Shown here piece by piece: positions 1-64,000 of a stretch of DNA of 64,000 bases (position 1 is the stretch's first letter; the number at the start of each line of letters is the position of its first letter). The DNA is from Desmonostoc vinosum HA7617-LM4 (GTDB lineage Bacteria; Cyanobacteriota; Cyanobacteriia; Cyanobacteriales; Nostocaceae): positions 151,136 to 215,135 of the forward strand of contig JAHHHC010000004.1 in NCBI GenBank assembly GCA_019359515.1, in the 5' to 3' direction. Made by a program: the position numbers and the translations under genes. The notes below the pieces were generated by a model. The model was not told the origin of the DNA. It made no database searches and saw only the letters and a list, made by a program, of their open reading frames with translations.

Positions 1-1
1 C

Positions 2-1210
2 ACAGCAGAACATCGTTTAAAAAATACCAAAGGTAATACTCCTTTAGCGCAGGTACTGAAAACTTACTACACTCCCCAAGGTGGCAAACTTTCCTTGGTA
101 CGCGTTTGGCGGGGTAAATTAACTGACGGCATTGTCTTCAATGGTGTTCGTGCTGGTGGGATTTATCGCCTGATGGGACAACAACAGCAGTCGGTGAATG
201 AGGTTGGTGCAGGTGAAATTGTCGCTTTGAGCCGATTAGAGGGTATCAAAACAGGGGATATTATCTCTACAGATCAGCAAGCTATAGAATTACCCAAAGC
301 TGAACAACTCGAACCAGTGTATGCCCTTGCCATTACACCAGAAAAACGTAACGATGAAGTCAAGCTTAGCAGTGCGATTACTAAGCTATTGGAAGAAGAT
401 CCTTCTCTGGCTTGGGAACAACACGGTGATACTCATGAAGTGATTCTTTGGGGTCAAGGCGAGATTCATTTGCAAGTCGCCCTCGACAGACTGCGCCGCA
501 AGTATAACCTGCCGATGACAACTCATCTACCGCAGGTGCCATACAAAGAAACTATCCGCAAACCCGTGGCTTCAGTTCATGGGCGCTATAAGCACCAAAG
601 TGGTGGTCACGGGCAATTTGGCGATGTTTTCCTCGATATTAAGCCCTTACCACGCGGTGAAGGTTTTAACTTTAGAGAAACGATTGTTGGAGGTGTCGTT
701 CCCAAACAATATATTCCTGGGGTAGAAATGGGTGTGCGGGAATTTTTGGCACATGGGCCTTTGGGTTTCCCAATGGTGGATGTGGCGGTAACTCTCACCA
801 ATGGTTCTTACCATACTGTTGATAGTTCTGAGCAAGCCTTCAAGCAAGCTGCCCGGTTGGCGATGCAAACGGGGATATCCCAAGCTCAACCTACCCTGTT
901 GGAACCGATTTTGCGCGTGCAAGTAATCACACCTAGCGAATTTACTTCTAAGGTGCTGCAATTGCTCAGTGGCAGACGTGGACAGATTTTAGGCTACGAG
1001 GGTAAAAATGATTGGTCAGGCTGGGATAATGTTTCTGCATACTTGCCGCAAGCAGAGATGCAAAACTTTATTGTCGAGTTGCGATCGCTGACTCTCGGTG
1101 TTGGTTCTTTCCACTGGGAATATGACCATCTCCAAGAAGTGCCGGAGAAACTTGCTGAACGTGTTTTGCAAACCAATGGCAATGGTGGTAATGGTAACGG
1201 TCACAAGTGA
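2..1210 (+). CDS. Elongation factor G-like protein, C-terminal portion (5' end lies before the window start)
   Basis: The frame is open from nt 2 with no stop upstream. The translation carries the EF-G domain IV motif YKHQSGGHGQFGDV and EF-G domain II-V architecture. It ends in a GNGGNGNG tail. Confidence 0.75.
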   Translation, partial: TAEHRLKNTKGNTPLAQVLKTYYTPQGGKLSLVRVWRGKLTDGIVFNGVRAGGIYRLMGQQQQSVNEVGAGEIVALSRLEGIKTGDIISTDQQAIELPKAEQLEPVYALAITPEKRNDEVKLSSAITKLLEEDPSLAWEQHGDTHEVILWGQGEIHLQVALDRLRRKYNLPMTTHLPQVPYKETIRKPVASVHGRYKHQSGGHGQFGDVFLDIKPLPRGEGFNFRETIVGGVVPKQYIPGVEMGVREFLAHGPLGFPMVDVAVTLTNGSYHTVDSSEQAFKQAARLAMQTGISQAQPTLLEPILRVQVITPSEFTSKVLQLLSGRRGQILGYEGKNDWSGWDNVSAYLPQAEMQNFIVELRSLTLGVGSFHWEYDHLQEVPEKLAERVLQTNGNGGNGNGHK

Positions 1211-1355
1211 TTTAGGTTAATTTAAAATCATTGCTAGCTCGAAACACAGAGTTCCGGGCTAGTGTTTTTTAAACGCAGAGGGGTGCAAAGTAAGCCAGTG
1301 CGTTGCAGAGGTTCCCTCTGCTCAAATTAACCCAAGACAAAAGCAACAGAGTTGG

Positions 1356-2237
1356 CTACAAAGACCCAGTAATCATACCAGCAAGTAAAATAAAACCAAT
1401 CCACACATTTTGCTTGAACATCTCACCATAAGCAGGGTTGGGTAAATTGGGCTGGCTAAGTCGCAGACACTGCCAAATCCAACCAGCAGCAGCAATTGCT
1501 AGGGTAATCCAAAAAGTCAAGTGAAGGTGGATTAAAACCCCTAGCCAAGCTAATAACGAGATTGTGCCAGCGAAGAAAATACCAATGGCTATGGGGGCAT
1601 AGTTGCTAAAAAAGAGGGCGCTAGAATTAACACCAATGCGCCGATCATCTTCGCGATCGCTCATGGCATAAACTGTATCAAATCCTAATGTCCACAGTAC
1701 AGTTGCACCCCACAAAAGCCACGTTGCTTGAGAGAGGGTTTGAGTGACAGCACTCCAGCTAATCAATACACCAAAACCCCAAGCAATCGACAGCACCAAT
1801 TGTGGAACAGGAAAGACTCGCTTCGCACCCGGATAAAGTAGAATCACAGGCACAGCTGCCACAGATAACCAAAAACTCAGAGGATTGAGATAAAAGGCGA
1901 GAACAGCTGCACATATCATCGCTATAATCGCCACAACAATACCAACTTTTACAGAAAGAGCGCGAGATGCCAAGGGGCGATCGCGTGTTCTCTCCACTTC
2001 TGGATCAATATCTCTGTCCCATAAATCATTGACAACACAGCCAGCGGCACTTGTAGCCAGAGTACCTAACATAATCACACCCACCAAAGGTAAAGGTGGT
2101 TTGCCAGAAGCGGCTAGAAATACAGCCCAAAGGGCAGGAATCATCAAAATTAAGCGTCCTTCCGGTTTATGCCACCTCAGAAGGCGAATAATGATAAGCC
2201 ACATGGGTTGTTGATTTTGTTCTGGCGTTCCTAGCAT
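1356..2237 (-). CDS. ubiA: UbiA-family 4-hydroxybenzoate polyprenyl(solanesyl)transferase
   Basis: CVVNDLWDRDIDPEVERTRDRP matches the NDxxDxxxD prenyl-diphosphate motif. The N-terminus LRWHKP..LMIPALWA is typical of UbiA, and the protein has multiple TM segments. Confidence 0.75.
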   Translation of the reverse strand: MLGTPEQNQQPMWLIIIRLLRWHKPEGRLILMIPALWAVFLAASGKPPLPLVGVIMLGTLATSAAGCVVNDLWDRDIDPEVERTRDRPLASRALSVKVGIVVAIIAMICAAVLAFYLNPLSFWLSVAAVPVILLYPGAKRVFPVPQLVLSIAWGFGVLISWSAVTQTLSQATWLLWGATVLWTLGFDTVYAMSDREDDRRIGVNSSALFFSNYAPIAIGIFFAGTISLLAWLGVLIHLHLTFWITLAIAAAGWIWQCLRLSQPNLPNPAYGEMFKQNVWIGFILLAGMITGSL

Positions 2238-2288
2238 GGGGTTGGGGAGTCTCTTATGGGTAGGTTTTTTAGATTTCGCGTTTTGGTT

Positions 2289-2336
2289 GACGCGGGGACG
2301 CGGGGACGCAGGGACGCGGGGACGCGGGGACGCGGA
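2289..2336. repeat. Heptanucleotide tandem array (GACGCGG/GGGGACG)n, about 7 copies
   Basis: Direct reading: gacgcggggacgcggggacgcagggacgcggggacgcggggacgcgg. Confidence 0.9.
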
Positions 2337-2358
2337 GAATAATCAATAACAAATGACG

Positions 2359-2459
2359 TTAGCGTAGCGGTAGCGAGTCCGCGATAGCGTTAGTGAGGTA
2401 CGAGCGTCAGCGTAAAGCCTGCGGCATAGCTTCGCTTAGAGCGACACAGGAGCGTCGCG
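2359..2459. mobile_element. MITE-like short dispersed repeat (family B), long copy, flanked by aaatgac direct repeats
   Basis: A 51 bp core cagcgtaaagcctgcggcatagcttcgcttagagcgacacaggagcgtcgc is identical to 25694-25744. The element is flanked by caaatgacg...gtcatgacaaatgac. Confidence 0.6.
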
Positions 2460-2678
2460 TCATGACAAATGACAATTCCCTATTCCCTATTCCCCATTCC
2501 CATCTATAGAATATCTTTATTTGCTATTTCACTAAAAGTGGCAACTCAGGCTAAATCTCAATAGCCACTTGATTGATCAAAGGTAGGGTGAGTATTTTTA
2601 CCGTTTTTAAACATAGGTTAAGTGTTAAGTGTTAAGCGTTCCCTTTGAATATCATTCCTGAATAGAGAGAGAATCTAA

Positions 2679-4316
2679 ATGCTGAATTTGGTTTCTTCGG
2701 CTGACTGGGAGACTATGACAGTTCAACCAGTTAAGCAACACCGGATTATTGCTGCCATTGACTTAGGGACAAATTCACTACATATGGTGGTGGTGAAAAT
2801 TGACCCTGCTTTGCCAGCTTTTAGTATGATCGCCAGAGAGAAAGAAACTGTTAGGTTGGGCGATCGCAATCTGACTACTGGAGAGCTGAAACCCGAGATA
2901 ATTGAAAGGGCGATCGCTGCTCTAAGACGCTTTCAAGAAGTTGCCAAAACTCTTGATGCTGAAACAATTGTTGCTGTGGCAACTAGTGCTGTGCGAGAAG
3001 CACCTAATGGTAAAGATTTTTTACAAAAAGTAGAATCTGAGTTAGGTTTATGCGTTGACCTGATTTCTGGTCAAGAAGAAGCGCGACGTATCTATCTAGG
3101 CGTACTGTCGGGGATGGAATTTCACAACCAGCCTCACCTGATTGTTGATATTGGTGGTGGTTCTACAGAAATTATTTTGGGGGACAGTCATCAACCACGT
3201 AGTCTTACTAGTACTAAAGTTGGTGCAGTGCGACTTACTGGTGAGTTAATTAACACTGACCCCATTAGCAATTCCGAGTTTCAATACTTACAAGCCTATG
3301 CACGTGGAATGTTGGAACGTTCTGTAGACGAGGTGCTAGCAAATATTGAGTTTGGTGAATCTCCTCGGTTGGTGGGAACATCAGGCACTATCGAAACACT
3401 CGCGTTAATTCATGCGCGGGAAAAATCTGGTGCTGTTCCTTCAACTCTCAATGGCTACCAATTTAGTCTTAAAGACTTGCGAGAGTGGGTGAATCGTTTA
3501 CGAAAACTGAATAACTCTGAAAGGGCTGCGATACCGGGGATGCCTGAGAAGCGGTCTGAAGTTATACTAGCAGGAGCAGTAATATTACAGGAAACAATGA
3601 TTCTTTTAGGTGTAGATTCGGTCACTTTATGTGAACGCTCTCTGCGCGAAGGTGTAATTGTTGACTGGATGCTTACCCACGGTTTAATAGAAGATCGGCT
3701 GCGGTACCAGAGTTCGATTCGCCAACGGAGTGTGCTGAAACAGGCAAATAAGTACCACATTAACTTAGAGTATAGCGATCGCGTGGCAGTATTTGCTCTG
3801 AGTTTATTTGATCAAACTCAAGGTACATTACACCATTGGGGAGCAGACGAACGACAGATGTTATGGGCAGCTGCCATATTACACAATTGCGGGCACTACA
3901 TCAATCATTCAGCTCACCATAAGCACTCTTACTATTTAATTCGCAATGGGGAATTACTTGGTTATACCGAAACCGAAATAGAAGTGATTGCCAATTTAGC
4001 GCGATATCACCGCAAATCTCCGCCCAAGAAAAAGCACGAAAATTATAAAAACTTGTTGAGTAAAAAGCACCGACAAGTTGTTAGTCAATTGAGTGCAATT
4101 TTAAGATTAGCGGTTGCACTTGACCGTAGACAAATTGGTGCGATCGCAAGAGTGCAGTGTGATTATTATCAACAATTTCAGCAGTTTAATCTGCTAATTT
4201 ATCCATCTCAACCTGATGATGATTGTGCTTTAGAACTTTGGAGTTTAGATTATAAAAAAGGCATATTTGAAGCAGAATATGGAGTTAAGCTAGTAGCAAT
4301 TTTAGAAAAATCGTAA
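2679..4316 (+). CDS. ppx: Ppx/GppA-family exopolyphosphatase / guanosine pentaphosphate phosphohydrolase with C-terminal HD domain
   Basis: IAAIDLGTNSLHMVV matches the Ppx/GppA N-terminal ATPase-fold signature, with an HD-like C-terminus (HNCGHYINHSAHHKHS). The alternative start MTVQPV at 2715 is also plausible. Confidence 0.8.
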   Translation: MLNLVSSADWETMTVQPVKQHRIIAAIDLGTNSLHMVVVKIDPALPAFSMIAREKETVRLGDRNLTTGELKPEIIERAIAALRRFQEVAKTLDAETIVAVATSAVREAPNGKDFLQKVESELGLCVDLISGQEEARRIYLGVLSGMEFHNQPHLIVDIGGGSTEIILGDSHQPRSLTSTKVGAVRLTGELINTDPISNSEFQYLQAYARGMLERSVDEVLANIEFGESPRLVGTSGTIETLALIHAREKSGAVPSTLNGYQFSLKDLREWVNRLRKLNNSERAAIPGMPEKRSEVILAGAVILQETMILLGVDSVTLCERSLREGVIVDWMLTHGLIEDRLRYQSSIRQRSVLKQANKYHINLEYSDRVAVFALSLFDQTQGTLHHWGADERQMLWAAAILHNCGHYINHSAHHKHSYYLIRNGELLGYTETEIEVIANLARYHRKSPPKKKHENYKNLLSKKHRQVVSQLSAILRLAVALDRRQIGAIARVQCDYYQQFQQFNLLIYPSQPDDDCALELWSLDYKKGIFEAEYGVKLVAILEKS

Positions 4317-4337
4317 ATTGCAGGAAAAAGCTTGGTT

Positions 4338-4583
4338 TCAAGCAATATCCTCTAAATGAGGAACGTATTCATCCTCGTATTTTTCAATTAAAACACCAAT
4401 AACTTCCATCAGAGAAGCAAGCGGATGACTCTCATCTTCACCAACCTGATCAATGAGATAATCTAGCATCTCAACCAATCGCTCATATTCCTCCTCAGTA
4501 TGAGGAACAAAAACATTTTCAGCAATGGATGACCAAGCAACGATAGCTTTGTGAAGGTTAAAACTTTGCATTATTCCTTCCAC
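4338..4583 (-). CDS. higA: HigA-like antitoxin, N-terminal toxin-binding domain only (no HTH)
   Basis: EEEYERLVEMLDYLIDQVGEDESHPLASLMEVIGVLIEKYE aligns with the N-terminal 70 aa of E. coli HigA (EEQYTQALELVDHLL..NPLLDLV..I..WEE). The alternative start at 4571 overlaps the higB stop as TAATG. There is no room for an HTH domain before ppx. Confidence 0.55.
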   Translation of the reverse strand: MEGIMQSFNLHKAIVAWSSIAENVFVPHTEEEYERLVEMLDYLIDQVGEDESHPLASLMEVIGVLIEKYEDEYVPHLEDIA

Positions 4584-4858
4584 TTTCTTTCATCGTATTC
4601 TGAATGCGTTAACACAGATCGAATGTAAACCTTTTGGCGGTTGTAATGAATTGCAGCAATAAGTCTAATTTTGTTTCCACCAATGTTAAATACAGTCAAT
4701 TTACCAACCTGATCTGCTGATGGAAAAATTTCTCGCAGTTCAACAAATGAGGCAAACTCATTTCTTTTTACCAATTGATACCACTGAGCTAGAGCATTTT
4801 TCGTATCTGGATGAATTTTAGCAAATTCATTCAACCGTTTACGAGTAATAACGTGCAT
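4571..4858 (-). CDS. higB: HigB-family type II toxin (mRNA interferase)
   Basis: MHVITRKRL..HPD..FPSAD..VFNIGGNKIRL..YIRSVLTHSEYD aligns along its length with E. coli HigB (MHLITQKAL..VFNVGGNELRV..YIREVMTHKEYD). Confidence 0.8.
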   Translation of the reverse strand: MHVITRKRLNEFAKIHPDTKNALAQWYQLVKRNEFASFVELREIFPSADQVGKLTVFNIGGNKIRLIAAIHYNRQKVYIRSVLTHSEYDERKWKE

Positions 4859-5108
4859 TTTAAATCTGCAAATAAAATGTTAATTTTGCCATTTATTCAA
4901 ACTTTTTCCTAGATCTAGGCTCGTATTATAACTTTTATACTGTATGAAGTTCTATTAACTCTCCTGCTTCAATTAATATTCGAGAAAAACCAAGCACTGG
5001 TTGTGGAGATTCTTCTCATAGTATGCCTCCGTCCTTGCGGGGACATGCGGACGAGGGGAATGTAAATGAAAGTTTCTCAGCGTCCCCGCGTGTTCCCTAC
5101 TCCCCATT

Positions 5109-5783
5109 TCAACGAATTTGCTCTAAACTTCTATTGAGCCAATCTTCATACCAATTATAAAAACTCAAGGCTTTTTTATCATCACTAATTGGATGATACT
5201 CATCGGGATCGGCATTATGGAAATAATGACAGAAGTTTAAGGAAGCGGGATATATACCATTGTCATTAGTACGATCATCGATCCAGATATTTCCCTGCTG
5301 CTCTCCGGTGATAATTAATATTGCATAAATCCCACAACCATAATGAGCGATCGCTATACTACCTTGAATAAACTGCTCATTAAAATAGGCATCATTGTTA
5401 ACAGAAATATCTGCATCATCTTTAACTATTAAATCTAAATTATTCCAGGCCTCTGCAAAAGGAAATGGTTGGGAGAGAATTTTACAATTTTGTGGGTACG
5501 GTGTTACCAAAATTGTGTTTTCATATGTAATTCCAGGCATTCTGTATAAACCGTATCCTGGGCCGGCACCACCATTACCAATTTCTAATACAAAGTTGCG
5601 ATAATCACTGGGTAGCGTAATTTTGTATTTTGTTTCAAATATTTGAATATCTGTTTCACTTAAACAAGGATTAAGTTGATATTGGTGTGATTCTGAACCA
5701 AATACCTGAAATGTGGCGTCTAAAGTTGCCAGTTGAGTTAATTTATTTTTTAATTGCAAAACTTTATTCATTATGCGTTCCAA
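5109..5783 (-). CDS. SMI1/KNR4 (SUKH-1) family protein, polymorphic-toxin immunity type
   Basis: LPSDYRNFVLEIGNGGAGPGYGLY is the SUKH-1 signature. The gene sits immediately next to higBA with no adjacent toxin gene. Confidence 0.65.
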   Translation of the reverse strand: MERIMNKVLQLKNKLTQLATLDATFQVFGSESHQYQLNPCLSETDIQIFETKYKITLPSDYRNFVLEIGNGGAGPGYGLYRMPGITYENTILVTPYPQNCKILSQPFPFAEAWNNLDLIVKDDADISVNNDAYFNEQFIQGSIAIAHYGCGIYAILIITGEQQGNIWIDDRTNDNGIYPASLNFCHYFHNADPDEYHPISDDKKALSFYNWYEDWLNRSLEQIR

Positions 5784-5878
5784 ATTATGATTATGGCGCT
5801 GCCATATTTAGATATAGGTGGCTTTCTTTGTCGATGCTGATGCCAGAGGTAGTATTAAAGGAAGAAATAAATTAAGCT

Positions 5879-7345
5879 TTGCTCGTAATGACTCTGGCTG
5901 AAACTCCAAACAACAAGAATTCTAGCAATCCTTTTCTTACCCTCAACTACGAACCTGCCTTAGAATCTCTAGGCAATGACTACTATGACGAAGTTGTGGC
6001 GGCGGAATTTCCTCAACACATCTTACGTTGGCGCAACAATGCACTGTTACCTCGTTTGGGGTTAGATTCCCAAACAGTCACAGACGAAGATTTCATCACA
6101 GCCTTTGGCAAATTTCAAGAGCGCAAACCCTTATTAGCACTACGTTACCACGGCTATCAATTTGGTGAATATAATTCACGCTTGGGTGATGGTAGAGGCT
6201 TTCTCTACGGACAAGTACGCGCTGTTGATGGCGAACTATACGATTTTGGCACAAAAGGTTCTGGGAGAACGCCCTACTCTCGTGGTGGTGATGGAATGCT
6301 AACACTCAAGGGTGGGGTACGGGAAGTTCTGGCAGCGGAAGCATTACACTACTTGGGAGTACGCACTTCCCGCTGTCTCAGCATGATTGAAACAGGTTTA
6401 TCACTGTGGCGTGGAGATGAACCTTCACCAACCCGTTCATCTGTGATGATCAGAATGAGTATGTCACACATTCGCTTTGGTACTTTTGAGCGATTGCATT
6501 TTTTTCAGCGTCCAGATTTGACTAAAAAGCTGCTAGACCATGTAATTGAGCAATATTACCAAGATCTCAACACCGAAAAAGATAAGTATGCTCTGTTTTA
6601 TGCAGAATTAGTGAAACGAATTGCCAAATTAGTAGCACAATGGATGGCAGTTGGCTTTTGTCATGCGGTTCTTAATACCGACAATATGTCAATTACCGGA
6701 GAAAGCTTTGACTATGGCCCTTATGCGTTTATTCCTACTTATGACCCATATTTTATAGCTGCATATTTTGATTATTATGGACGCTATTGTTACAGTCAGC
6801 AACCAAGTATTTGTCAGTTAAATTTAGAAATGCTCCAGGAACCTTTGAAAGCGGTGATTGATAAAGGGGATTTGGAGGCAGGATTAGCTAGCTTTCATCA
6901 GGATTATCATGCTGAGTACAAGGCTTTGATGTTGAAAAAGTTAGGCTTTATAGAGTTGCAACATCCACAAGCTGATGAACTTTTGCATCTAACGATCGCA
7001 TTTTTGCAAGAAAGCCAAGTTGGCTATCATCAGTTCTTTTATGAAATGGCTCGTACCTTTTCATCTAAATGGCGGGATGAACCAGCTTTTGTCTTGAATA
7101 ATTCAGATGTTGTGCCAGCATTGGGCACATCAGCAATTTTTGATAATTGGTGTATACTTTACCATAAAATTTTGAATGATTTTGACCCAGAAAATATGAA
7201 TGCGATCGCTCAAACTTTGGCAGAGCAAAATCCTCAAACAGCATTGTTAAGACCTATTATAGAATCTGTTTGGGATGCGATCGCTCAAGAAGATAACTGG
7301 CAATCTTTTTATGATTTATTACAGCGAATTCAATCTAAACAGTAG
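5879..7345 (+). CDS. selO: Protein adenylyltransferase SelO (YdiU/UPF0061)
   Basis: The conserved blocks [39 protein letters not shown] and [20 protein letters not shown] are all present. Confidence 0.85.
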
Positions 7346-7874
7346 AGGTTGTTTTAAAACTTTTGAGCGAATATAATTCGCTACTATACAAGCAAAGTCC
7401 GCCTCTGCGAATTAACACAAAATCAAAACTATTAAACCCACGTTCACCCTTAGCGATTTCGTACTTCTTTAGGGAAGCAAGCTAGCAAGAGCATCTCCGA
7501 CAAAACAAGGGTAGATGGATTTTGTCTGTGTAGACGCGATTTCTAATCGTTGATACTAAAAAACACCGCAGCAAGCACAATTAAACCTAGAAGTGCTAAC
7601 GGAACCCAAAGATTGGGGAGATCTGACAAACTCATAAGTAATCCAAGATATTTCTTTAATACTTATTATGCTAAGGTTTGGGATAAAATTTAACGAGTTC
7701 CGTAGGTTTAAGTCCCCCAGTTCTATAATCAGCAAGTTTTGTGTTGGGGTTGTCTTACAAAGTTGAGGCAGTGTGATCTTGGGGAGCCACTGCGTTGGAC
7801 GGGTTTCCCGGATTAAAGCAAGTGGCGTGGTTTCCCCCATGAACAACTGCGCGTTAAATCCCTATTACAAAACT

Positions 7875-7917
7875 TAATTACGAATTACGAATTACGAATT
7901 ACGAATTACGAATTATT
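7875..7917. repeat. Heptanucleotide tandem array (AATTACG)n, 5-6 copies, overlapping the stop codon of the LptD-like gene
   Basis: Direct reading: ttaattacgaattacgaattacgaattacgaattacgaattattt. Confidence 0.9.
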
Positions 7918-10457
7918 TAATTATTTTGTCGCACGCCACCCACAACTGGCTTCACCTCATCATTAGAAAAGGGATCGGTGCCACCAGTCCAGTTAAAGTC
8001 ACTAATGCGGATGCTAAAGCCGCCTAATTGCAACACCGGGTTATAACGCAAAGTGATGCCATAGGTACGACGATTATATTCTAATATGTAATCTGTACTA
8101 CTTTCTTCTCCTGTATCTAAGTTAATTGTTGTTTGAAAGCCTAAGCGAAATGGGCCGTAAATTTGCTGTGATATTCCAGCACTTAACACTCTATTGTCAA
8201 CGGAGCGATCAAACAAAAATGGGGATAATCCACTGTTTATACCTTGAGAATAGCGGATATTAAAAGCGGTGTAGTCGAAAAAGGGACGAGAAAAATGACC
8301 AACCTGTCCTTCTAAGCCAATCGTACCAATCAGAGTAGTTTGATTATCACCGTTAGTGTAATAGCTAGTAGTACCTGTAACGCCAGCGATCGCTTGTAAA
8401 TAAGGCACTACTGGATTAGGTGTATACCGTAATCCTTGGGTTGGCGTAGGTGGCAATGGTTTCCCGCGCCATAGTACTATGCCTGTACTCAAGGCGGCAC
8501 TAGCTTGTAAGCGACCTAGCGAAATGCGATCATTATCCCGATTCGTTTCTAGCAAGTCTAGACGATCTGTGTTGGCATTGATATACTGAGCGCCTCCTTG
8601 ATAGCTAAGATTAATACCGCTTTTACCCAAAGGAATCACAGGAGATGTGATGACGCCGCCAAGACTGCTTTGGACGGTTTGAAAACCAAGTGTGCCATTG
8701 TAGAGACGATCGCGGTAGCTATATTCTAAATTCAATGTATGGGGATTGCGATCGCCTAATAACTGGCGTAATCGCAGACTTGCCCGCAAATTTTCTTCGA
8801 CTTTGTTTAAGTCTAAGCTAGTTAAATCACCAGAACCTTCAATTACAGCTTGTGGACTCAAAACAACGTTTAACTTTGATTTCACCGCAAATAACGCTGC
8901 TATGTCATTAGGGCCTTCTTGCACAGCTTTTTGAGCTAAAAATTGCGGCGTAATTGTCCAGCGTGCCTGTTCTGTATTAATCGGCACAAAACCGCGCTCC
9001 AGAAATAAACCACCCCGCTTATCTCCATCAAAGCCAGGAGAGACTATTGCCGGGGTAACTTCCTGCTCTCGACGATCAATAGTCTGCCCATCTACGGGGA
9101 TAGGTACGGAATATTTTTGGTCAAATACTAAACGTTGTTGCTGTGTATTAACACGGTCTACCAAGGGAGACTCCCGCGTGAGAGTAACTTTAGATGCACG
9201 CAACTCTAATTCTGGGGGTGAAAAAGGGTCATTGGTAATTCGCACATCTCTGGCTTGGAAACCTCGCGGATAGAAGTCAATTGTTTGGGCTTCAAATCGT
9301 AGGCGATTAACTTCACCTCCTGTACTTGGCGGTGGGACATTGCTACCCTCAGTTCGTCCCGAGGTGATATTCAGTCCTCCAGGACTGCCGACACCTGAAG
9401 TGGGTTGATTGGCCCTGATGCGATCGCTTAGCGGACGCTTGGGTACTCCACCTGCTGTCACATCAGTTGGCAAGAAAGCAAAATCCGTTTGAGCGGAGGG
9501 TACATAAATCTCTCCTCTACCATTTTGCAGTTCGCCAGTATCTTGGACAAAGTTATAAGTAAAACGTTGTCCCCGCAGTACCTGATCGCCCCTTGTTAAG
9601 GCGACGTTGCCTTCTCCCACAGCAATCAAATTATCCAAACTCACTTGTAGGCGATCGGCATCCACAACCGCCTCATCAAATCGCACCACTACATTGCCTT
9701 CAGCCGTAATAATTCGCCGTTGCTCATCATACTCTTGCTTATCTGAAGTCACTTCTACCACTCTAGGTCTGACTGGCGGCACATTTGTACTAGGTGGTTG
9801 ACTTTGTGGCTGTTTTGTGGGTTGAGATTGTAGTGTAGATGCAGGTAGTTGAGCTTGTTGAATATCTGACTCAAATTCTATCGTGATGGGTGTTGAAGGT
9901 TGATTTGTCGATTTGCGAGACTTGAATTCTATAGTATTTTTGATCGACTGAGAATTTGCTGCATTATCTAAAGCAGATTCAGAGAGATTGATTTTTCCTG
10001 GAGATTGTTGTGCAGGATTATGACTTTGCTTTCTTTGTTGAGTTAATTTATTGGCTAATACTTGCGCCGCAGAGGCTGTCACCTCTTGCATAGGATTACC
10101 AATTGTCAGCGGTTCGCCCAATAATACAGCACTCCCAGAAGCAGTAAGGGGTGAAAATTCTGGTGATGTTTCTGAGGTACTTGGTAAAGATGGGGTTTCA
10201 GCAACTAATTGAGTTGTGTTGATAGGAGTTGATAGATGCCGATAATTCCCATTGTCGGTCGCACTTGCTAACTGAGGTAGATATTTTTGCTGCTGGGGTT
10301 TTTCTTGGCTTTTTGGCGTTTTAGTTTCAATAGTTGAATGGAAGTTGAATTTACCAGCAGATGCGATGGGATTTGCGGGTTGGGCAGGTTTAACGATAGA
10401 AGGAAAAGCAGGCGGCGGAACAGGATGAAGCATATCAGAGAAAAATCGAGCTAACAA
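7917..10457 (-). CDS. lptD: LptD/OstA-family outer-membrane protein with long Pro/Gln/Ser/Thr-rich N-terminal region
   Basis: The central block AEGNVVVRFDEAVVDADRLQVSLDNLIAVGEGNVALTRGDQVLRGQRFTYNF resembles the OstA N-terminal domain. The C-terminal ~450 aa is rich in alternating beta-strand-like segments. The N-terminal 250 aa is low complexity. Confidence 0.55.
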   Translation of the reverse strand: MLARFFSDMLHPVPPPAFPSIVKPAQPANPIASAGKFNFHSTIETKTPKSQEKPQQQKYLPQLASATDNGNYRHLSTPINTTQLVAETPSLPSTSETSPEFSPLTASGSAVLLGEPLTIGNPMQEVTASAAQVLANKLTQQRKQSHNPAQQSPGKINLSESALDNAANSQSIKNTIEFKSRKSTNQPSTPITIEFESDIQQAQLPASTLQSQPTKQPQSQPPSTNVPPVRPRVVEVTSDKQEYDEQRRIITAEGNVVVRFDEAVVDADRLQVSLDNLIAVGEGNVALTRGDQVLRGQRFTYNFVQDTGELQNGRGEIYVPSAQTDFAFLPTDVTAGGVPKRPLSDRIRANQPTSGVGSPGGLNITSGRTEGSNVPPPSTGGEVNRLRFEAQTIDFYPRGFQARDVRITNDPFSPPELELRASKVTLTRESPLVDRVNTQQQRLVFDQKYSVPIPVDGQTIDRREQEVTPAIVSPGFDGDKRGGLFLERGFVPINTEQARWTITPQFLAQKAVQEGPNDIAALFAVKSKLNVVLSPQAVIEGSGDLTSLDLNKVEENLRASLRLRQLLGDRNPHTLNLEYSYRDRLYNGTLGFQTVQSSLGGVITSPVIPLGKSGINLSYQGGAQYINANTDRLDLLETNRDNDRISLGRLQASAALSTGIVLWRGKPLPPTPTQGLRYTPNPVVPYLQAIAGVTGTTSYYTNGDNQTTLIGTIGLEGQVGHFSRPFFDYTAFNIRYSQGINSGLSPFLFDRSVDNRVLSAGISQQIYGPFRLGFQTTINLDTGEESSTDYILEYNRRTYGITLRYNPVLQLGGFSIRISDFNWTGGTDPFSNDEVKPVVGGVRQNN

Positions 10458-10709
10458 ACAGCCAAATGGCAGCCGGAAGGATCAATTCTACATTTTGCCT
10501 TCCGACTTTTGCCTTCTGCCTACTTGCAGCAAGCTATCCGGAGTAGGACACTAGACTTTTTGGAGAAGCTTGGTAAGGGAGAAGCAAAGGATAATTCTTC
10601 TCCTTTGCCTTCAATCTTTTTCTCAACTCATGTAAGTTTGTACATAAGTTTTGCTTAGTGTTTATGGCGTCTATTTTTTCCGCCTTCCGGTAGTTGCGGA
10701 TTAGTCGCC

Positions 10710-10826
10710 TTACTCCGAATCCCGACGACCGGGGTTACGAGCTGGGTCATTCGACAAAAATCCGAAGATAAAGATAGTCACGAAGAAGGCAACAACAATA
10801 TAAACAGCAATTTTTAATGTCACCAT
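10710..10826 (-). CDS. psbI: Photosystem II reaction-centre protein I (38 aa), absent from the ORF track because it is under 60 aa
   Basis: Translation is [38 protein letters not shown] against the PsbI consensus METLKITVYIVVTFFV..FGFLSGDPARNP.R.D.E. A GGAG motif lies about 10 nt upstream of the ATG. Confidence 0.85.
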
Positions 10827-11124
10827 AAAAAATCTCCAAGGGGTATGACAAAGAGGGTTTCTCTCAGAATCTGCCATGCAGAAAAGATAGCTCCTATATA
10901 TTACCCAAATCTTGTCCCTTTTTTGGAGGACTCTAGTTAGCGTGGAGAACTTTTTATCATACTCAAGTTTGAGTTACCATCTTGCGATTACTAGGTTTTG
11001 TCGCATATTTAGCTTTTTTCAAACAAAAAAGTTATGTGTAAGTTTGCCATTGTCGTGACGTTGAATAACAGCAAAGGTTTCCACCTGTTGTCAAACATCG
11101 CCTCTCAGTCATAACACAAATTGT

Positions 11125-11238
11125 GGGGACTGGGGACTGGGGACTGGGGACTGGGACTGGGGACTGGGGACTGGGGACTGGGACTGGGGACTGGGGACTG
11201 GGGACTGGGGACGAGGACGCGGGGACGCGGGGACATGG
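11125..11238. repeat. Heptanucleotide tandem array (GGGGACT)n, about 13 copies, degenerating to GGGGACG
   Basis: Direct reading. The array overlaps the last about 20 codons of the acetyltransferase gene on the opposite strand. Confidence 0.9.
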
Positions 11239-11244
11239 AGAAAA

Positions 11245-11952
11245 TTACTTCCTTATCTCCCTCATTTCTCCCACTCCCACTCTTGCAAGTCGGCTTTTAA
11301 TGACTCGTGCTGGTGTACCTACAGCAACGGAAAAGGGAGGAATATCTTTGTTCACAACTGCTCCCGCACCAATGACGCTGCCTTGACCGATGGTAACGCC
11401 ATCTAGAACTGTAACTCCATGTCCTAGCCAACAATTATCCTCAATCACAATTCCCTTGCGAGTTATACCTTGATTTTTGATTGGTTCTATGGGATCTGCA
11501 AAATTATGATTATTTGCATATATCCCTGAGTGACCTGCAATTAGGCAGTGCTTGCCAATTTTTATATCTCCTGGCCCCTCAATACACACGCTAGGGCCAA
11601 TAAAGGTTTCTTCATCAATGTGAATGACAGTATCTTCCAAACACCCTATATCAACGTTACGCTCAATTGCGACTTTATTACCTAGATAAACTCTATTATT
11701 TCTGTGTCCTCTGCCGTCTATGCGTACACCTCTGAAAATATATACTTCATTGCCAATTTCAATCCCAGAAGTACCGATAAACTCTACTCCATTTTGGATA
11801 TATATTTGTCTACCTATATTTGCAAAAATACTACGATATATCAACTTTCTGATTTTTGGCCCTAGAGCAATTGTCGGAATATCACCTAATAAGGTAATGA
11901 TTAAAACTTCTTGCAGGCGCTGCCATTTTGAGGAATATTGCTTGTTGCTCAT
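11245..11952 (-). CDS. Hexapeptide-repeat (left-handed beta-helix) acyl/acetyltransferase
   Basis: Repeated [LIV]G..x..I hexapeptides (VYLGNKVAIERNVDIG.., IGKHCLIAGHSGIYANN, VIEDNCWLGHGVTVLDGVTIGQGSVIGAGAVV) of the WcaF/maltose O-acetyltransferase type. Confidence 0.7.
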   Translation of the reverse strand: MSNKQYSSKWQRLQEVLIITLLGDIPTIALGPKIRKLIYRSIFANIGRQIYIQNGVEFIGTSGIEIGNEVYIFRGVRIDGRGHRNNRVYLGNKVAIERNVDIGCLEDTVIHIDEETFIGPSVCIEGPGDIKIGKHCLIAGHSGIYANNHNFADPIEPIKNQGITRKGIVIEDNCWLGHGVTVLDGVTIGQGSVIGAGAVVNKDIPPFSVAVGTPARVIKSRLARVGVGEMREIRK

Positions 11953-13269
11953 GGCTAAATATCTCTCAAGTAAACTATTGTTGACGTTCTGGAGAATTGA
12001 TTTGGGTTTGGTTCTGCCTGCTACTCATACCAATCACGCTGGTATATATCAATTTTTAAGTACAATTGATTGCGTTCCGGCAAGTTTACATATTTTTAGA
12101 TAGTTTGCCAAATAATGGAAAACTTAAGTTTAGGTTTGACGATCTAATTCAAAGGGTACAGGGAACGGCAACGCTTAATAGGGGAACCTACTTGCAAATA
12201 GTGACATTAAAACAATTACACTGTTTTTCAAAACATCTTTTTTGGAGTGCGGCTCTGTACCCACAACTAAAGTTTTTATCCCTGTTCCCTATCCTGAAGG
12301 GTATGTAATGATATTGCTTATTGTTGCTGAACTAATTAATCAGCTAATATCATTGCATTGTCGAGTCAAACCTCAAACTATTAAATTGTCAAATATGAAA
12401 ATTTGCTGGTTTAGACAGGCTAAAATCTTGTTTATCCGGAAAATTTCCAAAGCTTATCATTTAATTATAAATAGAGTTGTTTACCTGGAGTCTATTTACT
12501 CACCAGGTTTTTTTGAGTTTTTTAAACAACTCAAATTAATAAGCTATTTTCTAACACAACTACATTTATATATGTAATTTTAAAGGCTAGGTAAATTTTC
12601 TGCCTACCATTAAATGTAGTTATTGTTGAATTTTTCCGGGAGCTTTGCTCAAGTAAAACCCTTTTAGGGTGGAGTGTCTCCCACTTCAGCCATCACATTG
12701 AAGTTAACCATCGGTGCAAACAAGTAAGCGCTTCCCCGATTGCTATGACGACTTTCTTGCAACGAATTTCTAGAGTATGCTGCTCCAATCATGTTGCACA
12801 CGGATGATTTACAAACTAACTAACAAAATCACACTCCTGACGACATGAGTGAACTTTGATAACAGTTGCTTCTAACCATAACATATTTTATTTTTTGTGG
12901 AATACTTTTATCAGGCCAATTTTGATGATTACTTAACAATTAAAAAACACTAATTGGCTAATTTTTTTACTTTAGCGATCGCCATTATGTAGCTTTTTAT
13001 TCATCGTGATAATTTTGGTGCTAAATAGGTTACATATAGGTTTGTAAAAGGGACTGGCGGTATGACACCCTTAGTTTGTAGCGCAGAGTATTTTACTCAT
13101 ATTGAAAAATTTGTAAATCACCCAATCAGGTGAGCCAAGCGGGTGATGCGTGCGTGACATGGCTCATTATAAATTCTTATTGAATGAAATATTAAATATA
13201 CTCTAGTTTTCAAGGGGATTCCATAAAAGAATATTAGACTGATCTGAGTATTAATTTTGACTTACACAT

Positions 13270-13605
13270 TTGGTTTCATATATGATTCTTATGCAAGAAA
13301 TTGTCCAAGAAGCTTTAAAAACAGGCTATTTGAGCGCTGCTGCTGAAGATAGGATGCGATCGCTTATTCAAAATAACTACGATTCTGAAGATTTAGATGC
13401 CTGGATTATTTTGCAACGAGCTGTCAGTGCGGGTGAGGTGAAGCAAGAATCGCGTCGCAAAAAAGCTGCATTCTCTTCTCAAAATAAAGACACTTCCTCA
13501 AATATTAAACTTGCTTATCAAATAGCAGCAGAAATTGCTTATGCCGCTGCTATTGCTTTGAGTATGTCGAAAAATACCAAAGACCAACCTCCTTTAGGTG
13601 CTTAA
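13270..13605 (+). CDS. Hypothetical protein (only sizeable ORF in a 2 kb AT-rich gap)
   Basis: ORF only; no recognisable motif. The start is uncertain. Confidence 0.25.
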   Translation: MVSYMILMQEIVQEALKTGYLSAAAEDRMRSLIQNNYDSEDLDAWIILQRAVSAGEVKQESRRKKAAFSSQNKDTSSNIKLAYQIAAEIAYAAAIALSMSKNTKDQPPLGA

Positions 13606-13987
13606 TAATGTTGCATGACTAAGTTATTGTATACTTTTGATACCAAGCAGTTGGCGATCGCCTAATCAACTGCTTGGTAAAATTTTAGATTTTCTTCAAA
13701 TTTTGCTTGGGTAACTTCAGCGCAGCCCTGATCTTTTTTTTAACTGAATTTTTATTAAAAAATAATTAAATCTAAATAAAAAATTAACTCAGCGAATAAT
13801 TAAATTTTTATAAAATTAGCACTTGGTTTAAGATAACGCCTAGAATTAAAAACATCTTTGGTGTAAACCATAGCAGCGAGGAGTAGAATAATTCTCAATG
13901 CTTAACAAAGTCATGGCATTATTACAAACACAGTATAAAGAATTGGCAACATTGGGAAAAGACAGTAAACAATAACCATAGCTAACC

Positions 13988-16570
13988 TTGGAGTTTTGCC
14001 AACCTATGCAGCCAATTCGCACATTTAACGTTTCCCCCTCCCTACCGCCGCGACTCGAACCGCTGCGGCGGCTGGCACAGAACTTGCACTGGGATTGGAA
14101 CGTTGAGACCAAAGATTTATTTCGTCGCTTAGATGCTGACTTGTGGGAATCTAGTCGTCATAATCCTGTATTGATGTTAGGTACAATCAGTCAAGCACGG
14201 CTTTTGGAAGTTGTTGAAGATGAAGGCTTTCTAGCGCAAATGGATCGGGCCTTTCGCCAATTAGAAGACTATCTTCAAGAACGCACTTGGTATCAAAAGC
14301 AACGCAGCAACAAACCAAAAGAATGCTACGCTTACTTTTCGGCTGAATTTGGACTTGTAGATTGTTTACCTGTTTATTCTGGAGGCTTGGGTGTTCTGGC
14401 GGGGGATCACCTCAAATCCGCTAGTGATTTAGGACTACCGTTAGTAGGTGTCGGCTTACTTTACCAACAAGGATACTTTGCCCAGTATCTCAACGCCGAT
14501 GGCTGGCAGCAAGAACGCTACCCCATCAATGATTTTTATAATATGCCTTTGCACCTAGAGCGTAATCCCGATGGCTCAGAATTGCGGATTGCTGTAGACT
14601 ATCCAGGACGCAAGGTATACGCCAGAGTTTGGCGTGTGCAGGTGGGAATGGTGCCACTTTATATGTTGGACACCAACATTGAACCCAACAAAGCTTACGA
14701 TCACGACATCACAGATCAGTTGTATGGTGGCGACATTGATATGCGTATCCACCAAGAAATCATGCTGGGTATTGGTGGTGTGCAGATGCTCAAAGCTTTG
14801 GGATATGAGGTTACAGCCTACCATATGAATGAAGGTCACGCTGCCTTCTCCGCCCTAGAGCGCATTCGCATCTTAATTCAAGAAGAGGGTTTAGATTATG
14901 CCCAAGCTAAACAAATAGTCTCTTCTAGCAACATTTTTACTACCCACACACCAGTACCAGCGGGAATTGACTTGTTCGCCCCTGACAAAATTTTGTACTA
15001 TCTGGGCTACTATGCAGATATCTTTGACTTACCCAAAGAGCAATTTTTAGGACTGGGACGCGAGAATACAGGCGATTTGTCTGCACCCTTTAGTATGGCG
15101 GTGCTAGCCCTGAAAATGGCGACATTTTCTAATGGGGTGGCACAGCTGCATGGTGTGGTGTCACGGCAAATGTTCCAAGGGTTATGGAAGAAAGTCCCCG
15201 TGGAGGAAGTACCTATCGCTGCAATTACTAACGGCGTTCACGCCCGTAGTTGTGTGGCGAAATCAACTCAAGAGTTGTACGATCGCTACTTAGGGCCAAA
15301 TTGGTCATCAGCATCAATAGATAGCCCATTATGGGAACGGATGGATGCAATTCCTGATGAGGAATTATGGCGGAATCACGAACGCTGCCGTTTGGATATG
15401 ATTTTGTATGTTCGCGAACATTTAGTCAAGCACTTACGCGATCGCGGCGCTTCTTCCTCAGAAATTGTCCAAGCACAAGAAGTTTTAGATCCCTATGCTT
15501 TAACAATTGGCTTTGCTCGTCGCTTTGCCACCTACAAACGTGCTACCTTGTGGATGCGCGATTTAGAACGCATCAAACGGATTTTGCTAGGTAACAAACA
15601 CCGCAAAGTCCAATTTGTGATTGCTGGTAAAGCACACCCGAAAGATATTCCCGGTAAAGAACTCATCCGCGATATCAACCACTTTATCCGCGAACAACAC
15701 TTAGAAAAACAAGTGGTGTTTGTTCCCAACTACGACATTCACATATCGCGGTTGATGGTGGCGGGTTGCGATATTTGGTTAAACACACCGCGTCGTCCCC
15801 GCGAAGCCTCTGGTACCAGCGGCATGAAAGCATCAATGAATGGATTACCCAATTTAAGTGTTCTAGATGGCTGGTGGGATGAAGCTGATTACGTCCGCAC
15901 AGGTTGGGCAATTGGACATGGAGAGAATTACGAAGATCCCAATTATCAGGATGAAGTCGAAGCCAACGCTCTCTATGATTTGCTAGAGAAGGAAGTTGTA
16001 CCCCTATTTTATGATCACCGCGATACCGATGGCTTACCCCGTCCTTGGGTTGCCAAAATGAAAGATGCAATTCGGCTGAATTGTCCGTTTTTCAATACAG
16101 CGCGGATGGTGGGAGAATATGCTGGGCGGGCTTATTTCCCAGCCAGCGATCGCTATCATACTTTAACTATCGATAACTACGCCCCTGCTAAAGAACTCGC
16201 TGCTTGGAAAGCAAAACTCAGTGAACATTGGTTTAATATCAAAATCAAAGATATCAACGTATCCGCAGCATCAGACATCGAAGTTAATCAAACCGTTGCC
16301 GTCAAAGCCCAGCTTGATTTAGCAACTATGACTAATGATGATGTGCAGGTAGAGTTATATCAAGGTGCGATCGATGCCAACGGTGAGATTGTCAACGCTG
16401 TGCCAGTGATCATGGATTACCAAGGAGAGGATACACAAAAACTAAGTATTTACACTGCCAACATCACTTATACCACCTCTGGTTTGCAAGGCTTGTCTTT
16501 GCGTGTGTTGCCGAAAAATCAATACTTGTCTAGTCCTTATGAACCAAGATTGATTGCTTGGGCAGAGTAA
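13988..16570 (+). CDS. glgP: Alpha-glucan (glycogen/maltodextrin) phosphorylase, GT35
   Basis: EASGTSGMKASMNG contains the pyridoxal-phosphate lysine. GYFAQYLNADGWQQE, NEGHAAF and TNGVHARSCV are also present. The ORF-track start is a TTG; ATG at 14006 (MQPIRT) is the more likely start. Confidence 0.9.
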   Translation: MEFCQPMQPIRTFNVSPSLPPRLEPLRRLAQNLHWDWNVETKDLFRRLDADLWESSRHNPVLMLGTISQARLLEVVEDEGFLAQMDRAFRQLEDYLQERTWYQKQRSNKPKECYAYFSAEFGLVDCLPVYSGGLGVLAGDHLKSASDLGLPLVGVGLLYQQGYFAQYLNADGWQQERYPINDFYNMPLHLERNPDGSELRIAVDYPGRKVYARVWRVQVGMVPLYMLDTNIEPNKAYDHDITDQLYGGDIDMRIHQEIMLGIGGVQMLKALGYEVTAYHMNEGHAAFSALERIRILIQEEGLDYAQAKQIVSSSNIFTTHTPVPAGIDLFAPDKILYYLGYYADIFDLPKEQFLGLGRENTGDLSAPFSMAVLALKMATFSNGVAQLHGVVSRQMFQGLWKKVPVEEVPIAAITNGVHARSCVAKSTQELYDRYLGPNWSSASIDSPLWERMDAIPDEELWRNHERCRLDMILYVREHLVKHLRDRGASSSEIVQAQEVLDPYALTIGFARRFATYKRATLWMRDLERIKRILLGNKHRKVQFVIAGKAHPKDIPGKELIRDINHFIREQHLEKQVVFVPNYDIHISRLMVAGCDIWLNTPRRPREASGTSGMKASMNGLPNLSVLDGWWDEADYVRTGWAIGHGENYEDPNYQDEVEANALYDLLEKEVVPLFYDHRDTDGLPRPWVAKMKDAIRLNCPFFNTARMVGEYAGRAYFPASDRYHTLTIDNYAPAKELAAWKAKLSEHWFNIKIKDINVSAASDIEVNQTVAVKAQLDLATMTNDDVQVELYQGAIDANGEIVNAVPVIMDYQGEDTQKLSIYTANITYTTSGLQGLSLRVLPKNQYLSSPYEPRLIAWAE

Positions 16571-16721
16571 AGCGATTAGAAATCGCGCGCCAGTTGCTAC
16601 CCTGTGGGAAGCCGCCCTCCGGGCGTCTACAAGTCGGCAAAGCCGACAACACTTGCTTCAACGCTCTTAACCCGCGCAACGCAGTGTTTCCCCAACGCAC
16701 TGGCTTGGCTACACAAACAAA

Positions 16722-16745
16722 ACCCACCTCTGTGGGTTTGAAAAA
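16722..16745. terminator. Hairpin aaacccac-ctct-gtgggttt between convergent glgP and DUF429 genes, probable bidirectional terminator
   Basis: Perfect 8 bp stem with 4 nt loop. On the minus strand it is followed by TTTTGTTTG, 15 nt after the DUF429 stop. Confidence 0.55.
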
Positions 16746-16757
16746 CATAGTTTTTGG

Positions 16758-17549
16758 TTAGTCCACGGAGGTGGACTTCGCCTGTGTAGTAGCGAATTCT
16801 ATATCGCCCAAAACTACGATTCTTTGGGGGACGACAATGTAACCAGTAGTGCGATCGCCTAGTACTAGGTTACGTTGTTCTCCCCAATACCACCAGTATG
16901 CAGCAACATACGCACAGATGAGACTATCTAGTTTATCTTCGGCTGCTTTGAGGGTTGCACCTGTGGTAGGAATTTCGCAAGGGAACGAACCACAGAGGCG
17001 CACAGAGCGCAGAGGAGGTTGATAAGTAGGTAAAATGTCGAGAATGTAATTATAAAGTTTGCTTAGTTCTAAGCGACGCTCATTGAGGCGTCCTTTTTTG
17101 TATTTGAGGATGCGTTCTAAGCCAAATAGATGCACTATTGCTGGATGCGGAAAAACTTCTATTTGATATCTGCCGGGTTTTTGTGGTTCGATGGTGGGTG
17201 CGTGGGCAAAACCACGAGATTCTAATTCTAGTCCAAAGTTGATGGTACGTTCTGCGAAGGGGAGGTTTTGATTGGCTGGGTAGCATCCGGCGTGATATTT
17301 GCCAAAGTGCTTATGGGTGAGTTTGTCGGGGAGGCGACTCCCAGTAGCGTTGGGGATCAAGGTAGGTGCATCTACGGCGATGATGGCTGGTTCGTCTGGT
17401 TGTACGCATTTATCAATCCAGGTGAGGATATCTGCAATGAATTCTTGACGATCTAAATCCAGTAGTTGGAGTTGTCCATCTATCAATTCTAAGCAGCATA
17501 GTCCGCTTGGTTGGGATTTCCAACCTAAATCAATCCCTAGAAATTTCAT
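16758..17549 (-). CDS. DUF429-like (RNase H-fold) protein
   Basis: MKFLGIDLGW..IIAVDAPTLIPN resembles the DUF429 N-terminus. The start is taken at the second Met. Confidence 0.5.
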   Translation of the reverse strand: MKFLGIDLGWKSQPSGLCCLELIDGQLQLLDLDRQEFIADILTWIDKCVQPDEPAIIAVDAPTLIPNATGSRLPDKLTHKHFGKYHAGCYPANQNLPFAERTINFGLELESRGFAHAPTIEPQKPGRYQIEVFPHPAIVHLFGLERILKYKKGRLNERRLELSKLYNYILDILPTYQPPLRSVRLCGSFPCEIPTTGATLKAAEDKLDSLICAYVAAYWWYWGEQRNLVLGDRTTGYIVVPQRIVVLGDIEFATTQAKSTSVD

Positions 17550-17766
17550 TACTAACCCATGCAGAATACAGTAAGGCGATCGCAATGATATCCTGATTGG
17601 CGGTTATGAGAAAGATATCGTCAAAGCGATCGCCTCAACACATGATGATTATAAATCTGTGAGTAGAGACGTGCTATGGAACGTCTTTACAAGGGTCTAT
17701 TGCTAAAAAGTTTAGAGTCTTTCTAAAAAAAGGTGTCTGGTATTGTACCGATAAAGGAGTTTAAAT

Positions 17767-18138
17767 ATGAACGTAAAGTCAAGACTTTTAGAGATTTGGG
17801 AAAATAATCCACCAAGCTTTTTCTACATTAATCTCCCGTTACCTAATAGCCCATCAGTTATGCTTGATGGTGGTGGAAGCGGTTGTTATGATGCTGATAT
17901 TTTTATCCAAGAAATAGAATCTAATCTTGATAAAAAGAAAGGTAATTTGTGGAGCGTTCAAACGTTTGGACACTATGACAATTCCAATCATGAATGGCAT
18001 CTTGTAGGGTACGAAGCTCTTGAACATCAGATTTATCAGAAATTCATTATTCTGTATTATGAACCTGTTAACTATGCTCAGGTCGTTCAAGACTGCATGA
18101 AAAAAAATGTAACAAAAGAACTTGTCACACGTAACTAA
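17767..18138 (+). CDS. Hypothetical protein
   Basis: ORF with an imperfect long hairpin plus T-run downstream (18170-18232). No family recognised. Confidence 0.4.
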   Translation: MNVKSRLLEIWENNPPSFFYINLPLPNSPSVMLDGGGSGCYDADIFIQEIESNLDKKKGNLWSVQTFGHYDNSNHEWHLVGYEALEHQIYQKFIILYYEPVNYAQVVQDCMKKNVTKELVTRN

Positions 18139-18446
18139 GCTTTTTTAAATAATTATTCTGCCTGCGTTTTGCAGCGCAAAGTCGGCCGGGTCGGTTTCCG
18201 TCCCGTCGAACTTTGCAAGAAGGCTTTTTTATGGCTATACCAATTCATTTGGTATAGGTAACTTTGATTGAGTTTTGCTAATTTTGGGGTTCTATACTTG
18301 ACTTTTATGAGCAAAGATTCTATCTGAAGAATAAAAAATATCTATCTTAGGTTTGATATTATTTAAACTGTTATCTAAATTCTCTTTACTTGTTAAACTT
18401 TGATTCAGAGAAGAAACTAAAGAGCATTTAAAGAACCAAAGCTTTA

Positions 18447-19187
18447 ATGCAGGCTAGAGGAATAAAATTAATGGAACCTTCTAAAAAGAGAGCAGAAAAA
18501 ACATCTCGACGCAACTTTTTGGGACAAGCACTGACAGCAGCGGGAACAGCTATTGCTGCTCCTGCAATTATCAACCAGACAACCGCGGCTAAGGAAGTTA
18601 TTCAAAGCTCGGAAGGTAATATGGATCTAACACTTACCGTCAATGGCCAACCACGAACCTTAAATATTGAGCCACGTGTGACACTCTTGGATGCTTTGCG
18701 CGATCGCCTGGGTCTTGTCGGCAGTAAAAAAGGCTGCGATCATGGTCAGTGTGGTGCTTGTACTGTTTTAATTGATGGTCAGCGTGTTTATTCTTGCCTA
18801 TCTTTAGCAGTCATGCAGGAAGGTAAAGCAATTGTTACCATCGAAGGCTTAGCAAAGGGTGATACTCTGCATCCCATGCAAGCAGCATTCATTGATAACG
18901 ACGGTTTTCAATGCGGCTACTGTACACCAGGACAAATTTGTGCATCTGTTGCTTTAGTTGAAGAAGTTAAACGTGGGTGTGCCAGTGTAGTCACACAAGA
19001 TTTAAATCGTCCTCCACAGTTGGCGGAACTCTCAGAGGCAGAAATTAAGGAGCGCTTGAGCGGTAATCTCTGTCGATGCAGCGCCTACAACGGCATCGTC
19101 GCGGCAGTGCAGCAGGTAGCTGGGCAAAAACCACCTTCACCGACAGCAACTATGATCATCAGCGAACTCCAGGAGATGCCGGCATGA
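18447..19187 (+). CDS. paoA: Periplasmic aldehyde oxidoreductase 2Fe-2S subunit with Tat signal peptide (PaoA/YagT-like)
   Basis: The twin-arginine motif SRRNFLGQALTAAGTAIAAPA precedes cysteine clusters CDHGQCGACTV and CGYCTPGQ..NLCRCSAY. The stop overlaps the next start as ATGA. Confidence 0.8.
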   Translation: MQARGIKLMEPSKKRAEKTSRRNFLGQALTAAGTAIAAPAIINQTTAAKEVIQSSEGNMDLTLTVNGQPRTLNIEPRVTLLDALRDRLGLVGSKKGCDHGQCGACTVLIDGQRVYSCLSLAVMQEGKAIVTIEGLAKGDTLHPMQAAFIDNDGFQCGYCTPGQICASVALVEEVKRGCASVVTQDLNRPPQLAELSEAEIKERLSGNLCRCSAYNGIVAAVQQVAGQKPPSPTATMIISELQEMPA

Positions 19188-20179
19188 ACAACTTTACTTA
19201 CATCCGCGCTACCTCGGTGAAAGATGCTCTGCAACGGGCAAAAACTGACCAAAAAGCTATGTATATCGCAGGCGGGACAAATTTAGTTGACCGCCTGAAA
19301 GTTTTTTTGGATGAGCCATCACAACTCATCGACATCTCCCGCTTAGAGATGGGGCGCATTGAACGCACAAGTAGCGGCGGTTTGCGTATAGGAGCGTTGG
19401 TAAGTAACACAGCAGTGGCAGATCATCCCGATGTTCGCCGCAACTACCCGATGTTATCACGGGCAATTCTCGCTGGGGCATCGCAACAGATCCGCAATAT
19501 GGCAACTATGGGCGGTAATCTTTTGCAACGTACCCGTTGTCCCTACTACTACGATACTGCTTTCCCCTGTAACAAAAGACAACCCGGAACTGGCTGCCCT
19601 GCCGCTACAGGTATCAACCGAATGCACGCGATTTTAGGCGCTAGTGAGCAGTGTTTTGCGGTGCATCCTTCGGATATGTGCGTTGCTCTGGCGGCTTTAG
19701 ATGCTGTCGTGGATGTAGAAGGCCCCAAAGGCAAGCGGCAGATTCCCTTAACAGACTTTCACCGTTTACCAGGGGACGCACCCCAGCGAGATACCAACCT
19801 CGAACCGGGTGAGTTAATTACTGCTGTAACTCTGGGGCCGATGCCCTTTGCCAAATCGGGGGTTTATTTGAAATTACGCGATCGCACTTCCTACGCTTTT
19901 GCTTTAATTTCAGTAGCGGCTGCTCTTGAGTTAACAGGTGAGCAAATCAAAAATGCCCGCTTAGCCATGGGTGGTATCGCTCACAAACCTTGGCGAACCA
20001 CAGAAGCAGAAAAGTTTCTCATTGGCAAGCCTGCCAACACTACAACATTTCAACAAGCAGCAGAAATTGCGCTTGCGGGAGCCAAGCCCCTAACCCACAA
20101 TGCTTTCAAAGTTGATATGGCCAAGCGAGCAATACGTCGGGCGCTCACAGTTTCAGCTAAAGGAGGAGGCGTCGTATGA
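19184..20179 (+). CDS. paoB: FAD-binding subunit of xanthine-dehydrogenase-family molybdoenzyme (PaoB/YagS-like)
   Basis: MNNFTYIRATSVKDAL..MYIAGGTNLVD is the FAD-binding PCMH-type N-terminus. AGGAGA lies 8 nt upstream. ATGA overlaps on both sides. Confidence 0.8.
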   Translation: MNNFTYIRATSVKDALQRAKTDQKAMYIAGGTNLVDRLKVFLDEPSQLIDISRLEMGRIERTSSGGLRIGALVSNTAVADHPDVRRNYPMLSRAILAGASQQIRNMATMGGNLLQRTRCPYYYDTAFPCNKRQPGTGCPAATGINRMHAILGASEQCFAVHPSDMCVALAALDAVVDVEGPKGKRQIPLTDFHRLPGDAPQRDTNLEPGELITAVTLGPMPFAKSGVYLKLRDRTSYAFALISVAAALELTGEQIKNARLAMGGIAHKPWRTTEAEKFLIGKPANTTTFQQAAEIALAGAKPLTHNAFKVDMAKRAIRRALTVSAKGGGVV

Positions 20180-22290
20180 GTAAAGTAATTGGAACTGCCG
20201 TCAACCGTAAAGACGGACGAGCTAAGGTTACAGGCACAGCAACCTACGCCGCTGAACATCAAATACCGAATTTAGTTCACGGTTATCTTGTCACTGCTAA
20301 CATTGCCAATGGGCAAATCAAAAGCATCGACACCAGCACAGCAGAAAAATCTGTGGGAGTGATCGCAGTTTTTACCCACAAAAACGCCCCCAAGGTATTC
20401 ATGCCCAGCAACGACTTTGTTACCTCGAAAATCTACGAAGCTCGTTTACCGTTATCAGATAACAAAGTTCACTATGCAGGGCAAATCATCGGCTTGGTAG
20501 TAGCAGACACCTTTGAGCGGGCACGAGATGCGGCGCACTTAGTCAAGGTCGAATATACAGCCCAAAAGCCACTAATTGATGTCAAACAAGCCTCCTTGAA
20601 AGAGCCTCCACCCCAATTTGGTGAAGAACTCAAGTTTGAGAAAGGGAACATCACTAGCGGCATGGCAAGTGGCACAACCAAATTTGCAGCCACCTACAAA
20701 ACTTCTACCGAACTGCACGCACCCATGGAACCCCATGCCATCATTGCCCACTGGCAAGATGCAGACTCACTCACTGTTTACGAGCCATCCCAATGGGTAG
20801 CAGGAACCCAGCGTACTTATGCAGAACTCTTTGGGCTACCAACAGAACGGGTACGGATTGTTACACCTTTTTTGGGTGGGGCTTTTGGTTGCAAAGCCTT
20901 CCCCTGGCCTCACGGCATTCTCTGCGCGGCGGCGGCTCGCCAAGTCAAGCGCCCTCTGCGAGTCGTTCTCAGTCGGCGGCAAATGACGGCGAACTCAGGA
21001 CACCGCTCGGAAACTGAGCAACTTATCAGCTTGGCAGCAACTGCTGATGGCAGTCTGACTGTGATTGATCACCAAGTCAAATCCAGCACTTCCCCAGTAG
21101 ATACTTTCGCGGAACCGTGTACAGGTATCACTCCAGTCATGTATACAACACCCAATCTGCGAATGAAGCAAGAATTGGCAGTCCTAAACATCGGCACACC
21201 AACATTTATGCGTGCCCCAGGAGAAAACCCTGGTTTGTGGGCGTTAGAGTCAGCCATGGATGAACTGGCTTGGCAACTCAAAATTGACCCAGTAGAACTG
21301 CGCCTCAAAAACGAAACCAAGGAACATCAACGCAAGGGGCAGCCATTCTCAGCTAAATACTTTGCCGACTGTTTGCGAGTTGGTGCAGAGCAATTTGGGT
21401 GGAAAGACAGACCAAAGCAGCCGCGATCGCTCACCCGTGATGGTAAACTCATAGGCTGGGGCATGGCAGCAGCAACCTTTCCCGGCTTGCGGGGTAAAGC
21501 CACAGTTAAAGTGCGGCTCCTACCAGATGGTACCGCCCATATTCTCACCGCTGGCAATGACATGGGCACTGGTGCGTATACCGTAGTCGCTGCCACCGCC
21601 GCAGAAGAATTGGGGCTACCCGTCGAACAAATACGCGTAGAGTTGGGCGACTCCCTACTACCTGATGGCGGTTTAGCTGGTGGCTCCATGATGACAGCAT
21701 CCCTTGTGCCAGCAGTCATGTCAGCCTGTCAGCAAGTCCTCAAAACTGCGAAAGTGAAGACCGCGCAAGAAGCATTTACCAATCTCCGTCAGTCGGGACG
21801 CTCAGCTTTAGAAGCCACAGCATCCTCCGCCCCCGGTGCTGAAGCCAAGAAATGGGCATTCCAATCTTGGGGCGCACATTTTTGCGAAGTCAGCATCGAT
21901 GAAGAAATCGGACGCTTACGAGTGACTCGTTGGGTGTCAGTCATGAACATTGGACAAGTCATCAACGCCAAGACAGCAGCCAGTCAAGTGCGAGGCGGTG
22001 TCATCATGGGTATTGGACAAGCTCTCATGGAGGAGTCTCACCTAGACCCAAATATCGGCTATCCCGTAGTTTACGATTTGGCTACTTATCACTTCCCAGC
22101 CCACGCAGACATTCCGCGCATTCAAGTAGCCTTCGTTGGGCAACCAGACCTCAACTTCAACCCCGCCGGAGTCCGTGGTGTAGGTGAAATTGGCATCACA
22201 GGTGTTTCAGCTGCGATCGCCAATGCAGTTTACCATGCTACAGGCAAGCGCATCAGAGACTTACCCATCACACCTGACAAGTTGTTGTAA
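20176..22290 (+). CDS. paoC: Molybdopterin-binding large subunit of aldehyde oxidoreductase (PaoC/YagR-like)
   Basis: A 704 aa protein with the aldehyde oxidase/xanthine dehydrogenase a/b hammerhead and Mo-binding domains (GGAFGCK, GTGAYTV..GQ, GVGEIGI). Confidence 0.85.
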   Translation: MSKVIGTAVNRKDGRAKVTGTATYAAEHQIPNLVHGYLVTANIANGQIKSIDTSTAEKSVGVIAVFTHKNAPKVFMPSNDFVTSKIYEARLPLSDNKVHYAGQIIGLVVADTFERARDAAHLVKVEYTAQKPLIDVKQASLKEPPPQFGEELKFEKGNITSGMASGTTKFAATYKTSTELHAPMEPHAIIAHWQDADSLTVYEPSQWVAGTQRTYAELFGLPTERVRIVTPFLGGAFGCKAFPWPHGILCAAAARQVKRPLRVVLSRRQMTANSGHRSETEQLISLAATADGSLTVIDHQVKSSTSPVDTFAEPCTGITPVMYTTPNLRMKQELAVLNIGTPTFMRAPGENPGLWALESAMDELAWQLKIDPVELRLKNETKEHQRKGQPFSAKYFADCLRVGAEQFGWKDRPKQPRSLTRDGKLIGWGMAAATFPGLRGKATVKVRLLPDGTAHILTAGNDMGTGAYTVVAATAAEELGLPVEQIRVELGDSLLPDGGLAGGSMMTASLVPAVMSACQQVLKTAKVKTAQEAFTNLRQSGRSALEATASSAPGAEAKKWAFQSWGAHFCEVSIDEEIGRLRVTRWVSVMNIGQVINAKTAASQVRGGVIMGIGQALMEESHLDPNIGYPVVYDLATYHFPAHADIPRIQVAFVGQPDLNFNPAGVRGVGEIGITGVSAAIANAVYHATGKRIRDLPITPDKLL

Positions 22291-22384
22291 TTGGGAATGG
22301 AGAATGGAAAAGAAACAAGGGGCAGGAGGCAAGGGGGAGCTATATATAACCTTCCCCCTGCTCCCCACTCCCCACTCCTTTCAA

Positions 22385-22607
22385 GGGTAGGTTTTTCATA
22401 TTCAGTCTGAAAAAACCTATTTTTTCGTTCCGAAATCTTTCTGTGCGTCCCCCTACCCTTCTCCTATCGGAGACGCTGCGCGAACGGGAACGCTTTCAGC
22501 GAACGGGTTCGCAGTCGCCTGCGGAGGGAAACCCTCCTTTACTCGCTGTCTCACCGCGTCCCCGCGTCCCCGCCTCAACCAAAACGCCAAATCTAAAAAA
22601 CCTACCC
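22385..22607. mobile_element. MITE family D (TIR gggtaggttttt / aaaaacctaccc) with a copy of repeat family C nested inside it
   Basis: Compared with the intact 90 bp copy at 29686-29775, this copy has a roughly 120 bp insertion (22443-22560) that is the inverted twin of 24519-24642. Confidence 0.7.
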
Positions 22608-22654
22608 ATAAGAGGGCCCCGAGTTCCCCACTCCCTACTCCCCACTCCCTAACA

Positions 22655-23818
22655 ATGAACGAGCTACACGCTATCTTGGCAACTTTTGCAGAAAGTCAAC
22701 ACAATGCTGAACCAGTATTTCTCGCTACTGTGGTGAATGTTAAAGGCTCTACCTATCGTCAACCAGGTGCCAAAATGCTGATCACACAAGCAGAGCAAAT
22801 GATAGGCATGATTAGTGGTGGCTGTTTAGAAAATGATGTCTTTCACCACACCCGCTCATCCATGCCAGATGGGCAGCCAATTGTTGTCACCTATGACACT
22901 AATGCTGATGAAGATATTGTGTGGGGATTTGGACTGGCTTGTAATGGTGTAGTGCAAGTACTAATTGAACACCTAGATGTAGATAATTCTCTTAATCCTA
23001 TAGCTTTTATTCAACAATGTTTTTTTCGTCAGCAACCGGGGATTATTGCAACTGTTTTTGGTGTGGAAGGCACAGTTAATGTTAATATCGGGGCACGCTT
23101 CATGCTGAATTTCGATAATAGCATAACTACTAATATTGCAGAATCTTCTTTAGTTGCTGCTCTGACTCAAGATGCTCAAATCGCTCTCAAAAATCAACAT
23201 TCAAGTGTTAATAAATATCAATTATTCTCAGGTATTGTTGATGTTTTTCTTGAAGTAATTCAACCACCCACACGCCTGATAATTTTTGGTGCAGGCCATG
23301 ATGCTGTACCAACAGCGCAGTTTGCTAAAGCTTTGGGTTGGCATGTCACTATTGTTGATTGTCGAGCTAATGAGGCAACCAAAGAACGTTTAACAATGGC
23401 TGATGAGGTGATTCTGACTCGCCGCGAGATTTTAGATCAACAAGTATGTGTGGATAAATATACTGTTGCTGTAGTGATGACTCATAATTATTTAGATGAT
23501 TTAGAGATTCTCAAATTATTATTGCGATCGCCTGCTGTATATATAGGTTGTTTAGGCCCTAAGCATCGGACTGCCAGATTACTCGAAGATTTACATGCTG
23601 AGGGTATGGACTACACTACAGAACAGCTACAAAGATTATATGGCCCTGTGGGCATTGATATTGGTGCAGACACGCCTGAAGCGATCGCTTTATCGATGAT
23701 TGCTGAAATTCAAGCTGTGCTGACAAATCGTTGTGGTGGTTTTCTGCGAAACCGCACTGCACCAATTCATCAACGACATGAAGTTAAGGAAAAACTAACT
23801 AGGAGTGTAGGGGTATAA
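22655..23818 (+). CDS. paoD: XdhC/CoxI-family molybdoenzyme maturation chaperone (PaoD/YagQ-like)
   Basis: Typical XdhC N-terminus (ATVVNVKGSTYRQPGAKMLI..GMISGGCLENDV) and a Rossmann-like C-terminal domain (LIIFGAGHDAV). Confidence 0.8.
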   Translation: MNELHAILATFAESQHNAEPVFLATVVNVKGSTYRQPGAKMLITQAEQMIGMISGGCLENDVFHHTRSSMPDGQPIVVTYDTNADEDIVWGFGLACNGVVQVLIEHLDVDNSLNPIAFIQQCFFRQQPGIIATVFGVEGTVNVNIGARFMLNFDNSITTNIAESSLVAALTQDAQIALKNQHSSVNKYQLFSGIVDVFLEVIQPPTRLIIFGAGHDAVPTAQFAKALGWHVTIVDCRANEATKERLTMADEVILTRREILDQQVCVDKYTVAVVMTHNYLDDLEILKLLLRSPAVYIGCLGPKHRTARLLEDLHAEGMDYTTEQLQRLYGPVGIDIGADTPEAIALSMIAEIQAVLTNRCGGFLRNRTAPIHQRHEVKEKLTRSVGV

Positions 23819-23867
23819 GGGTTTAGGGGAAGAGGACGCGGGGACGCGGGGACGCGGAGAAAATTTC

Positions 23868-23900
23868 TTCCCCACTCCCACTCCCCACTCCCCACTCCCC
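23868..23900. repeat. Heptanucleotide array (CCCCACT)n, 4-5 copies
   Basis: Direct reading. It is preceded by (GGGGACG)3 at 23830-23860, and similar CCCCACT runs occur at 22348-22375 and 22625-22650. Confidence 0.85.
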
Positions 23901-23919
23901 ATTTCCAAGAGGGGAGATT

Positions 23920-24531
23920 TTGATCATGGTTGCCATTATTATTTTGGCGGCGGGTGCGTCAACTCGTATGGGTACACCTAAACAACTTTTGCCCTATGAG
24001 GGACGGAGTTTAATTCGCCATGCGCTTGAAAGTGCGATCGCTTCTGTATGTAGACCTATAGTAGTTGTTTTGGGGGCTAATGCCCAAGCAATATTTCCTG
24101 AAGTTAATCAACCGGATGTGCAGGTGGTGGAAAATCCCCAATGGAATTTGGGCATGAGTGCTTCTATTAAAAGTGGAATTTTGGCACTTGCAAATTATTC
24201 TGAAAGTATAGATGCAGCGGTTATTATTGTTTGCGACCAGCCGTTCGTTTCTGCTGAAGTGATTAATCTCTTAGTCACAGGATATCATTCTACAGGGAAA
24301 CCTATCGTTGCTTCTCAATATGCACAAACATTCGGTGTACCTGCTTTGTTTAATCAGATATTTTTCTCGGAACTCGCAAGCTTGGGTGAGAATGTTGGTG
24401 CAAGAAATTTGATTAAGAAACATTTCAATCAAGTGTTTGGCGTTCCTTTTGAATTAGGTGCGATTGATATTGATACACCAAACGACTATATGAATCTGAC
24501 GAGGGAGTGCAAAGATGAGGGGACGCGGTGA
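23920..24531 (+). CDS. mocA: MobA/MocA-like nucleotidyltransferase (molybdenum cofactor cytidylyltransferase candidate)
   Basis: The N-terminus AIIILAAGASTRMGTPKQLLPYEG matches the LAGGxSxRMG motif of MobA/MocA. The last 5 codons (DEGTR-stop) are encoded inside the repeat copy at 24519. Confidence 0.7.
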   Translation: MIMVAIIILAAGASTRMGTPKQLLPYEGRSLIRHALESAIASVCRPIVVVLGANAQAIFPEVNQPDVQVVENPQWNLGMSASIKSGILALANYSESIDAAVIIVCDQPFVSAEVINLLVTGYHSTGKPIVASQYAQTFGVPALFNQIFFSELASLGENVGARNLIKKHFNQVFGVPFELGAIDIDTPNDYMNLTRECKDEGTR

Positions 24532-24642
24532 GACAGCGAGTAAAGGAGGGTTTCCCTCCGCAGGCGACTGCGAACCCGTTCGCTGAAAGCGTTCCCGTTC
24601 GCGCAGCGTCTCCGATAGGAGAAGGGTAGGGGGACGCGGAGA
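24519..24642. mobile_element. Short dispersed repeat family C, inverted copy of 22443-22560
   Basis: About 118 bp reverse-complement identity, also visible as identical peptides in ORFs 22443..22652(+) and 24454..24678(-). The two copies bracket paoD-mocA. Confidence 0.8.
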
Positions 24643-24678
24643 ATGACAATTCCCAATTCCATATTTTGGTAAAAACAA

Positions 24679-25551
24679 GTGAGAAAAATCTGGCTACTGG
24701 CTATGACACTAATTAGTTTGGGAATGTGGTTAATCTTGCATTCCTCTGGTTCTGTTGTCCCAACCGTTGCGTCTTCACCACCAAAAACTATCCGCTACTT
24801 TGAGCGCACTTTGCCCCAAGGTATAGCTCATGTCTTGTTAATTCCTACTAATAGTCGATTTTTGGTAACTCCTGCATTATCGCCGAAGGTAAGCACAGTA
24901 GAGGAATTTGCCCAAAAGCATCGAGCGATCGCAATCTTTAATGCAGGCTTTTTTGACCCAGTAAACCAAAAATCCACATCCTACGTAATTTTACAAGGAA
25001 AACTCGTTGCTGATCCCAAGCAAAATGAGCGATTAGTGGATAATCCCAAATTAAAACCTTACCTCAATCAAATTTTCAATCGCACAGAATTCCGCCGCTA
25101 CCTATGTGGACAGACCATTCGCTATGATATTGTTCCGCACAGGGAGTCATCACCAGCAGGTTGTCGATTAGTCGATGCTATAGGTGCTGGCCCGCGCTTA
25201 CTACCACAACTCACCTCAGTGCAAGAGGGTTTTGTAGATACTACCAATGGACGGGATGCACTCGGCAGCAACCAACCTAACGCCAGAACAGCTGTAGGTA
25301 TTACTAATGACGATACTGTTGTTTTAGTAATGATGGCTCAAAAAACCTCAGACCCCACTAACTCTGGAATATCCTTACCAGCGCTGGCAGATTTCCTCAA
25401 AACTCTCGGTGTCCAAAAAGCGATGAACTTAGATGGAGGGAGTTCGTCTTCGCTTGATTACAATGGCAAAACCATTTACGGGAAGGTGGATTTGCAGGGC
25501 AATCTCATCAAGCGACCTGTGAAATCGGTTTTGTTAGTTCAAGAAAACTAG
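24679..25551 (+). CDS. Phosphodiester glycosidase family protein (DUF2233/NAGPA-like) with N-terminal TM/signal anchor
   Basis: C-terminal NLDGGSSSSL block and AIFNAGFFD are typical of the family. Confidence 0.6.
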   Translation: MRKIWLLAMTLISLGMWLILHSSGSVVPTVASSPPKTIRYFERTLPQGIAHVLLIPTNSRFLVTPALSPKVSTVEEFAQKHRAIAIFNAGFFDPVNQKSTSYVILQGKLVADPKQNERLVDNPKLKPYLNQIFNRTEFRRYLCGQTIRYDIVPHRESSPAGCRLVDAIGAGPRLLPQLTSVQEGFVDTTNGRDALGSNQPNARTAVGITNDDTVVLVMMAQKTSDPTNSGISLPALADFLKTLGVQKAMNLDGGSSSSLDYNGKTIYGKVDLQGNLIKRPVKSVLLVQEN

Positions 25552-25687
25552 AAAATCTCGCCCAAGAACTATCGTGGCTTATCAAAACAATCAGGTCTAA
25601 AACCGGACTTCGTCCAAAGTTTTTGGAGCGCTTTATAAATTCACCGTTACAAAAACGACCTGCGACCTGCGTTAATTACGAATTACG

Positions 25688-25746
25688 TTAGCGCAGCGTA
25701 AAGCCTGCGGCATAGCTTCGCTTAGAGCGACACAGGAGCGTCGCAT
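25688..25746. mobile_element. MITE-like short dispersed repeat (family B), short copy, inserted into an (AATTACG)n array
   Basis: aattacgaattacg | element | tcattacgaattacgaattattta. The 51 bp core is identical to 2408-2458. Confidence 0.65.
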
Positions 25747-25766
25747 CATTACGAATTACGAATTAT

Positions 25767-26096
25767 TTAACTAGCCGTTTGATTTTGAAAGATGCGTAGT
25801 TGCTCTACTATATAGTCTTCTAATTCTTGTTTATCTCTGCTGCTAGCATTACGCTGATAAACCTTTCCTGTCTCTTGAATAAACTTACGTTTTTCATTAG
25901 GAGAACCTTTACTTTTAGCTCCTGGTTTGTTTAATTTTTTTTGTAATTCTTCCCAGGTTTGTTCACCTACATTTTCACCAACTTTTACAAGTGCTTGAGG
26001 TAGTAATATTTTTGCTTCTCTTTTGAAATCTTCTTCTGTTTCTAACGAGGCTAAATCTACACTACTGAAGTCAATATTAATTTGAAATTTACTCAT
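25767..26096 (-). CDS. Hypothetical protein
   Basis: ORF only; a charged/Lys-rich soluble protein. Confidence 0.35.
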   Translation of the reverse strand: MSKFQINIDFSSVDLASLETEEDFKREAKILLPQALVKVGENVGEQTWEELQKKLNKPGAKSKGSPNEKRKFIQETGKVYQRNASSRDKQELEDYIVEQLRIFQNQTAS

Positions 26097-26240
26097 GGAA
26101 TCTCTAAACTTGCAAGTTAGTTAGTTGTGAAGTGAAATTATAGATATAACATAGTTATCTAATTCTAACCTTTAATAGCCAGAAAATGTTATTTTGTGGA
26201 ACAGGCAAGATGTCTATCAAAGAGGACAGACGACGGGCCA

Positions 26241-26687
26241 CTAGTTTTTGCTTGGACTGTAAATTTTTTGAGGATACATCTTCTCAAAGTAGGCGATCGC
26301 AACTTCGCCAAATGCTTTAACCGCAAAAGCTCCAATTATAGGTTGAACAATTTGTCCGATGCCAGGAACAAATGTTGCTATCATACCACCCATCCTGAAA
26401 AGTAGTTGTCCTCCGCCCATAGCTATGATTGCAGCTGCGATCGCACCTGCGCCACCAGCAGGTAATAAATCTACATCATAAACTTGAGCAATTCGACTGA
26501 TTACAGCTGCCTGTACAGCAGTTAGACTAGTTTGGAAGTTGAACGCGCCAACACCAGGAACCCCACCAGCTAATCCTGCTGTAACTCCACCTCCCATCAT
26601 TAACCAAAGTTCATCTCTTGCTTGGTCACTACAATATTTAGGCATAACAGAAATCACCATGCCATAAAAGATTTGTTGTAAGTTCAA
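26241..26687 (-). CDS. Hypothetical glycine-zipper membrane protein
   Basis: Gly/Ala-rich TM segments (GGGVTAGLAGGVPGVGA, AGGAGAIAAAIIAMGGG). Confidence 0.4.
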   Translation of the reverse strand: MNLQQIFYGMVISVMPKYCSDQARDELWLMMGGGVTAGLAGGVPGVGAFNFQTSLTAVQAAVISRIAQVYDVDLLPAGGAGAIAAAIIAMGGGQLLFRMGGMIATFVPGIGQIVQPIIGAFAVKAFGEVAIAYFEKMYPQKIYSPSKN

Positions 26688-27323
26688 TAAATTTCAGCAC
26701 TACAACTATGCAGATCTAATCAACAAGATTGGCTCAAGTTAATTGCAACTAAACTCGTAGCAAAAAATTGGTCGCAGAATGTTGTCTTGGCTGGAAGTGA
26801 CTAAAAACAATTGACGATAAAAACGGCATCTCGATGCTTTCTCATAAATCAGTTCTCAGATGCTGTATTCACTAGTTCTAGGTTATCTATACCTTGTTGA
26901 TAACATTCATAATATTCAGAATTTTTTCAAACAAAATCCATCCCAAGATATGACCAGCAAAGTCATCGCAGCGTTTTTGATACACTCAATTGTTGAAAAA
27001 ACTGAATTGAACCTTGGATGACGCCGCATAGCGTAGATTTTGAGTTGGATAAATAGCTGCGATCGCCTCAACCATAACTATTTTGGTCTAATCGCTTTAA
27101 TTAAATTTTTGTTACATTTTGATAAATTTTTTCACCGACTTACTGACTTGCTCTATTAAGAGAATTAGAAGTGAAAGTCACCAAGATTGTCATGATTTAA
27201 CCAGCAATAACGAAGGCAGGGGCAGGAGGCCGTTTTTGTCACGGGGATTTATACCTCCCTCTAAAAACTTTTCGCTTTCAAACTTGACCAATATCCCCTA
27301 CCCCCTTACACCCCAAAAGCAAG

Positions 27324-28247
27324 CTATATTAGGGGTTTGTGCATAGGTATCACCAAACCTTCGCAGGCTAGTAATGATTGGGGAAATTTGGATTGAACTT
27401 CGCCTTGAGCCTGGTCAAGAAAGTCATCGTGGTCATCCGGGTGATGATGCGATATGACCAACTTTTGTACGTTTGCACTGTGAGCTAAGTTGATAGCAGT
27501 TTGCCAGTGTAAATCCGCTGAGTCATGGTTGTGAGATGTCGGAGGCACGTAAGTAGCATTGGCTATGAGTAAATCAACACCTTCAACAAACTGTAAAATC
27601 CGCTCTTGTTCTGCTTGATCTGCACTTTGATGCAAATCTGTGACGTAAGCAACGCTTAAATGCTGCCAATTAACTCGATATCCAGCTGAGCGCTGGGTTT
27701 GATTGATTAGTGCTGTGGTGATTGTGACGCTATCTAAATTGACTTCACTGTTGAGAGTTAGATTATAAAACTGCAATTCGGATTGCATCACCTGTAAAGG
27801 ATAAGGAAAGTGTGGCTGGAGCATCTGATCGCACAAACATTGTTTGATCGAAGCTCCATTTGAGGCCGCTGTTCCATAAATGTGAAAGCAATTTTCTGCT
27901 ACAAATGCAGGTGCAAAAAAGGGAAATCCTTGAATCCGATTTGATTGAGAATTAGTAAAAAACAAATGAGCTTCTAGTGGTTTTTGGAGTTTTTGCCAAG
28001 TGTTACCTAGAATGCGTAAGCCAGTACCACCATCAAAAATTAAGCGTTTTCCATCTACATGCATTTCTACACATGCAGTATTGCCACCATACCGACTGTT
28101 ATGGCTGCTAGGGGTAGGAATTAAACCCCGTACACCCCAAAATTGCACTAAAAATTCATTCACTGGGTTATTGAGTGGGGTAGTTGACTGCTCATCTATG
28201 TAGTTTTGGGAACCCGACAGTTCAAAATTTGACATTATTCTTTGCAA
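27324..28247 (-). CDS. MBL-fold (metallo-beta-lactamase superfamily) protein with apparently degenerate HxHxDH motif
   Basis: GNTACVEMHVDGKRLIFDGGTG and C-terminal VISHHHPDDHDD are MBL-like. Where HxHxDH is expected the sequence reads HLFFTNSQSNRIQG. Confidence 0.6.
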   Translation of the reverse strand: MQRIMSNFELSGSQNYIDEQSTTPLNNPVNEFLVQFWGVRGLIPTPSSHNSRYGGNTACVEMHVDGKRLIFDGGTGLRILGNTWQKLQKPLEAHLFFTNSQSNRIQGFPFFAPAFVAENCFHIYGTAASNGASIKQCLCDQMLQPHFPYPLQVMQSELQFYNLTLNSEVNLDSVTITTALINQTQRSAGYRVNWQHLSVAYVTDLHQSADQAEQERILQFVEGVDLLIANATYVPPTSHNHDSADLHWQTAINLAHSANVQKLVISHHHPDDHDDFLDQAQGEVQSKFPQSLLACEGLVIPMHKPLI

Positions 28248-28631
28248 TTAGACCTTACTGAGCAGGTCATCGTAGTGCCGTACTTCCAACAGTCGGTTTT
28301 TTTCATCCACAATGACTACCGTAGGAGAGTAACTTTTTAACTCTTCTGGAGTGAACTGCCCGTAAGTCATTATAATCAAGCGATCGCCACTAATGCCTAG
28401 ACGTGCCGCAGCCCCATTTAGTTCAATCACTCCTGAATTAGCCGGCGCGGGAATTGCATATGTAATAAAGCGCTGTCCATTAGCATTATTGACTACTTGC
28501 ACCTGTTCATACGGTAAAATTCCAGCTTTTTCTAAAAGGATTTTATCAATGCTGATACTACCCACATAGTTGAGATTTGCCCCTGTAAGGGTGCAGTTAT
28601 GAATTTTTGCCAAAAGGATAGTGCGCTGCAT
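28248..28631 (-). CDS. panD: Aspartate 1-decarboxylase
   Basis: [43 protein letters not shown] aligns with E. coli PanD, including the Gly-Ser self-cleavage site. Confidence 0.9.
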
Positions 28632-28795
28632 TTGGTTTCGGGGTTTATGGCGATTTGGCTCGCAACCAGCGAAAGCTGTTTTCCTGTTTTTTGAGTTTGG
28701 TGAGCAGAGTCTTGATTATCTTTGCCTAGTCCATTATTACAGGGGAGATTGGTAATTGGTAATTGGGTGCAACCCATTACCTATTACCTCATCCA

Positions 28796-29308
28796 TTATG
28801 CTTTAGCAGCTTTGATGCATTTTTCAACTAGAGCCGCAACTTGTCCAGCATCTTGCCAACCGAGAATTTCAGTCACTTTTTTCTCTAAATTTTTATAAGT
28901 GCGAAAAAATTCGGCAATTTCATCCAATCGGTGTTGATGAATGTCTTTTAAAGATTTGACTTCAGCGTAACGGGGATCTTTAGCTGGCACACAAAGAAGT
29001 TTTTCATCGCGATCGCCACCGTCAATCATTTCTAACAGCCCAATTGGGCGTGCAGCGATCACACATCCAGGGAAGGTTGGTTCATCGATGATCACCATAC
29101 CATCCAATGGGTCGCCATCATCAGCCAAAGTATTGGGTACAAAGCCGTAGTCATACGGGTATTGCACCGAAGAATAAAGTACCCTATCTAAGGCAAAAGC
29201 TTGTATTTCCTTATCGTATTCGTATTTATTTTTACTCCCGCCGGGAATTTCGATCAAAACGTTGATAATGCCTGGTTTAGGTTGAGCAGGAATAAGGGAT
29301 AAATCCAC
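28796..29308 (-). CDS. ppa: Inorganic pyrophosphatase (family I)
   Basis: [35 protein letters not shown] are PPase signatures. The likely start is GTG at 29308, with GGAGGA 7 nt upstream; the ORF-track start at 29329 is TTG. Confidence 0.9.
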
Positions 29309-29537
29309 AACAAAATCCTCCGATAACAATCAGTAGTAGGCGCACTCAGTTGGCTCCCGTGTAGAATTTTAGGGCAATTCGGTATCTGGCGCTGCACTGT
29401 TCTTGATCAGAGGTGGGGGTGATGTGGTTCGACTTCTCCTGTCAAAGACGCTACGCGTAGCAAGATCCCGTAGGGTACGCGGTAATCTCGACTTCGCTCG
29501 ATACCGCATAGCCGAAACTGACTAACCGGGGGATGAG

Positions 29538-29640
29538 AAGACGCGGTGAGACAGCGAGTAAAGGAGGGTTTCCCTCCGCAGGCGACTGCGTTAGCGAGCT
29601 TGCGAGCGTCACCCGAAAGGGGACGCGGAGAATGACAAAT
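29538..29640. mobile_element. Internally deleted copy of repeat family C
   Basis: Segment 29540-29590 is identical to part of 24521-24571. The end ggggacgcggagaatgacaaat matches 24636-24657. Confidence 0.65.
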
Positions 29641-29685
29641 CCTTATTACCCCTAATCCCCACTATTTCCGGGGGCCCCCTTTCAA

Positions 29686-29775
29686 GGGTAGGTTTTTCAT
29701 ATTCCTATTTTTTCGTTCCGAAATCTTTCTCCGCGTCCCCGCGTCAACCAAAACGCGAAATCTAAAAACCTACCC
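29686..29775. mobile_element. MITE family D, intact copy with 12 bp terminal inverted repeats
   Basis: gggtaggtttttcat ... aaaaacctaccc. The same element occurs at 22385-22607 carrying a nested insertion. Confidence 0.7.
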
Positions 29776-29941
29776 ATAAGAGCCGGGGGCCCCGAGTTCC
29801 CTATTACTATTTTTTGTGTTACATTTAGTAGTAAGGTAGTAATACATCTGCCAAGCTTATGGTTTGGGTTCTGTATGTCCGACTGGTGCGCCAACCTTTG
29901 GATTGAGCGTATACCGCGAAGCAATGCGTCACTACTTTACC

Positions 29942-30013
29942 GTTTGATTAGCTCAGTGGCAGAGTATCCGAGAAGATCGGAAGGGCGTAGGTTCGAGTCC
30001 TACATCAAGCACC
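29942..30013 (+). tRNA. tRNA-like element 1: canonical acceptor/D/T arms but 5-nt anticodon loop (GAAGA); possibly a pseudo- or non-canonical tRNA
   Basis: Acceptor GTTTGAT/ATCAAGC, D arm TAGCTCAGTGGCAGAGT, T arm GTAGGTTCGAGTCCTAC. The anticodon arm TCCGA-GAAGA-TCGGA has a 5-nt loop; read as a 4 bp stem it gives a 7-nt loop AGAAGAT with G at position 33. Confidence 0.4.
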
Positions 30014-30014
30014 G

Positions 30015-30090
30015 TGTAAGTTAGCTCAATGGAAGAAGCAATCGACTCAGAATCGATATGTTGTAGGTTCAACTCCTACACTTACCACCA
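30015..30090 (+). tRNA. tRNA-like element 2: class I cloverleaf with anticodon CAG and encoded CCA
   Basis: Acceptor TGTAAGT/ACTTACC (1-72 mismatch), D arm GCT-CAATGGAAGA-AGC, anticodon arm ATCGA-CTCAGAA-TCGAT (U33, CAG, A37), 5-nt variable loop, T arm GTAGGTTCAACTCCTAC, then A and CCA. Confidence 0.5.
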
Positions 30091-30190
30091 ACCCTGTCCG
30101 GGTCAAAAGACACTACCCTGCTAAGGTAGCTTTAACACCAATGGTATGGGAGGACATCCCAATACGGTTCGACTCCGTTATTTTGCAAAC
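30091..30190 (+). ncRNA. tRNA-derived fragment/element 3 (T-arm plus GCU anticodon-like stem-loop, no complete cloverleaf)
   Basis: Contains CTACC-CTGCTAA-GGTAG and ACGGTTCGACTCCGT, but no pairing acceptor stem. Confidence 0.2.
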
Positions 30191-30506
30191 TCTGTGATGT
30201 GGGTGCTAGCTACTTTTAATCACGAAAGTGGTGAAAAGTAGCAACAGTGAAGAAGCTAGTGCGATCGCTTTTCTCTCTAACTTGAGTATGTCCCTTCGGT
30301 TTCTGTGTCTGGTTTCTCTACGGAGACTCTGGAAATGGTAAACCGAACGGCATATCTGAGCGCTATTTTCTGTTTCTAGATTGTCCAAGGGCAGTCTAGA
30401 GGAAATTAGCAATCTTAATCCAGTTTTAGAGACGCGATCGCCCGCAACTAAACTGTATGCACCTGCATTTGCAGAGTTTAAAAATTCAAAATATAATTTT
30501 TAATTC

Positions 30507-31085
30507 ATGCCAAAATTTGAAACCCAACTAGAAACTTTTTATGCTACAAATCGCCACGAATGGCGAGAATGGCTAGAGAAAAATTATCTATCTTCTGTTG
30601 GGATATGGCTAATTTATTACAAAGTCAAAAGTGGTAAACCCAGCATTCGATATAGCGAAGCAGTCAAAGAAGCTTTATGTTTTGGATGGATTGACAGTAA
30701 AGTTAAATCACTAGACGAATACCGTTATATGCAAATATTTACTCCTCGAAAACCGAAAAGCGTCTGGTCAAAATTGAATAAACAATATATCCAAGAACTT
30801 CTTGAGCAAGGCTTAATGACTGAGGCTGGTTTAGCAAAAATTGAGGTAGCAAAACAAGATAGTTCATGGAGTACATTAGATGCCATAGAAGCTTTAATTA
30901 TCCCAGATGACTTAAAGCAAGCACTAGCAGCAAACGAAGCAGCTAATCAATATTTTGAGTCATTAAGCAACTCATCCAAAAAAAATATCCTCTTTTGGAT
31001 TGACAGTGCTAAACGTCCAGAGACAAGATGCAAACGAATTGAGAAAACTATCAATTCAGCAGCACAGAACGAAAATCCTCAGTGA
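30507..31085 (+). CDS. YdeI/OmpD-associated family protein
   Basis: W..WLE.N..SS.GIWL.Y.K..SG.PSI.Y.EAV.EALCFGWIDS pattern and C-terminal DUF1801-like region. Confidence 0.6.
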   Translation: MPKFETQLETFYATNRHEWREWLEKNYLSSVGIWLIYYKVKSGKPSIRYSEAVKEALCFGWIDSKVKSLDEYRYMQIFTPRKPKSVWSKLNKQYIQELLEQGLMTEAGLAKIEVAKQDSSWSTLDAIEALIIPDDLKQALAANEAANQYFESLSNSSKKNILFWIDSAKRPETRCKRIEKTINSAAQNENPQ

Positions 31086-31237
31086 TATAAATGTCTTTAT
31101 CAAACCTTATATTTTAGTTAAAAATGCCCAAGCTATCTATACGAATTTCTATTTGATTTGGTGAAAAAACTCCGTATACCTTAGAGAATCTCTCTTCCCC
31201 TACGCCAATAATTTAAAACATCCAAGCAGATTACTAT

Positions 31238-32764
31238 ATGTGGAAAACTTTTTACATTAAACCTAACGAAATCGGAATCTTATATCACCGCAGTGATTTT
31301 AAGAAAGTTTTACAGCCAGGGACTTACACTTATTTGGGTTGGCATTGGCGAGTAAAAGTTTATGATCTCAACCAACCTGAAGCTAAGATTGAAAACTTAG
31401 AATTATTATTGCGAAATCATAATTCAGAGTTACAGCAATATCTATTAGTTGTACAAACAACATTCAATCAAGCGGCTTTAGTGCGCTTGGGTCAAAATTG
31501 GGTGAGTGTAATACCAAATCAATTAAGAGCTTTTTGGCGTGGTTTTATTGATGTACAATGTCATCTTTTCAACTTGCAAGAAAGCTTGGAATTGCCTACT
31601 GAGTTCGTGCAGCAATTACGAGGAATTGCCTTGAATGGAATCAAGAAGTTCCAAATCTCTGAATATGAGATTGGTTTGCTGTATGTGCAAAATAACTTTG
31701 TGCGACCATTAGAACCAAATGAGTATGCTTTTTGGTCTGTGAATCGGGATGTTACAGTACGGACTCTCAGCAAAATTGTACCCAATCCAGATTTTCCTTT
31801 AGAAGATGTTTTGATCGAACGACATCCTGAGTTTGTCGCGGCTTACTGTCAAACAGTACAATTGCTCAATCAGCAAGTTGCGATCGCCAGGTATCAAGGT
31901 AAAGTCATTTCTATTCTTGGGCCATGCAGTCGCAAGCTGTTCTGGCAAGGTGTGGAAGTAGAGGTGATTGATATCAGCACTGATGCTAAGTTACCATCTC
32001 GCTTAATCGCTGAGTTAGTCTCAGGTTTACCAGAGGTTCTAGTTTTGAGCCGTAGTTCTTTGCATGTTTGCGAAGTTCCCGCACAACACTTGGGATTACT
32101 TTATATCAATCAAGAATTTCAAACACAACTGCAACCAGGAATGCACGCTTGGTGGACGTTTGGACGTTCCTTACAAACAGAAGTCTTTGACTTGCGCCAG
32201 CAAATTGTTGAAGTGTCTGGTCAAGACATGCTTTCCAAGGATAAAGTACCATTGCGCTTAAATCTAACCACTAGTTTCCGCATCATCGACCCCCTAAGAG
32301 CTAAAAACGGGTTATCAAATATTACCAGCTACTTATATAAAGAAGCTCAGTTTGCTTTGCGTGGTGCTGTTGGAGAAAGAACTCTAGATGCTTTGCTGGA
32401 GGATAAAAGCGCGATTGATAGAAGTATTTTTGACTACATTCGCCAGAAAACCGTAGATTATGGCATTGAAATCGATTCGGTTGGGGTTAAGGATATTATT
32501 CTCCCTGGTGAGATTAAGACGATTTTGAGCAAGGTAGTGGAAGCTGAAAAAGTAGCTCAAGCAAATGTAATCCGTCGTCGTGAGGAAACAGCAGCTACCC
32601 GCAGTATGTTAAACACCGCTAAAGTGATGGAAGATAACCCCGTCGCGTTGCGTTTGAAGGAGTTGGAAGTGCTGGAAAGAATTGCCGAGAAGATTGAGAA
32701 AATTCAAGTCAACGGCAGCTTGGATAGTATTTTGACCGAGTTAATTCGGATTAATCGCGAATAA
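31238..32764 (+). CDS. SPFH/band-7 (slipin-like) domain protein with three N-terminal repeat modules
   Basis: The C-terminus KDIILPGEIKTILSKVVEAEKVAQANVIRRREETAATRSM..LKELEVLERIA is SPFH-like. The N-terminal 300 aa contains three EIG(I/L)LY....F...L.PG.Y.(Y/W) repeats. Confidence 0.65.
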   Translation: MWKTFYIKPNEIGILYHRSDFKKVLQPGTYTYLGWHWRVKVYDLNQPEAKIENLELLLRNHNSELQQYLLVVQTTFNQAALVRLGQNWVSVIPNQLRAFWRGFIDVQCHLFNLQESLELPTEFVQQLRGIALNGIKKFQISEYEIGLLYVQNNFVRPLEPNEYAFWSVNRDVTVRTLSKIVPNPDFPLEDVLIERHPEFVAAYCQTVQLLNQQVAIARYQGKVISILGPCSRKLFWQGVEVEVIDISTDAKLPSRLIAELVSGLPEVLVLSRSSLHVCEVPAQHLGLLYINQEFQTQLQPGMHAWWTFGRSLQTEVFDLRQQIVEVSGQDMLSKDKVPLRLNLTTSFRIIDPLRAKNGLSNITSYLYKEAQFALRGAVGERTLDALLEDKSAIDRSIFDYIRQKTVDYGIEIDSVGVKDIILPGEIKTILSKVVEAEKVAQANVIRRREETAATRSMLNTAKVMEDNPVALRLKELEVLERIAEKIEKIQVNGSLDSILTELIRINRE

Positions 32765-32800
32765 AAGGGACTGGGGTTGTCCGTCCCCTGTTCCCTTTTA

Positions 32801-33598
32801 TTACTCGGACATAAGCAAATTATTCGGGTCGATACCTTGAGATTGCAAATAAGCAATCAGTCGGTCTTTTTGCTGGCGTTCTTGTTCGGCGCGTTGGTGT
32901 TCTTGTTCGGCGCGTTGGCGTTCTTGTTCAGCGCGTTGGCGTTCTTGTTCAATCTGTTCAACAGCCCAAGGTAACAAATTGCCAGCTTTATCCCACCAGC
33001 GTAACCAATAACCTGTTCGAGCTTCTTTTGCACCTTGCCAAGTTCCCAAAAATAAGCCTAGTGTATCAATCCAATGGCGACCATTTTCATCAGGCTGCTT
33101 TAACTCATAGCGTCCGTTTTCCAGCTGGTGAAATTCCAATAAACCACCATCTGGTTCAAAAATTATGTAAATGGGAACCTGCAAAATTTGCTCGTAGAAA
33201 AACCATTTTCCCGGTGGATAAGTTCGCTTAGCAGAATATTCTCCACCATCGCTGTCGGATAGAAACTCCATCACAACGGTGGGGATATCACCTTCTAAAT
33301 TGGGTGTGTAACTTTTACGATTACTAACAACTTTGTTAACTGATGGAACATAAACCCAGTCTGGTGCTTTAATAATAAATTGTCCGTTGACAGTCGCGCA
33401 AAGACCAAAATTTGAAGCTATCAACATCTGCGGCTGGATTAATCCATTAATTTCTAAGCTTTCACGCAAAGCACCAGCCAAAATTGGCTGACCAGTATTC
33501 TCCACTGGTTCATCCTCTAGTTTAAAATCGTCGGGTAATGCTTCCCAAGAGATGACCAGTTCAGTTGATGATTTGGCTGCACTGAGTTGGGTTGCCAT
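32801..33598 (-). CDS. Uma2-family (DUF820, PD-(D/E)XK) endonuclease with C-terminal (EQERQRA)n repeat
   Basis: LEFHQLENGRY..ELKQPDENGRHWIDTLGLFLGTW block is typical of cyanobacterial Uma2 proteins. Confidence 0.65.
   Translation of the reverse strand: MATQLSAAKSSTELVISWEALPDDFKLEDEPVENTGQPILAGALRESLEINGLIQPQMLIASNFGLCATVNGQFIIKAPDWVYVPSVNKVVSNRKSYTPNLEGDIPTVVMEFLSDSDGGEYSAKRTYPPGKWFFYEQILQVPIYIIFEPDGGLLEFHQLENGRYELKQPDENGRHWIDTLGLFLGTWQGAKEARTGYWLRWWDKAGNLLPWAVEQIEQERQRAEQERQRAEQEHQRAEQERQQKDRLIAYLQSQGIDPNNLLMSE
32876..32945. repeat. 21 bp tandem repeat x3 inside the Uma2 gene (encodes EQERQRA heptads)
   Basis: gcgttggtgttcttgttcggc / gcgttggcgttcttgttcagc / gcgttggcgttcttgttcaat. Confidence 0.85.
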
Positions 33599-33741
33599 AA
33601 ATATGACATAAATCTGAATTTGTTTTCATTTTACCGCTGTTAAGTAGGTGGACACAATTATTTATAAAACGCCTGCGCGACTTCTCCTATCAAAGACGCT
33701 AGGCGTAGCAAGGTAATCGAGGTGAGGTTTAATTTAGTCTT

Positions 33742-33950
33742 TAGACCTCTTGCATAAATATTTTTTTTTCACGCAGAGGCGCAGCGAAAAGTTCTGTTCG
33801 CGTAGCGTCTCCGTCAGGAGAAGGAGGGTTTCCCTCCGTAGGAACGCCACTTGCGCGGCTGCCGGGGAACCCGTCCAACGCAGTGGCTCAACTTTTCAAG
33901 ACAGAGACGCAGAGAAGAGAACGCAAAGAAGGACTTTTGCAAGAGGTCTC
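33742..33950. mobile_element. MITE family E with TIR tagacctcttgca(a/t)aa ... ggacttttgcaagaggtct, about 209 bp
   Basis: Terminal inverted repeats read directly. The internal sequence carries a family-C-like segment (gagaaggagggtttccctccgtagg). A second copy is at 40366-40524 and a solo end at 48106-48124. Confidence 0.7.
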
Positions 33951-34062
33951 TTCTACTTAATAGAAAAATTCTCAATTTTTGCACAACAAAATTCCTAACT
34001 TATTAAATAAGCTAGGAATCTAGGTCTTGCAATTTTTACAAAGCAACTTTACAGGCTGAAAC

Positions 34063-34296
34063 TTAAGCTAAGAATTCATCTTGGGGGACGGGAAATATCC
34101 CTGCTGTAATTGGAGGAATCAGCTTTAATGATGTTAAACCACCAGCGATATTTGCTGCTTCTTCCTCAGATAAATTGGAAAAATCATCCTCTGAATACAG
34201 AGATGCGTTTCTTCTGGTGATCGCATTTTCTACAGCATCACCAATTAGATCGTTAATTTCGATGGGATTTTTATGGTTTCTGTGATTTTCGTTCAT
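34063..34296 (-). CDS. Double-glycine (GG) leader peptide / putative RiPP or bacteriocin precursor
   Basis: FSNLSEEEAANIAGG has the conserved hydrophobic positions -4 (I), -12 (L) and -15 (F) of the GG-leader consensus. It is followed by a 24-aa Pro-rich core LTSLKLIPPITAGIFPVPQDEFLA. Confidence 0.45.
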   Translation of the reverse strand: MNENHRNHKNPIEINDLIGDAVENAITRRNASLYSEDDFSNLSEEEAANIAGGLTSLKLIPPITAGIFPVPQDEFLA

Positions 34297-35071
34297 GTTG
34301 ATTAGACTCTTTTTTCTAGTTAATCTTAGATGTTAACGCTTGGTAGTTAAACTACCTGAGATATTCTTATTTTCATAAAATCAGAGGATTTTTATTCAAT
34401 TTAAAAAATTTAGATGGGATGAAAGTAAACCTGTTATGACACTGAAAATAAAATATAGTTAATTTTTATAATCTAATTTTTGATATATTTTTGCTAATCT
34501 AAACGGAAATATCATGAGTTACCCACAATCAGTCTAATCATAAATTTTTGGCTATTAATTAAAGTAGTTATGTCACGATCAACTTGCCAGTCAATGCATG
34601 TCTAATCTCTACACATCTTGAGCAGAAATTTTTCACAGTTTCATCTTATTCTTTTCTTGTTAAAAGAATACCTACCAAAGTACAGCTATTGTTACAATAA
34701 ATACTCAATATTTACTAAGTAACCTTTTAAAGCTGCCAAAGTCAGCATTTGATTACATACTTAGCTTGATTTTTTCCAACTTGGTTGGTATTCTTGCTTT
34801 AAGAGAAAAATCTAATACATAAGATTCTGTTTCTCAGGCTTGATGAATGAGGCATGAGTTCAAATATTTACCAAAATTAATATTTGACTACTGCTTGGTT
34901 GTAAATAACAGCAACTCAATTATATCAAAAAGATGAAAAGTATATTTTGTCTTTTCAAATCAAGCTGTAATTGTTAATTTTTCTAGTGTGCTAAAACTGA
35001 GAAATTAAAATAGGCGATCGCCACAATTAAACGCAAGAAGTTTAATAGCAAATTTCAACAATTGTTCAACT

Positions 35072-35890
35072 ATGAATCAAATCAATATTTTTGCTTTGTT
35101 TGTCTCTCAAAAAGCAGTCTTTTGTTCAAAATTGATAGCAGGATTTTCATGTGTTTTTTTGCTATCTAGCCCTACATATGCTGTTACACTTGGTACAAAT
35201 TTAATTATCAACGGTGATGCTGAAAAAGGGCAAGGCGATGATATAGGTAATGCTGTTGGAACTGATATACCTGCTATTCCTGACTGGAATCCGATTGATA
35301 ATTTTAGTGTTTTGAAATATGGTGCAACAGGTTTTGAATTTATCAATCCTAGAGGTGAAACAGTGCGCGTGAGTGGACTTCCTGATGCTAGCAGTCCAGG
35401 GCCACTAAATCGTGGCAATAATTTATTCTTTGGTGGTGCTGGTAGAAGTTCTTCTAGTGCATCTCAATCAATTAATGTTGCTGATTTATCCTCAATAATT
35501 GATGCAGGTAAAGGTGCATTTGATTTGAGTGCTTGGTTAGGGGGATATGCTACCGATTTAGATAATGTGTTATTTAGTATTGATTTTCTTAATCAAGATG
35601 GTAACTCTCTAGGTCAAGCAAGTCTCATTTCACCAACTCCAGAGGAACGAAGTAATCTTACTGCTTTATTATTTAAATCTACAAACGGTATATTACCAGT
35701 TGGTACACGAAAAATTGATGCAACTTTGAGCATGAATTATGTCCGAGGACGTGTCAATGATGGCTATGCTGATAACCTTTCACTGGTGATTACTAAAGTT
35801 CCAGAACCGTCAATATCGGGTGTTTTGATATTTGGTGTATCTTGTGTGATGGTTTGCGGACTGCGTAAAACTCGTCAGTTCTTGCAGTAG
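35072..35890 (+). CDS. PEP-CTERM sorting-domain secreted protein
   Basis: N-terminal signal peptide. The C-terminal motif VPEPSISGVLIFGVSCVMVCGLRKTRQ is PEP + TM + basic tail. Confidence 0.7.
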   Translation: MNQINIFALFVSQKAVFCSKLIAGFSCVFLLSSPTYAVTLGTNLIINGDAEKGQGDDIGNAVGTDIPAIPDWNPIDNFSVLKYGATGFEFINPRGETVRVSGLPDASSPGPLNRGNNLFFGGAGRSSSSASQSINVADLSSIIDAGKGAFDLSAWLGGYATDLDNVLFSIDFLNQDGNSLGQASLISPTPEERSNLTALLFKSTNGILPVGTRKIDATLSMNYVRGRVNDGYADNLSLVITKVPEPSISGVLIFGVSCVMVCGLRKTRQFLQ

Positions 35891-36075
35891 TTTGTCATGC
35901 TATCTTAATAAACTAGAACTTTCGTATTTTATGTAACAGTTTTCGGATACTATTTCACTATAGTTCCGAAAATTTTACAGGTATGAATAAATATTTCATT
36001 ATTAAGTGGAATTCCTTGATTTAGCCGTAATATTACAGCGGTGCAAGGTTGATTTAATCACCTAATAAAGCAGAT

Positions 36076-36477
36076 ATGGATTGTAAAACAGCTACTTTGG
36101 TCTACCAAACAGAGAATCATTTGGAAAAAATTCGTGAGATTTTTCCGGCAGCTTGGAAGTTTTTAGAAGAGCAATCTTTTGCTTATGTCCAGGGAAAGGA
36201 AGATAAGTTCGACTCGGCAGTAAAAAATTTAATTGGTGAAGCCAACTTTAAATTTAGGATGGTTCACCGCGATGATAGAGACCAATTAACAAAAGACCTG
36301 ACAGATTTATTAGGAGATATTACTTCACGCTTACTACTAGAAAAGTATTTCTCTGAACTAGTTGGTCAATCGATTTTCTTTAGTACGATTTGTTGCAATA
36401 GCCACATTACAGCAGACCACGAGATGAGTTTAGCAGAGGTTTTACCAATACAACGTGCAGCAGTTAAGTTGCAATAG
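36076..36477 (+). CDS. Hypothetical protein
   Basis: ORF only. Confidence 0.35.
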   Translation: MDCKTATLVYQTENHLEKIREIFPAAWKFLEEQSFAYVQGKEDKFDSAVKNLIGEANFKFRMVHRDDRDQLTKDLTDLLGDITSRLLLEKYFSELVGQSIFFSTICCNSHITADHEMSLAEVLPIQRAAVKLQ

Positions 36478-36589
36478 CATTAGGGACTGGGGAAGATGAA
36501 GGGGATGAGGAAAAATAACTAATTCGCAATTCCCCATTCCCCTAATCCCCACTGCCATTTCGTGGGGCCCCGAGTTCCCCATTCCCTAA

Positions 36590-37927
36590 CTAGAGAATTT
36601 TCCGACCAGTTAGAATTTCACGCACTTCTAGCATGGCTGAATAGGTGGGTAGAATGTTTAAAGTTTCATTGTTTGGTGTATGCTCTAATGCAGTAGCGAT
36701 CGCCTGCTTTAAATCCTCTTCAACAATCAAATTTAACCTACTCTCACAAGACTTTTCACTATAGCATAGACGTAACGCCATATCATAAACGCGATCGCCA
36801 CTGACAATTAAAGTTCCTCCTCGTTCGACTAATTTTTCAGTATCAACATCCCAAATCCAAGATACATCAGTGCCGTCGGGTGTGCGATCGTTTAAGACTA
36901 GCAGTGTTGTTTTATCGTTACTTTGCGTGACCACGCGAATTGTTTCATTCGTCCCTACAGGATTTTTGGATAATAAAATTCTTACCCGTTTGCCATTAAT
37001 TTCTAACTCTTCTGCACGACCAAAAGCTGCTTGGAAGTTATTAATAGTATCTTTAATCGTTGCCTCATCGACTCCCAACTCTTTAGCAGCAGTAGCAGCA
37101 GCTAAAGTATTATATTTGTTGTACAAACCAACCAGAATCTGTTGCCATTCGCTACTTTGTAGTGTTGGTTGACTCTTACTAAAACCACACTTGGGACATG
37201 TGAAATCTCCTAAATGGGACAAGTAAACGCCTTGATAATTTAAAGAATATCCACATCTGGGACAGTAAATAGAATCAACGGCATGAGGAATAGCATCTAG
37301 GTATTGTTCTGGTTCATTGAGACCGAAGAATAACACCCGTTGGGGTAACTGTTGACCAAGATAAGACAAAGTAGGATCATCAGCATTGGGAATTACTACC
37401 GTTTCTAGTGGTAGGGTAGAAATGACTTTTGTCCAACGCTTGCTGATTGTATCTACTTCCCCGTATCTATCGAGTTGGTCGCGGAACAAGTTTAAGCACA
37501 GAATGATTCGAGGTTGGAGTGGTGTTAATACTTTCGGGACAATATTTTCATCTACTTCCAGAATGGCGTAATCAACATTTAGCGTACCAACCAAGTTAGT
37601 GTTTTCTAACAGCGCAGTCATTAAGCCATTTTCTAGATTTGCGCCTGTAGAGTTGTGAGCAATGCGGTAGCCTTTGCGTTCTAGGATTGTGCATAAAAGC
37701 AGCGATGTCGTAGTTTTGCCATTGGTACCAGCAACGAGAATCACCCCGTTTTTCACTTGCTGACTCAATAATTGTAAAAGCCGAGGTTCAATACGACGAG
37801 CAATCGAGCCTGGTAATACACTAGCAGCACCCAGACGTAGCGATCGCACCATAAACGTTACGCTTTTTGCCACTAACACCGCGAAACCTAGTCGTAGTCT
37901 ATCTATGAGTTGTATTTTTTTTCCCAC
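36590..37927 (-). CDS. murT: MurT-like Mur-ligase-family protein (lipid II isoglutaminyl synthase ligase subunit type) with Cys4 zinc ribbon and DUF1727 C-terminus
   Basis: P-loop VAGTNGKTTTS in a Mur ligase central domain, CPRCG..CPKCG ribbon, and the C-terminal domain. No GatD-like amidotransferase gene is adjacent. Confidence 0.7.
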   Translation of the reverse strand: MGKKIQLIDRLRLGFAVLVAKSVTFMVRSLRLGAASVLPGSIARRIEPRLLQLLSQQVKNGVILVAGTNGKTTTSLLLCTILERKGYRIAHNSTGANLENGLMTALLENTNLVGTLNVDYAILEVDENIVPKVLTPLQPRIILCLNLFRDQLDRYGEVDTISKRWTKVISTLPLETVVIPNADDPTLSYLGQQLPQRVLFFGLNEPEQYLDAIPHAVDSIYCPRCGYSLNYQGVYLSHLGDFTCPKCGFSKSQPTLQSSEWQQILVGLYNKYNTLAAATAAKELGVDEATIKDTINNFQAAFGRAEELEINGKRVRILLSKNPVGTNETIRVVTQSNDKTTLLVLNDRTPDGTDVSWIWDVDTEKLVERGGTLIVSGDRVYDMALRLCYSEKSCESRLNLIVEEDLKQAIATALEHTPNNETLNILPTYSAMLEVREILTGRKIL

Positions 37928-38214
37928 ATGAATACCCTAATTTGTAATTTGTAATTTGGAATGGGGACGCGGGGACATGGGGACGCGGAGAAATTTTTTC
38001 CCACATCCCCCGGTTGGTGAGTTTCGACTACGCTCAACTACCGCGAAGTCGAACCACATCTTTCATAAAGAATGATAACCCCAGCCACTTGCGAGAGATA
38101 ATCTCAGTAAGCGTTATCTTAAAAAAGAGTACGCGGTCATAGTCATGTATCCGGCGCGGTTTGTTGGATTCAGCACAAACTTACAGAAAATAGTAGCTTG
38201 AAAGGTTTCTTTAG

Positions 38215-38805
38215 ATGACAAGTATAAAGTTGGATTTTTTACAAAAAAAAATAATCGCTAACTGGCGATGGTTGGTTTCCAAATGCCTGTTACTTATTGT
38301 TTGTATGTTAGCTATCAGTGTACAACCCGCAATAGCAGGTATTAATGACGATGTATATGATGGCAATATGTTCGTTGTTTATGCTGGTAATGGCTCACTA
38401 GTTCCGGCGAAAGAAACACTAGCACAATCTTTAAAGGAACATAAACCGACAATGTTGGCATTTTACGTCGATGACAGCAGCGATTGCAAAAAATATGCGA
38501 TCGTTATTTCACAGGTACAGGAATTCTACGGTCGCGCGGCAGAAATTATCCCTGTAGATGTCGATACCATCCTACCTCAACAAACCTACGACCCTACAGA
38601 ACCAGGATACTACTACTCTGGGGCTGTCCCTCAAATTGTAGTATTTAATCAATCGGGTGAGACAGTTTTAAATAAAAGAGGTCAAGTACCTTATGAAGAA
38701 ATCGACGATAAATTTAGAGAAGTGTTTGATTTATTACCCCGTACCGAATCAGTACAGTTAAAGCGGCGTGCCTTCAATGAGTTCAGTAGCGAGTTAGCCA
38801 AGTAA
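38215..38805 (+). CDS. Membrane-anchored thioredoxin-fold protein lacking a CxxC motif (TlpA/TxlA-like)
   Basis: N-terminal TM. The thioredoxin-like block PTMLAFYVDDSSDCKKYA has a single Cys. Confidence 0.5.
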   Translation: MTSIKLDFLQKKIIANWRWLVSKCLLLIVCMLAISVQPAIAGINDDVYDGNMFVVYAGNGSLVPAKETLAQSLKEHKPTMLAFYVDDSSDCKKYAIVISQVQEFYGRAAEIIPVDVDTILPQQTYDPTEPGYYYSGAVPQIVVFNQSGETVLNKRGQVPYEEIDDKFREVFDLLPRTESVQLKRRAFNEFSSELAK

Positions 38806-39045
38806 ATTTTAGGGTAGACCAATTTGGTCTGCCTTGATTTTTAGTGATATCTGCTACTACATTCCTTTTAATATCAAAAGATAATATTTAAATATCTGCT
38901 TTAAACATCCGTCATTTGACAACAAGTTATAAATTAGTTAGTAACACATAACTAATGACAAAGCGCAAAGTCTGAGCGCCGGCTTCCGACGAACAGAATT
39001 TTGTAACAGAGAACAAATGACCAATGACTAATAAAGTGTGTTCTG

Positions 39046-39654
39046 ATGTCAAAGGTTTACACTACCGAGGAGCTAACCCAAATCCTAGCAGCCGAACGCC
39101 AAGCTTGCCTCAAAGGAGAGCGTTTGAAACTAGAAATAACAGCGTCTGGCAATCCTGTCATCGACCAGTTTATCAAAACCGATGGACTACAAAAGTTCAC
39201 TGCCTATCAAGATTTTAAAGCTGCAATTCACGACTATCAAAGAGAACATCAAGTTTCAGGTATTGTTTGGCGAGAGATGATAGTCAAAGATAAAAGCTTG
39301 CGCTATCCAGATATAGATGCGGAGTTAATTGCTTTAGTTAGTGACTTAGATATCTTAAAAGCGGCAAAAAATTCTATTTTAGAATTTTGGTTTCAAGTCA
39401 CTGAACAGATGGATTTATATCTAAGTTTTAATAACGGTAAACAACACCAACAAATTACAATACCAGATGTAGAAAGAATAGCTCAAAGAACAGAATGGGC
39501 AACTTTGTGGAAATGGCAAAACTCTAATTTTTTAGAAATAATTTTGCAGTTGGGATGGGGTAAACCAGAAGAAGCATGTTACAAAAGAGGAAGACCGCGA
39601 TCGGGTAGTGAACATATCCATGCGGTAAATCCAGGAAATCAGCCTATTGGATGA
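39046..39654 (+). CDS. Hypothetical protein
   Basis: ORF only. The overlapping +1 frame ORF at 39024..39218 is considered spurious. Confidence 0.4.
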   Translation: MSKVYTTEELTQILAAERQACLKGERLKLEITASGNPVIDQFIKTDGLQKFTAYQDFKAAIHDYQREHQVSGIVWREMIVKDKSLRYPDIDAELIALVSDLDILKAAKNSILEFWFQVTEQMDLYLSFNNGKQHQQITIPDVERIAQRTEWATLWKWQNSNFLEIILQLGWGKPEEACYKRGRPRSGSEHIHAVNPGNQPIG

Positions 39655-39910
39655 TTGAGAAAGTAAAACTTGAAATTTATCAAACCCCGACTTCTCACAA
39701 GAAGTCGGGGTTATTACTTATGACTAAATCAACTTTATAAAATACACATGAATTCAATTACTCGCTCTAGCTAAAGTATGAATACTGAATCACATTTCTA
39801 CAACTATGAATTCCTCCGATCGCCAGAAGAAAAAATTCTGAAATTTGAGACAATGGAATTGTAGCAGTTAAGTAGTCAATAGCTTTCAAATAATTGGAAG
39901 CAAACAAACT

Positions 39911-40351
39911 ATGAAACCCATATTTTTAACAGCAGCAGCTTTATTTAGTACACTGTGTTTAACAATTCCTAATCCTGTCAGAGCAGAAAATAACGCCGCT
40001 GTTAGGCGCTTGCTTGAAACTAGAGAATGTTTTGGATGTAATTTAACAGGCGCTAACCTCAAAGGCGCTCATCTCATAGGTGCTGATTTAAGAAACGCAA
40101 ATTTAAAAGGCGCAAATTTAGAAGGTGCAAATCTAGAAGGTGCCGATTTAACGGGTGCAAATTTGAAATCAGCCAATCTCACAAAAGCTTTTGTCAGTGG
40201 TACTAGCTTAAATAATGCTAATCTTACCAATGTTAATTTGAGTGATGCTCAATTACATAACAGCGATGTTAATGGTGCTGTCTTAGCTAATATCAACTTG
40301 AGCGGTGCAGACGTATTTAATACAGCGATTAGTGTTGGTGGTGAATATTAA
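39911..40351 (+). CDS. Secreted pentapeptide-repeat protein
   Basis: Signal peptide followed by about 20 tandem A(N/D)L..-type pentapeptides (ANLKGAHLIGADLRNANLKGANLEGANLEGADLTGANL..). Confidence 0.85.
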   Translation: MKPIFLTAAALFSTLCLTIPNPVRAENNAAVRRLLETRECFGCNLTGANLKGAHLIGADLRNANLKGANLEGANLEGADLTGANLKSANLTKAFVSGTSLNNANLTNVNLSDAQLHNSDVNGAVLANINLSGADVFNTAISVGGEY

Positions 40352-40365
40352 TTAATAGACCTCTT

Positions 40366-40524
40366 GCAAAAGTCGGATAATCGCCAGAAAATTCATTTTC
40401 TGGCTGATAACTCAAGTCGGTTTCAACCGACTAATAACAGTATTTTTAGTCCGTTTCAACGGACTTTTGCTATTAGGCAGAGACTTGAGTCTCTGACGGT
40501 TCAAGTATTTTTGCAAGAAGTCTA
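40366..40524. mobile_element. MITE family E, second copy (about 159 bp) with internal hairpins
   Basis: TIRs tagacctcttgcaaaagtc ... ttttgcaagaagtcta. Internal stems: agtcggtttcaaccgact and agtccgtttcaacggact. Confidence 0.7.
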
Positions 40525-40580
40525 ATGAAGAGTAGGAGTTAAAAACTGAAATTAACTCCTAACTCTGTGTTCTCTAGCTT

Positions 40581-41933
40581 TTACTCGCCAGTAATCGACA
40601 GTTCATTAATCCAAACTCGAGGACAAACGCCTCCAGGAGTCAACTCTACCTCTTTCTCAAGATAAATAATCGATTTCAAAAGTTCTAAGAAATCACCAGC
40701 AACAGTAGCTGATTCAATGCTCGTCCTGACACCTTTGTTGACTATCCAGCCGTCAAAAGGTAAAGAAAACGAGCCTTGTAAAGATTTAACTCCTGCATGG
40801 AGAGCATGTAAATCATCGATCAAAATCACATTTTCAGCAGTTTCCAAACTAAATTCTTGCTCAGGAACTGCTGCCGCAAAAATGTGATAAAAATTAGGGC
40901 TAATGTTAACTTTTGCACCAATACTTGCATTACCTGTTGGTTTAGCATTCATCCTCTTAGCAGTGCCTGCACTGTGGAGAAAGCTAGTTAAAACACCATT
41001 TTCAATTAGCAAAACCTGACGAGTAGGAGTTCCTTCACCATCAAAAGATTCTGCGCCAATGTTAGCTGGGTGCAGTGCATCATCATAAACTGAGAGCAGA
41101 GGCGAGGCAATTTGCTTACCTAGATCATCAGGAGTAGATAAACTCTGCTTATCTAGAATATTTTGAGCGTTGAATAAATTAGAAAAAGCACCCAACAAAC
41201 TTAAAAAAGCTTCAGGAGAAAAAACAACTCGATATTTATTAGTTTTGACTTTTTCGTAGTTCAAATGACTAATAGTTTTTTCTGCTGTTTCTTTGATACA
41301 ACCATCAATGTCTAGCTTATCTAAACTCTGGTTGACTCTATAAGCGCCTGCACTGCGAGGTTTTTTGCCTTCCTCTTCAGTTTTGCTGTAAAGATAAACC
41401 GATGCCAAAGAGTGAGATTCTTTCCTGACTGCACCATCGCTATTAAGATAGAATCTGTCAACATCTCTCTGTGCTAATCCGTTGTAAGGCACTCCTTTAA
41501 TCGCTGGATGAGCTGTTAGTAATTCTTTTTCTGCTACTAACAATTTGTCTATCAATTCAGAAACAGGTGCGTGAAGTGCTTTCTCTTGAGGATGATCTGG
41601 AATGGGAATAGTAGCTTCTGGACTAAAGTCAGGGACGTTTTCTTTAACGCCAAAGAAGCTTGCTTCATAGGCAGTTTTGAGAGCTAATTCTAGTCCCTTG
41701 GGATCAACATCAGTAGTGCTGGTGACACCCATCGTATTATCTTCATTCCAAACACGAACGGTAACACCAGAGCGATTTGAAGCTTTGACTTGTTTTGGCT
41801 CACCTTGATCTACCTGTACACTAGTTTCGTCTACTGTTGAGCCGTAAATATCAAATTTCTTAATGCCTAACTTCTGGGCATTATCCTTGGCGTGATTTGC
41901 AATCTCGTTGATATTCGCCATATTCAAGTCCAA
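40581..41933 (-). CDS. pmbA: PmbA/TldE-family metalloprotease-associated protein
   Basis: TldD/PmbA fold; partner of the adjacent TldD. Probable start at MANINEI (41921). Confidence 0.75.
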   Translation of the reverse strand: MDLNMANINEIANHAKDNAQKLGIKKFDIYGSTVDETSVQVDQGEPKQVKASNRSGVTVRVWNEDNTMGVTSTTDVDPKGLELALKTAYEASFFGVKENVPDFSPEATIPIPDHPQEKALHAPVSELIDKLLVAEKELLTAHPAIKGVPYNGLAQRDVDRFYLNSDGAVRKESHSLASVYLYSKTEEEGKKPRSAGAYRVNQSLDKLDIDGCIKETAEKTISHLNYEKVKTNKYRVVFSPEAFLSLLGAFSNLFNAQNILDKQSLSTPDDLGKQIASPLLSVYDDALHPANIGAESFDGEGTPTRQVLLIENGVLTSFLHSAGTAKRMNAKPTGNASIGAKVNISPNFYHIFAAAVPEQEFSLETAENVILIDDLHALHAGVKSLQGSFSLPFDGWIVNKGVRTSIESATVAGDFLELLKSIIYLEKEVELTPGGVCPRVWINELSITGE

Positions 41934-42020
41934 ATCCCAAATTACTGCTATTTGTAGAGGTGCATGAATTTTACTAAGTTTGTAGTAAGCATTTTAGTAT
42001 TTACTACAAACTTATATAAT

Positions 42021-43493
42021 TTAGCGTCCACCTACTGTTATGGAATCAACCTTAATATGAGGTTGTCCAACTGTGGTGTAAATACTGCCGCTGATAGAGC
42101 CACAAAAACCTGGAGCAATTTCCAAATCTTGAGAACACATGGAAATTTTGTTCATAATTTCTTTGGCTTCACCGATGAGGATAGCTCCCTTGAGGGGTTT
42201 GGTAATTTTGCCATTTTCTATCAAGTAAGCTTCATCGACACTAAAGTTAAATTGGCCTGTAGCACCGACGCTACCGCCACCCATTTTTTTACAGTAGACA
42301 CCTTTATCTATAGAGGCAAACAAATCCTCATTGGTATATTCGCCAGTGGCAATGTAAGTATTACGCATCCGGCTAGCTGCGGCAAAGGTATAATTTTGGC
42401 GGCGTCCGCTACCAGTTCTGGGGTGTCCGGTGCGCCAAGAACCAGCTCTATCTGCTAAGAAGTTTTTGAGGACGCCTTTTTCAATTAGTAGTGTTCTTTG
42501 AGCTGGCATACCTTCGTCATCCATATCAATTGTGCCAAAGGCATTGTCAGCACGCCCTTCATCCCAAGCTGTGAGGCTTTGGTGAGCAATTTTTTCGCCT
42601 TTTTTGTCAGCAAAGGGAGAGGTATTGCGTTCAATTTGAGTGGTTTCTAGCAAGTGTCCACAGGCTTCGTGGAAAATCACACCACCAAAGTGATTAGCCA
42701 TGATGATGGGGTACGTACCTGATTCTACGTAATCTGCATAGAGCATTTTCCCGGCGGATTCTGCTATTTGTTCAGCAGCTTGTTGATAATCCCAGGTTCT
42801 GAGGAAGTTGGCATCGCTAGTATTACCAGCACGTTCACCGATAGAGGCACGATTAGCACCATCAGCGCACAAAAGGTTAAATCCTACAGATTGGGTGAGG
42901 CGAATGTCACGAGCAAAAGTGCCATCACTGGCAGCGATTAAGACTTCTTGCCAATCGCGAAAATAGGTAGCGCGACGCGATTGTACATGGCTAGCTTTTC
43001 GCTGGAGTTGAGCTGTGCCATCTAAAAGGACTTCTCCCATTTCGCGCATGGAACTACATAAAGCTAACCACCCATCTTTGCCTCTTTTAGTGGCGTAGTC
43101 TCTCAATAGCTCTAGGTTGATTTCTGGGATGAAAGCATTAGCAACTGGTAATTGTAACCCTAAAATAGATAGACCTTTTTCTAGGGCTGCTTTTAACCCG
43201 GAAAATGAAAGGTCATTAGTGCTGACGTAGCAGTCGGCTTTGCCTCGAAATACTCTAACTCCAGCACCTGTAGCCAGACTTGGCGAAATACTGGTGATGG
43301 CGTCGTCTTCTGCCAAGCAACTGATATAGTTGCGACGTTCTAAGAAGAATTCGATAAAGTCAGCCCCAGCGGCGCGTCCTAGTCCCAGGAGGGTAGCCAG
43401 GGGGGCTTGCCAGGTTTCATCGAACCGCTCTGGCGTGGAAGAATATTGCAGGGTGGGAAGTTGATTTGAAAGAATTAGCGTACTTGTAAGCAT
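42021..43493 (-). CDS. tldD: TldD-family zinc metalloprotease
   Basis: Carries HEACGHLLE (HExxxH) and a conserved GxC...glycine-rich C-terminus. Confidence 0.85.
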
Positions 43494-43818
43494 GGGTAGC
43501 CTCGTCTGCTGGCGTAATCAGAGATTTGACTGAAAAATCCTGGTGTGTTTAGTCTAACAAATCAGTGAAAGCCGCAGTCGGCAGTCGGGCGGTAGAGGTT
43601 CCCCTACTTTGGAAGCTTACTCTCTATCCTTTAATGCCAATGAAAAGGAAATATTGTAAAGTTCTACCCCTTTTGACAGCCATCACCAGCTCATCATGAT
43701 GCAGGAGTCAAAGATAAAATACAGTTTCCTAAACTTTATTTTGCGACAATAAGGGTAAAAGTTCTATGCATTGTCAATACCCACAAGCGCCGTTTTGCCT
43801 CAATAAGGAATATAACAA

Positions 43819-44853
43819 ATGAGTTCGTATGCTTTTTGGAACAACAAAGGTGGCGTGGGAAAGAGCTTTCTTTGCTTTGTGGCTGCTGCTGAATATGCTC
43901 ACCGTCACCCCGATACAGATGTTTATGTAATTGACCTTTGTCCCCAAGCGAACGTCTCAGAAACCCTACTAGGAGGATATCTCAATAGTCCAAAGGCACT
44001 ACATTCTTTGAGCAGTAAGATACCACGCTCGACAGTGGCTGGCTACCTAGAAGCGCGTCTTAACTCTCCCTTCCAAATGATTACCGATGTATCTCCTTAT
44101 ATTTGTAATATAAGTGAATTCAATCCACAAATACCAGAAAATCTGAGGCTCGTGTGTGGGGACAATCTTCTCGAAATCATTTCTGAAGCAATTAGGCAAA
44201 CTTCTCAACTTCAAATACCAATTGATGCTTGGAAACAGGTGCTTAGTTGGATTCGAGATTTAACAGTTGCTCTGCGTAAATATAGTGGTGAGCGAGATGC
44301 CTTGTTTTTAATTGATTGTAACCCTAGTTTCGCTGTATACACACAGCTTGGTCTGGTTGCCGCAGAGGGCGTAGTTGTCCCATTCACTGCGGATGATAGT
44401 TCGCGTCGTGCGATTGAGAATGTAGTTGCACTTTTATATGGCATAACTGATCCTAATACTGCACCATATGCAAGAATTAGCTTTGCAAAACGTGCAAAAG
44501 AAGAAGGAGTATCTGTGCCAAAATTACATACCTTTGTGAGTAATCGAGTAACGATGTATGAAGGTAAAGCTGCCTCTGCATTTATAGCTGTGAACAAAAT
44601 CATTAAAAAGACGATGGATGATATACATCAGAAAAATCGTCATATTTTTGCTAATCCTAAAGACTTACCGAGCAAAAGTTTCATTGAAATTCCCGATTAT
44701 CACAGTGCATGTGTAGTTGCAGCGACAACTGGCACACCTTTGCATAGGCTTAAACCAGGACCAAAAAAAATTGGTGAGGAGCGGGTGCAATTAAATCCAG
44801 AACCATTACAGAGATATCGAGATGCGCTTGAAGAATTTGTGAATTGTCTCTAA
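43819..44853 (+). CDS. ParA/MinD-family P-loop ATPase, unusually long (344 aa), first gene of a two-gene module
   Basis: Deviant Walker A WNNKGGVGKS at residues 7-16, and Walker B-like FLIDCNPS. A 10 bp gap separates it from the downstream HEPN gene. Confidence 0.7.
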   Translation: MSSYAFWNNKGGVGKSFLCFVAAAEYAHRHPDTDVYVIDLCPQANVSETLLGGYLNSPKALHSLSSKIPRSTVAGYLEARLNSPFQMITDVSPYICNISEFNPQIPENLRLVCGDNLLEIISEAIRQTSQLQIPIDAWKQVLSWIRDLTVALRKYSGERDALFLIDCNPSFAVYTQLGLVAAEGVVVPFTADDSSRRAIENVVALLYGITDPNTAPYARISFAKRAKEEGVSVPKLHTFVSNRVTMYEGKAASAFIAVNKIIKKTMDDIHQKNRHIFANPKDLPSKSFIEIPDYHSACVVAATTGTPLHRLKPGPKKIGEERVQLNPEPLQRYRDALEEFVNCL

Positions 44854-44863
44854 GAGCATCATC

Positions 44864-45466
44864 GTGCCATCACCAGCAGCATTAAAATACGACATTGCGG
44901 CTCAAAAGGCTCGTATACTACGTGAAACTGCGACAGATCCTCGCTTACGCCCAATATTAAGCAGTCAAACTCAAGTTTATTACCATTCTGCTTTAGCGAT
45001 GTTTGTCGCTGGATGGGAGGCTTATATTGAAGAACTTGTTCGCAACTTTTTTGATGTCACTGCAAACCCCTTAGATCCTCAGTTTCATGCTGTACATTCT
45101 ATTGCTAAAAATGCGGCAGAGCGATCGCTCAAACAATTTAATACGCCAAATTCAGATAATTCACGTAACCTTTTGGTTCAATATACTGGCTATGACCCCA
45201 TCAATGATTGGGTTTGGTCAAAAAGAAGCATGAACGCCCTAGCTACTCGACAGATGCTCAACGATGTTCTGCAAGTCAGGCATAGTTTTGCTCATGGCTT
45301 TCCCATACCTGCATTTTCTTGGACACAAACACCGACTGGGAAAGTTCGGCTAACTGCTAAAGCTATTAAGGATGTTGATAAGTTACTACAATATCTTGTA
45401 ACTGCTACTGATCTTGGCATGAAACGAAATATTCAAATCATTTATGGGATTGTTGCTCCCTGGTAA
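44864..45466 (+). CDS. HEPN-like nuclease domain protein (Rx4H motif), second gene of the module
   Basis: QVRHSFAHGFP contains the R-x4-H HEPN catalytic signature near the C-terminus, in a predicted all-alpha protein. Confidence 0.55.
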   Translation: MPSPAALKYDIAAQKARILRETATDPRLRPILSSQTQVYYHSALAMFVAGWEAYIEELVRNFFDVTANPLDPQFHAVHSIAKNAAERSLKQFNTPNSDNSRNLLVQYTGYDPINDWVWSKRSMNALATRQMLNDVLQVRHSFAHGFPIPAFSWTQTPTGKVRLTAKAIKDVDKLLQYLVTATDLGMKRNIQIIYGIVAPW

Positions 45467-45635
45467 TAAGTATCATGATCTTTAGTAAACCAGATTTTGT
45501 CCAAAAATGTTGATTTTTCAGATTCATGAAATCAGATCCCTAGCCGCGATCGCAACCCTAACAACTTTCATCAGTTAAACTTTATAAATCGAGATGTCAA
45601 ACAAAAGAATTTCATCAGACAAAAGCAACATAATA

Positions 45636-46175
45636 TCAAAGTTTACGTTTCTTAACGGCTTGGGCTGGATTTCCAGCGTAAATCATCATCGGCTCTAAAG
45701 AGCGTCCAGTTACTCCACCCAAAGTTAGCACTGCGCCACGACCAATAATCACTCCAGGGCCAATTACACACTTGGCTGCAATCCAACTACTTTCTTGAAT
45801 GTGGATAGGGGCAGTCATTAATTTAAAATCGGGATGATTCCAGTCATGATTGCCGGTGCAGAGATAGACGCCTTGAGATAGGCAAACATGACTTTCGATG
45901 GTGACAGGAGCTAGGTTATCTATCCAGGTGTCTTCTCCTATCCAAACAAAATCACCAATGATTAATCGCCAAGGAAACTTGACGCGCACCCCGGGTTTGA
46001 TGCGGACTTTTTGACCGATTTGTGCCCCAAAGGAACGGAGTATCCAAACTTTGAAAGCTGATGTGGGAAGCCAACGGTTTTCTACTAAAGGTGATCCCAA
46101 GAAATACCACAGCAGTTGTTTCCAGTAGGATGCACCAGGATGATATGTACCAAGAGTGTAACTGTCTAAACGCAT
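45636..46175 (-). CDS. WcaF-like hexapeptide-repeat polysaccharide O-acetyltransferase
   Basis: Left-handed beta-helix hexapeptides (IGQKVRIKPGVRVKF.., IIGRGAVLTLGGVTG). Start taken at MRLDSYTLG; the ORF-track start overlaps ydcF. Confidence 0.65.
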   Translation of the reverse strand: MRLDSYTLGTYHPGASYWKQLLWYFLGSPLVENRWLPTSAFKVWILRSFGAQIGQKVRIKPGVRVKFPWRLIIGDFVWIGEDTWIDNLAPVTIESHVCLSQGVYLCTGNHDWNHPDFKLMTAPIHIQESSWIAAKCVIGPGVIIGRGAVLTLGGVTGRSLEPMMIYAGNPAQAVKKRKL

Positions 46176-46762
46176 ATTTGTAGTAAATTGATTGCTGGGT
46201 GAAGACTGGCCCCTGTACGACCTGTGAGAATCCAAAGCAGACAACGACCAACATCACGCAGAATGGGCAGGATTGGTTCTTTGGGTTTGTCTGATTGCAC
46301 AGATAATGGTGTGAAAGCGATACCCCGACTACCAAGAATGAGGGTAGCGATCGCCTTGGCTCTGGGCATATGAGAAGCTGAAGTAATTAAATAGAGATGC
46401 TGAAAGTTTCTGTGTTTAAAATCTGAAACGAGGGTGGTAAAATTTGTGACTGTATCAACAGCACGGTAGTCGAGGTGCAGACGACTGTCTGGGATGCCGG
46501 CGGCTCGAAAAATCTCATATGCCATACTAGGGGGCGAACCAGAAGAAACCCATATTTCTAGGGATGGGTACCAGCGAGCGAGTTCCGCTGTATACTCTTC
46601 CCTATCTATCCATGCACCAAGGGTAAGAATAGCTTGGGGTTGAGGAGCCTGGTGAAAAGCGATCGCTAAACGCACTGGAATGATCAGCAGCAATGTTACA
46701 ATCAACGCTGTTAAAGCCCAAATCCAATATTTCTTGAGTTGCCTAAAATACCATTTAATCAA
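46166..46762 (-). CDS. YdcF/DUF218 (ElyC/SanA) family protein
   Basis: N-terminal TM followed by a DUF218-like domain (ILTLGAW..YLITSASHMPRA). Confidence 0.55.
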   Translation of the reverse strand: MIKWYFRQLKKYWIWALTALIVTLLLIIPVRLAIAFHQAPQPQAILTLGAWIDREEYTAELARWYPSLEIWVSSGSPPSMAYEIFRAAGIPDSRLHLDYRAVDTVTNFTTLVSDFKHRNFQHLYLITSASHMPRAKAIATLILGSRGIAFTPLSVQSDKPKEPILPILRDVGRCLLWILTGRTGASLHPAINLLQICV

Positions 46763-46787
46763 TTATTTACTACCCTCATCATTAGGA

Positions 46788-47750
46788 TTAGATACTGTCT
46801 GGTTGACCCATCAATTGTAAAAGAGATGTTTTTCGGATATCGTGCTGCATTCCATAGTCAGTTGTGCCAAATTCTACTTGTAACATTAGGCGGTCTTTGT
46901 TAACTGGAGTTGTACCTTTATGGAAACAAAAAGTATCTTCAGCGAAACCAAAGCCTGCTTGACCGCAAATCGATATTAAAGAGTCACGACCATAAGAGTT
47001 GAAAATTTCTGCATCTGTTTCTCGCTTTGGTAGTAATAAATGCGAGAGCTTCTTGTGCTTATGACTACCACGAATACAAACATGAGGCCCATTAAATTCA
47101 TCAACATCTGTTAAGTAAAAGAAAAACTTTAAAAATCGGTAATCATCTATATCATAATGAAACATTTGGAATGATTGTCTTCTTTCTTTATCTGTTATGT
47201 CTCCTGTAAAACTCCACCAGAGAAGATTTCCTTGATGCACAGGTTTATGCTCTAAATACTTGGCAGCTATTGCTAGTAATTTAGGGTCATTTTGTAATTT
47301 ATTAATGGCTGTGCAAAGCGAACTTGTATTAAAATAACCAGCTAAAGCTAATTTCTGATTGTAATAGCTTTCTGCTAATTGCTTTTGATGATAATAAAAT
47401 CCTAATTTAGGTTGGCGATAGCCATAACATGGTTGAGAATAAGCGAACCAAACAATTTCTTTGACTATTTCTTCGGTTAGATTAATACCTAAATATAAAC
47501 CTTCTTTTTTCAGGCTGGTAACGACGCTATCTACGTTAATATCTGGAAATAAAGTGTTGCTTTCACTTACTACAGATAACTCAGATACCTTAGTTGAAAT
47601 CTTTGACAAAAATTCTATCAAAGCTCGCCCTACATTGAATCTTGCTAGGTTTCGCATTAAAAGCCATCGGGGATTTTTAGTTAACCCGACATAATTTTCA
47701 TAGCAAATGTCATATAGCAGCAAATAAATGTTGTGGAATTGGTTGACCAT
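46788..47750 (-). CDS. Putative Fe(II)/2-oxoglutarate-dependent oxygenase (PhyH-like double-stranded beta-helix)
   Basis: HYDIDD (HxD) ... GPHVCIRGSH arrangement typical of PhyH-like oxygenases. Confidence 0.4.
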   Translation of the reverse strand: MVNQFHNIYLLLYDICYENYVGLTKNPRWLLMRNLARFNVGRALIEFLSKISTKVSELSVVSESNTLFPDINVDSVVTSLKKEGLYLGINLTEEIVKEIVWFAYSQPCYGYRQPKLGFYYHQKQLAESYYNQKLALAGYFNTSSLCTAINKLQNDPKLLAIAAKYLEHKPVHQGNLLWWSFTGDITDKERRQSFQMFHYDIDDYRFLKFFFYLTDVDEFNGPHVCIRGSHKHKKLSHLLLPKRETDAEIFNSYGRDSLISICGQAGFGFAEDTFCFHKGTTPVNKDRLMLQVEFGTTDYGMQHDIRKTSLLQLMGQPDSI

Positions 47751-47826
47751 GATTGTTTAAACCTCTTGAGATCATCAAAATGTGGTTAATCATTTTAAAT
47801 GTGTTATGTATCTGGATATTGAAGAA

Positions 47827-48001
47827 GGCAGAAGGCAGGAGGCAGAGGGCAGAAGGGACAATTAAGAAGGGGATTCAGACCCCTCCTTAATTGGGGCCAC
47901 TGAACTTCGTTTCAGTGGGGGTCTTAAACCCTTACTCCCTCCGGTCGTGGCAGAGTGCAGAAAACAGTATTCCTTCTGCCTCCTGCCTTCTGCCCTCTGC
48001 C
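47827..48001. repeat. Inverted pair of heptamer arrays (GGCAGNN)4 ... (NNCTGCC)4 flanking a 116 bp core with hairpin ccactgaa-cttcg-ttcagtgg
   Basis: Direct reading. A solo family-E TIR lies about 100 bp further right. Confidence 0.75.
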
Positions 48002-48150
48002 TTTCTTGATAAACATGAATTAACTCCGACTTCGGTGAGAATTTGCACTATAAAAAAGCACAGACGCGCCATGAGTGACGCGTTTCGATAATCATTAGAC
48101 CTCTTACAAAAGTCCTATTTTTCGTTTTAAATGTCTGAAATTTTGAATTT

Positions 48151-48927
48151 CTATGATTCTTTTTGCTCTAATTTTTCTGCTTCAATGAGACGAATTGCTA
48201 AGATAATTTCTGCTAAAACACGTTGAAATGCATAGTACCAACCATGCCAGCCATCAAGAAGACCTCCTTTAAGAATTAGGCAATATATAAGAACAATAAA
48301 AGGAGCGAAAATCTTTTGTTTGCGGATGCGATCGCTCAAACATAGCTCGCTTTGAGGAGTGTGTAATAATTTTTTTACTTCGATGATTGCGTAACGGTCT
48401 TGTGCCCAAAGCCAACGGTTTAGAGGTTTGCGATCGTCGTGGTAAACATAACCAGATAAAGTTGCTGATTTACCTTTTACTTCTAAGAGTTGGGTGTGTC
48501 CATCATCAATATAAATGGATTTGTTTTTCCTAAATAAAACTTGCCGTGGGGGAAGTATTGTAGCTCGCAGAGGTTTACCAAAAACACAATATTTGAATTG
48601 GGCAAAGTAGCCATCTATTGCGGAATTTGGGGATAGTTCTTTAATTTGGGCAATCAGTAAATCTGAAACTGTGTAGTCTGCATCCAGAGAAAGCACCCAC
48701 TCGGAACTAACTTGCTCTAAACCATAATTCCATTGTGTGGCGTGGGTGTCAAATTTTCGTTGCCAAACTTTAACTTGAGGATAAGATGCTAAGATCTCTA
48801 AAGTTTCATCGGTACTGTAACTATCAATTACTATAATTTGCTTTGCCCAAAGCAGCTGTTTGAGAGTCCGCTCAATGTTAGGTGATTCGTTGTAGGTCAG
48901 GATGAGTGGGGTAACTTGATCTAGCAT
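48151..48927 (-). CDS. Glycosyltransferase family 2
   Basis: The N-terminus ILTYNESPNIERTL..IIVIDSYSTDET and DAD (DxD) are GT-A signatures. Confidence 0.75.
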   Translation of the reverse strand: MLDQVTPLILTYNESPNIERTLKQLLWAKQIIVIDSYSTDETLEILASYPQVKVWQRKFDTHATQWNYGLEQVSSEWVLSLDADYTVSDLLIAQIKELSPNSAIDGYFAQFKYCVFGKPLRATILPPRQVLFRKNKSIYIDDGHTQLLEVKGKSATLSGYVYHDDRKPLNRWLWAQDRYAIIEVKKLLHTPQSELCLSDRIRKQKIFAPFIVLIYCLILKGGLLDGWHGWYYAFQRVLAEIILAIRLIEAEKLEQKES

Positions 48928-48930
48928 AAA

Positions 48931-50121
48931 TTAGGAAATTTTTTGTTGATGATTGTCCAGAATAGATTGATATATTAAAACTAATTTTGCAGATATATTT
49001 TCCCAACTATAGTTGTTTGTTACGAATTGATTAGCGCGATCGCCCATTTCTTTAGCTTGTTGAGGATTTTTTAAGTACTCATCCAAAGCATTAGTAATTT
49101 CTAATACATCTAATTTGGGAACGTAACCTAGTTGGTGTTGTTTGACAACAGAAGCTAGGGCTACACCGGGAGTCACAAGCACAGGCAGACCTACAGACAA
49201 AGCTTCTAGGACTGCGACGGCAAAGTTTTCGGAGTGAGAAGTCAGCACAAACAGGTCTGAACCTTGGATTAATGTATCTTTGGTTTCTCCTTCGACAAAT
49301 CCGACAATGTGGGTGCGATCGCGCATTCCTGTAGAGATGAGCAAAGATTCTACTTCAGCTTCGTAGTCTGGAGTTCCACTACCTGCCAAAATGAAACTGA
49401 AACGGTGATGGGTCAGTTTGCTCAAAGCTGGGATGAGGTAGTCTAAGCCTTTTTTATGATGTAAGCGAGACAAGAATAAAATGACTGGTTCATCTTGAGG
49501 AATATTTAAGCGTTGCCGTAAAAGATCGCGAGCATTGACAACTTGATTTGGCCAAGACAATCCCAAAGGTAATATAAAATTAGGCGTGCGTAGTCCCAGG
49601 CGAGAAACTTCTTTTTGTTCTTGTTCAGCAGTAAAGTGAATAGCTTGACTAGAGTTGAGGTTCGTTCGCTCAATTAATTTGAGATAATTTTGCTTTTTAC
49701 GGGTGCTTTGCTGCAAAGACCACTCGCATAACAAACCATGTGGAGTCACGATGTAAGGAATTTGTTTCCAACGGGCGATCGCCATGGCGATCGTCGATGG
49801 GTAGGAGAAGAGGGCGTGAACATGTACCAAATCATATCGAGAAATATTCTGCCAGAGCCATTTTGTCAGTTGCCCCGAAAAAGCGTATTCTCTGACGGCT
49901 TTGACATTTGGTGAAAAGCGTTGGAAAAACCAAACTGGAACTTGCTCATACTCAATGAGCTGTTGTAAAGGCACATCTAATAAGCTATCTCCATTGTCGT
50001 TAGTCGTAGCAATTTCGGCATCGATATTCTCGGTTCTTAATGCCTTGACCATATCTAAAACAGCCTGACTTGTACCACCCCGTACTTTAGGTACAGATGG
50101 AATTACATGGAGAATTTTCAT
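48931..50121 (-). CDS. Glycosyltransferase family 4 (GT-B)
   Basis: The C-terminal EGFGIPVLEALSVGLPVLVT-like block (SENFAVAVLEALSVGLPVLVT) is the GT4 E-x7-E region. Confidence 0.75.
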   Translation of the reverse strand: MKILHVIPSVPKVRGGTSQAVLDMVKALRTENIDAEIATTNDNGDSLLDVPLQQLIEYEQVPVWFFQRFSPNVKAVREYAFSGQLTKWLWQNISRYDLVHVHALFSYPSTIAMAIARWKQIPYIVTPHGLLCEWSLQQSTRKKQNYLKLIERTNLNSSQAIHFTAEQEQKEVSRLGLRTPNFILPLGLSWPNQVVNARDLLRQRLNIPQDEPVILFLSRLHHKKGLDYLIPALSKLTHHRFSFILAGSGTPDYEAEVESLLISTGMRDRTHIVGFVEGETKDTLIQGSDLFVLTSHSENFAVAVLEALSVGLPVLVTPGVALASVVKQHQLGYVPKLDVLEITNALDEYLKNPQQAKEMGDRANQFVTNNYSWENISAKLVLIYQSILDNHQQKIS

Positions 50122-50169
50122 AATTAAAAGTTTTTATTGTTATTTACGCCTAATTGTGGATTAAAAGCT

Positions 50170-51519
50170 TTAAAAAGATTGATTTGCTTTTGCCTGCCAT
50201 GACATATATTCATTTTGCATATGGTCAACATCAAGTAAATATTTTCCTAATGATAAATATAGGAGTAATGCAATTACAGGAAAACTCAGATTTCCTAAGA
50301 AAATTGCTTCTGTAAAACTTCCTGATAATAAGCAGGATAAACCAGCGATCGCTACACTACTATGGATAAAATAAGCAGGTTTTTTAATACTTAAACTATG
50401 CAGCTGCAAAATCATTTTCAAACATCCAAATCCCAACAGAAGTGTCGGAATAAAACCGATTAATCCTAGTGTTGCTCCCGCAGCTAACCAGGTACTTTCA
50501 CCATAAAGCAAACGGTCTCCCTGGGGAGGTGCGCCGAACAGAGGATTACTCACGAACATGGCCCACATACCTGACCAGGCACCCTCACGGGTGTTTTGAT
50601 TAGAAAGATATCTGTTGGGTTCTGCGGTCTCGCTAGTTACTACATCCGGACTTGTAAATGAAGAGACGATAAAATATAACAAAGCAATAAATAAACCAAG
50701 ACGGATTAATTTACCTGATCTTTGGCGATAAAAAGATAAAACCGCAGTTATACCCATAATTGCGCCAGTGCGGGAATTAGTGATGAATAAAAAGTAACCA
50801 ACAATCAACAAACTAGCTATCCAAAAAATCTTTTTCCAATCCCATTTTTGATATCTTTCCACGCAGAAAATTAAGCAAGGGATTGTCCCAGCCAACAAAA
50901 CAGCGGCATGTTGCGAACTACCAGTAGTTCCTAAAAATCTTCCTTGAGCAACTTTCATGGCATTAAGATTAAAAACTCCCTGATAAGAGCAGGCGATCGC
51001 AAAAATCACACCAGTCATCGCCAGGGCCCAAACCCCAAGGTGAAAGTTTCGCTCATCTTGCAGCCAACGGGAAGGCCCTAACTTGAGCATTAGTGCCAAT
51101 GCCCCAAAGGTAATTAATCCCAAAAAAGCAAAGTTGGCATCCGCAAAAAATAAGGTCTTAAAAAAAATTACAATCTGAACCGCTATCAAATATTTAGTTG
51201 GCTGTGGTAGGAGTATGCGACGCCATCCATTTGCCGTCTGTATGCCTAACAAAATCAGCAAAGCTAGTAGGATGATAGTTAAAGGGCGACCAGCATCGCG
51301 GATCTGTTGTAAAGGAACAACTAGGGCCGGTGGCTCTAGTATCCATTGGTCTTGGTACTTTCCCAGGGAAGCTGCGTAACAGCAAAACGAGAAGATCAGC
51401 CAAGCCAAACGTCGTGAGCGTTGAGCTTGTTGCAACAATACCAGACCAATGGCAATCGCTAAAAAGCCATAAGGACTAAAGATCAGATTTAAAAGTTGAT
51501 CTACAAAATTGACAGACAT
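50170..51519 (-). CDS. O-antigen ligase/polymerase-like (Wzy_C family) polytopic membrane protein
   Basis: About 10 TM segments and a central periplasmic loop with FITNSRTGAIMG. Confidence 0.55.
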   Translation of the reverse strand: MSVNFVDQLLNLIFSPYGFLAIAIGLVLLQQAQRSRRLAWLIFSFCCYAASLGKYQDQWILEPPALVVPLQQIRDAGRPLTIILLALLILLGIQTANGWRRILLPQPTKYLIAVQIVIFFKTLFFADANFAFLGLITFGALALMLKLGPSRWLQDERNFHLGVWALAMTGVIFAIACSYQGVFNLNAMKVAQGRFLGTTGSSQHAAVLLAGTIPCLIFCVERYQKWDWKKIFWIASLLIVGYFLFITNSRTGAIMGITAVLSFYRQRSGKLIRLGLFIALLYFIVSSFTSPDVVTSETAEPNRYLSNQNTREGAWSGMWAMFVSNPLFGAPPQGDRLLYGESTWLAAGATLGLIGFIPTLLLGFGCLKMILQLHSLSIKKPAYFIHSSVAIAGLSCLLSGSFTEAIFLGNLSFPVIALLLYLSLGKYLLDVDHMQNEYMSWQAKANQSF

Positions 51520-51530
51520 GTGTTAGCGTT

Positions 51531-52652
51531 TTATCCAAAATTATTAGCCAAGCGATCGCTTGTCGTATTGCTCTTGACTACTTTTGTCTGGTGTACGCTA
51601 TGTATAAGTTCCCGCCAACGACTTGCCCAAATATTAGCGGCGTAGGGAGCGGCCAATTCTTGCGATCGCTTGCCCCATAATGATAAGTTGGCATGTTGCT
51701 GATGTAAACTTAACATTGCCTTTGCTAGGGCGATCGTATTTTCTTGGGGTACGATTAAACCGTTATACCAAGGGCGAATCACCTCAACTGCTGAGCCACA
51801 AGCATCTGTACAGATAATCGGCAAACCAGCCGCCGCCGCTTCTACTAAAGCCAAGGGCCAAGGATCAAACCTACTAGGTAGGATGAAAGCCCCCGCTGAT
51901 TCCCATACAGACTGCATTTCGGTGGGCTGTAAAAACCCTCGATTCTCAATCCCTGGCTGTTCCTGTAACTGAGATTCTAAGGGCCCTTGTCCGCAGCACA
52001 CCAATTTCCACGGTTGGGATACTTGGGAGCGGTAAATTTGGTAAGCTGCCACTAACACATCAATAGCCTTGACAGGCACATAACGGCCGACAAACAAAAA
52101 AGAACGCGGCCATTGGGGTTGGAGTCTTTTTTCCCACAGCGGTGCCCAAGCATCGTAATCGATACCATAAACCCCACGAGTAATCTTTGCGGGTTCTATT
52201 CCCAAGCGGAGAGCATACTGCCAACTGCGTTCTCCAGCAACCACAACTTGATCCATGCGTTGCAAGTACGAACGGAGAAACCAAGGAGCCAAAAGTTGCT
52301 TCCAAGTACCCCACCAGGGGGTATCCATTGTCATAATCACAGCAGTGTGCTGCAATTCGGCAGCAAACGCCAACTGCCGATAAGGTTTGTGCATCCAGCC
52401 GGGGATAACTATAATATCTGGTGATTCGGCTATCACCAGACGCTTGATCAACTCAACATCTTGTCTTTGTGGCAAATCCAAGAGCTTGCAAGGAATGCCC
52501 TGCATGAGTTGATCAGAAAATGCCGTTTCAGTACGGGCAGCAAAAGCAAGGACAGACACATCAATCTCTGATATCTGACATAAAGCTCGCCAGCAGGCAG
52601 CCATGTAACCGGAGATATCAGCCCAGCAAAAGACAATTTTCAGTGTTTTCAC
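51531..52652 (-). CDS. Glycosyltransferase family 4
   Basis: GT-B C-terminal block FILPSRFDPWPLALVEAAAAGLPIICTDACG. Confidence 0.75.
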   Translation of the reverse strand: MKTLKIVFCWADISGYMAACWRALCQISEIDVSVLAFAARTETAFSDQLMQGIPCKLLDLPQRQDVELIKRLVIAESPDIIVIPGWMHKPYRQLAFAAELQHTAVIMTMDTPWWGTWKQLLAPWFLRSYLQRMDQVVVAGERSWQYALRLGIEPAKITRGVYGIDYDAWAPLWEKRLQPQWPRSFLFVGRYVPVKAIDVLVAAYQIYRSQVSQPWKLVCCGQGPLESQLQEQPGIENRGFLQPTEMQSVWESAGAFILPSRFDPWPLALVEAAAAGLPIICTDACGSAVEVIRPWYNGLIVPQENTIALAKAMLSLHQQHANLSLWGKRSQELAAPYAANIWASRWRELIHSVHQTKVVKSNTTSDRLANNFG

Positions 52653-53776
52653 GAGTATTTACGCAGCAAATTAACCAATCTATCAACACAGCAATCCCAC
52701 GTAAACTGTTGGGCATGGTGGTGCCCTAGTTGGATGTAATGATTACGTAGAGTTGCATCTTTCTCTAGATTAATCAAAACATCGGCGATCGCCCCAACAT
52801 TTTCTGGTTCCATAACAATTGCCGCTGCACCTCCAACATCAGCCAGCGCACCACGATTGGCAACAACAGCAGGTACACCAGCTGCCATTGCTTCTAACAT
52901 GGGGATACCAAATCCTTCATATAAAGATAAAAAAAGTAAAGATGATGCCATGCGTAGGAATTTTGGCAAATCATCTTCAGCTACTAAACCTTGAAGAATA
53001 ACGTTATCTAATGTACTAGCCGCCTCGCTCAATTTTGGCTCATTAGCACCGACAACTAAAATTTTCAAGGAACTATGGCGGAGTTTTAATTCTTTAGCTA
53101 CTTTCAGTACATGTTCGCCTCCTTTCTTATATCTCAAACCGCCAATTACAATCGCATAAGGATCTGAAATTGGAGGCTGCAAATACTTTGGATCAAGATT
53201 AGCAATATTAAAAAAACCCTCATCTACCCCATTACCAATAACTGTAATTTTTTCGGGTTTGATACTAAGCAAATCAATAATTCTTTGTTTACTATACTGA
53301 GAAACAGTACAAATATGATCTACTCGATTAAATACTTGAGAAATCCATATTTTTGTTTTCCATCTTTGCCAAGTGTGACTTTTACTATTTGCCCAAGGTA
53401 AATTTGGTTCCAATGTATGCATATCATGCATAGTAATTACTATGGGAATATTTTTTTTAATCGGCACATACTCGGCGACAGGAGAATACACACAATCTGT
53501 CACTCCGATAAATTTATCCATTTTCGGAAAGCCAGAAAACTTCCACAGGCGTTCAGTTAGCAGTCTGCCATAAGGATAAGTGCAAAGATGAAAATCACGC
53601 AGAGGAGCGCGGGGATCAAGTTTATGATCTGCGCCTACATCCTGTTGAGAAATCAGCAATGAAATATCAAATTCCTGACGCTGAGATAGACCAAGCAGCA
53701 TGTTATTAATGTGTCTACCTACACCTGTACAAGGCAAATATGTACGTTCAGGTTGAATATATGCAGTAATATGCAT
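52649..53776 (-). CDS. Glycosyltransferase family 4
   Basis: FLSLYEGFGIPMLEAMAAGVPAVVANRGAL. There is a 4 bp overlap with the downstream gene. Confidence 0.75.
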   Translation of the reverse strand: MHITAYIQPERTYLPCTGVGRHINNMLLGLSQRQEFDISLLISQQDVGADHKLDPRAPLRDFHLCTYPYGRLLTERLWKFSGFPKMDKFIGVTDCVYSPVAEYVPIKKNIPIVITMHDMHTLEPNLPWANSKSHTWQRWKTKIWISQVFNRVDHICTVSQYSKQRIIDLLSIKPEKITVIGNGVDEGFFNIANLDPKYLQPPISDPYAIVIGGLRYKKGGEHVLKVAKELKLRHSSLKILVVGANEPKLSEAASTLDNVILQGLVAEDDLPKFLRMASSLLFLSLYEGFGIPMLEAMAAGVPAVVANRGALADVGGAAAIVMEPENVGAIADVLINLEKDATLRNHYIQLGHHHAQQFTWDCCVDRLVNLLRKYS

Positions 53777-53794
53777 TTCGCTAGTTAATTAATA

Positions 53795-55111
53795 TTATTT
53801 GGCTAATTTTGAGTAATAAATATGTTTCAAAGCTAAGATACTAACAGCATAAAATTTATACAGTACCGGCTGATGAATTAATTTAGTCATGAGCTTGTCA
53901 TAGAAAGTAACTTTGCCGTTAAAACTATCGAGCTTAGCTAAAATTTGCTGTTGAGTTACCTCTGTAGTAAAACCATGTTCTTTGAGAAGTTGAGATTTGA
54001 CTTCAGACGATTTGCTGGAATTATTTAATAACAAATCGCACAAAGAATTTAGCTGCAAGCAGATATTCTGATTATCAAACTTCTTTAAAATCTGACCACG
54101 ACCAGTTTGACCCATTTTAGTAACTTGGGAATAATTACCAGCTAGTTCTAACATTGCCTCCATAAAAGCATTGGCATTATTAACTACTATTCCTGTTTTT
54201 TGATGTTCTATAACCTCGACCTGACTATTGTCTTTACTGGGAGAGCTTAATGTAATTATAGGAGTTTCACATAAGAGTGATTCTGCTAAAACTATGCCAA
54301 AACTTTCGCCTATGCGAGCAGCGTGCAACATCACATCCATCGTTGAATAGAGGAGACGCAATTCATTGTCATCAACGACTAAGGGAATAATAAATACTTT
54401 ACTACGAATATGTGCAGGTAAATTTTTAACTTGCTCTGCAACTGATGGAGGCGGGGCTACTAATATTAACGATATATTATTTCGTTGTTGTGCTACTTTG
54501 GCAAAAGATTCTACTAGAACAGGATGCCACTTAGCCTCGCAATTAGAACCGATGCGGCCAAAGACAAAATCATTTTCTGGAATGCCAAGTTTTTGTTTTT
54601 TAGTAAGAATATTTTCTGCTTTGCTTCTATAAAAATTATCTGTAACTATAGAATTAGGCAAAACCGTTGCCAAAGGTTTGTATTTCAGAACTTTTGCCCA
54701 TTGTTGCCATTTCCATAAACACCATTCTGTGAGATGTAAATGTAAGTCTATATATCCTGGGGGAATTTGATAATCTACACGGGAAAAAATATTGGTTTCA
54801 AATATTAGGGGATTTATATTATCTTTTAACTTGATGATGATTTGATTAATTTTTTCATCATACATGCCTGGTCGATGAATGTGTACAATATCAGGTGTCC
54901 AATTCAAGATATTGTTCCAAGCATCTTGGTCAAGCTGTAAACAGGAATACTTAATTCCTTCGTTGTCTAAAAATTTTGTTCTACTACCAAGTCCACTAAT
55001 AGTTAAAACCTGTACTTCATGTCCCAGGTTTTTCATACCTATAGAATAGTTTTGAGCAACTCTTTGAGAACCTCGATATTCTAAGTCATCTAATATTGTT
55101 AAATATTTCAT
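53795..55111 (-). CDS. Glycosyltransferase (GT-B, GT4-like) with C-terminal extension
   Basis: ARIGESFGIVLAESLLCETPIITL block. Confidence 0.65.
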   Translation of the reverse strand: MKYLTILDDLEYRGSQRVAQNYSIGMKNLGHEVQVLTISGLGSRTKFLDNEGIKYSCLQLDQDAWNNILNWTPDIVHIHRPGMYDEKINQIIIKLKDNINPLIFETNIFSRVDYQIPPGYIDLHLHLTEWCLWKWQQWAKVLKYKPLATVLPNSIVTDNFYRSKAENILTKKQKLGIPENDFVFGRIGSNCEAKWHPVLVESFAKVAQQRNNISLILVAPPPSVAEQVKNLPAHIRSKVFIIPLVVDDNELRLLYSTMDVMLHAARIGESFGIVLAESLLCETPIITLSSPSKDNSQVEVIEHQKTGIVVNNANAFMEAMLELAGNYSQVTKMGQTGRGQILKKFDNQNICLQLNSLCDLLLNNSSKSSEVKSQLLKEHGFTTEVTQQQILAKLDSFNGKVTFYDKLMTKLIHQPVLYKFYAVSILALKHIYYSKLAK

Positions 55112-55255
55112 CAGATTTAGTTATTTTTTAATTAGGCTTTATGAATGAATATTTGAAAATAAGAGTTTTATTTTCACGCAGAGACGCTCCAGACGCAGAG
55201 AGTTATAAGAGAATTTAGTTTGTTTTCTTTCTATATGTCTCGGCGGTTTGTTTAC

Positions 55256-56239
55256 TTAAAATTTATTCTTGATTTTATGATAAAAGGTATTAACTAAGCG
55301 ATTTCTGCGAACAGTTTCTTTTAAAAAGTTAATAGGACGCAATAAGTTATTTTTCCAGTCATAAAAAGCACTGGATAACCAAGATGATTTCAAAAGTCTA
55401 TACTTTTTGAATAGTGAACGTTCAGGCATAATTGAGTTAAATGATATGCCTGCCCAGTGCAAAAGAATCAATCTTTTTTTATGATCTGAGCCGCCATAGT
55501 CCCATAAATAATATTTTTCATCTTTTTGATAAATTTTTCCTGGTTGTTTTGCCCAACCATTTTGACAGATACCGCCAAGTACGTCTGCAATATGTCCATA
55601 ATGTATCGGCTTCAGATCACAGCAGTAATTGATGAAGGCTTGGTCTGTATTCCGAGGATTTAGTTGATTCCGAATTTTTAGGGCACTCTCTGCTAATTGT
55701 TCAAATTCTTCTAGAGAAAATAGTCCTTTACGCGCAGCCCACCGACCAGAATTGAACCCCCGACCCCGACCTTTTCTAATTAAGTTTTGACGAAATGTTC
55801 CTTGTTCATAAACTTGGTCAATGGCGCAGTCGTAATATAAAAAGTCAAATTTCAGCGTTTCGATAGCTTCAAGGATAGGTTTAAGATCAGCTAATATAAG
55901 TTGCCTAGCATCTAAGTAAATAAAGTAATCTAATACTCCCCAAAATGATGCGTAGCGTCTAAACCAGTAGGGGCCAGTGGGAGTATAACCTAATTCAAAT
56001 GCTTGACCTATGGCTTCTAAGCGCGAGAAAGATAAACTAGTATCATTAAATACTTCAAAATTATAGATATCGCTTAATTGCAGTAGACGATCGCACTGAT
56101 CATTAAATGGGATCAAAATCAGCCGTAAATCTGGGTTATAGGTTCTGAAGCTGTTGAGAAATGCGATCGCCCATTCATAAACTACATCATTAGCAGAAAA
56201 ATAGACTCCAATAGCTGAGTTTTGTACCATATTTGACAA
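55256..56239 (-). CDS. Hypothetical protein of the glycan cluster (possible nucleotide-sugar-dependent transferase)
   Basis: ORF only; its position inside the GT operon. Confidence 0.35.
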   Translation of the reverse strand: MSNMVQNSAIGVYFSANDVVYEWAIAFLNSFRTYNPDLRLILIPFNDQCDRLLQLSDIYNFEVFNDTSLSFSRLEAIGQAFELGYTPTGPYWFRRYASFWGVLDYFIYLDARQLILADLKPILEAIETLKFDFLYYDCAIDQVYEQGTFRQNLIRKGRGRGFNSGRWAARKGLFSLEEFEQLAESALKIRNQLNPRNTDQAFINYCCDLKPIHYGHIADVLGGICQNGWAKQPGKIYQKDEKYYLWDYGGSDHKKRLILLHWAGISFNSIMPERSLFKKYRLLKSSWLSSAFYDWKNNLLRPINFLKETVRRNRLVNTFYHKIKNKF

Positions 56240-56245
56240 AAGTAT

Positions 56246-57088
56246 TTAATCAATACTGCGATATTTTTGTATAGCTTTTACCCATTTTGACGGCAAGAGG
56301 TTTTTGATTTTCCGGGTAATATTTTGATGGATAAAGAATCCATAATATTCTCTCAAAAAATATTTATGTCTTTTTAAAGGACTAGCAAGACGCCTACTGA
56401 TTCGCCAGCGTTCTTTTGTATAAGAGAGCAAATCTCGATTATCACCACCCGAAGCATCAAATTTGGCAATAATTAAAGGAATTTCCTGAAATTTATAACC
56501 ATCTGCATAGAGTCTCACTAAAATATCATGGTCTGCACACCAAGTCAGCGATGTGTCAAATGAGTACTGTTGTTGTAATTTTCGTTTGACAAAAATACTC
56601 TGATGACAAGTAAGAATTTCACACCAAATTTCAGCCAGGTTGCGGGGCTGTTTTTTGATAATTTGCGTTTGATATTTGTTAACGAGAATGGACTCAAACC
56701 CTCCATAGACAACATCGACTGAGTTATCAAGATATTTGGCAACTTGAGCAAGAGTATCTACTGCAAAAAATTGATCACCAGAATTCATAAATATGATCCA
56801 ATCTCCAGTAGCTGCTAAGGCTCCTTTGTTCATTGCATCATAAATTCCAGCGTCTTTTTCACTTACCCAATAGGATATACTCTGGTGATTCTCACGTAAG
56901 AAACCTACTGTACCATCTTGTGAGCCTCCATCGATCACGATGTATTCTATATTTTTATATGTTTGGGATGTGACGCTAGAAAATGTTGTTTGTAAATCTT
57001 CAAACCGATTATAGGTAATCGTTACAATAGAAATAATTGGTAAATTTTTATCAAAGCAATGCTTTGATTGATCGACTTCAGGAGTCAT
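56246..57088 (-). CDS. Glycosyltransferase family 2
   Basis: ISIVTITYNRFEDL..YIVIDGGSQDGT. Confidence 0.75.
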   Translation of the reverse strand: MTPEVDQSKHCFDKNLPIISIVTITYNRFEDLQTTFSSVTSQTYKNIEYIVIDGGSQDGTVGFLRENHQSISYWVSEKDAGIYDAMNKGALAATGDWIIFMNSGDQFFAVDTLAQVAKYLDNSVDVVYGGFESILVNKYQTQIIKKQPRNLAEIWCEILTCHQSIFVKRKLQQQYSFDTSLTWCADHDILVRLYADGYKFQEIPLIIAKFDASGGDNRDLLSYTKERWRISRRLASPLKRHKYFLREYYGFFIHQNITRKIKNLLPSKWVKAIQKYRSID

Positions 57089-57107
57089 TTTTTTATATGT
57101 TTGTTAA

Positions 57108-58310
57108 CTAATTCCAGTTTTTGATTAAATTTGCTAAGGACTTGACATCAATTAAGATGTCTTCACCCATGAGATGAGGATCTTGATATTTTTCCGGTCT
57201 TTTACCTTCTCCAATAAAATAATAGTAATCAAGTTTCATGTTGTTAGCGATCGCCCAAAAACAAACATTTACATAATTGGGTGAAAATAATTCCAGAATT
57301 TTCGTGCCGACGGTACAAAATATCAGATTAGATAAGCCAGCGCCATGAGGCGCTACAATCATCGCTGCAGATGAAAATAACGAAGCCTGTTCAGTTATTG
57401 ACAAGTCTTCAAGATTTAATATTTTAAAATCTAAATCTTGCAAACAATCAATCAATTCGATTTCATTGATTACCCGGCGATGTGATGCTTTTCCCCGACT
57501 TATATATATTTTTTCTGTCTTTTCGATTGCATCATTAACTAATAATTCTTTTTTTAAAAAATCACAAGCCCATTGAGGTATATTACCAGTATATCCCGGC
57601 AAGGATGGTACAACCAAGCGTTTGGCTTTGATGTGAGGATATTTACAACTTTCTAAAATTTTATTTTCAGGAATTCCTAAAATTTTGAGTGTCTCTTTTT
57701 GAAATTTATAGCGTAAGCTATTAACTAAAAATTTATCTATAAAATCTATATCAATACCGCTTTGATTCAGCAAATGAAGACGTGGTAAAACGTCAAACAT
57801 CCAATGAAAATATGCGTTTCCCCCAGCCGCAGACAAAACAGCAACTGTTCCATCTATATACTCTATACTGGGTAATTTCCATTGCTTAAGTATCGAATGA
57901 TCACTAACATTTGTGGCAATCTCAACTGATAAATCAGCCAAAAATTTATCATCAGGAGTAATGATCGTGCCGTTATGACCCCACACACGACCTTCAGGTA
58001 TTAAAGTAATAAATGTTTCTGGATATTCGTGACTATACTCTATCTCAAACTTCCAATGGATTTCACTCTCTATAGTTTTTGGAGGATTTCTGTGTATTGA
58101 ACTTTTGGGATATATGTTAATTAGATTTGCCTGAAGTTTTTTGCTGCTATCACTAAAATCTAGTAACCAATCGCATGTAGTTATGTAAAAACCTTTAGGT
58201 GGGCCTAAGAATTCTGATTTAAACGGTAGCTTCCCAAGCAAATGTACATATTGGAAATATATAGATTTAATAGTTTTTTTAATTAGATTAAGCATTACTG
58301 CGTTGCACAA
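57108..58310 (-). CDS. Glycosyltransferase family 61-like (DUF563)
   Basis: Central GNAYFHWMFDVLPRL and C-terminal APHGAGLSNLIFC blocks match the DUF563/GT61 signature. Confidence 0.55.
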   Translation of the reverse strand: MCNAVMLNLIKKTIKSIYFQYVHLLGKLPFKSEFLGPPKGFYITTCDWLLDFSDSSKKLQANLINIYPKSSIHRNPPKTIESEIHWKFEIEYSHEYPETFITLIPEGRVWGHNGTIITPDDKFLADLSVEIATNVSDHSILKQWKLPSIEYIDGTVAVLSAAGGNAYFHWMFDVLPRLHLLNQSGIDIDFIDKFLVNSLRYKFQKETLKILGIPENKILESCKYPHIKAKRLVVPSLPGYTGNIPQWACDFLKKELLVNDAIEKTEKIYISRGKASHRRVINEIELIDCLQDLDFKILNLEDLSITEQASLFSSAAMIVAPHGAGLSNLIFCTVGTKILELFSPNYVNVCFWAIANNMKLDYYYFIGEGKRPEKYQDPHLMGEDILIDVKSLANLIKNWN

Positions 58311-58344
58311 AGTTTAATAACATTATACGTAGCTAGACATTTTT

Positions 58345-59328
58345 CTAAATTGCTGCCTGTGCAATTTCTTCTGCAATGTCTTGTAACCAGTGAAATTGAC
58401 CTAATTGTTTCATTGTTTTTAAAGCTTTCCTTTGACGTTCGATAAAATCTTGTTTTGTTCTAGTTTCATAATCTTTTCTAACTATATTTTCTAAATCACC
58501 GAGTTTGTCATATGGAACTTTAATACAAATTTCATCCCAATCTACACTAGAGGGCAATACTACATCTGTGTCAACTAAAACTGGCACTCTTCCATATGCC
58601 AAAGTTTCGTAAAACCTAAAACTATAATTTTCTATAGCTCTTGGACATAAAATATAGGTATTCCTCAGCATGTGTTCTTGATAATTTTTTATTTCTTGCT
58701 GAGTTACTTTTGGTTGCTTGGCATATCGAATAATGTCGCCATCTAAATTAGATATCTCAAGTTGTTTGAGAGCATCTAGGCGAAAAAAACATGGTATAAT
58801 TCCGATAGTTGCTGAAAATGTGGAAGTTCCACGATAAATGTAATTCAGATGTCTGCCTTGCAAGAACTGCTGCTTGATAAATGACGGTAAATGTGTGGCG
58901 ACTTTTACACATTTTCTATTTTCATAGGTATTACCTAAAAAACCCACAGAAAGCGTTGGTTTTTCTTGCCATTCGAGATTTAGAGAGTCTGATACTTGAG
59001 CTTGCTCACTTACAAATGGAATAATTTTAAAGCGATTGGAATCAGACCAAGATCTATATCCAGAGAATCCAATAATATAATCTGGCTCTTCAGGAAATAA
59101 TTCTGTTGTAGATGAAACAAGAACTGTCAGCTCATTGTTTTGCTTCTTTAATAATCCCCGAAGCAGATTAAATTTAGCCGCTGAGCAGTTGCATGTATCA
59201 AAAGACAGATCTTCAGAAATCTCTATGATCTCTAGATTCAGTCCCAGATTTGTCAGCTTTTCTTTGAGTAAAGAGTAGTATTTAGGCCCTCTTTGCAAAG
59301 CAACTATTTTGATGTTTATATTTTTCAT
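58345..59328 (-). CDS. Putative exostosin-like (GT47-type) glycosyltransferase
   Basis: C-terminal FYETLAYGRVPVLVDTDVVLP resembles the exostosin C-terminal motif. The assignment is weak. Confidence 0.4.
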   Translation of the reverse strand: MKNINIKIVALQRGPKYYSLLKEKLTNLGLNLEIIEISEDLSFDTCNCSAAKFNLLRGLLKKQNNELTVLVSSTTELFPEEPDYIIGFSGYRSWSDSNRFKIIPFVSEQAQVSDSLNLEWQEKPTLSVGFLGNTYENRKCVKVATHLPSFIKQQFLQGRHLNYIYRGTSTFSATIGIIPCFFRLDALKQLEISNLDGDIIRYAKQPKVTQQEIKNYQEHMLRNTYILCPRAIENYSFRFYETLAYGRVPVLVDTDVVLPSSVDWDEICIKVPYDKLGDLENIVRKDYETRTKQDFIERQRKALKTMKQLGQFHWLQDIAEEIAQAAI

Positions 59329-59429
59329 AGGAGTTTCTGTGCAAACTTAAAGTATGCAAGTAACTAACTATTAACCTGTTAGTACTGACCATTAAAGCTA
59401 CCTGTTGATTCTAACGTTAAATTATTAAT

Positions 59430-60347
59430 TTATTTAGCGATTTCTTGAAAAGCGAGCTTTTTACCCCTCTGTCCTGCTTCATGAAAACGATATGCTTTCA
59501 AGCCGAACCGTAGGAATACATATAGTGAATATAGCTTTGATGATTTCCAAGATGTTTCAGGTGAGAGTTGACCTCGAAAATCTGCCAAAATCACCTGTGA
59601 GTAGGCTAAGCCCTCAACTAAACGCATAAGATAATTCTCTTCTAGACGGGCTTTGGGTATCAAATGAGTCAATTTCAGGGATGTAAACATTCCCGTACCC
59701 AAACCGATATCGCAAGCTGTAAATGCTAAATCTGAGTCGCCACAGGATGTGAGCATTTTACCTCTGCGGTCTAAATTTATGCGTTTGCGATCGCTACCAA
59801 TCATTTCTGCATATTTTTGACCCACAACTTTGCGAATACAAAGCCCAGCTCCGCAAGGGGTAGTATCATGTTGATGCAGCAAGTTCGACCATTGATCTCG
59901 CTCAAACTCTCGAATTGCTAAATTTCCTAAATAAGGTTTTGCCCATGCTGGAGGTGGTACTTCAAATTCAGGTATAACTTGCCCACCCCAGGCCCCAATC
60001 AATGGAAAATCTTTACTAATTCTGAAGGCTGTTTCCAGATAGCTAGCTTCTAAAACATTATCATCATCAACAAACACTAATACTTCTGTTTGCGCTTGTT
60101 GAATTCCTCGCAGTCTCGCAGGTGTTAAACCTAGTTGTTCTTCTCGAACATGGCGTGCATGAGGATGCCAACTCAGATCTATTTCTGAAGCGAGTAATTG
60201 CTCACTAGCATTATCAATGAGCAATAACTCCCAATTTGTATTAGGCAATGTTTGAGATTCAAGAGACGCCAGTACTCGTAAAATGTAATCTTTTCGAGGA
60301 TTATGAGTACATATAATGACACTCAAAAACAAATTCATAGTGATCAC
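59430..60347 (-). CDS. Glycosyltransferase family 2
   Basis: LSVIICTHNPRKDYILRVLASLESQT..LLIDNAS..VFVDDD. Confidence 0.75.
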   Translation of the reverse strand: MITMNLFLSVIICTHNPRKDYILRVLASLESQTLPNTNWELLLIDNASEQLLASEIDLSWHPHARHVREEQLGLTPARLRGIQQAQTEVLVFVDDDNVLEASYLETAFRISKDFPLIGAWGGQVIPEFEVPPPAWAKPYLGNLAIREFERDQWSNLLHQHDTTPCGAGLCIRKVVGQKYAEMIGSDRKRINLDRRGKMLTSCGDSDLAFTACDIGLGTGMFTSLKLTHLIPKARLEENYLMRLVEGLAYSQVILADFRGQLSPETSWKSSKLYSLYVFLRFGLKAYRFHEAGQRGKKLAFQEIAK

Positions 60348-60385
60348 TGTTTCCTATTGCCTGTTCCCTTTCTTAATTTAAATAT

Positions 60386-61135
60386 CTATTTTTTTCTCAG
60401 CAATTTAATCAACGGTGAAAAAAAGTTTAAATATTCTTTTCTTCTTTCTAAAGCTTTCTGCAAGTACTGGTAATCTTGCTCTTTAAGTGAATAAAGTTTT
60501 GGATGAACTATTCGCAGAGGAAATTTATTTTCATTGAAATATTCATGCTGAATCAAAGGATAACTTTTGAAAGCAGATTTTTGCACAAAGAGAAATAAAT
60601 TTTGTGCGTACCACCATTCCACATTTTCATTTTCCCAAAATCTCTTTCTTAAACAGTCAACTACTAGGTATTCATGATTGCTAAAAAGATTTATCCAGTA
60701 ATCAGGCCATTGGCAATTGATATGTTGGTATCCAGTTTGGTAAGGGATAGCTGCTGCAAATAAAATAACTGGGCCAAGGCTAGTCAAGGTTTGTACAAAT
60801 TGCTCAGCACTCTCTTCAGGTAAATGTTCAGCAACTTCCAAAGAAACGACTAGATCAAAATCTCGATTGAGATTAAGTGGTTTGATGAGATTATGAACCA
60901 GAAAGTTTTTGGGCTTGATCCTCAGCATTTCTAAGTTGACGTGTTCGCCATCAATACCGAGAATTTCTTCAACACCATGCTCTTGAAAAACAGATAACCA
61001 ATTACCTATTCCACAACCCACATCCACAACTCGCTTGGGCTGTATTAGCTTCATAATTAAAGGCACAACTTCGTGAGCAGAACTAGAAGATCCTTCATCT
61101 ATATATTTGTAGCCTTCGTCTGTGTAAAATTGCAT
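60386..61135 (-). CDS. Class I SAM-dependent methyltransferase
   Basis: VVDVGCGIGNW is the SAM-binding motif I. Confidence 0.75.
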   Translation of the reverse strand: MQFYTDEGYKYIDEGSSSSAHEVVPLIMKLIQPKRVVDVGCGIGNWLSVFQEHGVEEILGIDGEHVNLEMLRIKPKNFLVHNLIKPLNLNRDFDLVVSLEVAEHLPEESAEQFVQTLTSLGPVILFAAAIPYQTGYQHINCQWPDYWINLFSNHEYLVVDCLRKRFWENENVEWWYAQNLFLFVQKSAFKSYPLIQHEYFNENKFPLRIVHPKLYSLKEQDYQYLQKALERRKEYLNFFSPLIKLLRKK

Positions 61136-61196
61136 ATTATTATTGATTTATGGGGTGATGCAATGCTGAATTTGTGAAAAAACTAGATTGTACTGA

Positions 61197-61916
61197 TCAC
61201 GATTTGACGATATAACAAATATTTTCTTTCTGAAAAATTCTGTCGCTCAGGCTATGAGTTGATAAATAATCATGAACTGCTTTAGAACAACCATCCCAAG
61301 CATAATAATCATCTATAATAATTAACCCACCTTGTTTAACTTGAGGATATAAAAACCTTAAACAATCCATTGTGGAGTCATACCAATCTCCATCCAATCT
61401 CAATATGGCTATGTCTGTTAGTTTGGGAGAATATTCTGGCAATGTTTCTGAAAACCATCCAGGAATCATTTGATGTTTATTGCTGCCAGACAGTTGCATT
61501 GCTTTCTCGGCAAAAGCAATTTCTGCTTTGCAATTATCGTGATAGTTAGAACCTTTGGTGTTTTGTTGCCACTCTTGTGCAGCTTTGCCGTCGATTTCTT
61601 TCGCTTCTGGAAGTCCCTCAAAACTATCAAAAAGGTAGTAGCTTCTATGACTGCCGAGTAACTCTGCGATCGCCGCAATCATTCCACCACGCCACACACC
61701 ACATTCTACTACGTTGCCTGGGATATGATTAAAGCTTTGAGATAACTCCAAATTGTTAATAAAAGTACTCTTGGAGATCATTGTGTAATAACTGTATTTA
61801 TCATAGAGCTGAGCAAGCTTTTCTTCATCACTAATCTTTTTGATCTCGTATCCTAAAAGCTCTACCATTTTTTGTAATGATCTTTTAAGGCTGGGCATTG
61901 GTTTAGCGATCGTCAT
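61197..61916 (-). CDS. TylF/MycF-family (macrocin-type) sugar O-methyltransferase
   Basis: GNVVECGVWRGG..LFDSFEGLPE..LRLDGDWYDST blocks. Confidence 0.75.
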   Translation of the reverse strand: MTIAKPMPSLKRSLQKMVELLGYEIKKISDEEKLAQLYDKYSYYTMISKSTFINNLELSQSFNHIPGNVVECGVWRGGMIAAIAELLGSHRSYYLFDSFEGLPEAKEIDGKAAQEWQQNTKGSNYHDNCKAEIAFAEKAMQLSGSNKHQMIPGWFSETLPEYSPKLTDIAILRLDGDWYDSTMDCLRFLYPQVKQGGLIIIDDYYAWDGCSKAVHDYLSTHSLSDRIFQKENICYIVKS

Positions 61917-61940
61917 TATTACCTCTTAGTTAATCAAAAT

Positions 61941-63194
61941 TTAATATGTACTGTATGAGACAGTTGATGTGGGTACAATGTACCCATGGCTGATATGATG
62001 AGGAAAGGTTCTATTGGGTGTTGGAGAATCACAAACTTCAAAAAATATTGCTTCTTTGACCTCATCAAGAGTTTCTGTATTATGACTACCCAACCATAAA
62101 CTAGCTAAATATTGCCCAGGAATCAGTGGTGGTAATTGAATAGATACATGAACTAAATGTTTGGATAAAGTACATTCTATAAATCCTTCAGTTTGTGGTA
62201 GCGCTTGCATAATAGCTGTACCAGCAGCATCTAAGATATCCACGGCTAAAAATGCGGGTTTATGCTTAGTTCTAGATTCCAAAATGATGTCTAATTCGAG
62301 AACCAAATTAGGTTGCTGACCTTGCAATTGTGAATTTATTTGAGTTATAACTAACCCTTCTTTATTCGCGTTTGCCACACTTGTCCATGCTGCCCCTATA
62401 CTTTGGAGATTCTGTTCTTCATAAGTGTTGATGCATTGGTCTGTGGAACCTTGAGTTAGGATTTCACCCTTGTTCAACAAAATTGCCGTTGAGCATAATG
62501 AGCGAATTGCTGCCATATTGTGGCTAACAAACAGCACAGTTCTGCCAGCACCACTGACTTCTTTCATTTTCGTGAGACATTTTTTTTGAAATCCCGCATC
62601 TCCTACAGCTAGCACTTCATCTACTACTAAAATCTCTGGTTCCAAATGGGCTGCAACTGCAAATGCTAGCCTGACATACATCCCTGATGAATAACGTTTC
62701 ACAGGTGTATCTAGAAATCTTTCTACTTCCGCGAACTCAACAATTTCATCAAATTTGCGTTTAATCTCCTCTTTACTCATCCCTAAAATGGCACCGTTGA
62801 GATAAATGTTTTCTCTACCGGTGAGTTCTGGGTGAAAGCCTGTACCTACTTCTAATAAACTAGCTACTCGTCCTTGAATTGATATTCTCCCTTTTGTGGG
62901 TTCTGTAATTCGACTCAAAATTTTTAATAAAGTCGATTTTCCAGCACCATTACGGCCAATAATCCCAACCCTGTCACCCTGTTTAATTTCAAATGAGACA
63001 TCTTTCAATGCCCAAAATTCTTCACGGGTGGCATCGTTTTTTTGTTTGCTATAAGGTTTGAGAATTTTTTTGCTGAGTGACTTGGCATTATATACAATCA
63101 CATCTCGCAAAGCTTTATATTTAAAACCTTGTTCTTGGTGATTCAAGACGTATTTTTTGCTGAGGTTTTCAACTCGAATCACTGTTTCAGCCAC
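61941..63194 (-). CDS. wzt: Polysaccharide/O-antigen ABC transporter ATP-binding protein (Wzt/KpsT type) with about 160 aa C-terminal extension
   Basis: Walker A GRNGAGKST, signature YSSGMYVRLAFA, Walker B ILVVDE. The extra C-terminal domain is typical of glycan-cap-binding Wzt. Confidence 0.85.
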   Translation of the reverse strand: MAETVIRVENLSKKYVLNHQEQGFKYKALRDVIVYNAKSLSKKILKPYSKQKNDATREEFWALKDVSFEIKQGDRVGIIGRNGAGKSTLLKILSRITEPTKGRISIQGRVASLLEVGTGFHPELTGRENIYLNGAILGMSKEEIKRKFDEIVEFAEVERFLDTPVKRYSSGMYVRLAFAVAAHLEPEILVVDEVLAVGDAGFQKKCLTKMKEVSGAGRTVLFVSHNMAAIRSLCSTAILLNKGEILTQGSTDQCINTYEEQNLQSIGAAWTSVANANKEGLVITQINSQLQGQQPNLVLELDIILESRTKHKPAFLAVDILDAAGTAIMQALPQTEGFIECTLSKHLVHVSIQLPPLIPGQYLASLWLGSHNTETLDEVKEAIFFEVCDSPTPNRTFPHHISHGYIVPTSTVSYSTY

Positions 63195-63311
63195 GCAGTA
63201 AGTCCCCTTTAAATTCGATAGATTAAAAGTACTAAATTAAACTATGGTTTGCAAAAGTAGAGTTTTACACTTATTTGTATTCTCTCATATCAAAACCTGC
63301 AATGCAGTATT

Positions 63312-64000
63312 TCAGTTGCGACCATATAATGTGTAAGGGCCATAAGGCTGAGACTTGATTGTATTCGGCGTCTGACCTGTATATCTATTATTTGTGGGGC
63401 CAAGAGTAAAACTTTTTTGCTGTCGCAAACCAGCCCCTTCTATTCGCTCAATCATTTCAGGCTTAATTTTGGCTGGAGTAATAATAGCAAAGTCAACGTG
63501 AGTAAAAAAACGTTTTAGAGCTTGATGATCTTGTTGATTTTGCAAATCTAAAGTGTTGATATCGAAAGGAAAAAACATTTTCCAACCTAATGACCTACCT
63601 GCATAATACAACTCCAAAGGATTTATATACACCTTCTGAGAACCTGCACCAATTAATGAAGTTCCCGATTGGTATAATATGTTGGGGTTTCTGAGGTCTT
63701 TTTGAATCAAAGCCGTAGCAGGACGAACAATTAATGATAAAACAAAACACCAAGTTAGTAGTAGGATTAAAAGCCCAGAAAAGACCCGGTTAAAATTTGT
63801 TTTAGCTGTCTCCTTAAAAGACTGATAAGTGCTACTGGCTAAGCATAAGACATACGGTAAGAAATAAATAGCACGAAATGCATAAACTTTTGTAGACAAA
63901 AGAAATATAGCTACTAATAGTGTAGCAAAAACTAGCTTTTTATCACGAGCATGAATAATACCAACTACAGCAGTTATGGGTATTAATGGGCTGATATTAT
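63312..64000 (-). CDS. Membrane protein, 5' end beyond the window (frame open to nt 64000 upstream of the TTG start called in the ORF track)
   Basis: Reading upstream of 63899 in frame gives ..NISPLIPITAVVGIIHARDKKLVFATLLVAIFLL.. without a stop. The function is unknown; a Wzm permease is expected here but the sequence does not clearly resemble one. Confidence 0.35.
   Translation of the reverse strand, partial: NISPLIPITAVVGIIHARDKKLVFATLLVAIFLLSTKVYAFRAIYFLPYVLCLASSTYQSFKETAKTNFNRVFSGLLILLLTWCFVLSLIVRPATALIQKDLRNPNILYQSGTSLIGAGSQKVYINPLELYYAGRSLGWKMFFPFDINTLDLQNQQDHQALKRFFTHVDFAIITPAKIKPEMIERIEGAGLRQQKSFTLGPTNNRYTGQTPNTIKSQPYGPYTLYGRN

Follow-up and report, generated by a model that had tools for sequence, protein, structure and literature searches.

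The genome of Desmonostoc vinosum HA7617-LM4 contains, within a 64,000-nt stretch of contig JAHHHC010000004.1 (hereafter the window), three tRNA-like sequences packed head-to-tail, which raises the question of whether they are tRNA genes that take part in decoding, remnants of such genes, or parts of something else. A first-pass annotation described element 1 as having acceptor, D and T arms and an anticodon loop 2 nt short, element 2 as a class I tRNA with anticodon CAG, no long variable arm and its own CCA, and element 3 as a T-arm plus a GCU anticodon-like hairpin. The elements and their parts lie as follows:

29942..30013, plus strand: tRNA-like element 1 (RF00005 54.0 bits; ARAGORN), a full cloverleaf followed by A-CC, not CCA
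30015..30090, plus strand: tRNA-like element 2 (RF00005 55.6 bits), a class I cloverleaf with loop CUCAGAA and encoded ACCA
30091..30112, plus strand: linker ACCCTGTCCGGGTCAAAAGACA, 3' of the element 2 CCA, conserved in A-type modules
30113..30129, plus strand: anticodon-like hairpin of element 3, CTACC-CTGCTAA-GGTAG, stem conserved
30147..30161, plus strand: variable-arm-like hairpin of element 3, conserved in loci L049, L051 and L052
30164..30178, plus strand: T-arm-like hairpin of element 3, ACGG-TTCGACT-CCGT, conserved in L049, L051 and L052

All three descriptions hold. ARAGORN calls two genes, 'Leu aag' (29942-30013) and 'Leu cag' (30015-30090), and no other tRNA gene in the 64-kb window; both lie far above the gathering score of 29 of Rfam family RF00005 (E ~1e-9 each, for the whole 64-kb window), which disposes of the possibility, considered in the first-pass annotation, that all three elements would fall below the covariance threshold. 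Element 1 has an acceptor stem (GTTTGAT/ATCAAGC), a D arm and a T arm (GTAGG-TTCGAGT-CCTAC), and its anticodon arm TCCGA-GAAGA-TCGGA leaves a loop of 5 nt (GAAGA); with the closing A-U pair opened, position 33 is a G. Element 2 (CUCAGAA), unlike element 1, has a loop of 7 nt in which position 33 is U and position 37 a purine. The bases CCG (3 bases) stand between the discriminator of element 1 and the first base of element 2, which reads CTCAGAA in its loop (anticodon CAG), has a variable region of 5 nt, encodes ACCA and contains two mismatches that the earlier description did not mention, U1·C72 and C13·A22. As the long variable arm is absent, element 2 is not a leucine tRNA. Element 3 begins directly 3' of the element 2 CCA and contains three hairpins, i.e. 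the variable-arm-like one besides the two described earlier. It scores below the threshold of every tRNA model (the best is tRNA-Sec, with 15.8 bits and E = 6), its fold z-score is -0.12, and it is a tRNA remnant only.

The idea of free-standing tRNA genes does not hold up, since the elements are domains of a larger RNA. They are enclosed by a non-coding module that is conserved and spans about 650 nt (~29816-30478 of the window). From 5' to 3' it has a promoter box, the structured leader, between one and three tRNA-like units, the linker and a 3' domain of about 290 nt, and in the window it is followed by two genes:

29816..29825, plus strand: promoter-like box P1, GTGTTACATT, extended -10-like (TG-n-TACATT)
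29826..29941, plus strand: structured 5' leader, an outer helix around two hairpins, with motifs CCGACTGGTGCG and CGTATACCGC
30189..30478, plus strand: rod-like 3' domain of ~290 nt, its ends paired in a 17-18-bp helix, ACTCTGTGATGTGGGTG ... CACCTGCATTTGCAGAGTT; a candidate ncRNA of retron (msr-msd-like) type
30507..31085, plus strand: ydeI-like gene, orthologue of Anabaena alr0739 (Pfam OmdA; 81% identical to the Anabaena protein)
31238..32764, plus strand: slipin/SPFH (Band 7) gene, 508 aa, orthologue of alr0740 (Pfam Band_7; stomatin-like in PDB)

The module is carried by about 25 cyanobacterial loci from several orders, among them that of Anabaena PCC 7120, where it lies directly upstream of alr0739/alr0740. 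Using the leader motif pair CCGACTGGTGCG plus CGTATACCGC as query, 20 metagenome loci were retrieved; a scan of the genome collection with an element 2 pattern recovered the marine homologue L027 and missed all Nostocales, because their orthologues do not share the CAG loop. The slipin gene is found downstream of the module in every locus with enough sequence: tblastn places it 0.6-1.6 kb downstream of the leader in every one of 14 metagenome loci of sufficient length, it also stands beside the module in PCC 7424, PCC 7203, Nostoc T09 and Nostoc C052, and it is about 80% identical across orders. This synteny across cyanobacterial orders speaks against the mobile-element remnant envisaged at first. 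On the ppa side no common synteny was found, and upstream neighbours vary between genomes. The number of tRNA-like units ranges from none (a decayed remnant in Calothrix NIES-2098) to three, which fits modular, cassette-like parts, and in L050 and L058 the linker is copied along with each additional unit.

Neither the leader nor the 3' domain matches any curated covariance model of Rfam 15 (gathering and E-value thresholds), RF00005 being the only Rfam family that matches the window and 21 related loci. No description of the module RNA was found in the searchable literature (tRNA-like/slipin/SPFH/retron and alr0739/alr0740 in cyanobacteria), and the locus is absent from the list in the supplement of a conserved-sRNA survey of heterocystous cyanobacteria. 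Loci with a class I tRNA(CAG) in other phyla show no similarity to the 3' domain by blastn or nhmmer. Hence, judging from sequence comparison, the module RNA is a large, conserved cyanobacterial non-coding RNA that has so far gone undescribed.

Conservation extends to structure. For the leader, which forms a multi-helix junction, RNAalifold (19 copies) yields 27 pairs, of which 10 carry compensatory double changes, as in GUGCG/CGUAU, which becomes GCACG/CGUGU in Gloeothece PCC 7424; for the 3' domain (12 copies) there are 76 pairs, 29 with such changes, compensatory changes being also present in the 17-18-bp closing helix, and its nhmmer profile matches every module copy with 163-249 bits. In element 1 (13 copies) 97.8% of the cells are paired and 10 of the 21 pairs show double changes; the corresponding values for element 2 (10 copies) are 93.8% and 6 pairs, and in both cases none of 500 shuffles gave an equal result. 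The anticodon-like stem of element 3 shows one compensatory change, in Anabaena (UACU/AGUA); in Anabaena, L037, L060 and L041 the variable-arm-like and T-arm-like hairpins of element 3 have degenerated or are missing. The P1 consensus, GTG(C/T)TA(C/A)A(T/A)T, recurs in nearly all copies with unchanged spacing to the leader downstream of it; a simple sigma-70 scan did not call it because a -35 element is absent, and it is a putative promoter. GTAGTAA/GTAATAC words occur within P1 in some lineages only.

Concerning the anticodon loops, the picture is one of free variation. The loop at the element 1 position has 4-5 nt in 8 of 18 lineages and carries CAU, GUU, CUU, GGA or CUA in the remainder; since 4-5-nt loops recur in the complete genomes of Gloeothece PCC 7424 and Chroococcidiopsis PCC 7203 and in several metagenome lineages, the short loop in the window is not an assembly error, which removes the sequencing error that the first-pass annotation had allowed for. 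The Anabaena orthologue of element 2 carries GUU on an identical stem (AUCGA/UCGAU), and other copies show CAU, UAU, AAU, UUU or a closed loop, UGUAUCG. The hairpin of element 3 keeps its CU...AA frame around a central triplet that may be GCU, GCA, GUC, UCC, UUU, CAG or GUA. Taken over equivalent copies, the same acceptor stem is combined with CAG, GUU, CAU, UAU, AAU, UUU, CUU, GGA, CUA or 3-5-nt loops, so that identities such as 'Phe GAA' or 'Leu CAG' are meaningless, the copies carrying many triplets or lacking an anticodon loop altogether. What selection preserves is the acceptor, D and T arms together with the anticodon stem; the anticodon itself is not preserved. Loops that differ freely while stems co-vary indicate a conserved function that is not decoding, and the units most likely act through their L-shape and acceptor end.

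The acceptor end has its own peculiarities. Of 10 element 2 copies, 8 have positions 1 and 72 unpaired, such a mismatch being a known anti-determinant for EF-Tu, and only 2 have G3·U70. Most element 2 copies encode NCCA, although cyanobacterial chromosomal tRNA genes usually do not; the CCA is missing in the clade of L037, L049, L051 and L052. Truncated copies occur of element 1 (Anabaena, L039) and of element 2 (L036, L038, L047). Some copies in L049 and L051 resemble a normal tRNA-Asn(GUU). A T-box-like pairing in cis between the variable triplets and a 'specifier' was also tried and rejected, the best column being matched in 4 of 9 copies, the same as in permuted controls.

In part of the relatives, a reverse transcriptase (RT) gene adjoins the module: Nostoc C052 and T09, Chroococcidiopsis PCC 7203 and several metagenome contigs; the loci concerned are L040/L044, L041-type contigs, L057, L058 and L060. 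The adjoining RT matches the PADLOC profile RT_XIII with E = 3e-149 and 496 bits and carries the motifs NAXXH, YADD and VTG, which likens the locus to type XIII retrons, i.e. RT clade 10 with Mx162, Mx65, Sa163 and Ne144 (Mestre et al. 2020, PMC7736814). As in those retrons, a structured RNA whose termini form long inverted repeats stops just 5' of the RT start: in L060, L041 and L058 it lies directly upstream of the RT, with about 20 nt between the 3' domain and the RT ATG in the first two and about 60 nt in the third. The module, too, seems to be inherited mostly vertically and in synteny, which matches what is reported for type XIII retrons. In PCC 7203 (L057) and L040 the sole module copy is located downstream of the RT, not upstream, and in Nostoc C052 and T09 module copies precede both RT and slipin.

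Other features set the locus apart from type XIII retrons. The RTs are short (347-368 aa), without the N-terminal extension that the 469-aa profile includes; accessory proteins of the WH-SWIM (cluster 114) and HEAT/ARM kinds are absent, the neighbours being a slipin/SPFH protein with or without YdeI; and the module RNA adds a 5' leader and tRNA-like units, which are not found in the canonical type XIII locus with WGR/HEAT proteins that exists separately in a Nostocales genome (L059). No similarity between the 3' domain and the ncRNA of that canonical locus was detected by blastn or nhmmer. Furthermore, many genomes, that of the window among them, keep the module RNA with no RT beside it, and msDNA production is putative. 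By tblastn, no RT was found in the 64-kb window or in the other RT-less loci, and PCC 7424 retains an RT remnant of 22 aa; given the absence of an RT from the 64-kb window, the window locus is not a complete retron. RNA conservation in RT-less loci equals that in RT-linked ones, implying either that an RT acts in trans or that the RNA has a role independent of it. Retron RTs prime from the 2'-OH of an internal G (PMC7736814), and no conserved branching G could be assigned from the alignment. On grounds of position and shape, the 3' domain may be the retron template.

The genes behind the module connect it with translational stress. The ydeI-like gene stands between RNA and slipin in the window, in Anabaena and in Calothrix NIES-2098 (beside the decayed remnant), and in no other locus; neither YdeI nor slipin matches a PADLOC defence protein. 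In Anabaena, alr0739 and alr0740 belong to the TrcR translational-stress regulon, with which the tRNA L-array is co-regulated (PMC10272220, PMC9938897): in the trcR deletion mutant alr0739 is up 71-fold and alr0740 42-fold (PMC10272220), and both rise with erythromycin, alongside the L-array and rtcB (PMC10272220, PMC9938897). In the published EMSA the DNA was an 'alr0739 promoter' fragment whose extent is not stated (PMC10272220). In relatives, TrcR-type GTAGTAT repeats lie 3' of the module, before ydeI or slipin, and in most genomes a promoter-like box with these repeats plus 200-280 nt separates module and slipin; the repeats are absent from the window, where 28 nt lie between the end of the 3' domain and the ydeI ATG.

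This regulation bears on the link to cyanobacterial tRNA arrays that the first-pass annotation had drawn, and which stands in part. Like the L-array, the module has tRNA-shaped genes set head-to-tail a few bases apart, some of them non-canonical; the best plasmid match of element 2 is the L-array tRNA-Asn(GUU), with 79% identity over 58 nt; the orthologues of the neighbouring genes are TrcR-repressed and induced by translation inhibitors; and the start of the marine-clade module resembles the L-array transcript start (TGTAGTGAGG). It is nevertheless no mini tRNA array. L-arrays have up to 43 genes (15-21 in the true L-arrays of Calothrix and Nostoc plasmids), provide supernumerary tRNAs for many anticodons, 23 of 26 of which could be detected and were charged with amino acids in vivo (PMC8421152), and spread horizontally, whereas the module has one to three units in a fixed, syntenic chromosomal place, with an anticodon that is not conserved, a loop that is often too short, and units embedded between two other structured RNA domains. 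An L-array remnant was rejected as the main explanation, the likeness consisting of that single 58-nt match with no collinearity beyond generic tRNA positions.

On balance, and with slightly better than even confidence, we read elements 1-3 as non-decoding, tRNA-shaped domains of one long, structured, retron-like RNA, with a role in its processing. A single transcript starting at P1 would span the region, and in it the tRNA-like units would serve as recognition and cleavage modules for tRNA-processing enzymes, RNase P cutting their 5' ends and RNase Z or exonucleases their 3' ends. Cleavage would split the primary transcript into leader and 3' domain and set the ends of both. In three lineages the 3' domain, ending before the RT start codon, would occupy the place of the retron msr-msd RNA; in the lineage of the window the RT has presumably been lost or is encoded elsewhere, and the RNA now stands directly before ydeI-slipin. 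A comparable arrangement is provided by mitochondrial tRNA punctuation and by the MALAT1 mascRNA: there too a tRNA shape that does not decode could be read by RNase P and RNase Z and so set the termini of the RNAs on either side, and in the module, as in those processing elements, conservation is confined to the parts that these enzymes read. The likeness would be functional only, those examples being eukaryotic or organellar. An encoded CCA may hinder RNase Z. It should be noted that a pure processing role leaves unexplained the conserved CU..AA at loop positions 32, 33, 37 and 38, and likewise the maintained 1:72 mismatch.

A more ambitious reading, which we consider unlikely though not negligibly so, takes the locus as a new cyanobacterial retron-like system, composed of a short type XIII-related RT, a ~650-nt ncRNA with tRNA-shaped domains and a soluble triple-repeat slipin, and wired to TrcR; the domains would be fast-evolving baits reporting tRNA-directed attack (by anticodon nucleases, toxins or phage), and RNA and slipin would go on working even after loss of the RT.

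Less probable again, and still to be taken seriously, is the proposal that the units themselves are tRNA mimics, baits or sensors that display anticodon-like loops to toxins, modification enzymes or anticodon nucleases; a bait that is damaged or bound would couple translational or phage stress to RNA, RT and slipin, and loop variation would reflect an arms race. The constancy of C32 U33 and A37 A38 around triplets that change between close relatives (CAG versus GUU on an identical stem) is what one would expect here, and the element 3 hairpin repeats the pattern. Among the triplets, GUU, GUA, GUC, CUU, UUU and CAU are targets of known anticodon nucleases, in a sample of triplets that is small. 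The many lineages with 3-5-nt loops or the fixed, closed UGUAUCG loop would offer a bait to no known nuclease, and no nuclease or toxin partner was found, slipin and YdeI being without a PADLOC match. Retrons are defence systems (PMC7736814), and the regulon mates of the neighbouring genes, which include the RNA-repair ligase gene rtcB and the spare-tRNA L-array, fit the proposal as well.

It is rather improbable that the whole module is a cis-regulatory 5' leader of the gene behind it (ydeI-slipin here, RT elsewhere), with the units as sensing or structural parts and no reverse transcription involved. The close spacing of 3' domain and ydeI in the window, together with the missing TrcR-type box, means that ydeI-slipin may there be transcribed through the module; copies that precede both RT and slipin in Nostoc C052 and T09, and an RNA equally conserved without an adjacent RT, point the same way. 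In most genomes, however, transcripts from the separate promoter-like box before slipin would exclude the module, and Calothrix NIES-2098 keeps that box and ydeI-slipin despite its decayed module. Neither a terminator/anti-terminator pair nor a structure sequestering a ribosome-binding site was found.

Decay is the next alternative, in which the units are pseudogenes, now functionless, of real tRNA genes or of a horizontally acquired L-array fragment. It draws on the likeness of element 2 to the L-array tRNA-Asn, the tRNA-Asn(GUU)-like copies in L049 and L051, the truncated copies of both elements and the clear degeneracy of element 3; stems that stay 94-98% paired with compensatory changes across cyanobacterial orders, change that is limited to loops, and position and flanks conserved in about 25 loci make it very unlikely, as an intact T loop, D loop and acceptor stem are not to be expected over such time. 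Lower still we place working tRNAs used for unusual decoding under translational stress, with a constant body and a species-specific anticodon, either supernumerary or deliberately mistranslating. The 7-nt loops do have the canonical form CU-NNN-AA, element 2 has its CCA, and L-array tRNAs are charged in vivo; against this, window element 1 and many copies have 3-5-nt loops, an acceptor stem that is the same for every triplet provides no consistent identity set, the long variable arm of Leu or Ser tRNAs is absent, G3·U70 is rare, and the 1:72 mismatch would disfavour EF-Tu.

The least probable of all is that element 2 with its CCA forms a tRNA-like 3' tag where cDNA synthesis by the RT would begin after processing, as in the Neurospora Mauriceville retroplasmid and comparably to plant-virus tRNA-like ends, for the NCCA kept in most copies and the adjacent RT of relatives are outweighed by an RT of the retron clade that primes internally, units that lie 5' of the domain in the msr-msd position, and a clade that has no CCA. 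The module does share with the Mauriceville plasmid, TYMV and BMV structures a tRNA fold plus CCA in a transcript tied to an RNA-copying polymerase, and differs from them in that its units are internal, 5' of the candidate template, and its RT is of retron type.

Returning to the preferred reading, tRNA-shaped domains of a long retron-like RNA, several consequences follow at the level of the phylum. Annotation calls at this locus such as 'tRNA-Leu(CAG)', 'tRNA-Asn' or 'tRNA-Ile(UAU)' mislead and inflate tRNA gene sets. If the reading is correct, the inventory of cyanobacteria would gain a widespread, vertically inherited, large structured RNA, present also in the model strain Anabaena PCC 7120, and tRNA-shaped domains within a retron-type RNA would constitute a new design principle. 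It would also tie retron-type reverse transcription, for the first time, to SPFH/slipin proteins and to the TrcR translational-stress regulon, under whose control the spare-tRNA L-array and RtcB stand as well.

In the window ARAGORN calls two genes, and with the Rfam tRNA model, whose gathering score is 29, elements 1 and 2 reach 54.0 and 55.6 bits (E ~1e-9 over the 64-kb window), so it is not the case that all three elements of the tandem fall below the covariance threshold. The sequence at 29942-30190 matches the description in the first-pass annotation, namely a short anticodon loop on an otherwise regular element 1, a class I element 2 with anticodon CAG and its own CCA, and a reduced element 3. 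The latter is no tRNA under any model (top match tRNA-Sec, 15.8 bits, E = 6) and its fold z-score is -0.12; it keeps the T-arm-like and anticodon-like hairpins already reported, plus a variable-arm-like one. The proposal of a mini tRNA array holds in that the odd tRNA-shaped elements are real, but the units are embedded in a larger conserved structured RNA, referred to here as the module:

29816-25: promoter-like box, conserved
ending at 29941: 5' leader, an outer helix around two hairpins
29942-30013: element 1; acceptor stem, D arm and T arm regular, anticodon arm with a 5-bp stem and the 5-nt loop GAAGA
30015-30090: element 2; class I cloverleaf, loop CUCAGAA, 5-nt variable region, ACCA encoded, mismatches U1·C72 and C13·A22
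between leader and 3' domain: the tRNA-like units, then a linker
30189-30478: 3' domain; nested, rod-like fold, with a 17-18-bp helix joining both ends

When species-representative genomes were scanned for class I tRNA(CAG), 27 loci resulted. In one of these, from a marine cyanobacterial MAG (L027), homology to the window continues well past the tRNA-like units, across ~120 nt upstream and a downstream hairpin. The same region lies upstream of ydeI in Anabaena sp. FACHB-709, a locus reached via the ydeI orthologue, whose protein is the one carried by the PCC 7120-type chromosome. Scanning metagenomes for two leader motifs, a query independent of the tRNA parts, added 20 further loci, and more copies were found in Gloeothece PCC 7424, Chroococcidiopsis PCC 7203, Nostoc sp. 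T09 and Nostoc sp. C052. Compensatory changes are seen in 10 of 27 leader pairs and 29 of 76 pairs in the 3' domain, and no Rfam family matches either part. The window module belongs to the A type; it contains elements 1-3 and the linker of that type, and its 3' domain has an additional hairpin. Calothrix sp. NIES-2098 (L034 2214-2500) has a decayed module, without promoter box or tRNA-like units and with most of the 3' domain deleted, hence the RNA can be lost.

Several other sequence features were observed. Between ppa and the promoter box of the module (29590-29810) there are GC-rich hairpin repeats, e.g. GGGGGCCCCGAG. HIP1 palindromes (GCGATCGC), a mark of cyanobacterial DNA, occur within the 3' domain at 30262 and 30434. 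One locus (L045 3848-5520) carries a tandem pair of complete modules upstream of a single slipin gene, with GGGCATT/GGTCATC heptamer repeats between them. Class I (short variable arm) tRNA(CAG) genes were found in unrelated phyla, either ~1 kb past the ends of long tRNA arrays (L008, L012, L015, L016, L025) or as singletons (L006, L009, L010, L013, L018-L023, L028, L029); in Aphanothece (L016) an ORF similar to ribosomal protein L7/L12 comes after the gene. ARAGORN also calls, inside the long arrays of L002, L003, L012 and L016, 'tRNA-Leu' genes of only 75-80 nt, which apparently lack the long variable arm that a leucine tRNA should have.

Concerning the units themselves, compensatory change maintains their cloverleaf stems:

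Element 1 (13 copies): 97.8% of cells paired, 10/21 pairs changed on both sides, reached by 0/500 shuffles; slid controls 25-39% paired
Element 2 (10 copies): 93.8% of cells paired, 6/21 pairs changed on both sides, reached by 6/500 shuffles (0/500 for % paired); slid controls 31-44% paired

Sequence is near-invariant in the D loop, the T loop and the acceptor, and the anticodon stem covaries too. The element 1 loop measures 4-5 nt in 8 of 18 lineages (GAAGA, GUUGA, AAUUA, UGUAU, CUAAA, CGCGA, CUUU), which identifies the short loop of the window as a recurrent natural state and not an assembly error; the other lineages show the triplets CAU, GUU, CUU, GGA or CUA. Element 2 presents CAG in the window and L027, GUU in Anabaena and others, and also CAU, UAU, AAU and UUU, its anticodon stem being identical in the window and Anabaena while the anticodon differs at all three positions. 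In the slipin-proximal, B-type copies its loop is fixed as UGUAUCG and closes up, which lengthens the stem and leaves a triloop. The element 3 hairpin likewise keeps its stem around a variable central triplet. Since stems are kept while loop triplets and lengths vary, the conserved function is independent of any particular anticodon and cannot be fixed-identity decoding. A test for an internal site pairing with the variable triplets was negative.

A 347-368-aa reverse transcriptase (RT) adjoins the module at L040/L044, in the L041 group, and in PCC 7203, Nostoc T09 and Nostoc C052, while PCC 7424 keeps a 22-aa C-terminal remnant. These RTs match the PADLOC retron RT_XIII profile with 492-496 bits (E ~1e-149) and carry the NAXXH, YADD and VTG motifs. 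The module occurs twice in Nostoc C052, Nostoc T09 and the L041 group: copy A stops 20-60 nt ahead of the RT start codon, the position that the msr-msd RNA occupies in retrons, and copy B lies between RT and slipin gene. Canonical type XIII loci, in contrast, have long (469-aa) RT relatives and WGR/HEAT partners and no tRNA-like units, so the short RT, tRNA-bearing RNA and slipin together constitute a separate variant. Neither tRNA nor SPFH comes up in the treatment of retrons by Mestre et al. 2020, and no such combination was found in the searchable literature. The window has no RT within its 64 kb, and the RNA is conserved equally well with or without an adjacent RT; it therefore needs an RT in trans or has an RT-independent function.

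The gene for a 508-aa slipin (SPFH/Band 7) follows the leader at a distance of 0.6-1.6 kb in each of the 14 metagenome loci whose sequence reaches far enough (tblastn), and likewise in PCC 7424, PCC 7203, Nostoc T09 and Nostoc C052. It is preceded by ydeI in the window, Anabaena and Calothrix NIES-2098 and in no other locus, and the genes upstream of the module vary, except for the recurrent RT. The ydeI product of the window matches a protein of Desmonostoc vinosum HA7617-LM4 at 100%. The slipin is ~80% identical across orders and its C-terminal half is stomatin-like. The window protein (31238-32764) contains three repeats of the N-terminal type (IKPNEIGILY at residue 7, ISEYEIGLLY at 140, VPAQHLGLLY at 281) and lacks an obvious membrane segment at its N-terminus; it may be a soluble multi-SPFH protein. 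Among other recurrent neighbours, a gene for a Uma2-family endonuclease follows slipin in the window (32801-33598, minus strand) and Nostoc C052 (L060 7621-8190), GNAT acetyltransferase genes take the same place in Nostoc T09 (L058 7004-8599), and in PCC 7203 the RT is preceded by a ParE toxin gene (L057 786-1076).

In an Anabaena trcR deletion mutant alr0739 (YdeI) and alr0740 (slipin) are up 71-fold and 42-fold, and EMSA shows binding of the alr0739 promoter by TrcR; its regulon, induced by ribosome-targeting antibiotics, includes the tRNA L-array, rtcB, rsgA and rimK (PMC10272220). With erythromycin, alr0739/alr0740 rise along with the L-array and rtcB (PMC9938897). Most relatives show GTAGTAT repeats after the module, ahead of ydeI or slipin (e.g. 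L031 2437-2455, L060 5745-5765), resembling the TrcR operator and L-array promoters, and the box (L034 2436-2455) and ydeI-slipin are intact even in Calothrix NIES-2098 with its decayed module. The box is absent from the window (30479-30506), where ydeI starts 28 nt past the 3' domain, so that ydeI-slipin may be transcribed through the module in this genome.

Taken together, tRNA-shaped, L-form-competent domains without a conserved anticodon are integrated into a conserved structured RNA, in constant synteny with slipin and, in several lineages, beside a retron-type RT. On the reading with most support, the 3' domain would be a retron-type ncRNA or derived from one. The units would then act as handles for the tRNA-processing machinery, processing at them separating leader, units and 3' domain and defining the ends. 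Such a role fits the conservation of only those parts read by RNase P, RNase Z and the CCA-adding enzyme, the spacing of 0-5 nt between units, and their cassette-like nature, a linker accompanying each extra unit. Two features do not follow from it, namely the CU..AA flanks that the loops retain while the triplet changes, and the persistent 1:72 mismatch (8 of 10 element 2 copies lack this pair); with these, an alternative in which the units would serve as bait or sensor for tRNA-directed attack stays viable. We classify the locus as a retron-related system, comprising an ncRNA with tRNA-shaped domains and slipin as constant partner, the RT being absent from the window. The finding is real, and of more interest than a pair of odd tRNAs.

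Follow-up and report, generated by a model that had tools for sequence, protein, structure and literature searches.

Background

HEPN RNases controlled by an NTPase are well known from PrrC and RloC, which are ABC-ATPase-HEPN fusions, PrrC being encoded within a restriction-modification (R-M) operon, where it provides a second line of defence. Genes of the RloC type are found together with R-M and Fic/DOC genes, as reported in the survey of Anantharaman, Makarova, Burroughs, Koonin and Aravind (2013; Biol Direct 8:15; PMC3710099). The same survey predicted that a dyad made of a ParA/Soj-ATPase and a HEPN protein of the MAE_18760 family is a toxin-antitoxin (TA) system, the ATPase being proposed as the antitoxin, acting by nucleotide-dependent conformational change or phosphorylation, and HEPN as the RNase toxin; in its table, the RiboL-PSP family was entered as "operon with ParB". 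In ICEclc, ParA and Shi interact and jointly arrest growth, for which the ATPase activity of ParA is required (PMC6812849). Las1-Grc3 is an obligate complex of a HEPN endoribonuclease and a P-loop NTPase, in which the NTPase extends into the active centre of HEPN and controls it (PMC10942766).

Here we describe a ParA-type ATPase gene and a HEPN gene that lie side by side in a 64,000-nt stretch of DNA (the window), and that a sequence-only reading had put forward as a conflict/defence module of novel architecture. The claim to novelty did not survive comparison with the literature: the ParA/Soj-HEPN dyad had been predicted as a TA system in 2013, NTPase-regulated HEPN RNases were familiar from PrrC and RloC, and the ParA-HEPN pair is therefore not a new kind of system. 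A literature search found no experimental study of ParA plus HEPN. The two ORFs and their coordinates were as first read, i.e. a 344-aa ATPase and a 200-aa HEPN protein separated by a gap of 10 nt:

43494 to 43818, forward strand: upstream intergenic region, divergent from tldD, with one promoter-like site at 43673-43700
43805 to 45479, forward strand: limits of the transferable cassette, the sole stretch in common with the Richelia sinica locus L012 (blastn of the window)
43819 to 44853, forward strand: ORF A, ParA/Soj-fold ATPase with deviant Walker A (344 aa, ATG start), proposed regulator or antitoxin
44854 to 44863, forward strand: intergenic spacer of 10 nt, GAGCATCATC, from the TAA stop to the GTG start
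44864 to 45466, forward strand: ORF B, standalone HEPN protein of the Pfam RiboL-PSP-HEPN family (200 aa, GTG start), proposed RNase effector or toxin

Like the 2013 dyad, the pair comprises a ParA/Soj-like SIMIBI ATPase gene and a standalone HEPN gene with an Rx4-6H motif, but its HEPN protein belongs to PF18735 and not to PF18737, the MAE_18760 family. With PrrC and RloC it would share the principle of a P-loop NTPase regulating a latent HEPN RNase, a regulation that for ParA-HEPN we infer; moreover, ParA-HEPN pairs are found between Type III Res and Mod genes (in Poribacteria) and next to Fic/DOC (two loci). In contrast to PrrC and RloC, where an NTPase of the ABC/Rad50 type is fused to HEPN, the ATPase in the window is of the ParA type (SIMIBI) and is encoded by a separate gene and, unlike PrrC, the window pair has no R-M linkage. 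In the type VII system HepT-MntA, a minimal nucleotidyltransferase serves as the partner and AMPylates the Tyr of RX4HXY, whereas the window partner is AAA_31/ParA-like, with no NTP_transf match, and the position following the HEPN motif is F, Y or S, and thus not conserved. ICEclc ParA-Shi resembles the pair in that a ParA-family ATPase gene adjoins, on a mobile element, the gene of a small protein with an RNase-toxin fold; Shi, however, is an 85-aa HicA-like protein and not HEPN, parB then follows, and ParA acts there as a co-effector rather than as an antitoxin. Las1-Grc3 differs in being an essential eukaryotic housekeeping machine (the ITS2 nuclease-kinase), whose Grc3 subunit is a polynucleotide kinase rather than a ParA with deviant Walker A; its sequence relationship to the window pair is at the superfamily level only. 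Unlike ParABS, finally, the ATPase has no ParB or centromere-binding partner gene conserved beside it in the 80 loci compared.

Results

Limits and signals of the cassette

More than 5000 homologues were retrieved for the ATPase (best, 5e-218) and 241 for the HEPN protein at E<=1e-3 (best, 6e-120), an abundance which shows that both ORFs are real genes rather than chance ORFs. The N-terminus of the HEPN protein, MPSPAAL (xPSPAA), is conserved in its homologues, which supports the GTG start. A purine-rich, Shine-Dalgarno-like stretch (TAAGAG) overlaps the stop codon of the ATPase gene, and translational coupling of the two genes via the 10-nt spacer appears likely. Upstream, the promoter-like site reads TTGACA-16-CATGAT and matches at 10 of 12 positions; since a scan for promoters and terminators returned no more sites than in shuffled sequence, we speak of a putative promoter only. 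The Rfam scan of positions 43000-46000 gave no match above chance.

The cassette has a size of 1.65 kb, and its flanks in R. sinica differ from those in the window. In the latter, the pair indeed lies between tldD/pmbA and glycan genes, as had been noticed from the sequence, the flanks consisting of TldD/PmbA, an acetyltransferase, and glycan genes including glycosyltransferases. The glycan island was considered as a part of the module and rejected, since in other genomes the conservation of the pair does not extend to any of the genes downstream. The GC content of the pair (41%) equals that of the window, and hence gives no compositional sign of recent transfer.

A ParA-type ATPase with intact motifs

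The product of ORF A matches Pfam AAA_31 (4e-11) and PHROG 164, "ParA-like" (1e-31), and is 60-70% identical across phyla. The deviant Walker A KGGVGKS reported by the sequence-only reading was located at residues 10-16, and the catalytic residues are as follows:

43846 to 43866, forward strand: deviant Walker A K10-G-G-V-G-K15-S16 with signature lysine K10, read from the sequence
43933 to 43935, forward strand: Asp39 of Walker A' (DLCPQ motif), invariant in the 23-sequence alignment and aligned with Thermus Soj DLDPQ
44314 to 44316, forward strand: Asp166 of Walker B (IDCNPS motif), invariant in the 23-sequence alignment and aligned with Soj LLDAPPS

Among the 23 ATPase homologues, K10, G11, G12, V13, G14 and K15 are invariant and S16 is kept in at least 90%; the ATPase is predicted to be catalytically competent. 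The AF2 model (pLDDT 87) was compared with the PDB using Foldseek, and the best matches were Soj (including HpSoj), McdA, ParA and the delta protein of pSM19035, with E values of 6e-11 to 1e-9, a probability of 1.0 and target-normalised TM-scores of 0.72-0.77 for HpSoj, McdA, Soj and ParA. The ATPase had been described as about 100 aa longer than partition ParAs. This is correct with respect to the Soj/McdA type (252-264 aa), although the excess is rather ~80-90 aa, but incorrect with respect to type Ia ParAs, which are longer than the ATPase (e.g. ~390-400 aa in 3ez2 and 7npe). Against the NCBIfam equivalog ParA_partition, it scored 29.9 bits, far under the cut-off of 180.

A standalone HEPN protein

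The HEPN assignment, which the sequence-only reading had agreed to give up should profile searches fail, was upheld by them and by fold comparison: residues 33-178 of the ORF B product match PF18735 (HEPN_RiboL-PSP) with 44.0 bits (gathering score 28.4; E 3e-11), this domain is present in all 120 homologues listed of the 241, and the 200-aa protein adopts in the fold comparison the all-alpha helical bundle of HEPN. PF18737 (MAE_28990/MAE_18760-like) gave 12.5 bits, below its cut-off of 26.8. One family member (P0083) matches both PF18735 and PF18737, which makes the two families neighbours. A search of PDB sequences with the HEPN profile returned noise only. The catalytic motif is located as follows:

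45278 to 45295, forward strand: R139-H-S-F-A-H144, the Rx4H catalytic motif of HEPN RNases

Across 21 homologues, the most distant at 49% identity, R139, H140, S141, A143, H144 and G145 are invariant, and a Ralstonia homologue that is 30% identical keeps the motif as VRHAFAHG. Y110 is an invariant residue as well. The R-x4-H motif had been described as C-terminal; the motif itself stands, but it lies at ~70% of the protein length, with a loop and a last helix behind it, and is therefore not at the extreme C-terminus.

Pairing, co-divergence and decay

The two genes are near-obligate neighbours. In 77 of 80 loci, from at least 7 phyla, the ATPase gene lies directly 5' of the HEPN gene on the same strand, mostly ~10 nt away, and the synteny in relatives that had been anticipated held for every further pair inspected as well. 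Pairing was also found in 5/5 look-ups starting from the ATPase, in 3 proviral contigs, and in a distant Ralstonia pair whose ATPase and HEPN are 50% and 30% identical, respectively, to the window proteins. The stop-to-start distance is ~9-12 nt in nearly all full-length loci, with overlapping or abutting genes in a few (L069, L078 and L079). Of the HEPN genes at 73 loci, 60 start with GTG, 12 with ATG and one with TTG. An order of antitoxin then toxin, a spacer of ~10 nt and a prevailing GTG start agree with an operon in which a toxin and its regulator are coupled. The 80 loci have no clusters in common other than those of the ATPase and HEPN; no third gene is conserved across them, and hence no ParB, which, together with the low ParA_partition score, bears out the earlier view that this is not an ordinary ParA-ParB system.

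The two proteins co-diverge (r = 0.80; Mantel test, 0/999 permutations), HEPN diverging ~1.3 times faster than the ATPase. Classical type II antitoxins display the opposite pattern, the antitoxin being less conserved than the toxin; a slower-evolving ATPase would be in line with a regulator that is enzymatic or under multiple constraints. In the decay census, three loci (L028, L044 and L041) had a disrupted HEPN next to an intact ATPase, both genes were lost or degraded in three (L032, L051 and L060), and there was no case of ATPase loss with HEPN intact. This asymmetry of 3 versus 0 has a p of about 0.05 if disruption is taken as proportional to gene length, the ATPase gene being 1.7 times longer than the HEPN gene, and assembly errors in MAGs may account for some of the frameshifts. 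No ATPase-HEPN fusion, which would demonstrate a physical link, occurred among the best 150 representatives, the sole long protein there (P0309; 514 aa) being composed of an N-terminal HEPN half followed by MmeI TRD and C-terminal domains.

Distribution and genomic context

The family is rare and patchy, with 483 clusters at 50% identity among 1.84 billion representatives, and the pair has moved between genomic sites, its flanks differing in almost every lineage. Defence genes and mobile elements are frequent among its neighbours: (i) in Poribacteria, some 20 loci have the pair between Type III Res (REase) and Mod (MTase), beside PD-T4-4/PDC-M47, and AriA-like matches also occur near it; (ii) Fic/DOC adjoins it in L037 and L069, a TIR-NB-ARC-TPR (TIR-STAND) gene is a neighbour in L079, and a Type ISP R-M system in L075; (iii) other copies are carried by integrative elements, genomic islands and IS-flanked islands, the pair adjoining the Prim-Pol of an integrative element in L086 and a D5-type primase of such an element in L098; (iv) prophage copies adjoin the integrase or sit between the integrase and the CI repressor; and (v) some pairs are inserted within NRPS operons. 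Ordinary metabolic neighbours are found in the window and in several other lineages, and most copies are chromosomal, without a replicon or centromere-like repeats. One locus lies beside a TROVE/Ro-like gene.

A defence-island setting, as the sequence-only reading would have it, thus applies to many lineages but not to the window, with its TldD/PmbA and glycan genes, and the conflict/defence interpretation as a whole is partly supported. A tblastn search of the HEPN protein against 50,697 phage genomes gave no match. Plasmids yielded distant relatives only: the Rhodococcus and Streptomyces matches are partial and HEPN-only, and the match on a Ralstonia megaplasmid is a full pair. In PADLOC-DB v2, which includes the HEPN systems PD-T4-2, PD-T4-5, PD-T7-3 and ApeA, the ATPase had no match and the HEPN protein only a spurious match to DruK (E 0.025); the Poribacteria orthologues had no PADLOC match either.

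Discussion

We tentatively favour, while granting it somewhat less than an even chance, a conflict cassette of two genes that is self-contained and moves horizontally, in which the HEPN RNase is restrained by the ATPase and which serves in abortive defence and/or island stabilisation. The downstream gene would encode a metal-independent HEPN endoribonuclease, acting as a growth-arresting effector, and the upstream gene a ParA-type ATPase, one of those that dimerise as an ATP sandwich, holding this RNase in check. Both genes would be co-transcribed and translationally coupled, and the ATPase is expected in excess because HEPN is made from a weak GTG start. The ATP-bound ATPase would bind HEPN and block two protomers from forming the composite Rx4H active site; alternatively, and less likely, it might modify HEPN, as type VII antitoxins do. 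If the restraint failed, possibly upon arrival of a phage or plasmid, neutralisation of a linked R-M system, disturbance of ATP or of the nucleoid, or loss of the cassette, HEPN would be freed, cellular RNA cleaved and growth stopped, resulting in abortive defence, in stabilisation of the carrier island, or in both. Observed are the identity and intact motifs of both proteins, their pairing and co-divergence, the mobility of the cassette and its frequent defence or mobile-element surroundings; these, together with the gene order, the short spacer, the GTG start, the decay asymmetry and the 2013 prediction for a related HEPN family, speak for this reading. Speaking against it are the ordinary neighbours of the pair in the window and in several other lineages, its GC content equal to that of the window, the lack of PADLOC matches, an ATPase more conserved than HEPN, and the lack of fusions among the best 150 representatives. 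Interaction of the two proteins, toxicity, direction of regulation, trigger and RNA target are predictions, as is the defence role.

Elsewhere, ParA-type ATPases are known to place DNA and cargo on the nucleoid. A further reading, which we consider rather doubtful, holds that such an ATPase has been recruited to act as gatekeeper for a HEPN RNase, sensing ATP and perhaps DNA ("ParA-gated HEPN"), forming a new, experimentally tractable class of TA/abortive-defence system, in which ATP-sandwich dimerisation would control the HEPN active-site dimer and the system would fire on perturbation of the nucleoid or ATP pool, or on anti-restriction of a linked Type III R-M system.

The opposite logic, which we judge unlikely, makes the ATPase a sensor/activator or obligate co-effector and HEPN inactive alone, ATP-driven dimerisation of the ATPase, possibly on DNA, joining two HEPN protomers and switching the RNase on during infection. 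With its strong conservation and intact catalytic motifs, the ATPase resembles a sensor or engine rather than an antitoxin that can be dispensed with, and precedents are available in ICEclc ParA-Shi, which arrests growth only with intact ParA ATPase motifs (PMC6812849), and in Las1-Grc3, where binding of a P-loop kinase activates the HEPN nuclease (PMC10942766); in Poribacteria, moreover, many ATPase plus nuclease defence pairs adjoin the cassette (PD-T4-4; AriA-like matches). The decay census argues weakly in the other direction: if HEPN were harmless alone, ATPase-only loss would be expected to equal or exceed HEPN-only loss, because the ATPase gene is the longer one, yet the counts are 0 and 3. 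The gene order and the weak GTG start, which resemble those of antitoxin-toxin operons, likewise speak weakly against an activator.

That the pair would be a housekeeping machine for RNA processing or RNA quality control, with a Las1-Grc3-like nuclease and NTPase acting on a specific cellular RNA and no role in conflict, we regard as improbable. The high conservation of the pair (ATPase 60-70% identical between phyla), the chromosomal, compositionally native copies next to housekeeping genes in Nostoc and others, and the one locus next to a TROVE/Ro-like gene would agree with it. However, the patchy and rare distribution, the flanks that change in almost every lineage, the deleted or frameshifted copies in close relatives, and the carriage on prophages, integrative elements and IS-flanked islands are features of accessory and not of core genes.

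Most improbable is a partition or positioning system, in which the ATPase would segregate a mobile element or cellular cargo and the 200-aa protein would be a ParB/McdB/MinE-type adaptor with a HEPN-derived fold: the ParA fold and motifs are genuine, ParA ATPases to our knowledge always act with a small partner whose gene lies downstream, replication genes of integrative elements (Prim-Pol, D5-type primase) adjoin some copies and the partner is conserved at its extreme N-terminus (xPSPAA), but a mere adaptor would have no need of the invariant Rx4H and other polar residues that are kept down to 30% identity, most copies are chromosomal and free of replicon or centromere-like repeats, pairs are inserted inside R-M and NRPS operons, and the ParA_partition score is far under the cut-off.

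If restraint of HEPN by the ATPase holds true, the cassette would be one of the few HEPN toxin modules regulated by a ParA-type ATPase, and its mechanism would couple the ATP sandwich of ParA with the composite active site of HEPN, both of them well-studied switches that work by dimerisation. In Poribacteria, where the pair is inserted between Type III res and mod, it would then be a second PrrC-like case of an RNase back-up coupled to R-M. As the cassette is small, exceptionally well conserved and present in culturable bacteria, the 2013 prediction is directly testable; the culturable, genetically tractable hosts include Burkholderia pseudomallei, Stenotrophomonas maltophilia, Comamonas, Variovorax and Ralstonia.

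The gene pair and its surroundings in the window

The sequence-only reading had proposed a two-gene module made up of a ParA-type ATPase and a HEPN protein, and inspection of the window sequence confirmed both ORFs, the 10-nt spacer that separates them and their motifs. The pair is the sole plus-strand unit of its neighbourhood, being divergent from tldD and pmbA and convergent with an opposing series of genes (hexapeptide acetyltransferase, DUF218 gene, unknown gene, GT2 and GT4), and its GC content is that of the window.

40581-41933, minus strand: pmbA
42021-43493, minus strand: tldD
43819-44853, plus strand: ATPase, 344 aa, ATG start, N-terminus MSSYAFWNNKGGVGKS
44864-45466, plus strand: HEPN protein, 200 aa, GTG start, VRHSFAHG at residues 138-145

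Both ORFs are real genes, as judged from the homologue counts of their products (241 in the database for the HEPN protein, the full-length ones nearly all of about 200 aa; thousands for the ATPase, of which the best 120 are all at least 68% identical). The unusual GTG start of the HEPN gene was confirmed by the conserved N-terminus MPSPAAL, in which S3 and A6 are invariant in the homologue alignment.

Further minus-strand ORFs lie downstream. Those of the hexapeptide acetyltransferase and the DUF218 protein (45636-46244 and 46166-46762), called from the first TTG, overlap by 79 nt, and the acetyltransferase probably begins further downstream than this call. The pair is likewise flanked by a DUF218 gene in an unrelated gammaproteobacterial locus (L042) and by glycosyltransferases in L075, a recurrence that is probably coincidental. 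Within the glycan gene cluster, a 320-aa ORF (46788-47750) had no Pfam match at E<=0.001. The GT4 glycosyltransferase (48931-50121) matches general GT1/GT4 families and also passes PF20706 'GT4-conflict' (38 bits vs a cut-off of 26), the profile for family 4 glycosyltransferases of conflict systems, so that this 'glycan island' may be not purely housekeeping. Just upstream of pmbA, a plus-strand ORF (39911-40351) encodes a pentapeptide-repeat protein of 146 aa whose N-terminus is signal-like.

Sequence features of the two proteins

The HEPN assignment held in profile searches, the protein scoring 44 bits against Pfam PF18735 (HEPN_RiboL-PSP; cut-off 28.4) and matching the neighbouring PF18737 (MAE_28990/MAE_18760-like) weakly. 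An alignment of 21 homologues, the most distant 49% identical, shows no variation at R139, H140, S141, A143, H144 and G145, nor at H41, T94, P95, R101 and several Trp, and the AlphaFold2 model is all-helical and confident (pLDDT 91, pTM 0.87). The family of the window HEPN is small (483 clusters at 50% identity match, among 1.84 billion representatives). Nearly every member is a standalone protein of about 200 aa, and no ATPase-HEPN fusion was found among its best 150 representatives. One metagenomic protein (P0309, 514 aa) joins residues 1-114, the N-terminal half of the HEPN family, to MmeI-type target-recognition and C-terminal domains, and looks like a rearrangement scar within an R-M locus.

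The ATPase matches Pfam AAA_31/CbiA and PHROG 164 'ParA-like partition protein' (1e-31), and its model (pLDDT 87) aligns structurally with Soj, McdA, ParA and the delta protein of pSM19035. Since K10 (signature lysine), K15 (Walker A), D39 (Walker A') and D166 (Walker B) are invariant in the alignment of its homologues (A2), it looks like an active enzyme of the ATP-sandwich-dimer type. In some cyanobacterial orthologues (P0123 and P0127; A2 columns 327-350), LPSNSFIE, which immediately precedes the conserved IEIPDYH strand, has undergone short in-frame duplication, and this gives the variants of 352 and 354 aa.

Conservation of the pairing across genomes

A pattern scan restricted to one genome per species yielded 80 loci, from Nostocales, Oscillatoriales, other cyanobacteria and many Poribacteria, and from Caldilineaceae, Thiomargarita, Thiotrichaceae, Binatia, Entotheonella, Geobacter, Parvibaculum, Pelagibius and Frankia. 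The ATPase gene lies directly upstream of the HEPN gene, on the same strand, in 77 of them, nearly always with about 10 nt between stop and start. Of the three exceptions, one (L071) is a contig end and the others are Nostoc MAGs (L051 and L060), in which a single deletion, equivalent to window 43622-45117, has removed the intergenic region, the entire ATPase gene and HEPN codons 1-84. Clustering of all flanking ORFs of the 80 loci revealed no third gene common to the lineages, and the ATPase scored 29.9 against NCBIfam ParA_partition, far under the cut-off of 180; the claim that no ParB partner is present thus stands.

Starting from the ATPase side, we found a 200-aa PF18735 gene directly downstream in Methylocystis, Stenotrophomonas maltophilia, Burkholderia pseudomallei and Comamonas terrigena, and likewise in one further lineage. 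The pairing persists at long range, as seen from a Ralstonia megaplasmid pair that is 50% (ATPase) and 30% (HEPN) identical to the window proteins. The pairwise distances of one protein correlate with those of the other (r = 0.80; Mantel 0/999), and HEPN diverges about 1.3 times faster.

Genomic contexts of the cassette

The flanks of the pair vary in almost every lineage, and the Richelia sinica locus shares with the window only 43805-45479, which sets the limits of the cassette. In about 20 Poribacteria loci the order is Type III REase, ATPase, HEPN, a small ORF or Mrr-like gene, Type III MTase, DUF4325, then PD-T4-4/PDC-M47 A and B. Here the cassette splits res from mod; DUF4325 is STAS-like and the Mrr gene is Mrr_cat. 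In eight Microcoleus, Stenomitos and Chroococcales loci the pair has a large NRPS-like gene on either side, in the same orientation.

L081 5783-15662, L033 2917-10554, and L084: Poribacteria defence island, res-cassette-mod order
L015, L018, L020-L024, L031: NRPS-flanked loci, with AMP-binding, methyltransferase and PP-binding domains
L018 53-4921, 4957-6603, 6696-10826: gaps of 35 and 92 nt around the pair

Elsewhere, Fic/DOC genes (Thiomargarita and Geobacter), a TIR-NB-ARC-TPR protein (Frankia) or an IS630-like transposase (Ralstonia) adjoin the pair, and a Type ISP R-M gene is near it in a Thiotrichaceae MAG. The Methylocystis pair lies within an integrative element (Prim-Pol, AlpA, resolvase, IS66), that of Comamonas in an element with a serine recombinase, D5-type primase and integrase, and those of B. 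pseudomallei and S. maltophilia in islands that also carry IS3 elements, PAAR toxins and McrB_N/NOV_C or HNH genes. Directly upstream of the B. pseudomallei pair (L096/L097 5509-7478), on the opposite strand, are NTP_transf_8 and HTH_Crp_2 genes that may be another toxin-antitoxin-like module. The pair was also present on three IMG/VR proviral contigs, abutting an integrase in one and lying between an integrase and a CI-like repressor in another.

The association with defence genes is qualitative: conflict or mobile-element neighbours occur in Poribacteria and other lineages, but neither at the NRPS-flanked loci nor in the window and its Nostoc relatives, where TldD/PmbA and glycan genes lie beside the pair. 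ATPases of two subgroups, about 84% and about 74% identical to that of the window, occur in the NRPS arrangement, where the pair may serve to stabilise a biosynthetic cluster that can be transferred. In several single loci the neighbours are radical-SAM, GMP synthase, PAS or HlyD genes; in one lineage (L088/L089 9645-12718) DUF8575 and TROVE (Ro60-like) genes come after the pair on the opposite strand, an RNA-quality-control context.

Relation to known systems

The sequence-only reading had placed the architecture outside the standard named defence architectures; however, ParA/Soj-HEPN dyads have been predicted since 2013 as toxin-antitoxin systems with the ATPase as antitoxin (Anantharaman et al. 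2013, PMC3710099), and the window pair is a member of this known, predicted kind. That closest published statement concerns the MAE_18760 family, whereas the window HEPN belongs by Pfam thresholds to the neighbouring RiboL-PSP-HEPN family, tabled there as 'operon with ParB'. PrrC and RloC, NTPase-regulated HEPN RNases linked to R-M systems and Fic/DOC genes (PMC3710099), are the characterised functional analogues, while the fold match is closest for HepT-MntA, the standard HEPN toxin-antitoxin system of two genes. The pair lacks a defining feature of each of these families. No PADLOC model matched it, and our literature search found no experimental study of a ParA-type ATPase and HEPN pair. 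Reading it as a conflict module is reasonable, with good support from comparative genomics. What this analysis adds is that the pairing is near-absolute across phyla, that the pair occurs in Type III R-M and prophage contexts, that the two genes decay asymmetrically, and that tractable bacteria carry orthologous pairs.

Proposed mechanism

ParA ATPases dimerise on ATP. In HEPN RNases two protomers are required to form the active site, and cleavage leaves 2',3'-cyclic-phosphate and 5'-OH ends (PMC3710099). Our preferred reading is a toxin-regulator pair whose effector would be the HEPN protein and whose ATPase would restrain it, based on (i) the regulator-then-effector gene order, (ii) the conserved 10-nt spacer with its purine-rich stretch, (iii) the weak GTG start of HEPN (60 of 73 loci) and (iv) the asymmetry of decay. 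Only HEPN is disrupted in L028, L044 and L041, whereas L032, L051 and L060 have lost both genes or carry them in degraded form, and the census contained no locus with the ATPase lost and HEPN intact; this supports restraint weakly, at a p of about 0.05 if disruption is taken as proportional to gene length, and errors in the MAGs are possible. That the ATPase is the more conserved protein agrees with an enzymatic or multi-constraint regulator, not with a simple type II antitoxin. The main rival reading inverts these roles and makes the ATPase an activator or co-effector of HEPN, for which ICEclc ParA-Shi (PMC6812849) and Las1-Grc3 (PMC10942766) offer experimental precedents. Housekeeping and partition roles are disfavoured by the patchy distribution and mobility of the pair, its decayed copies in close relatives and the invariant catalytic motif.
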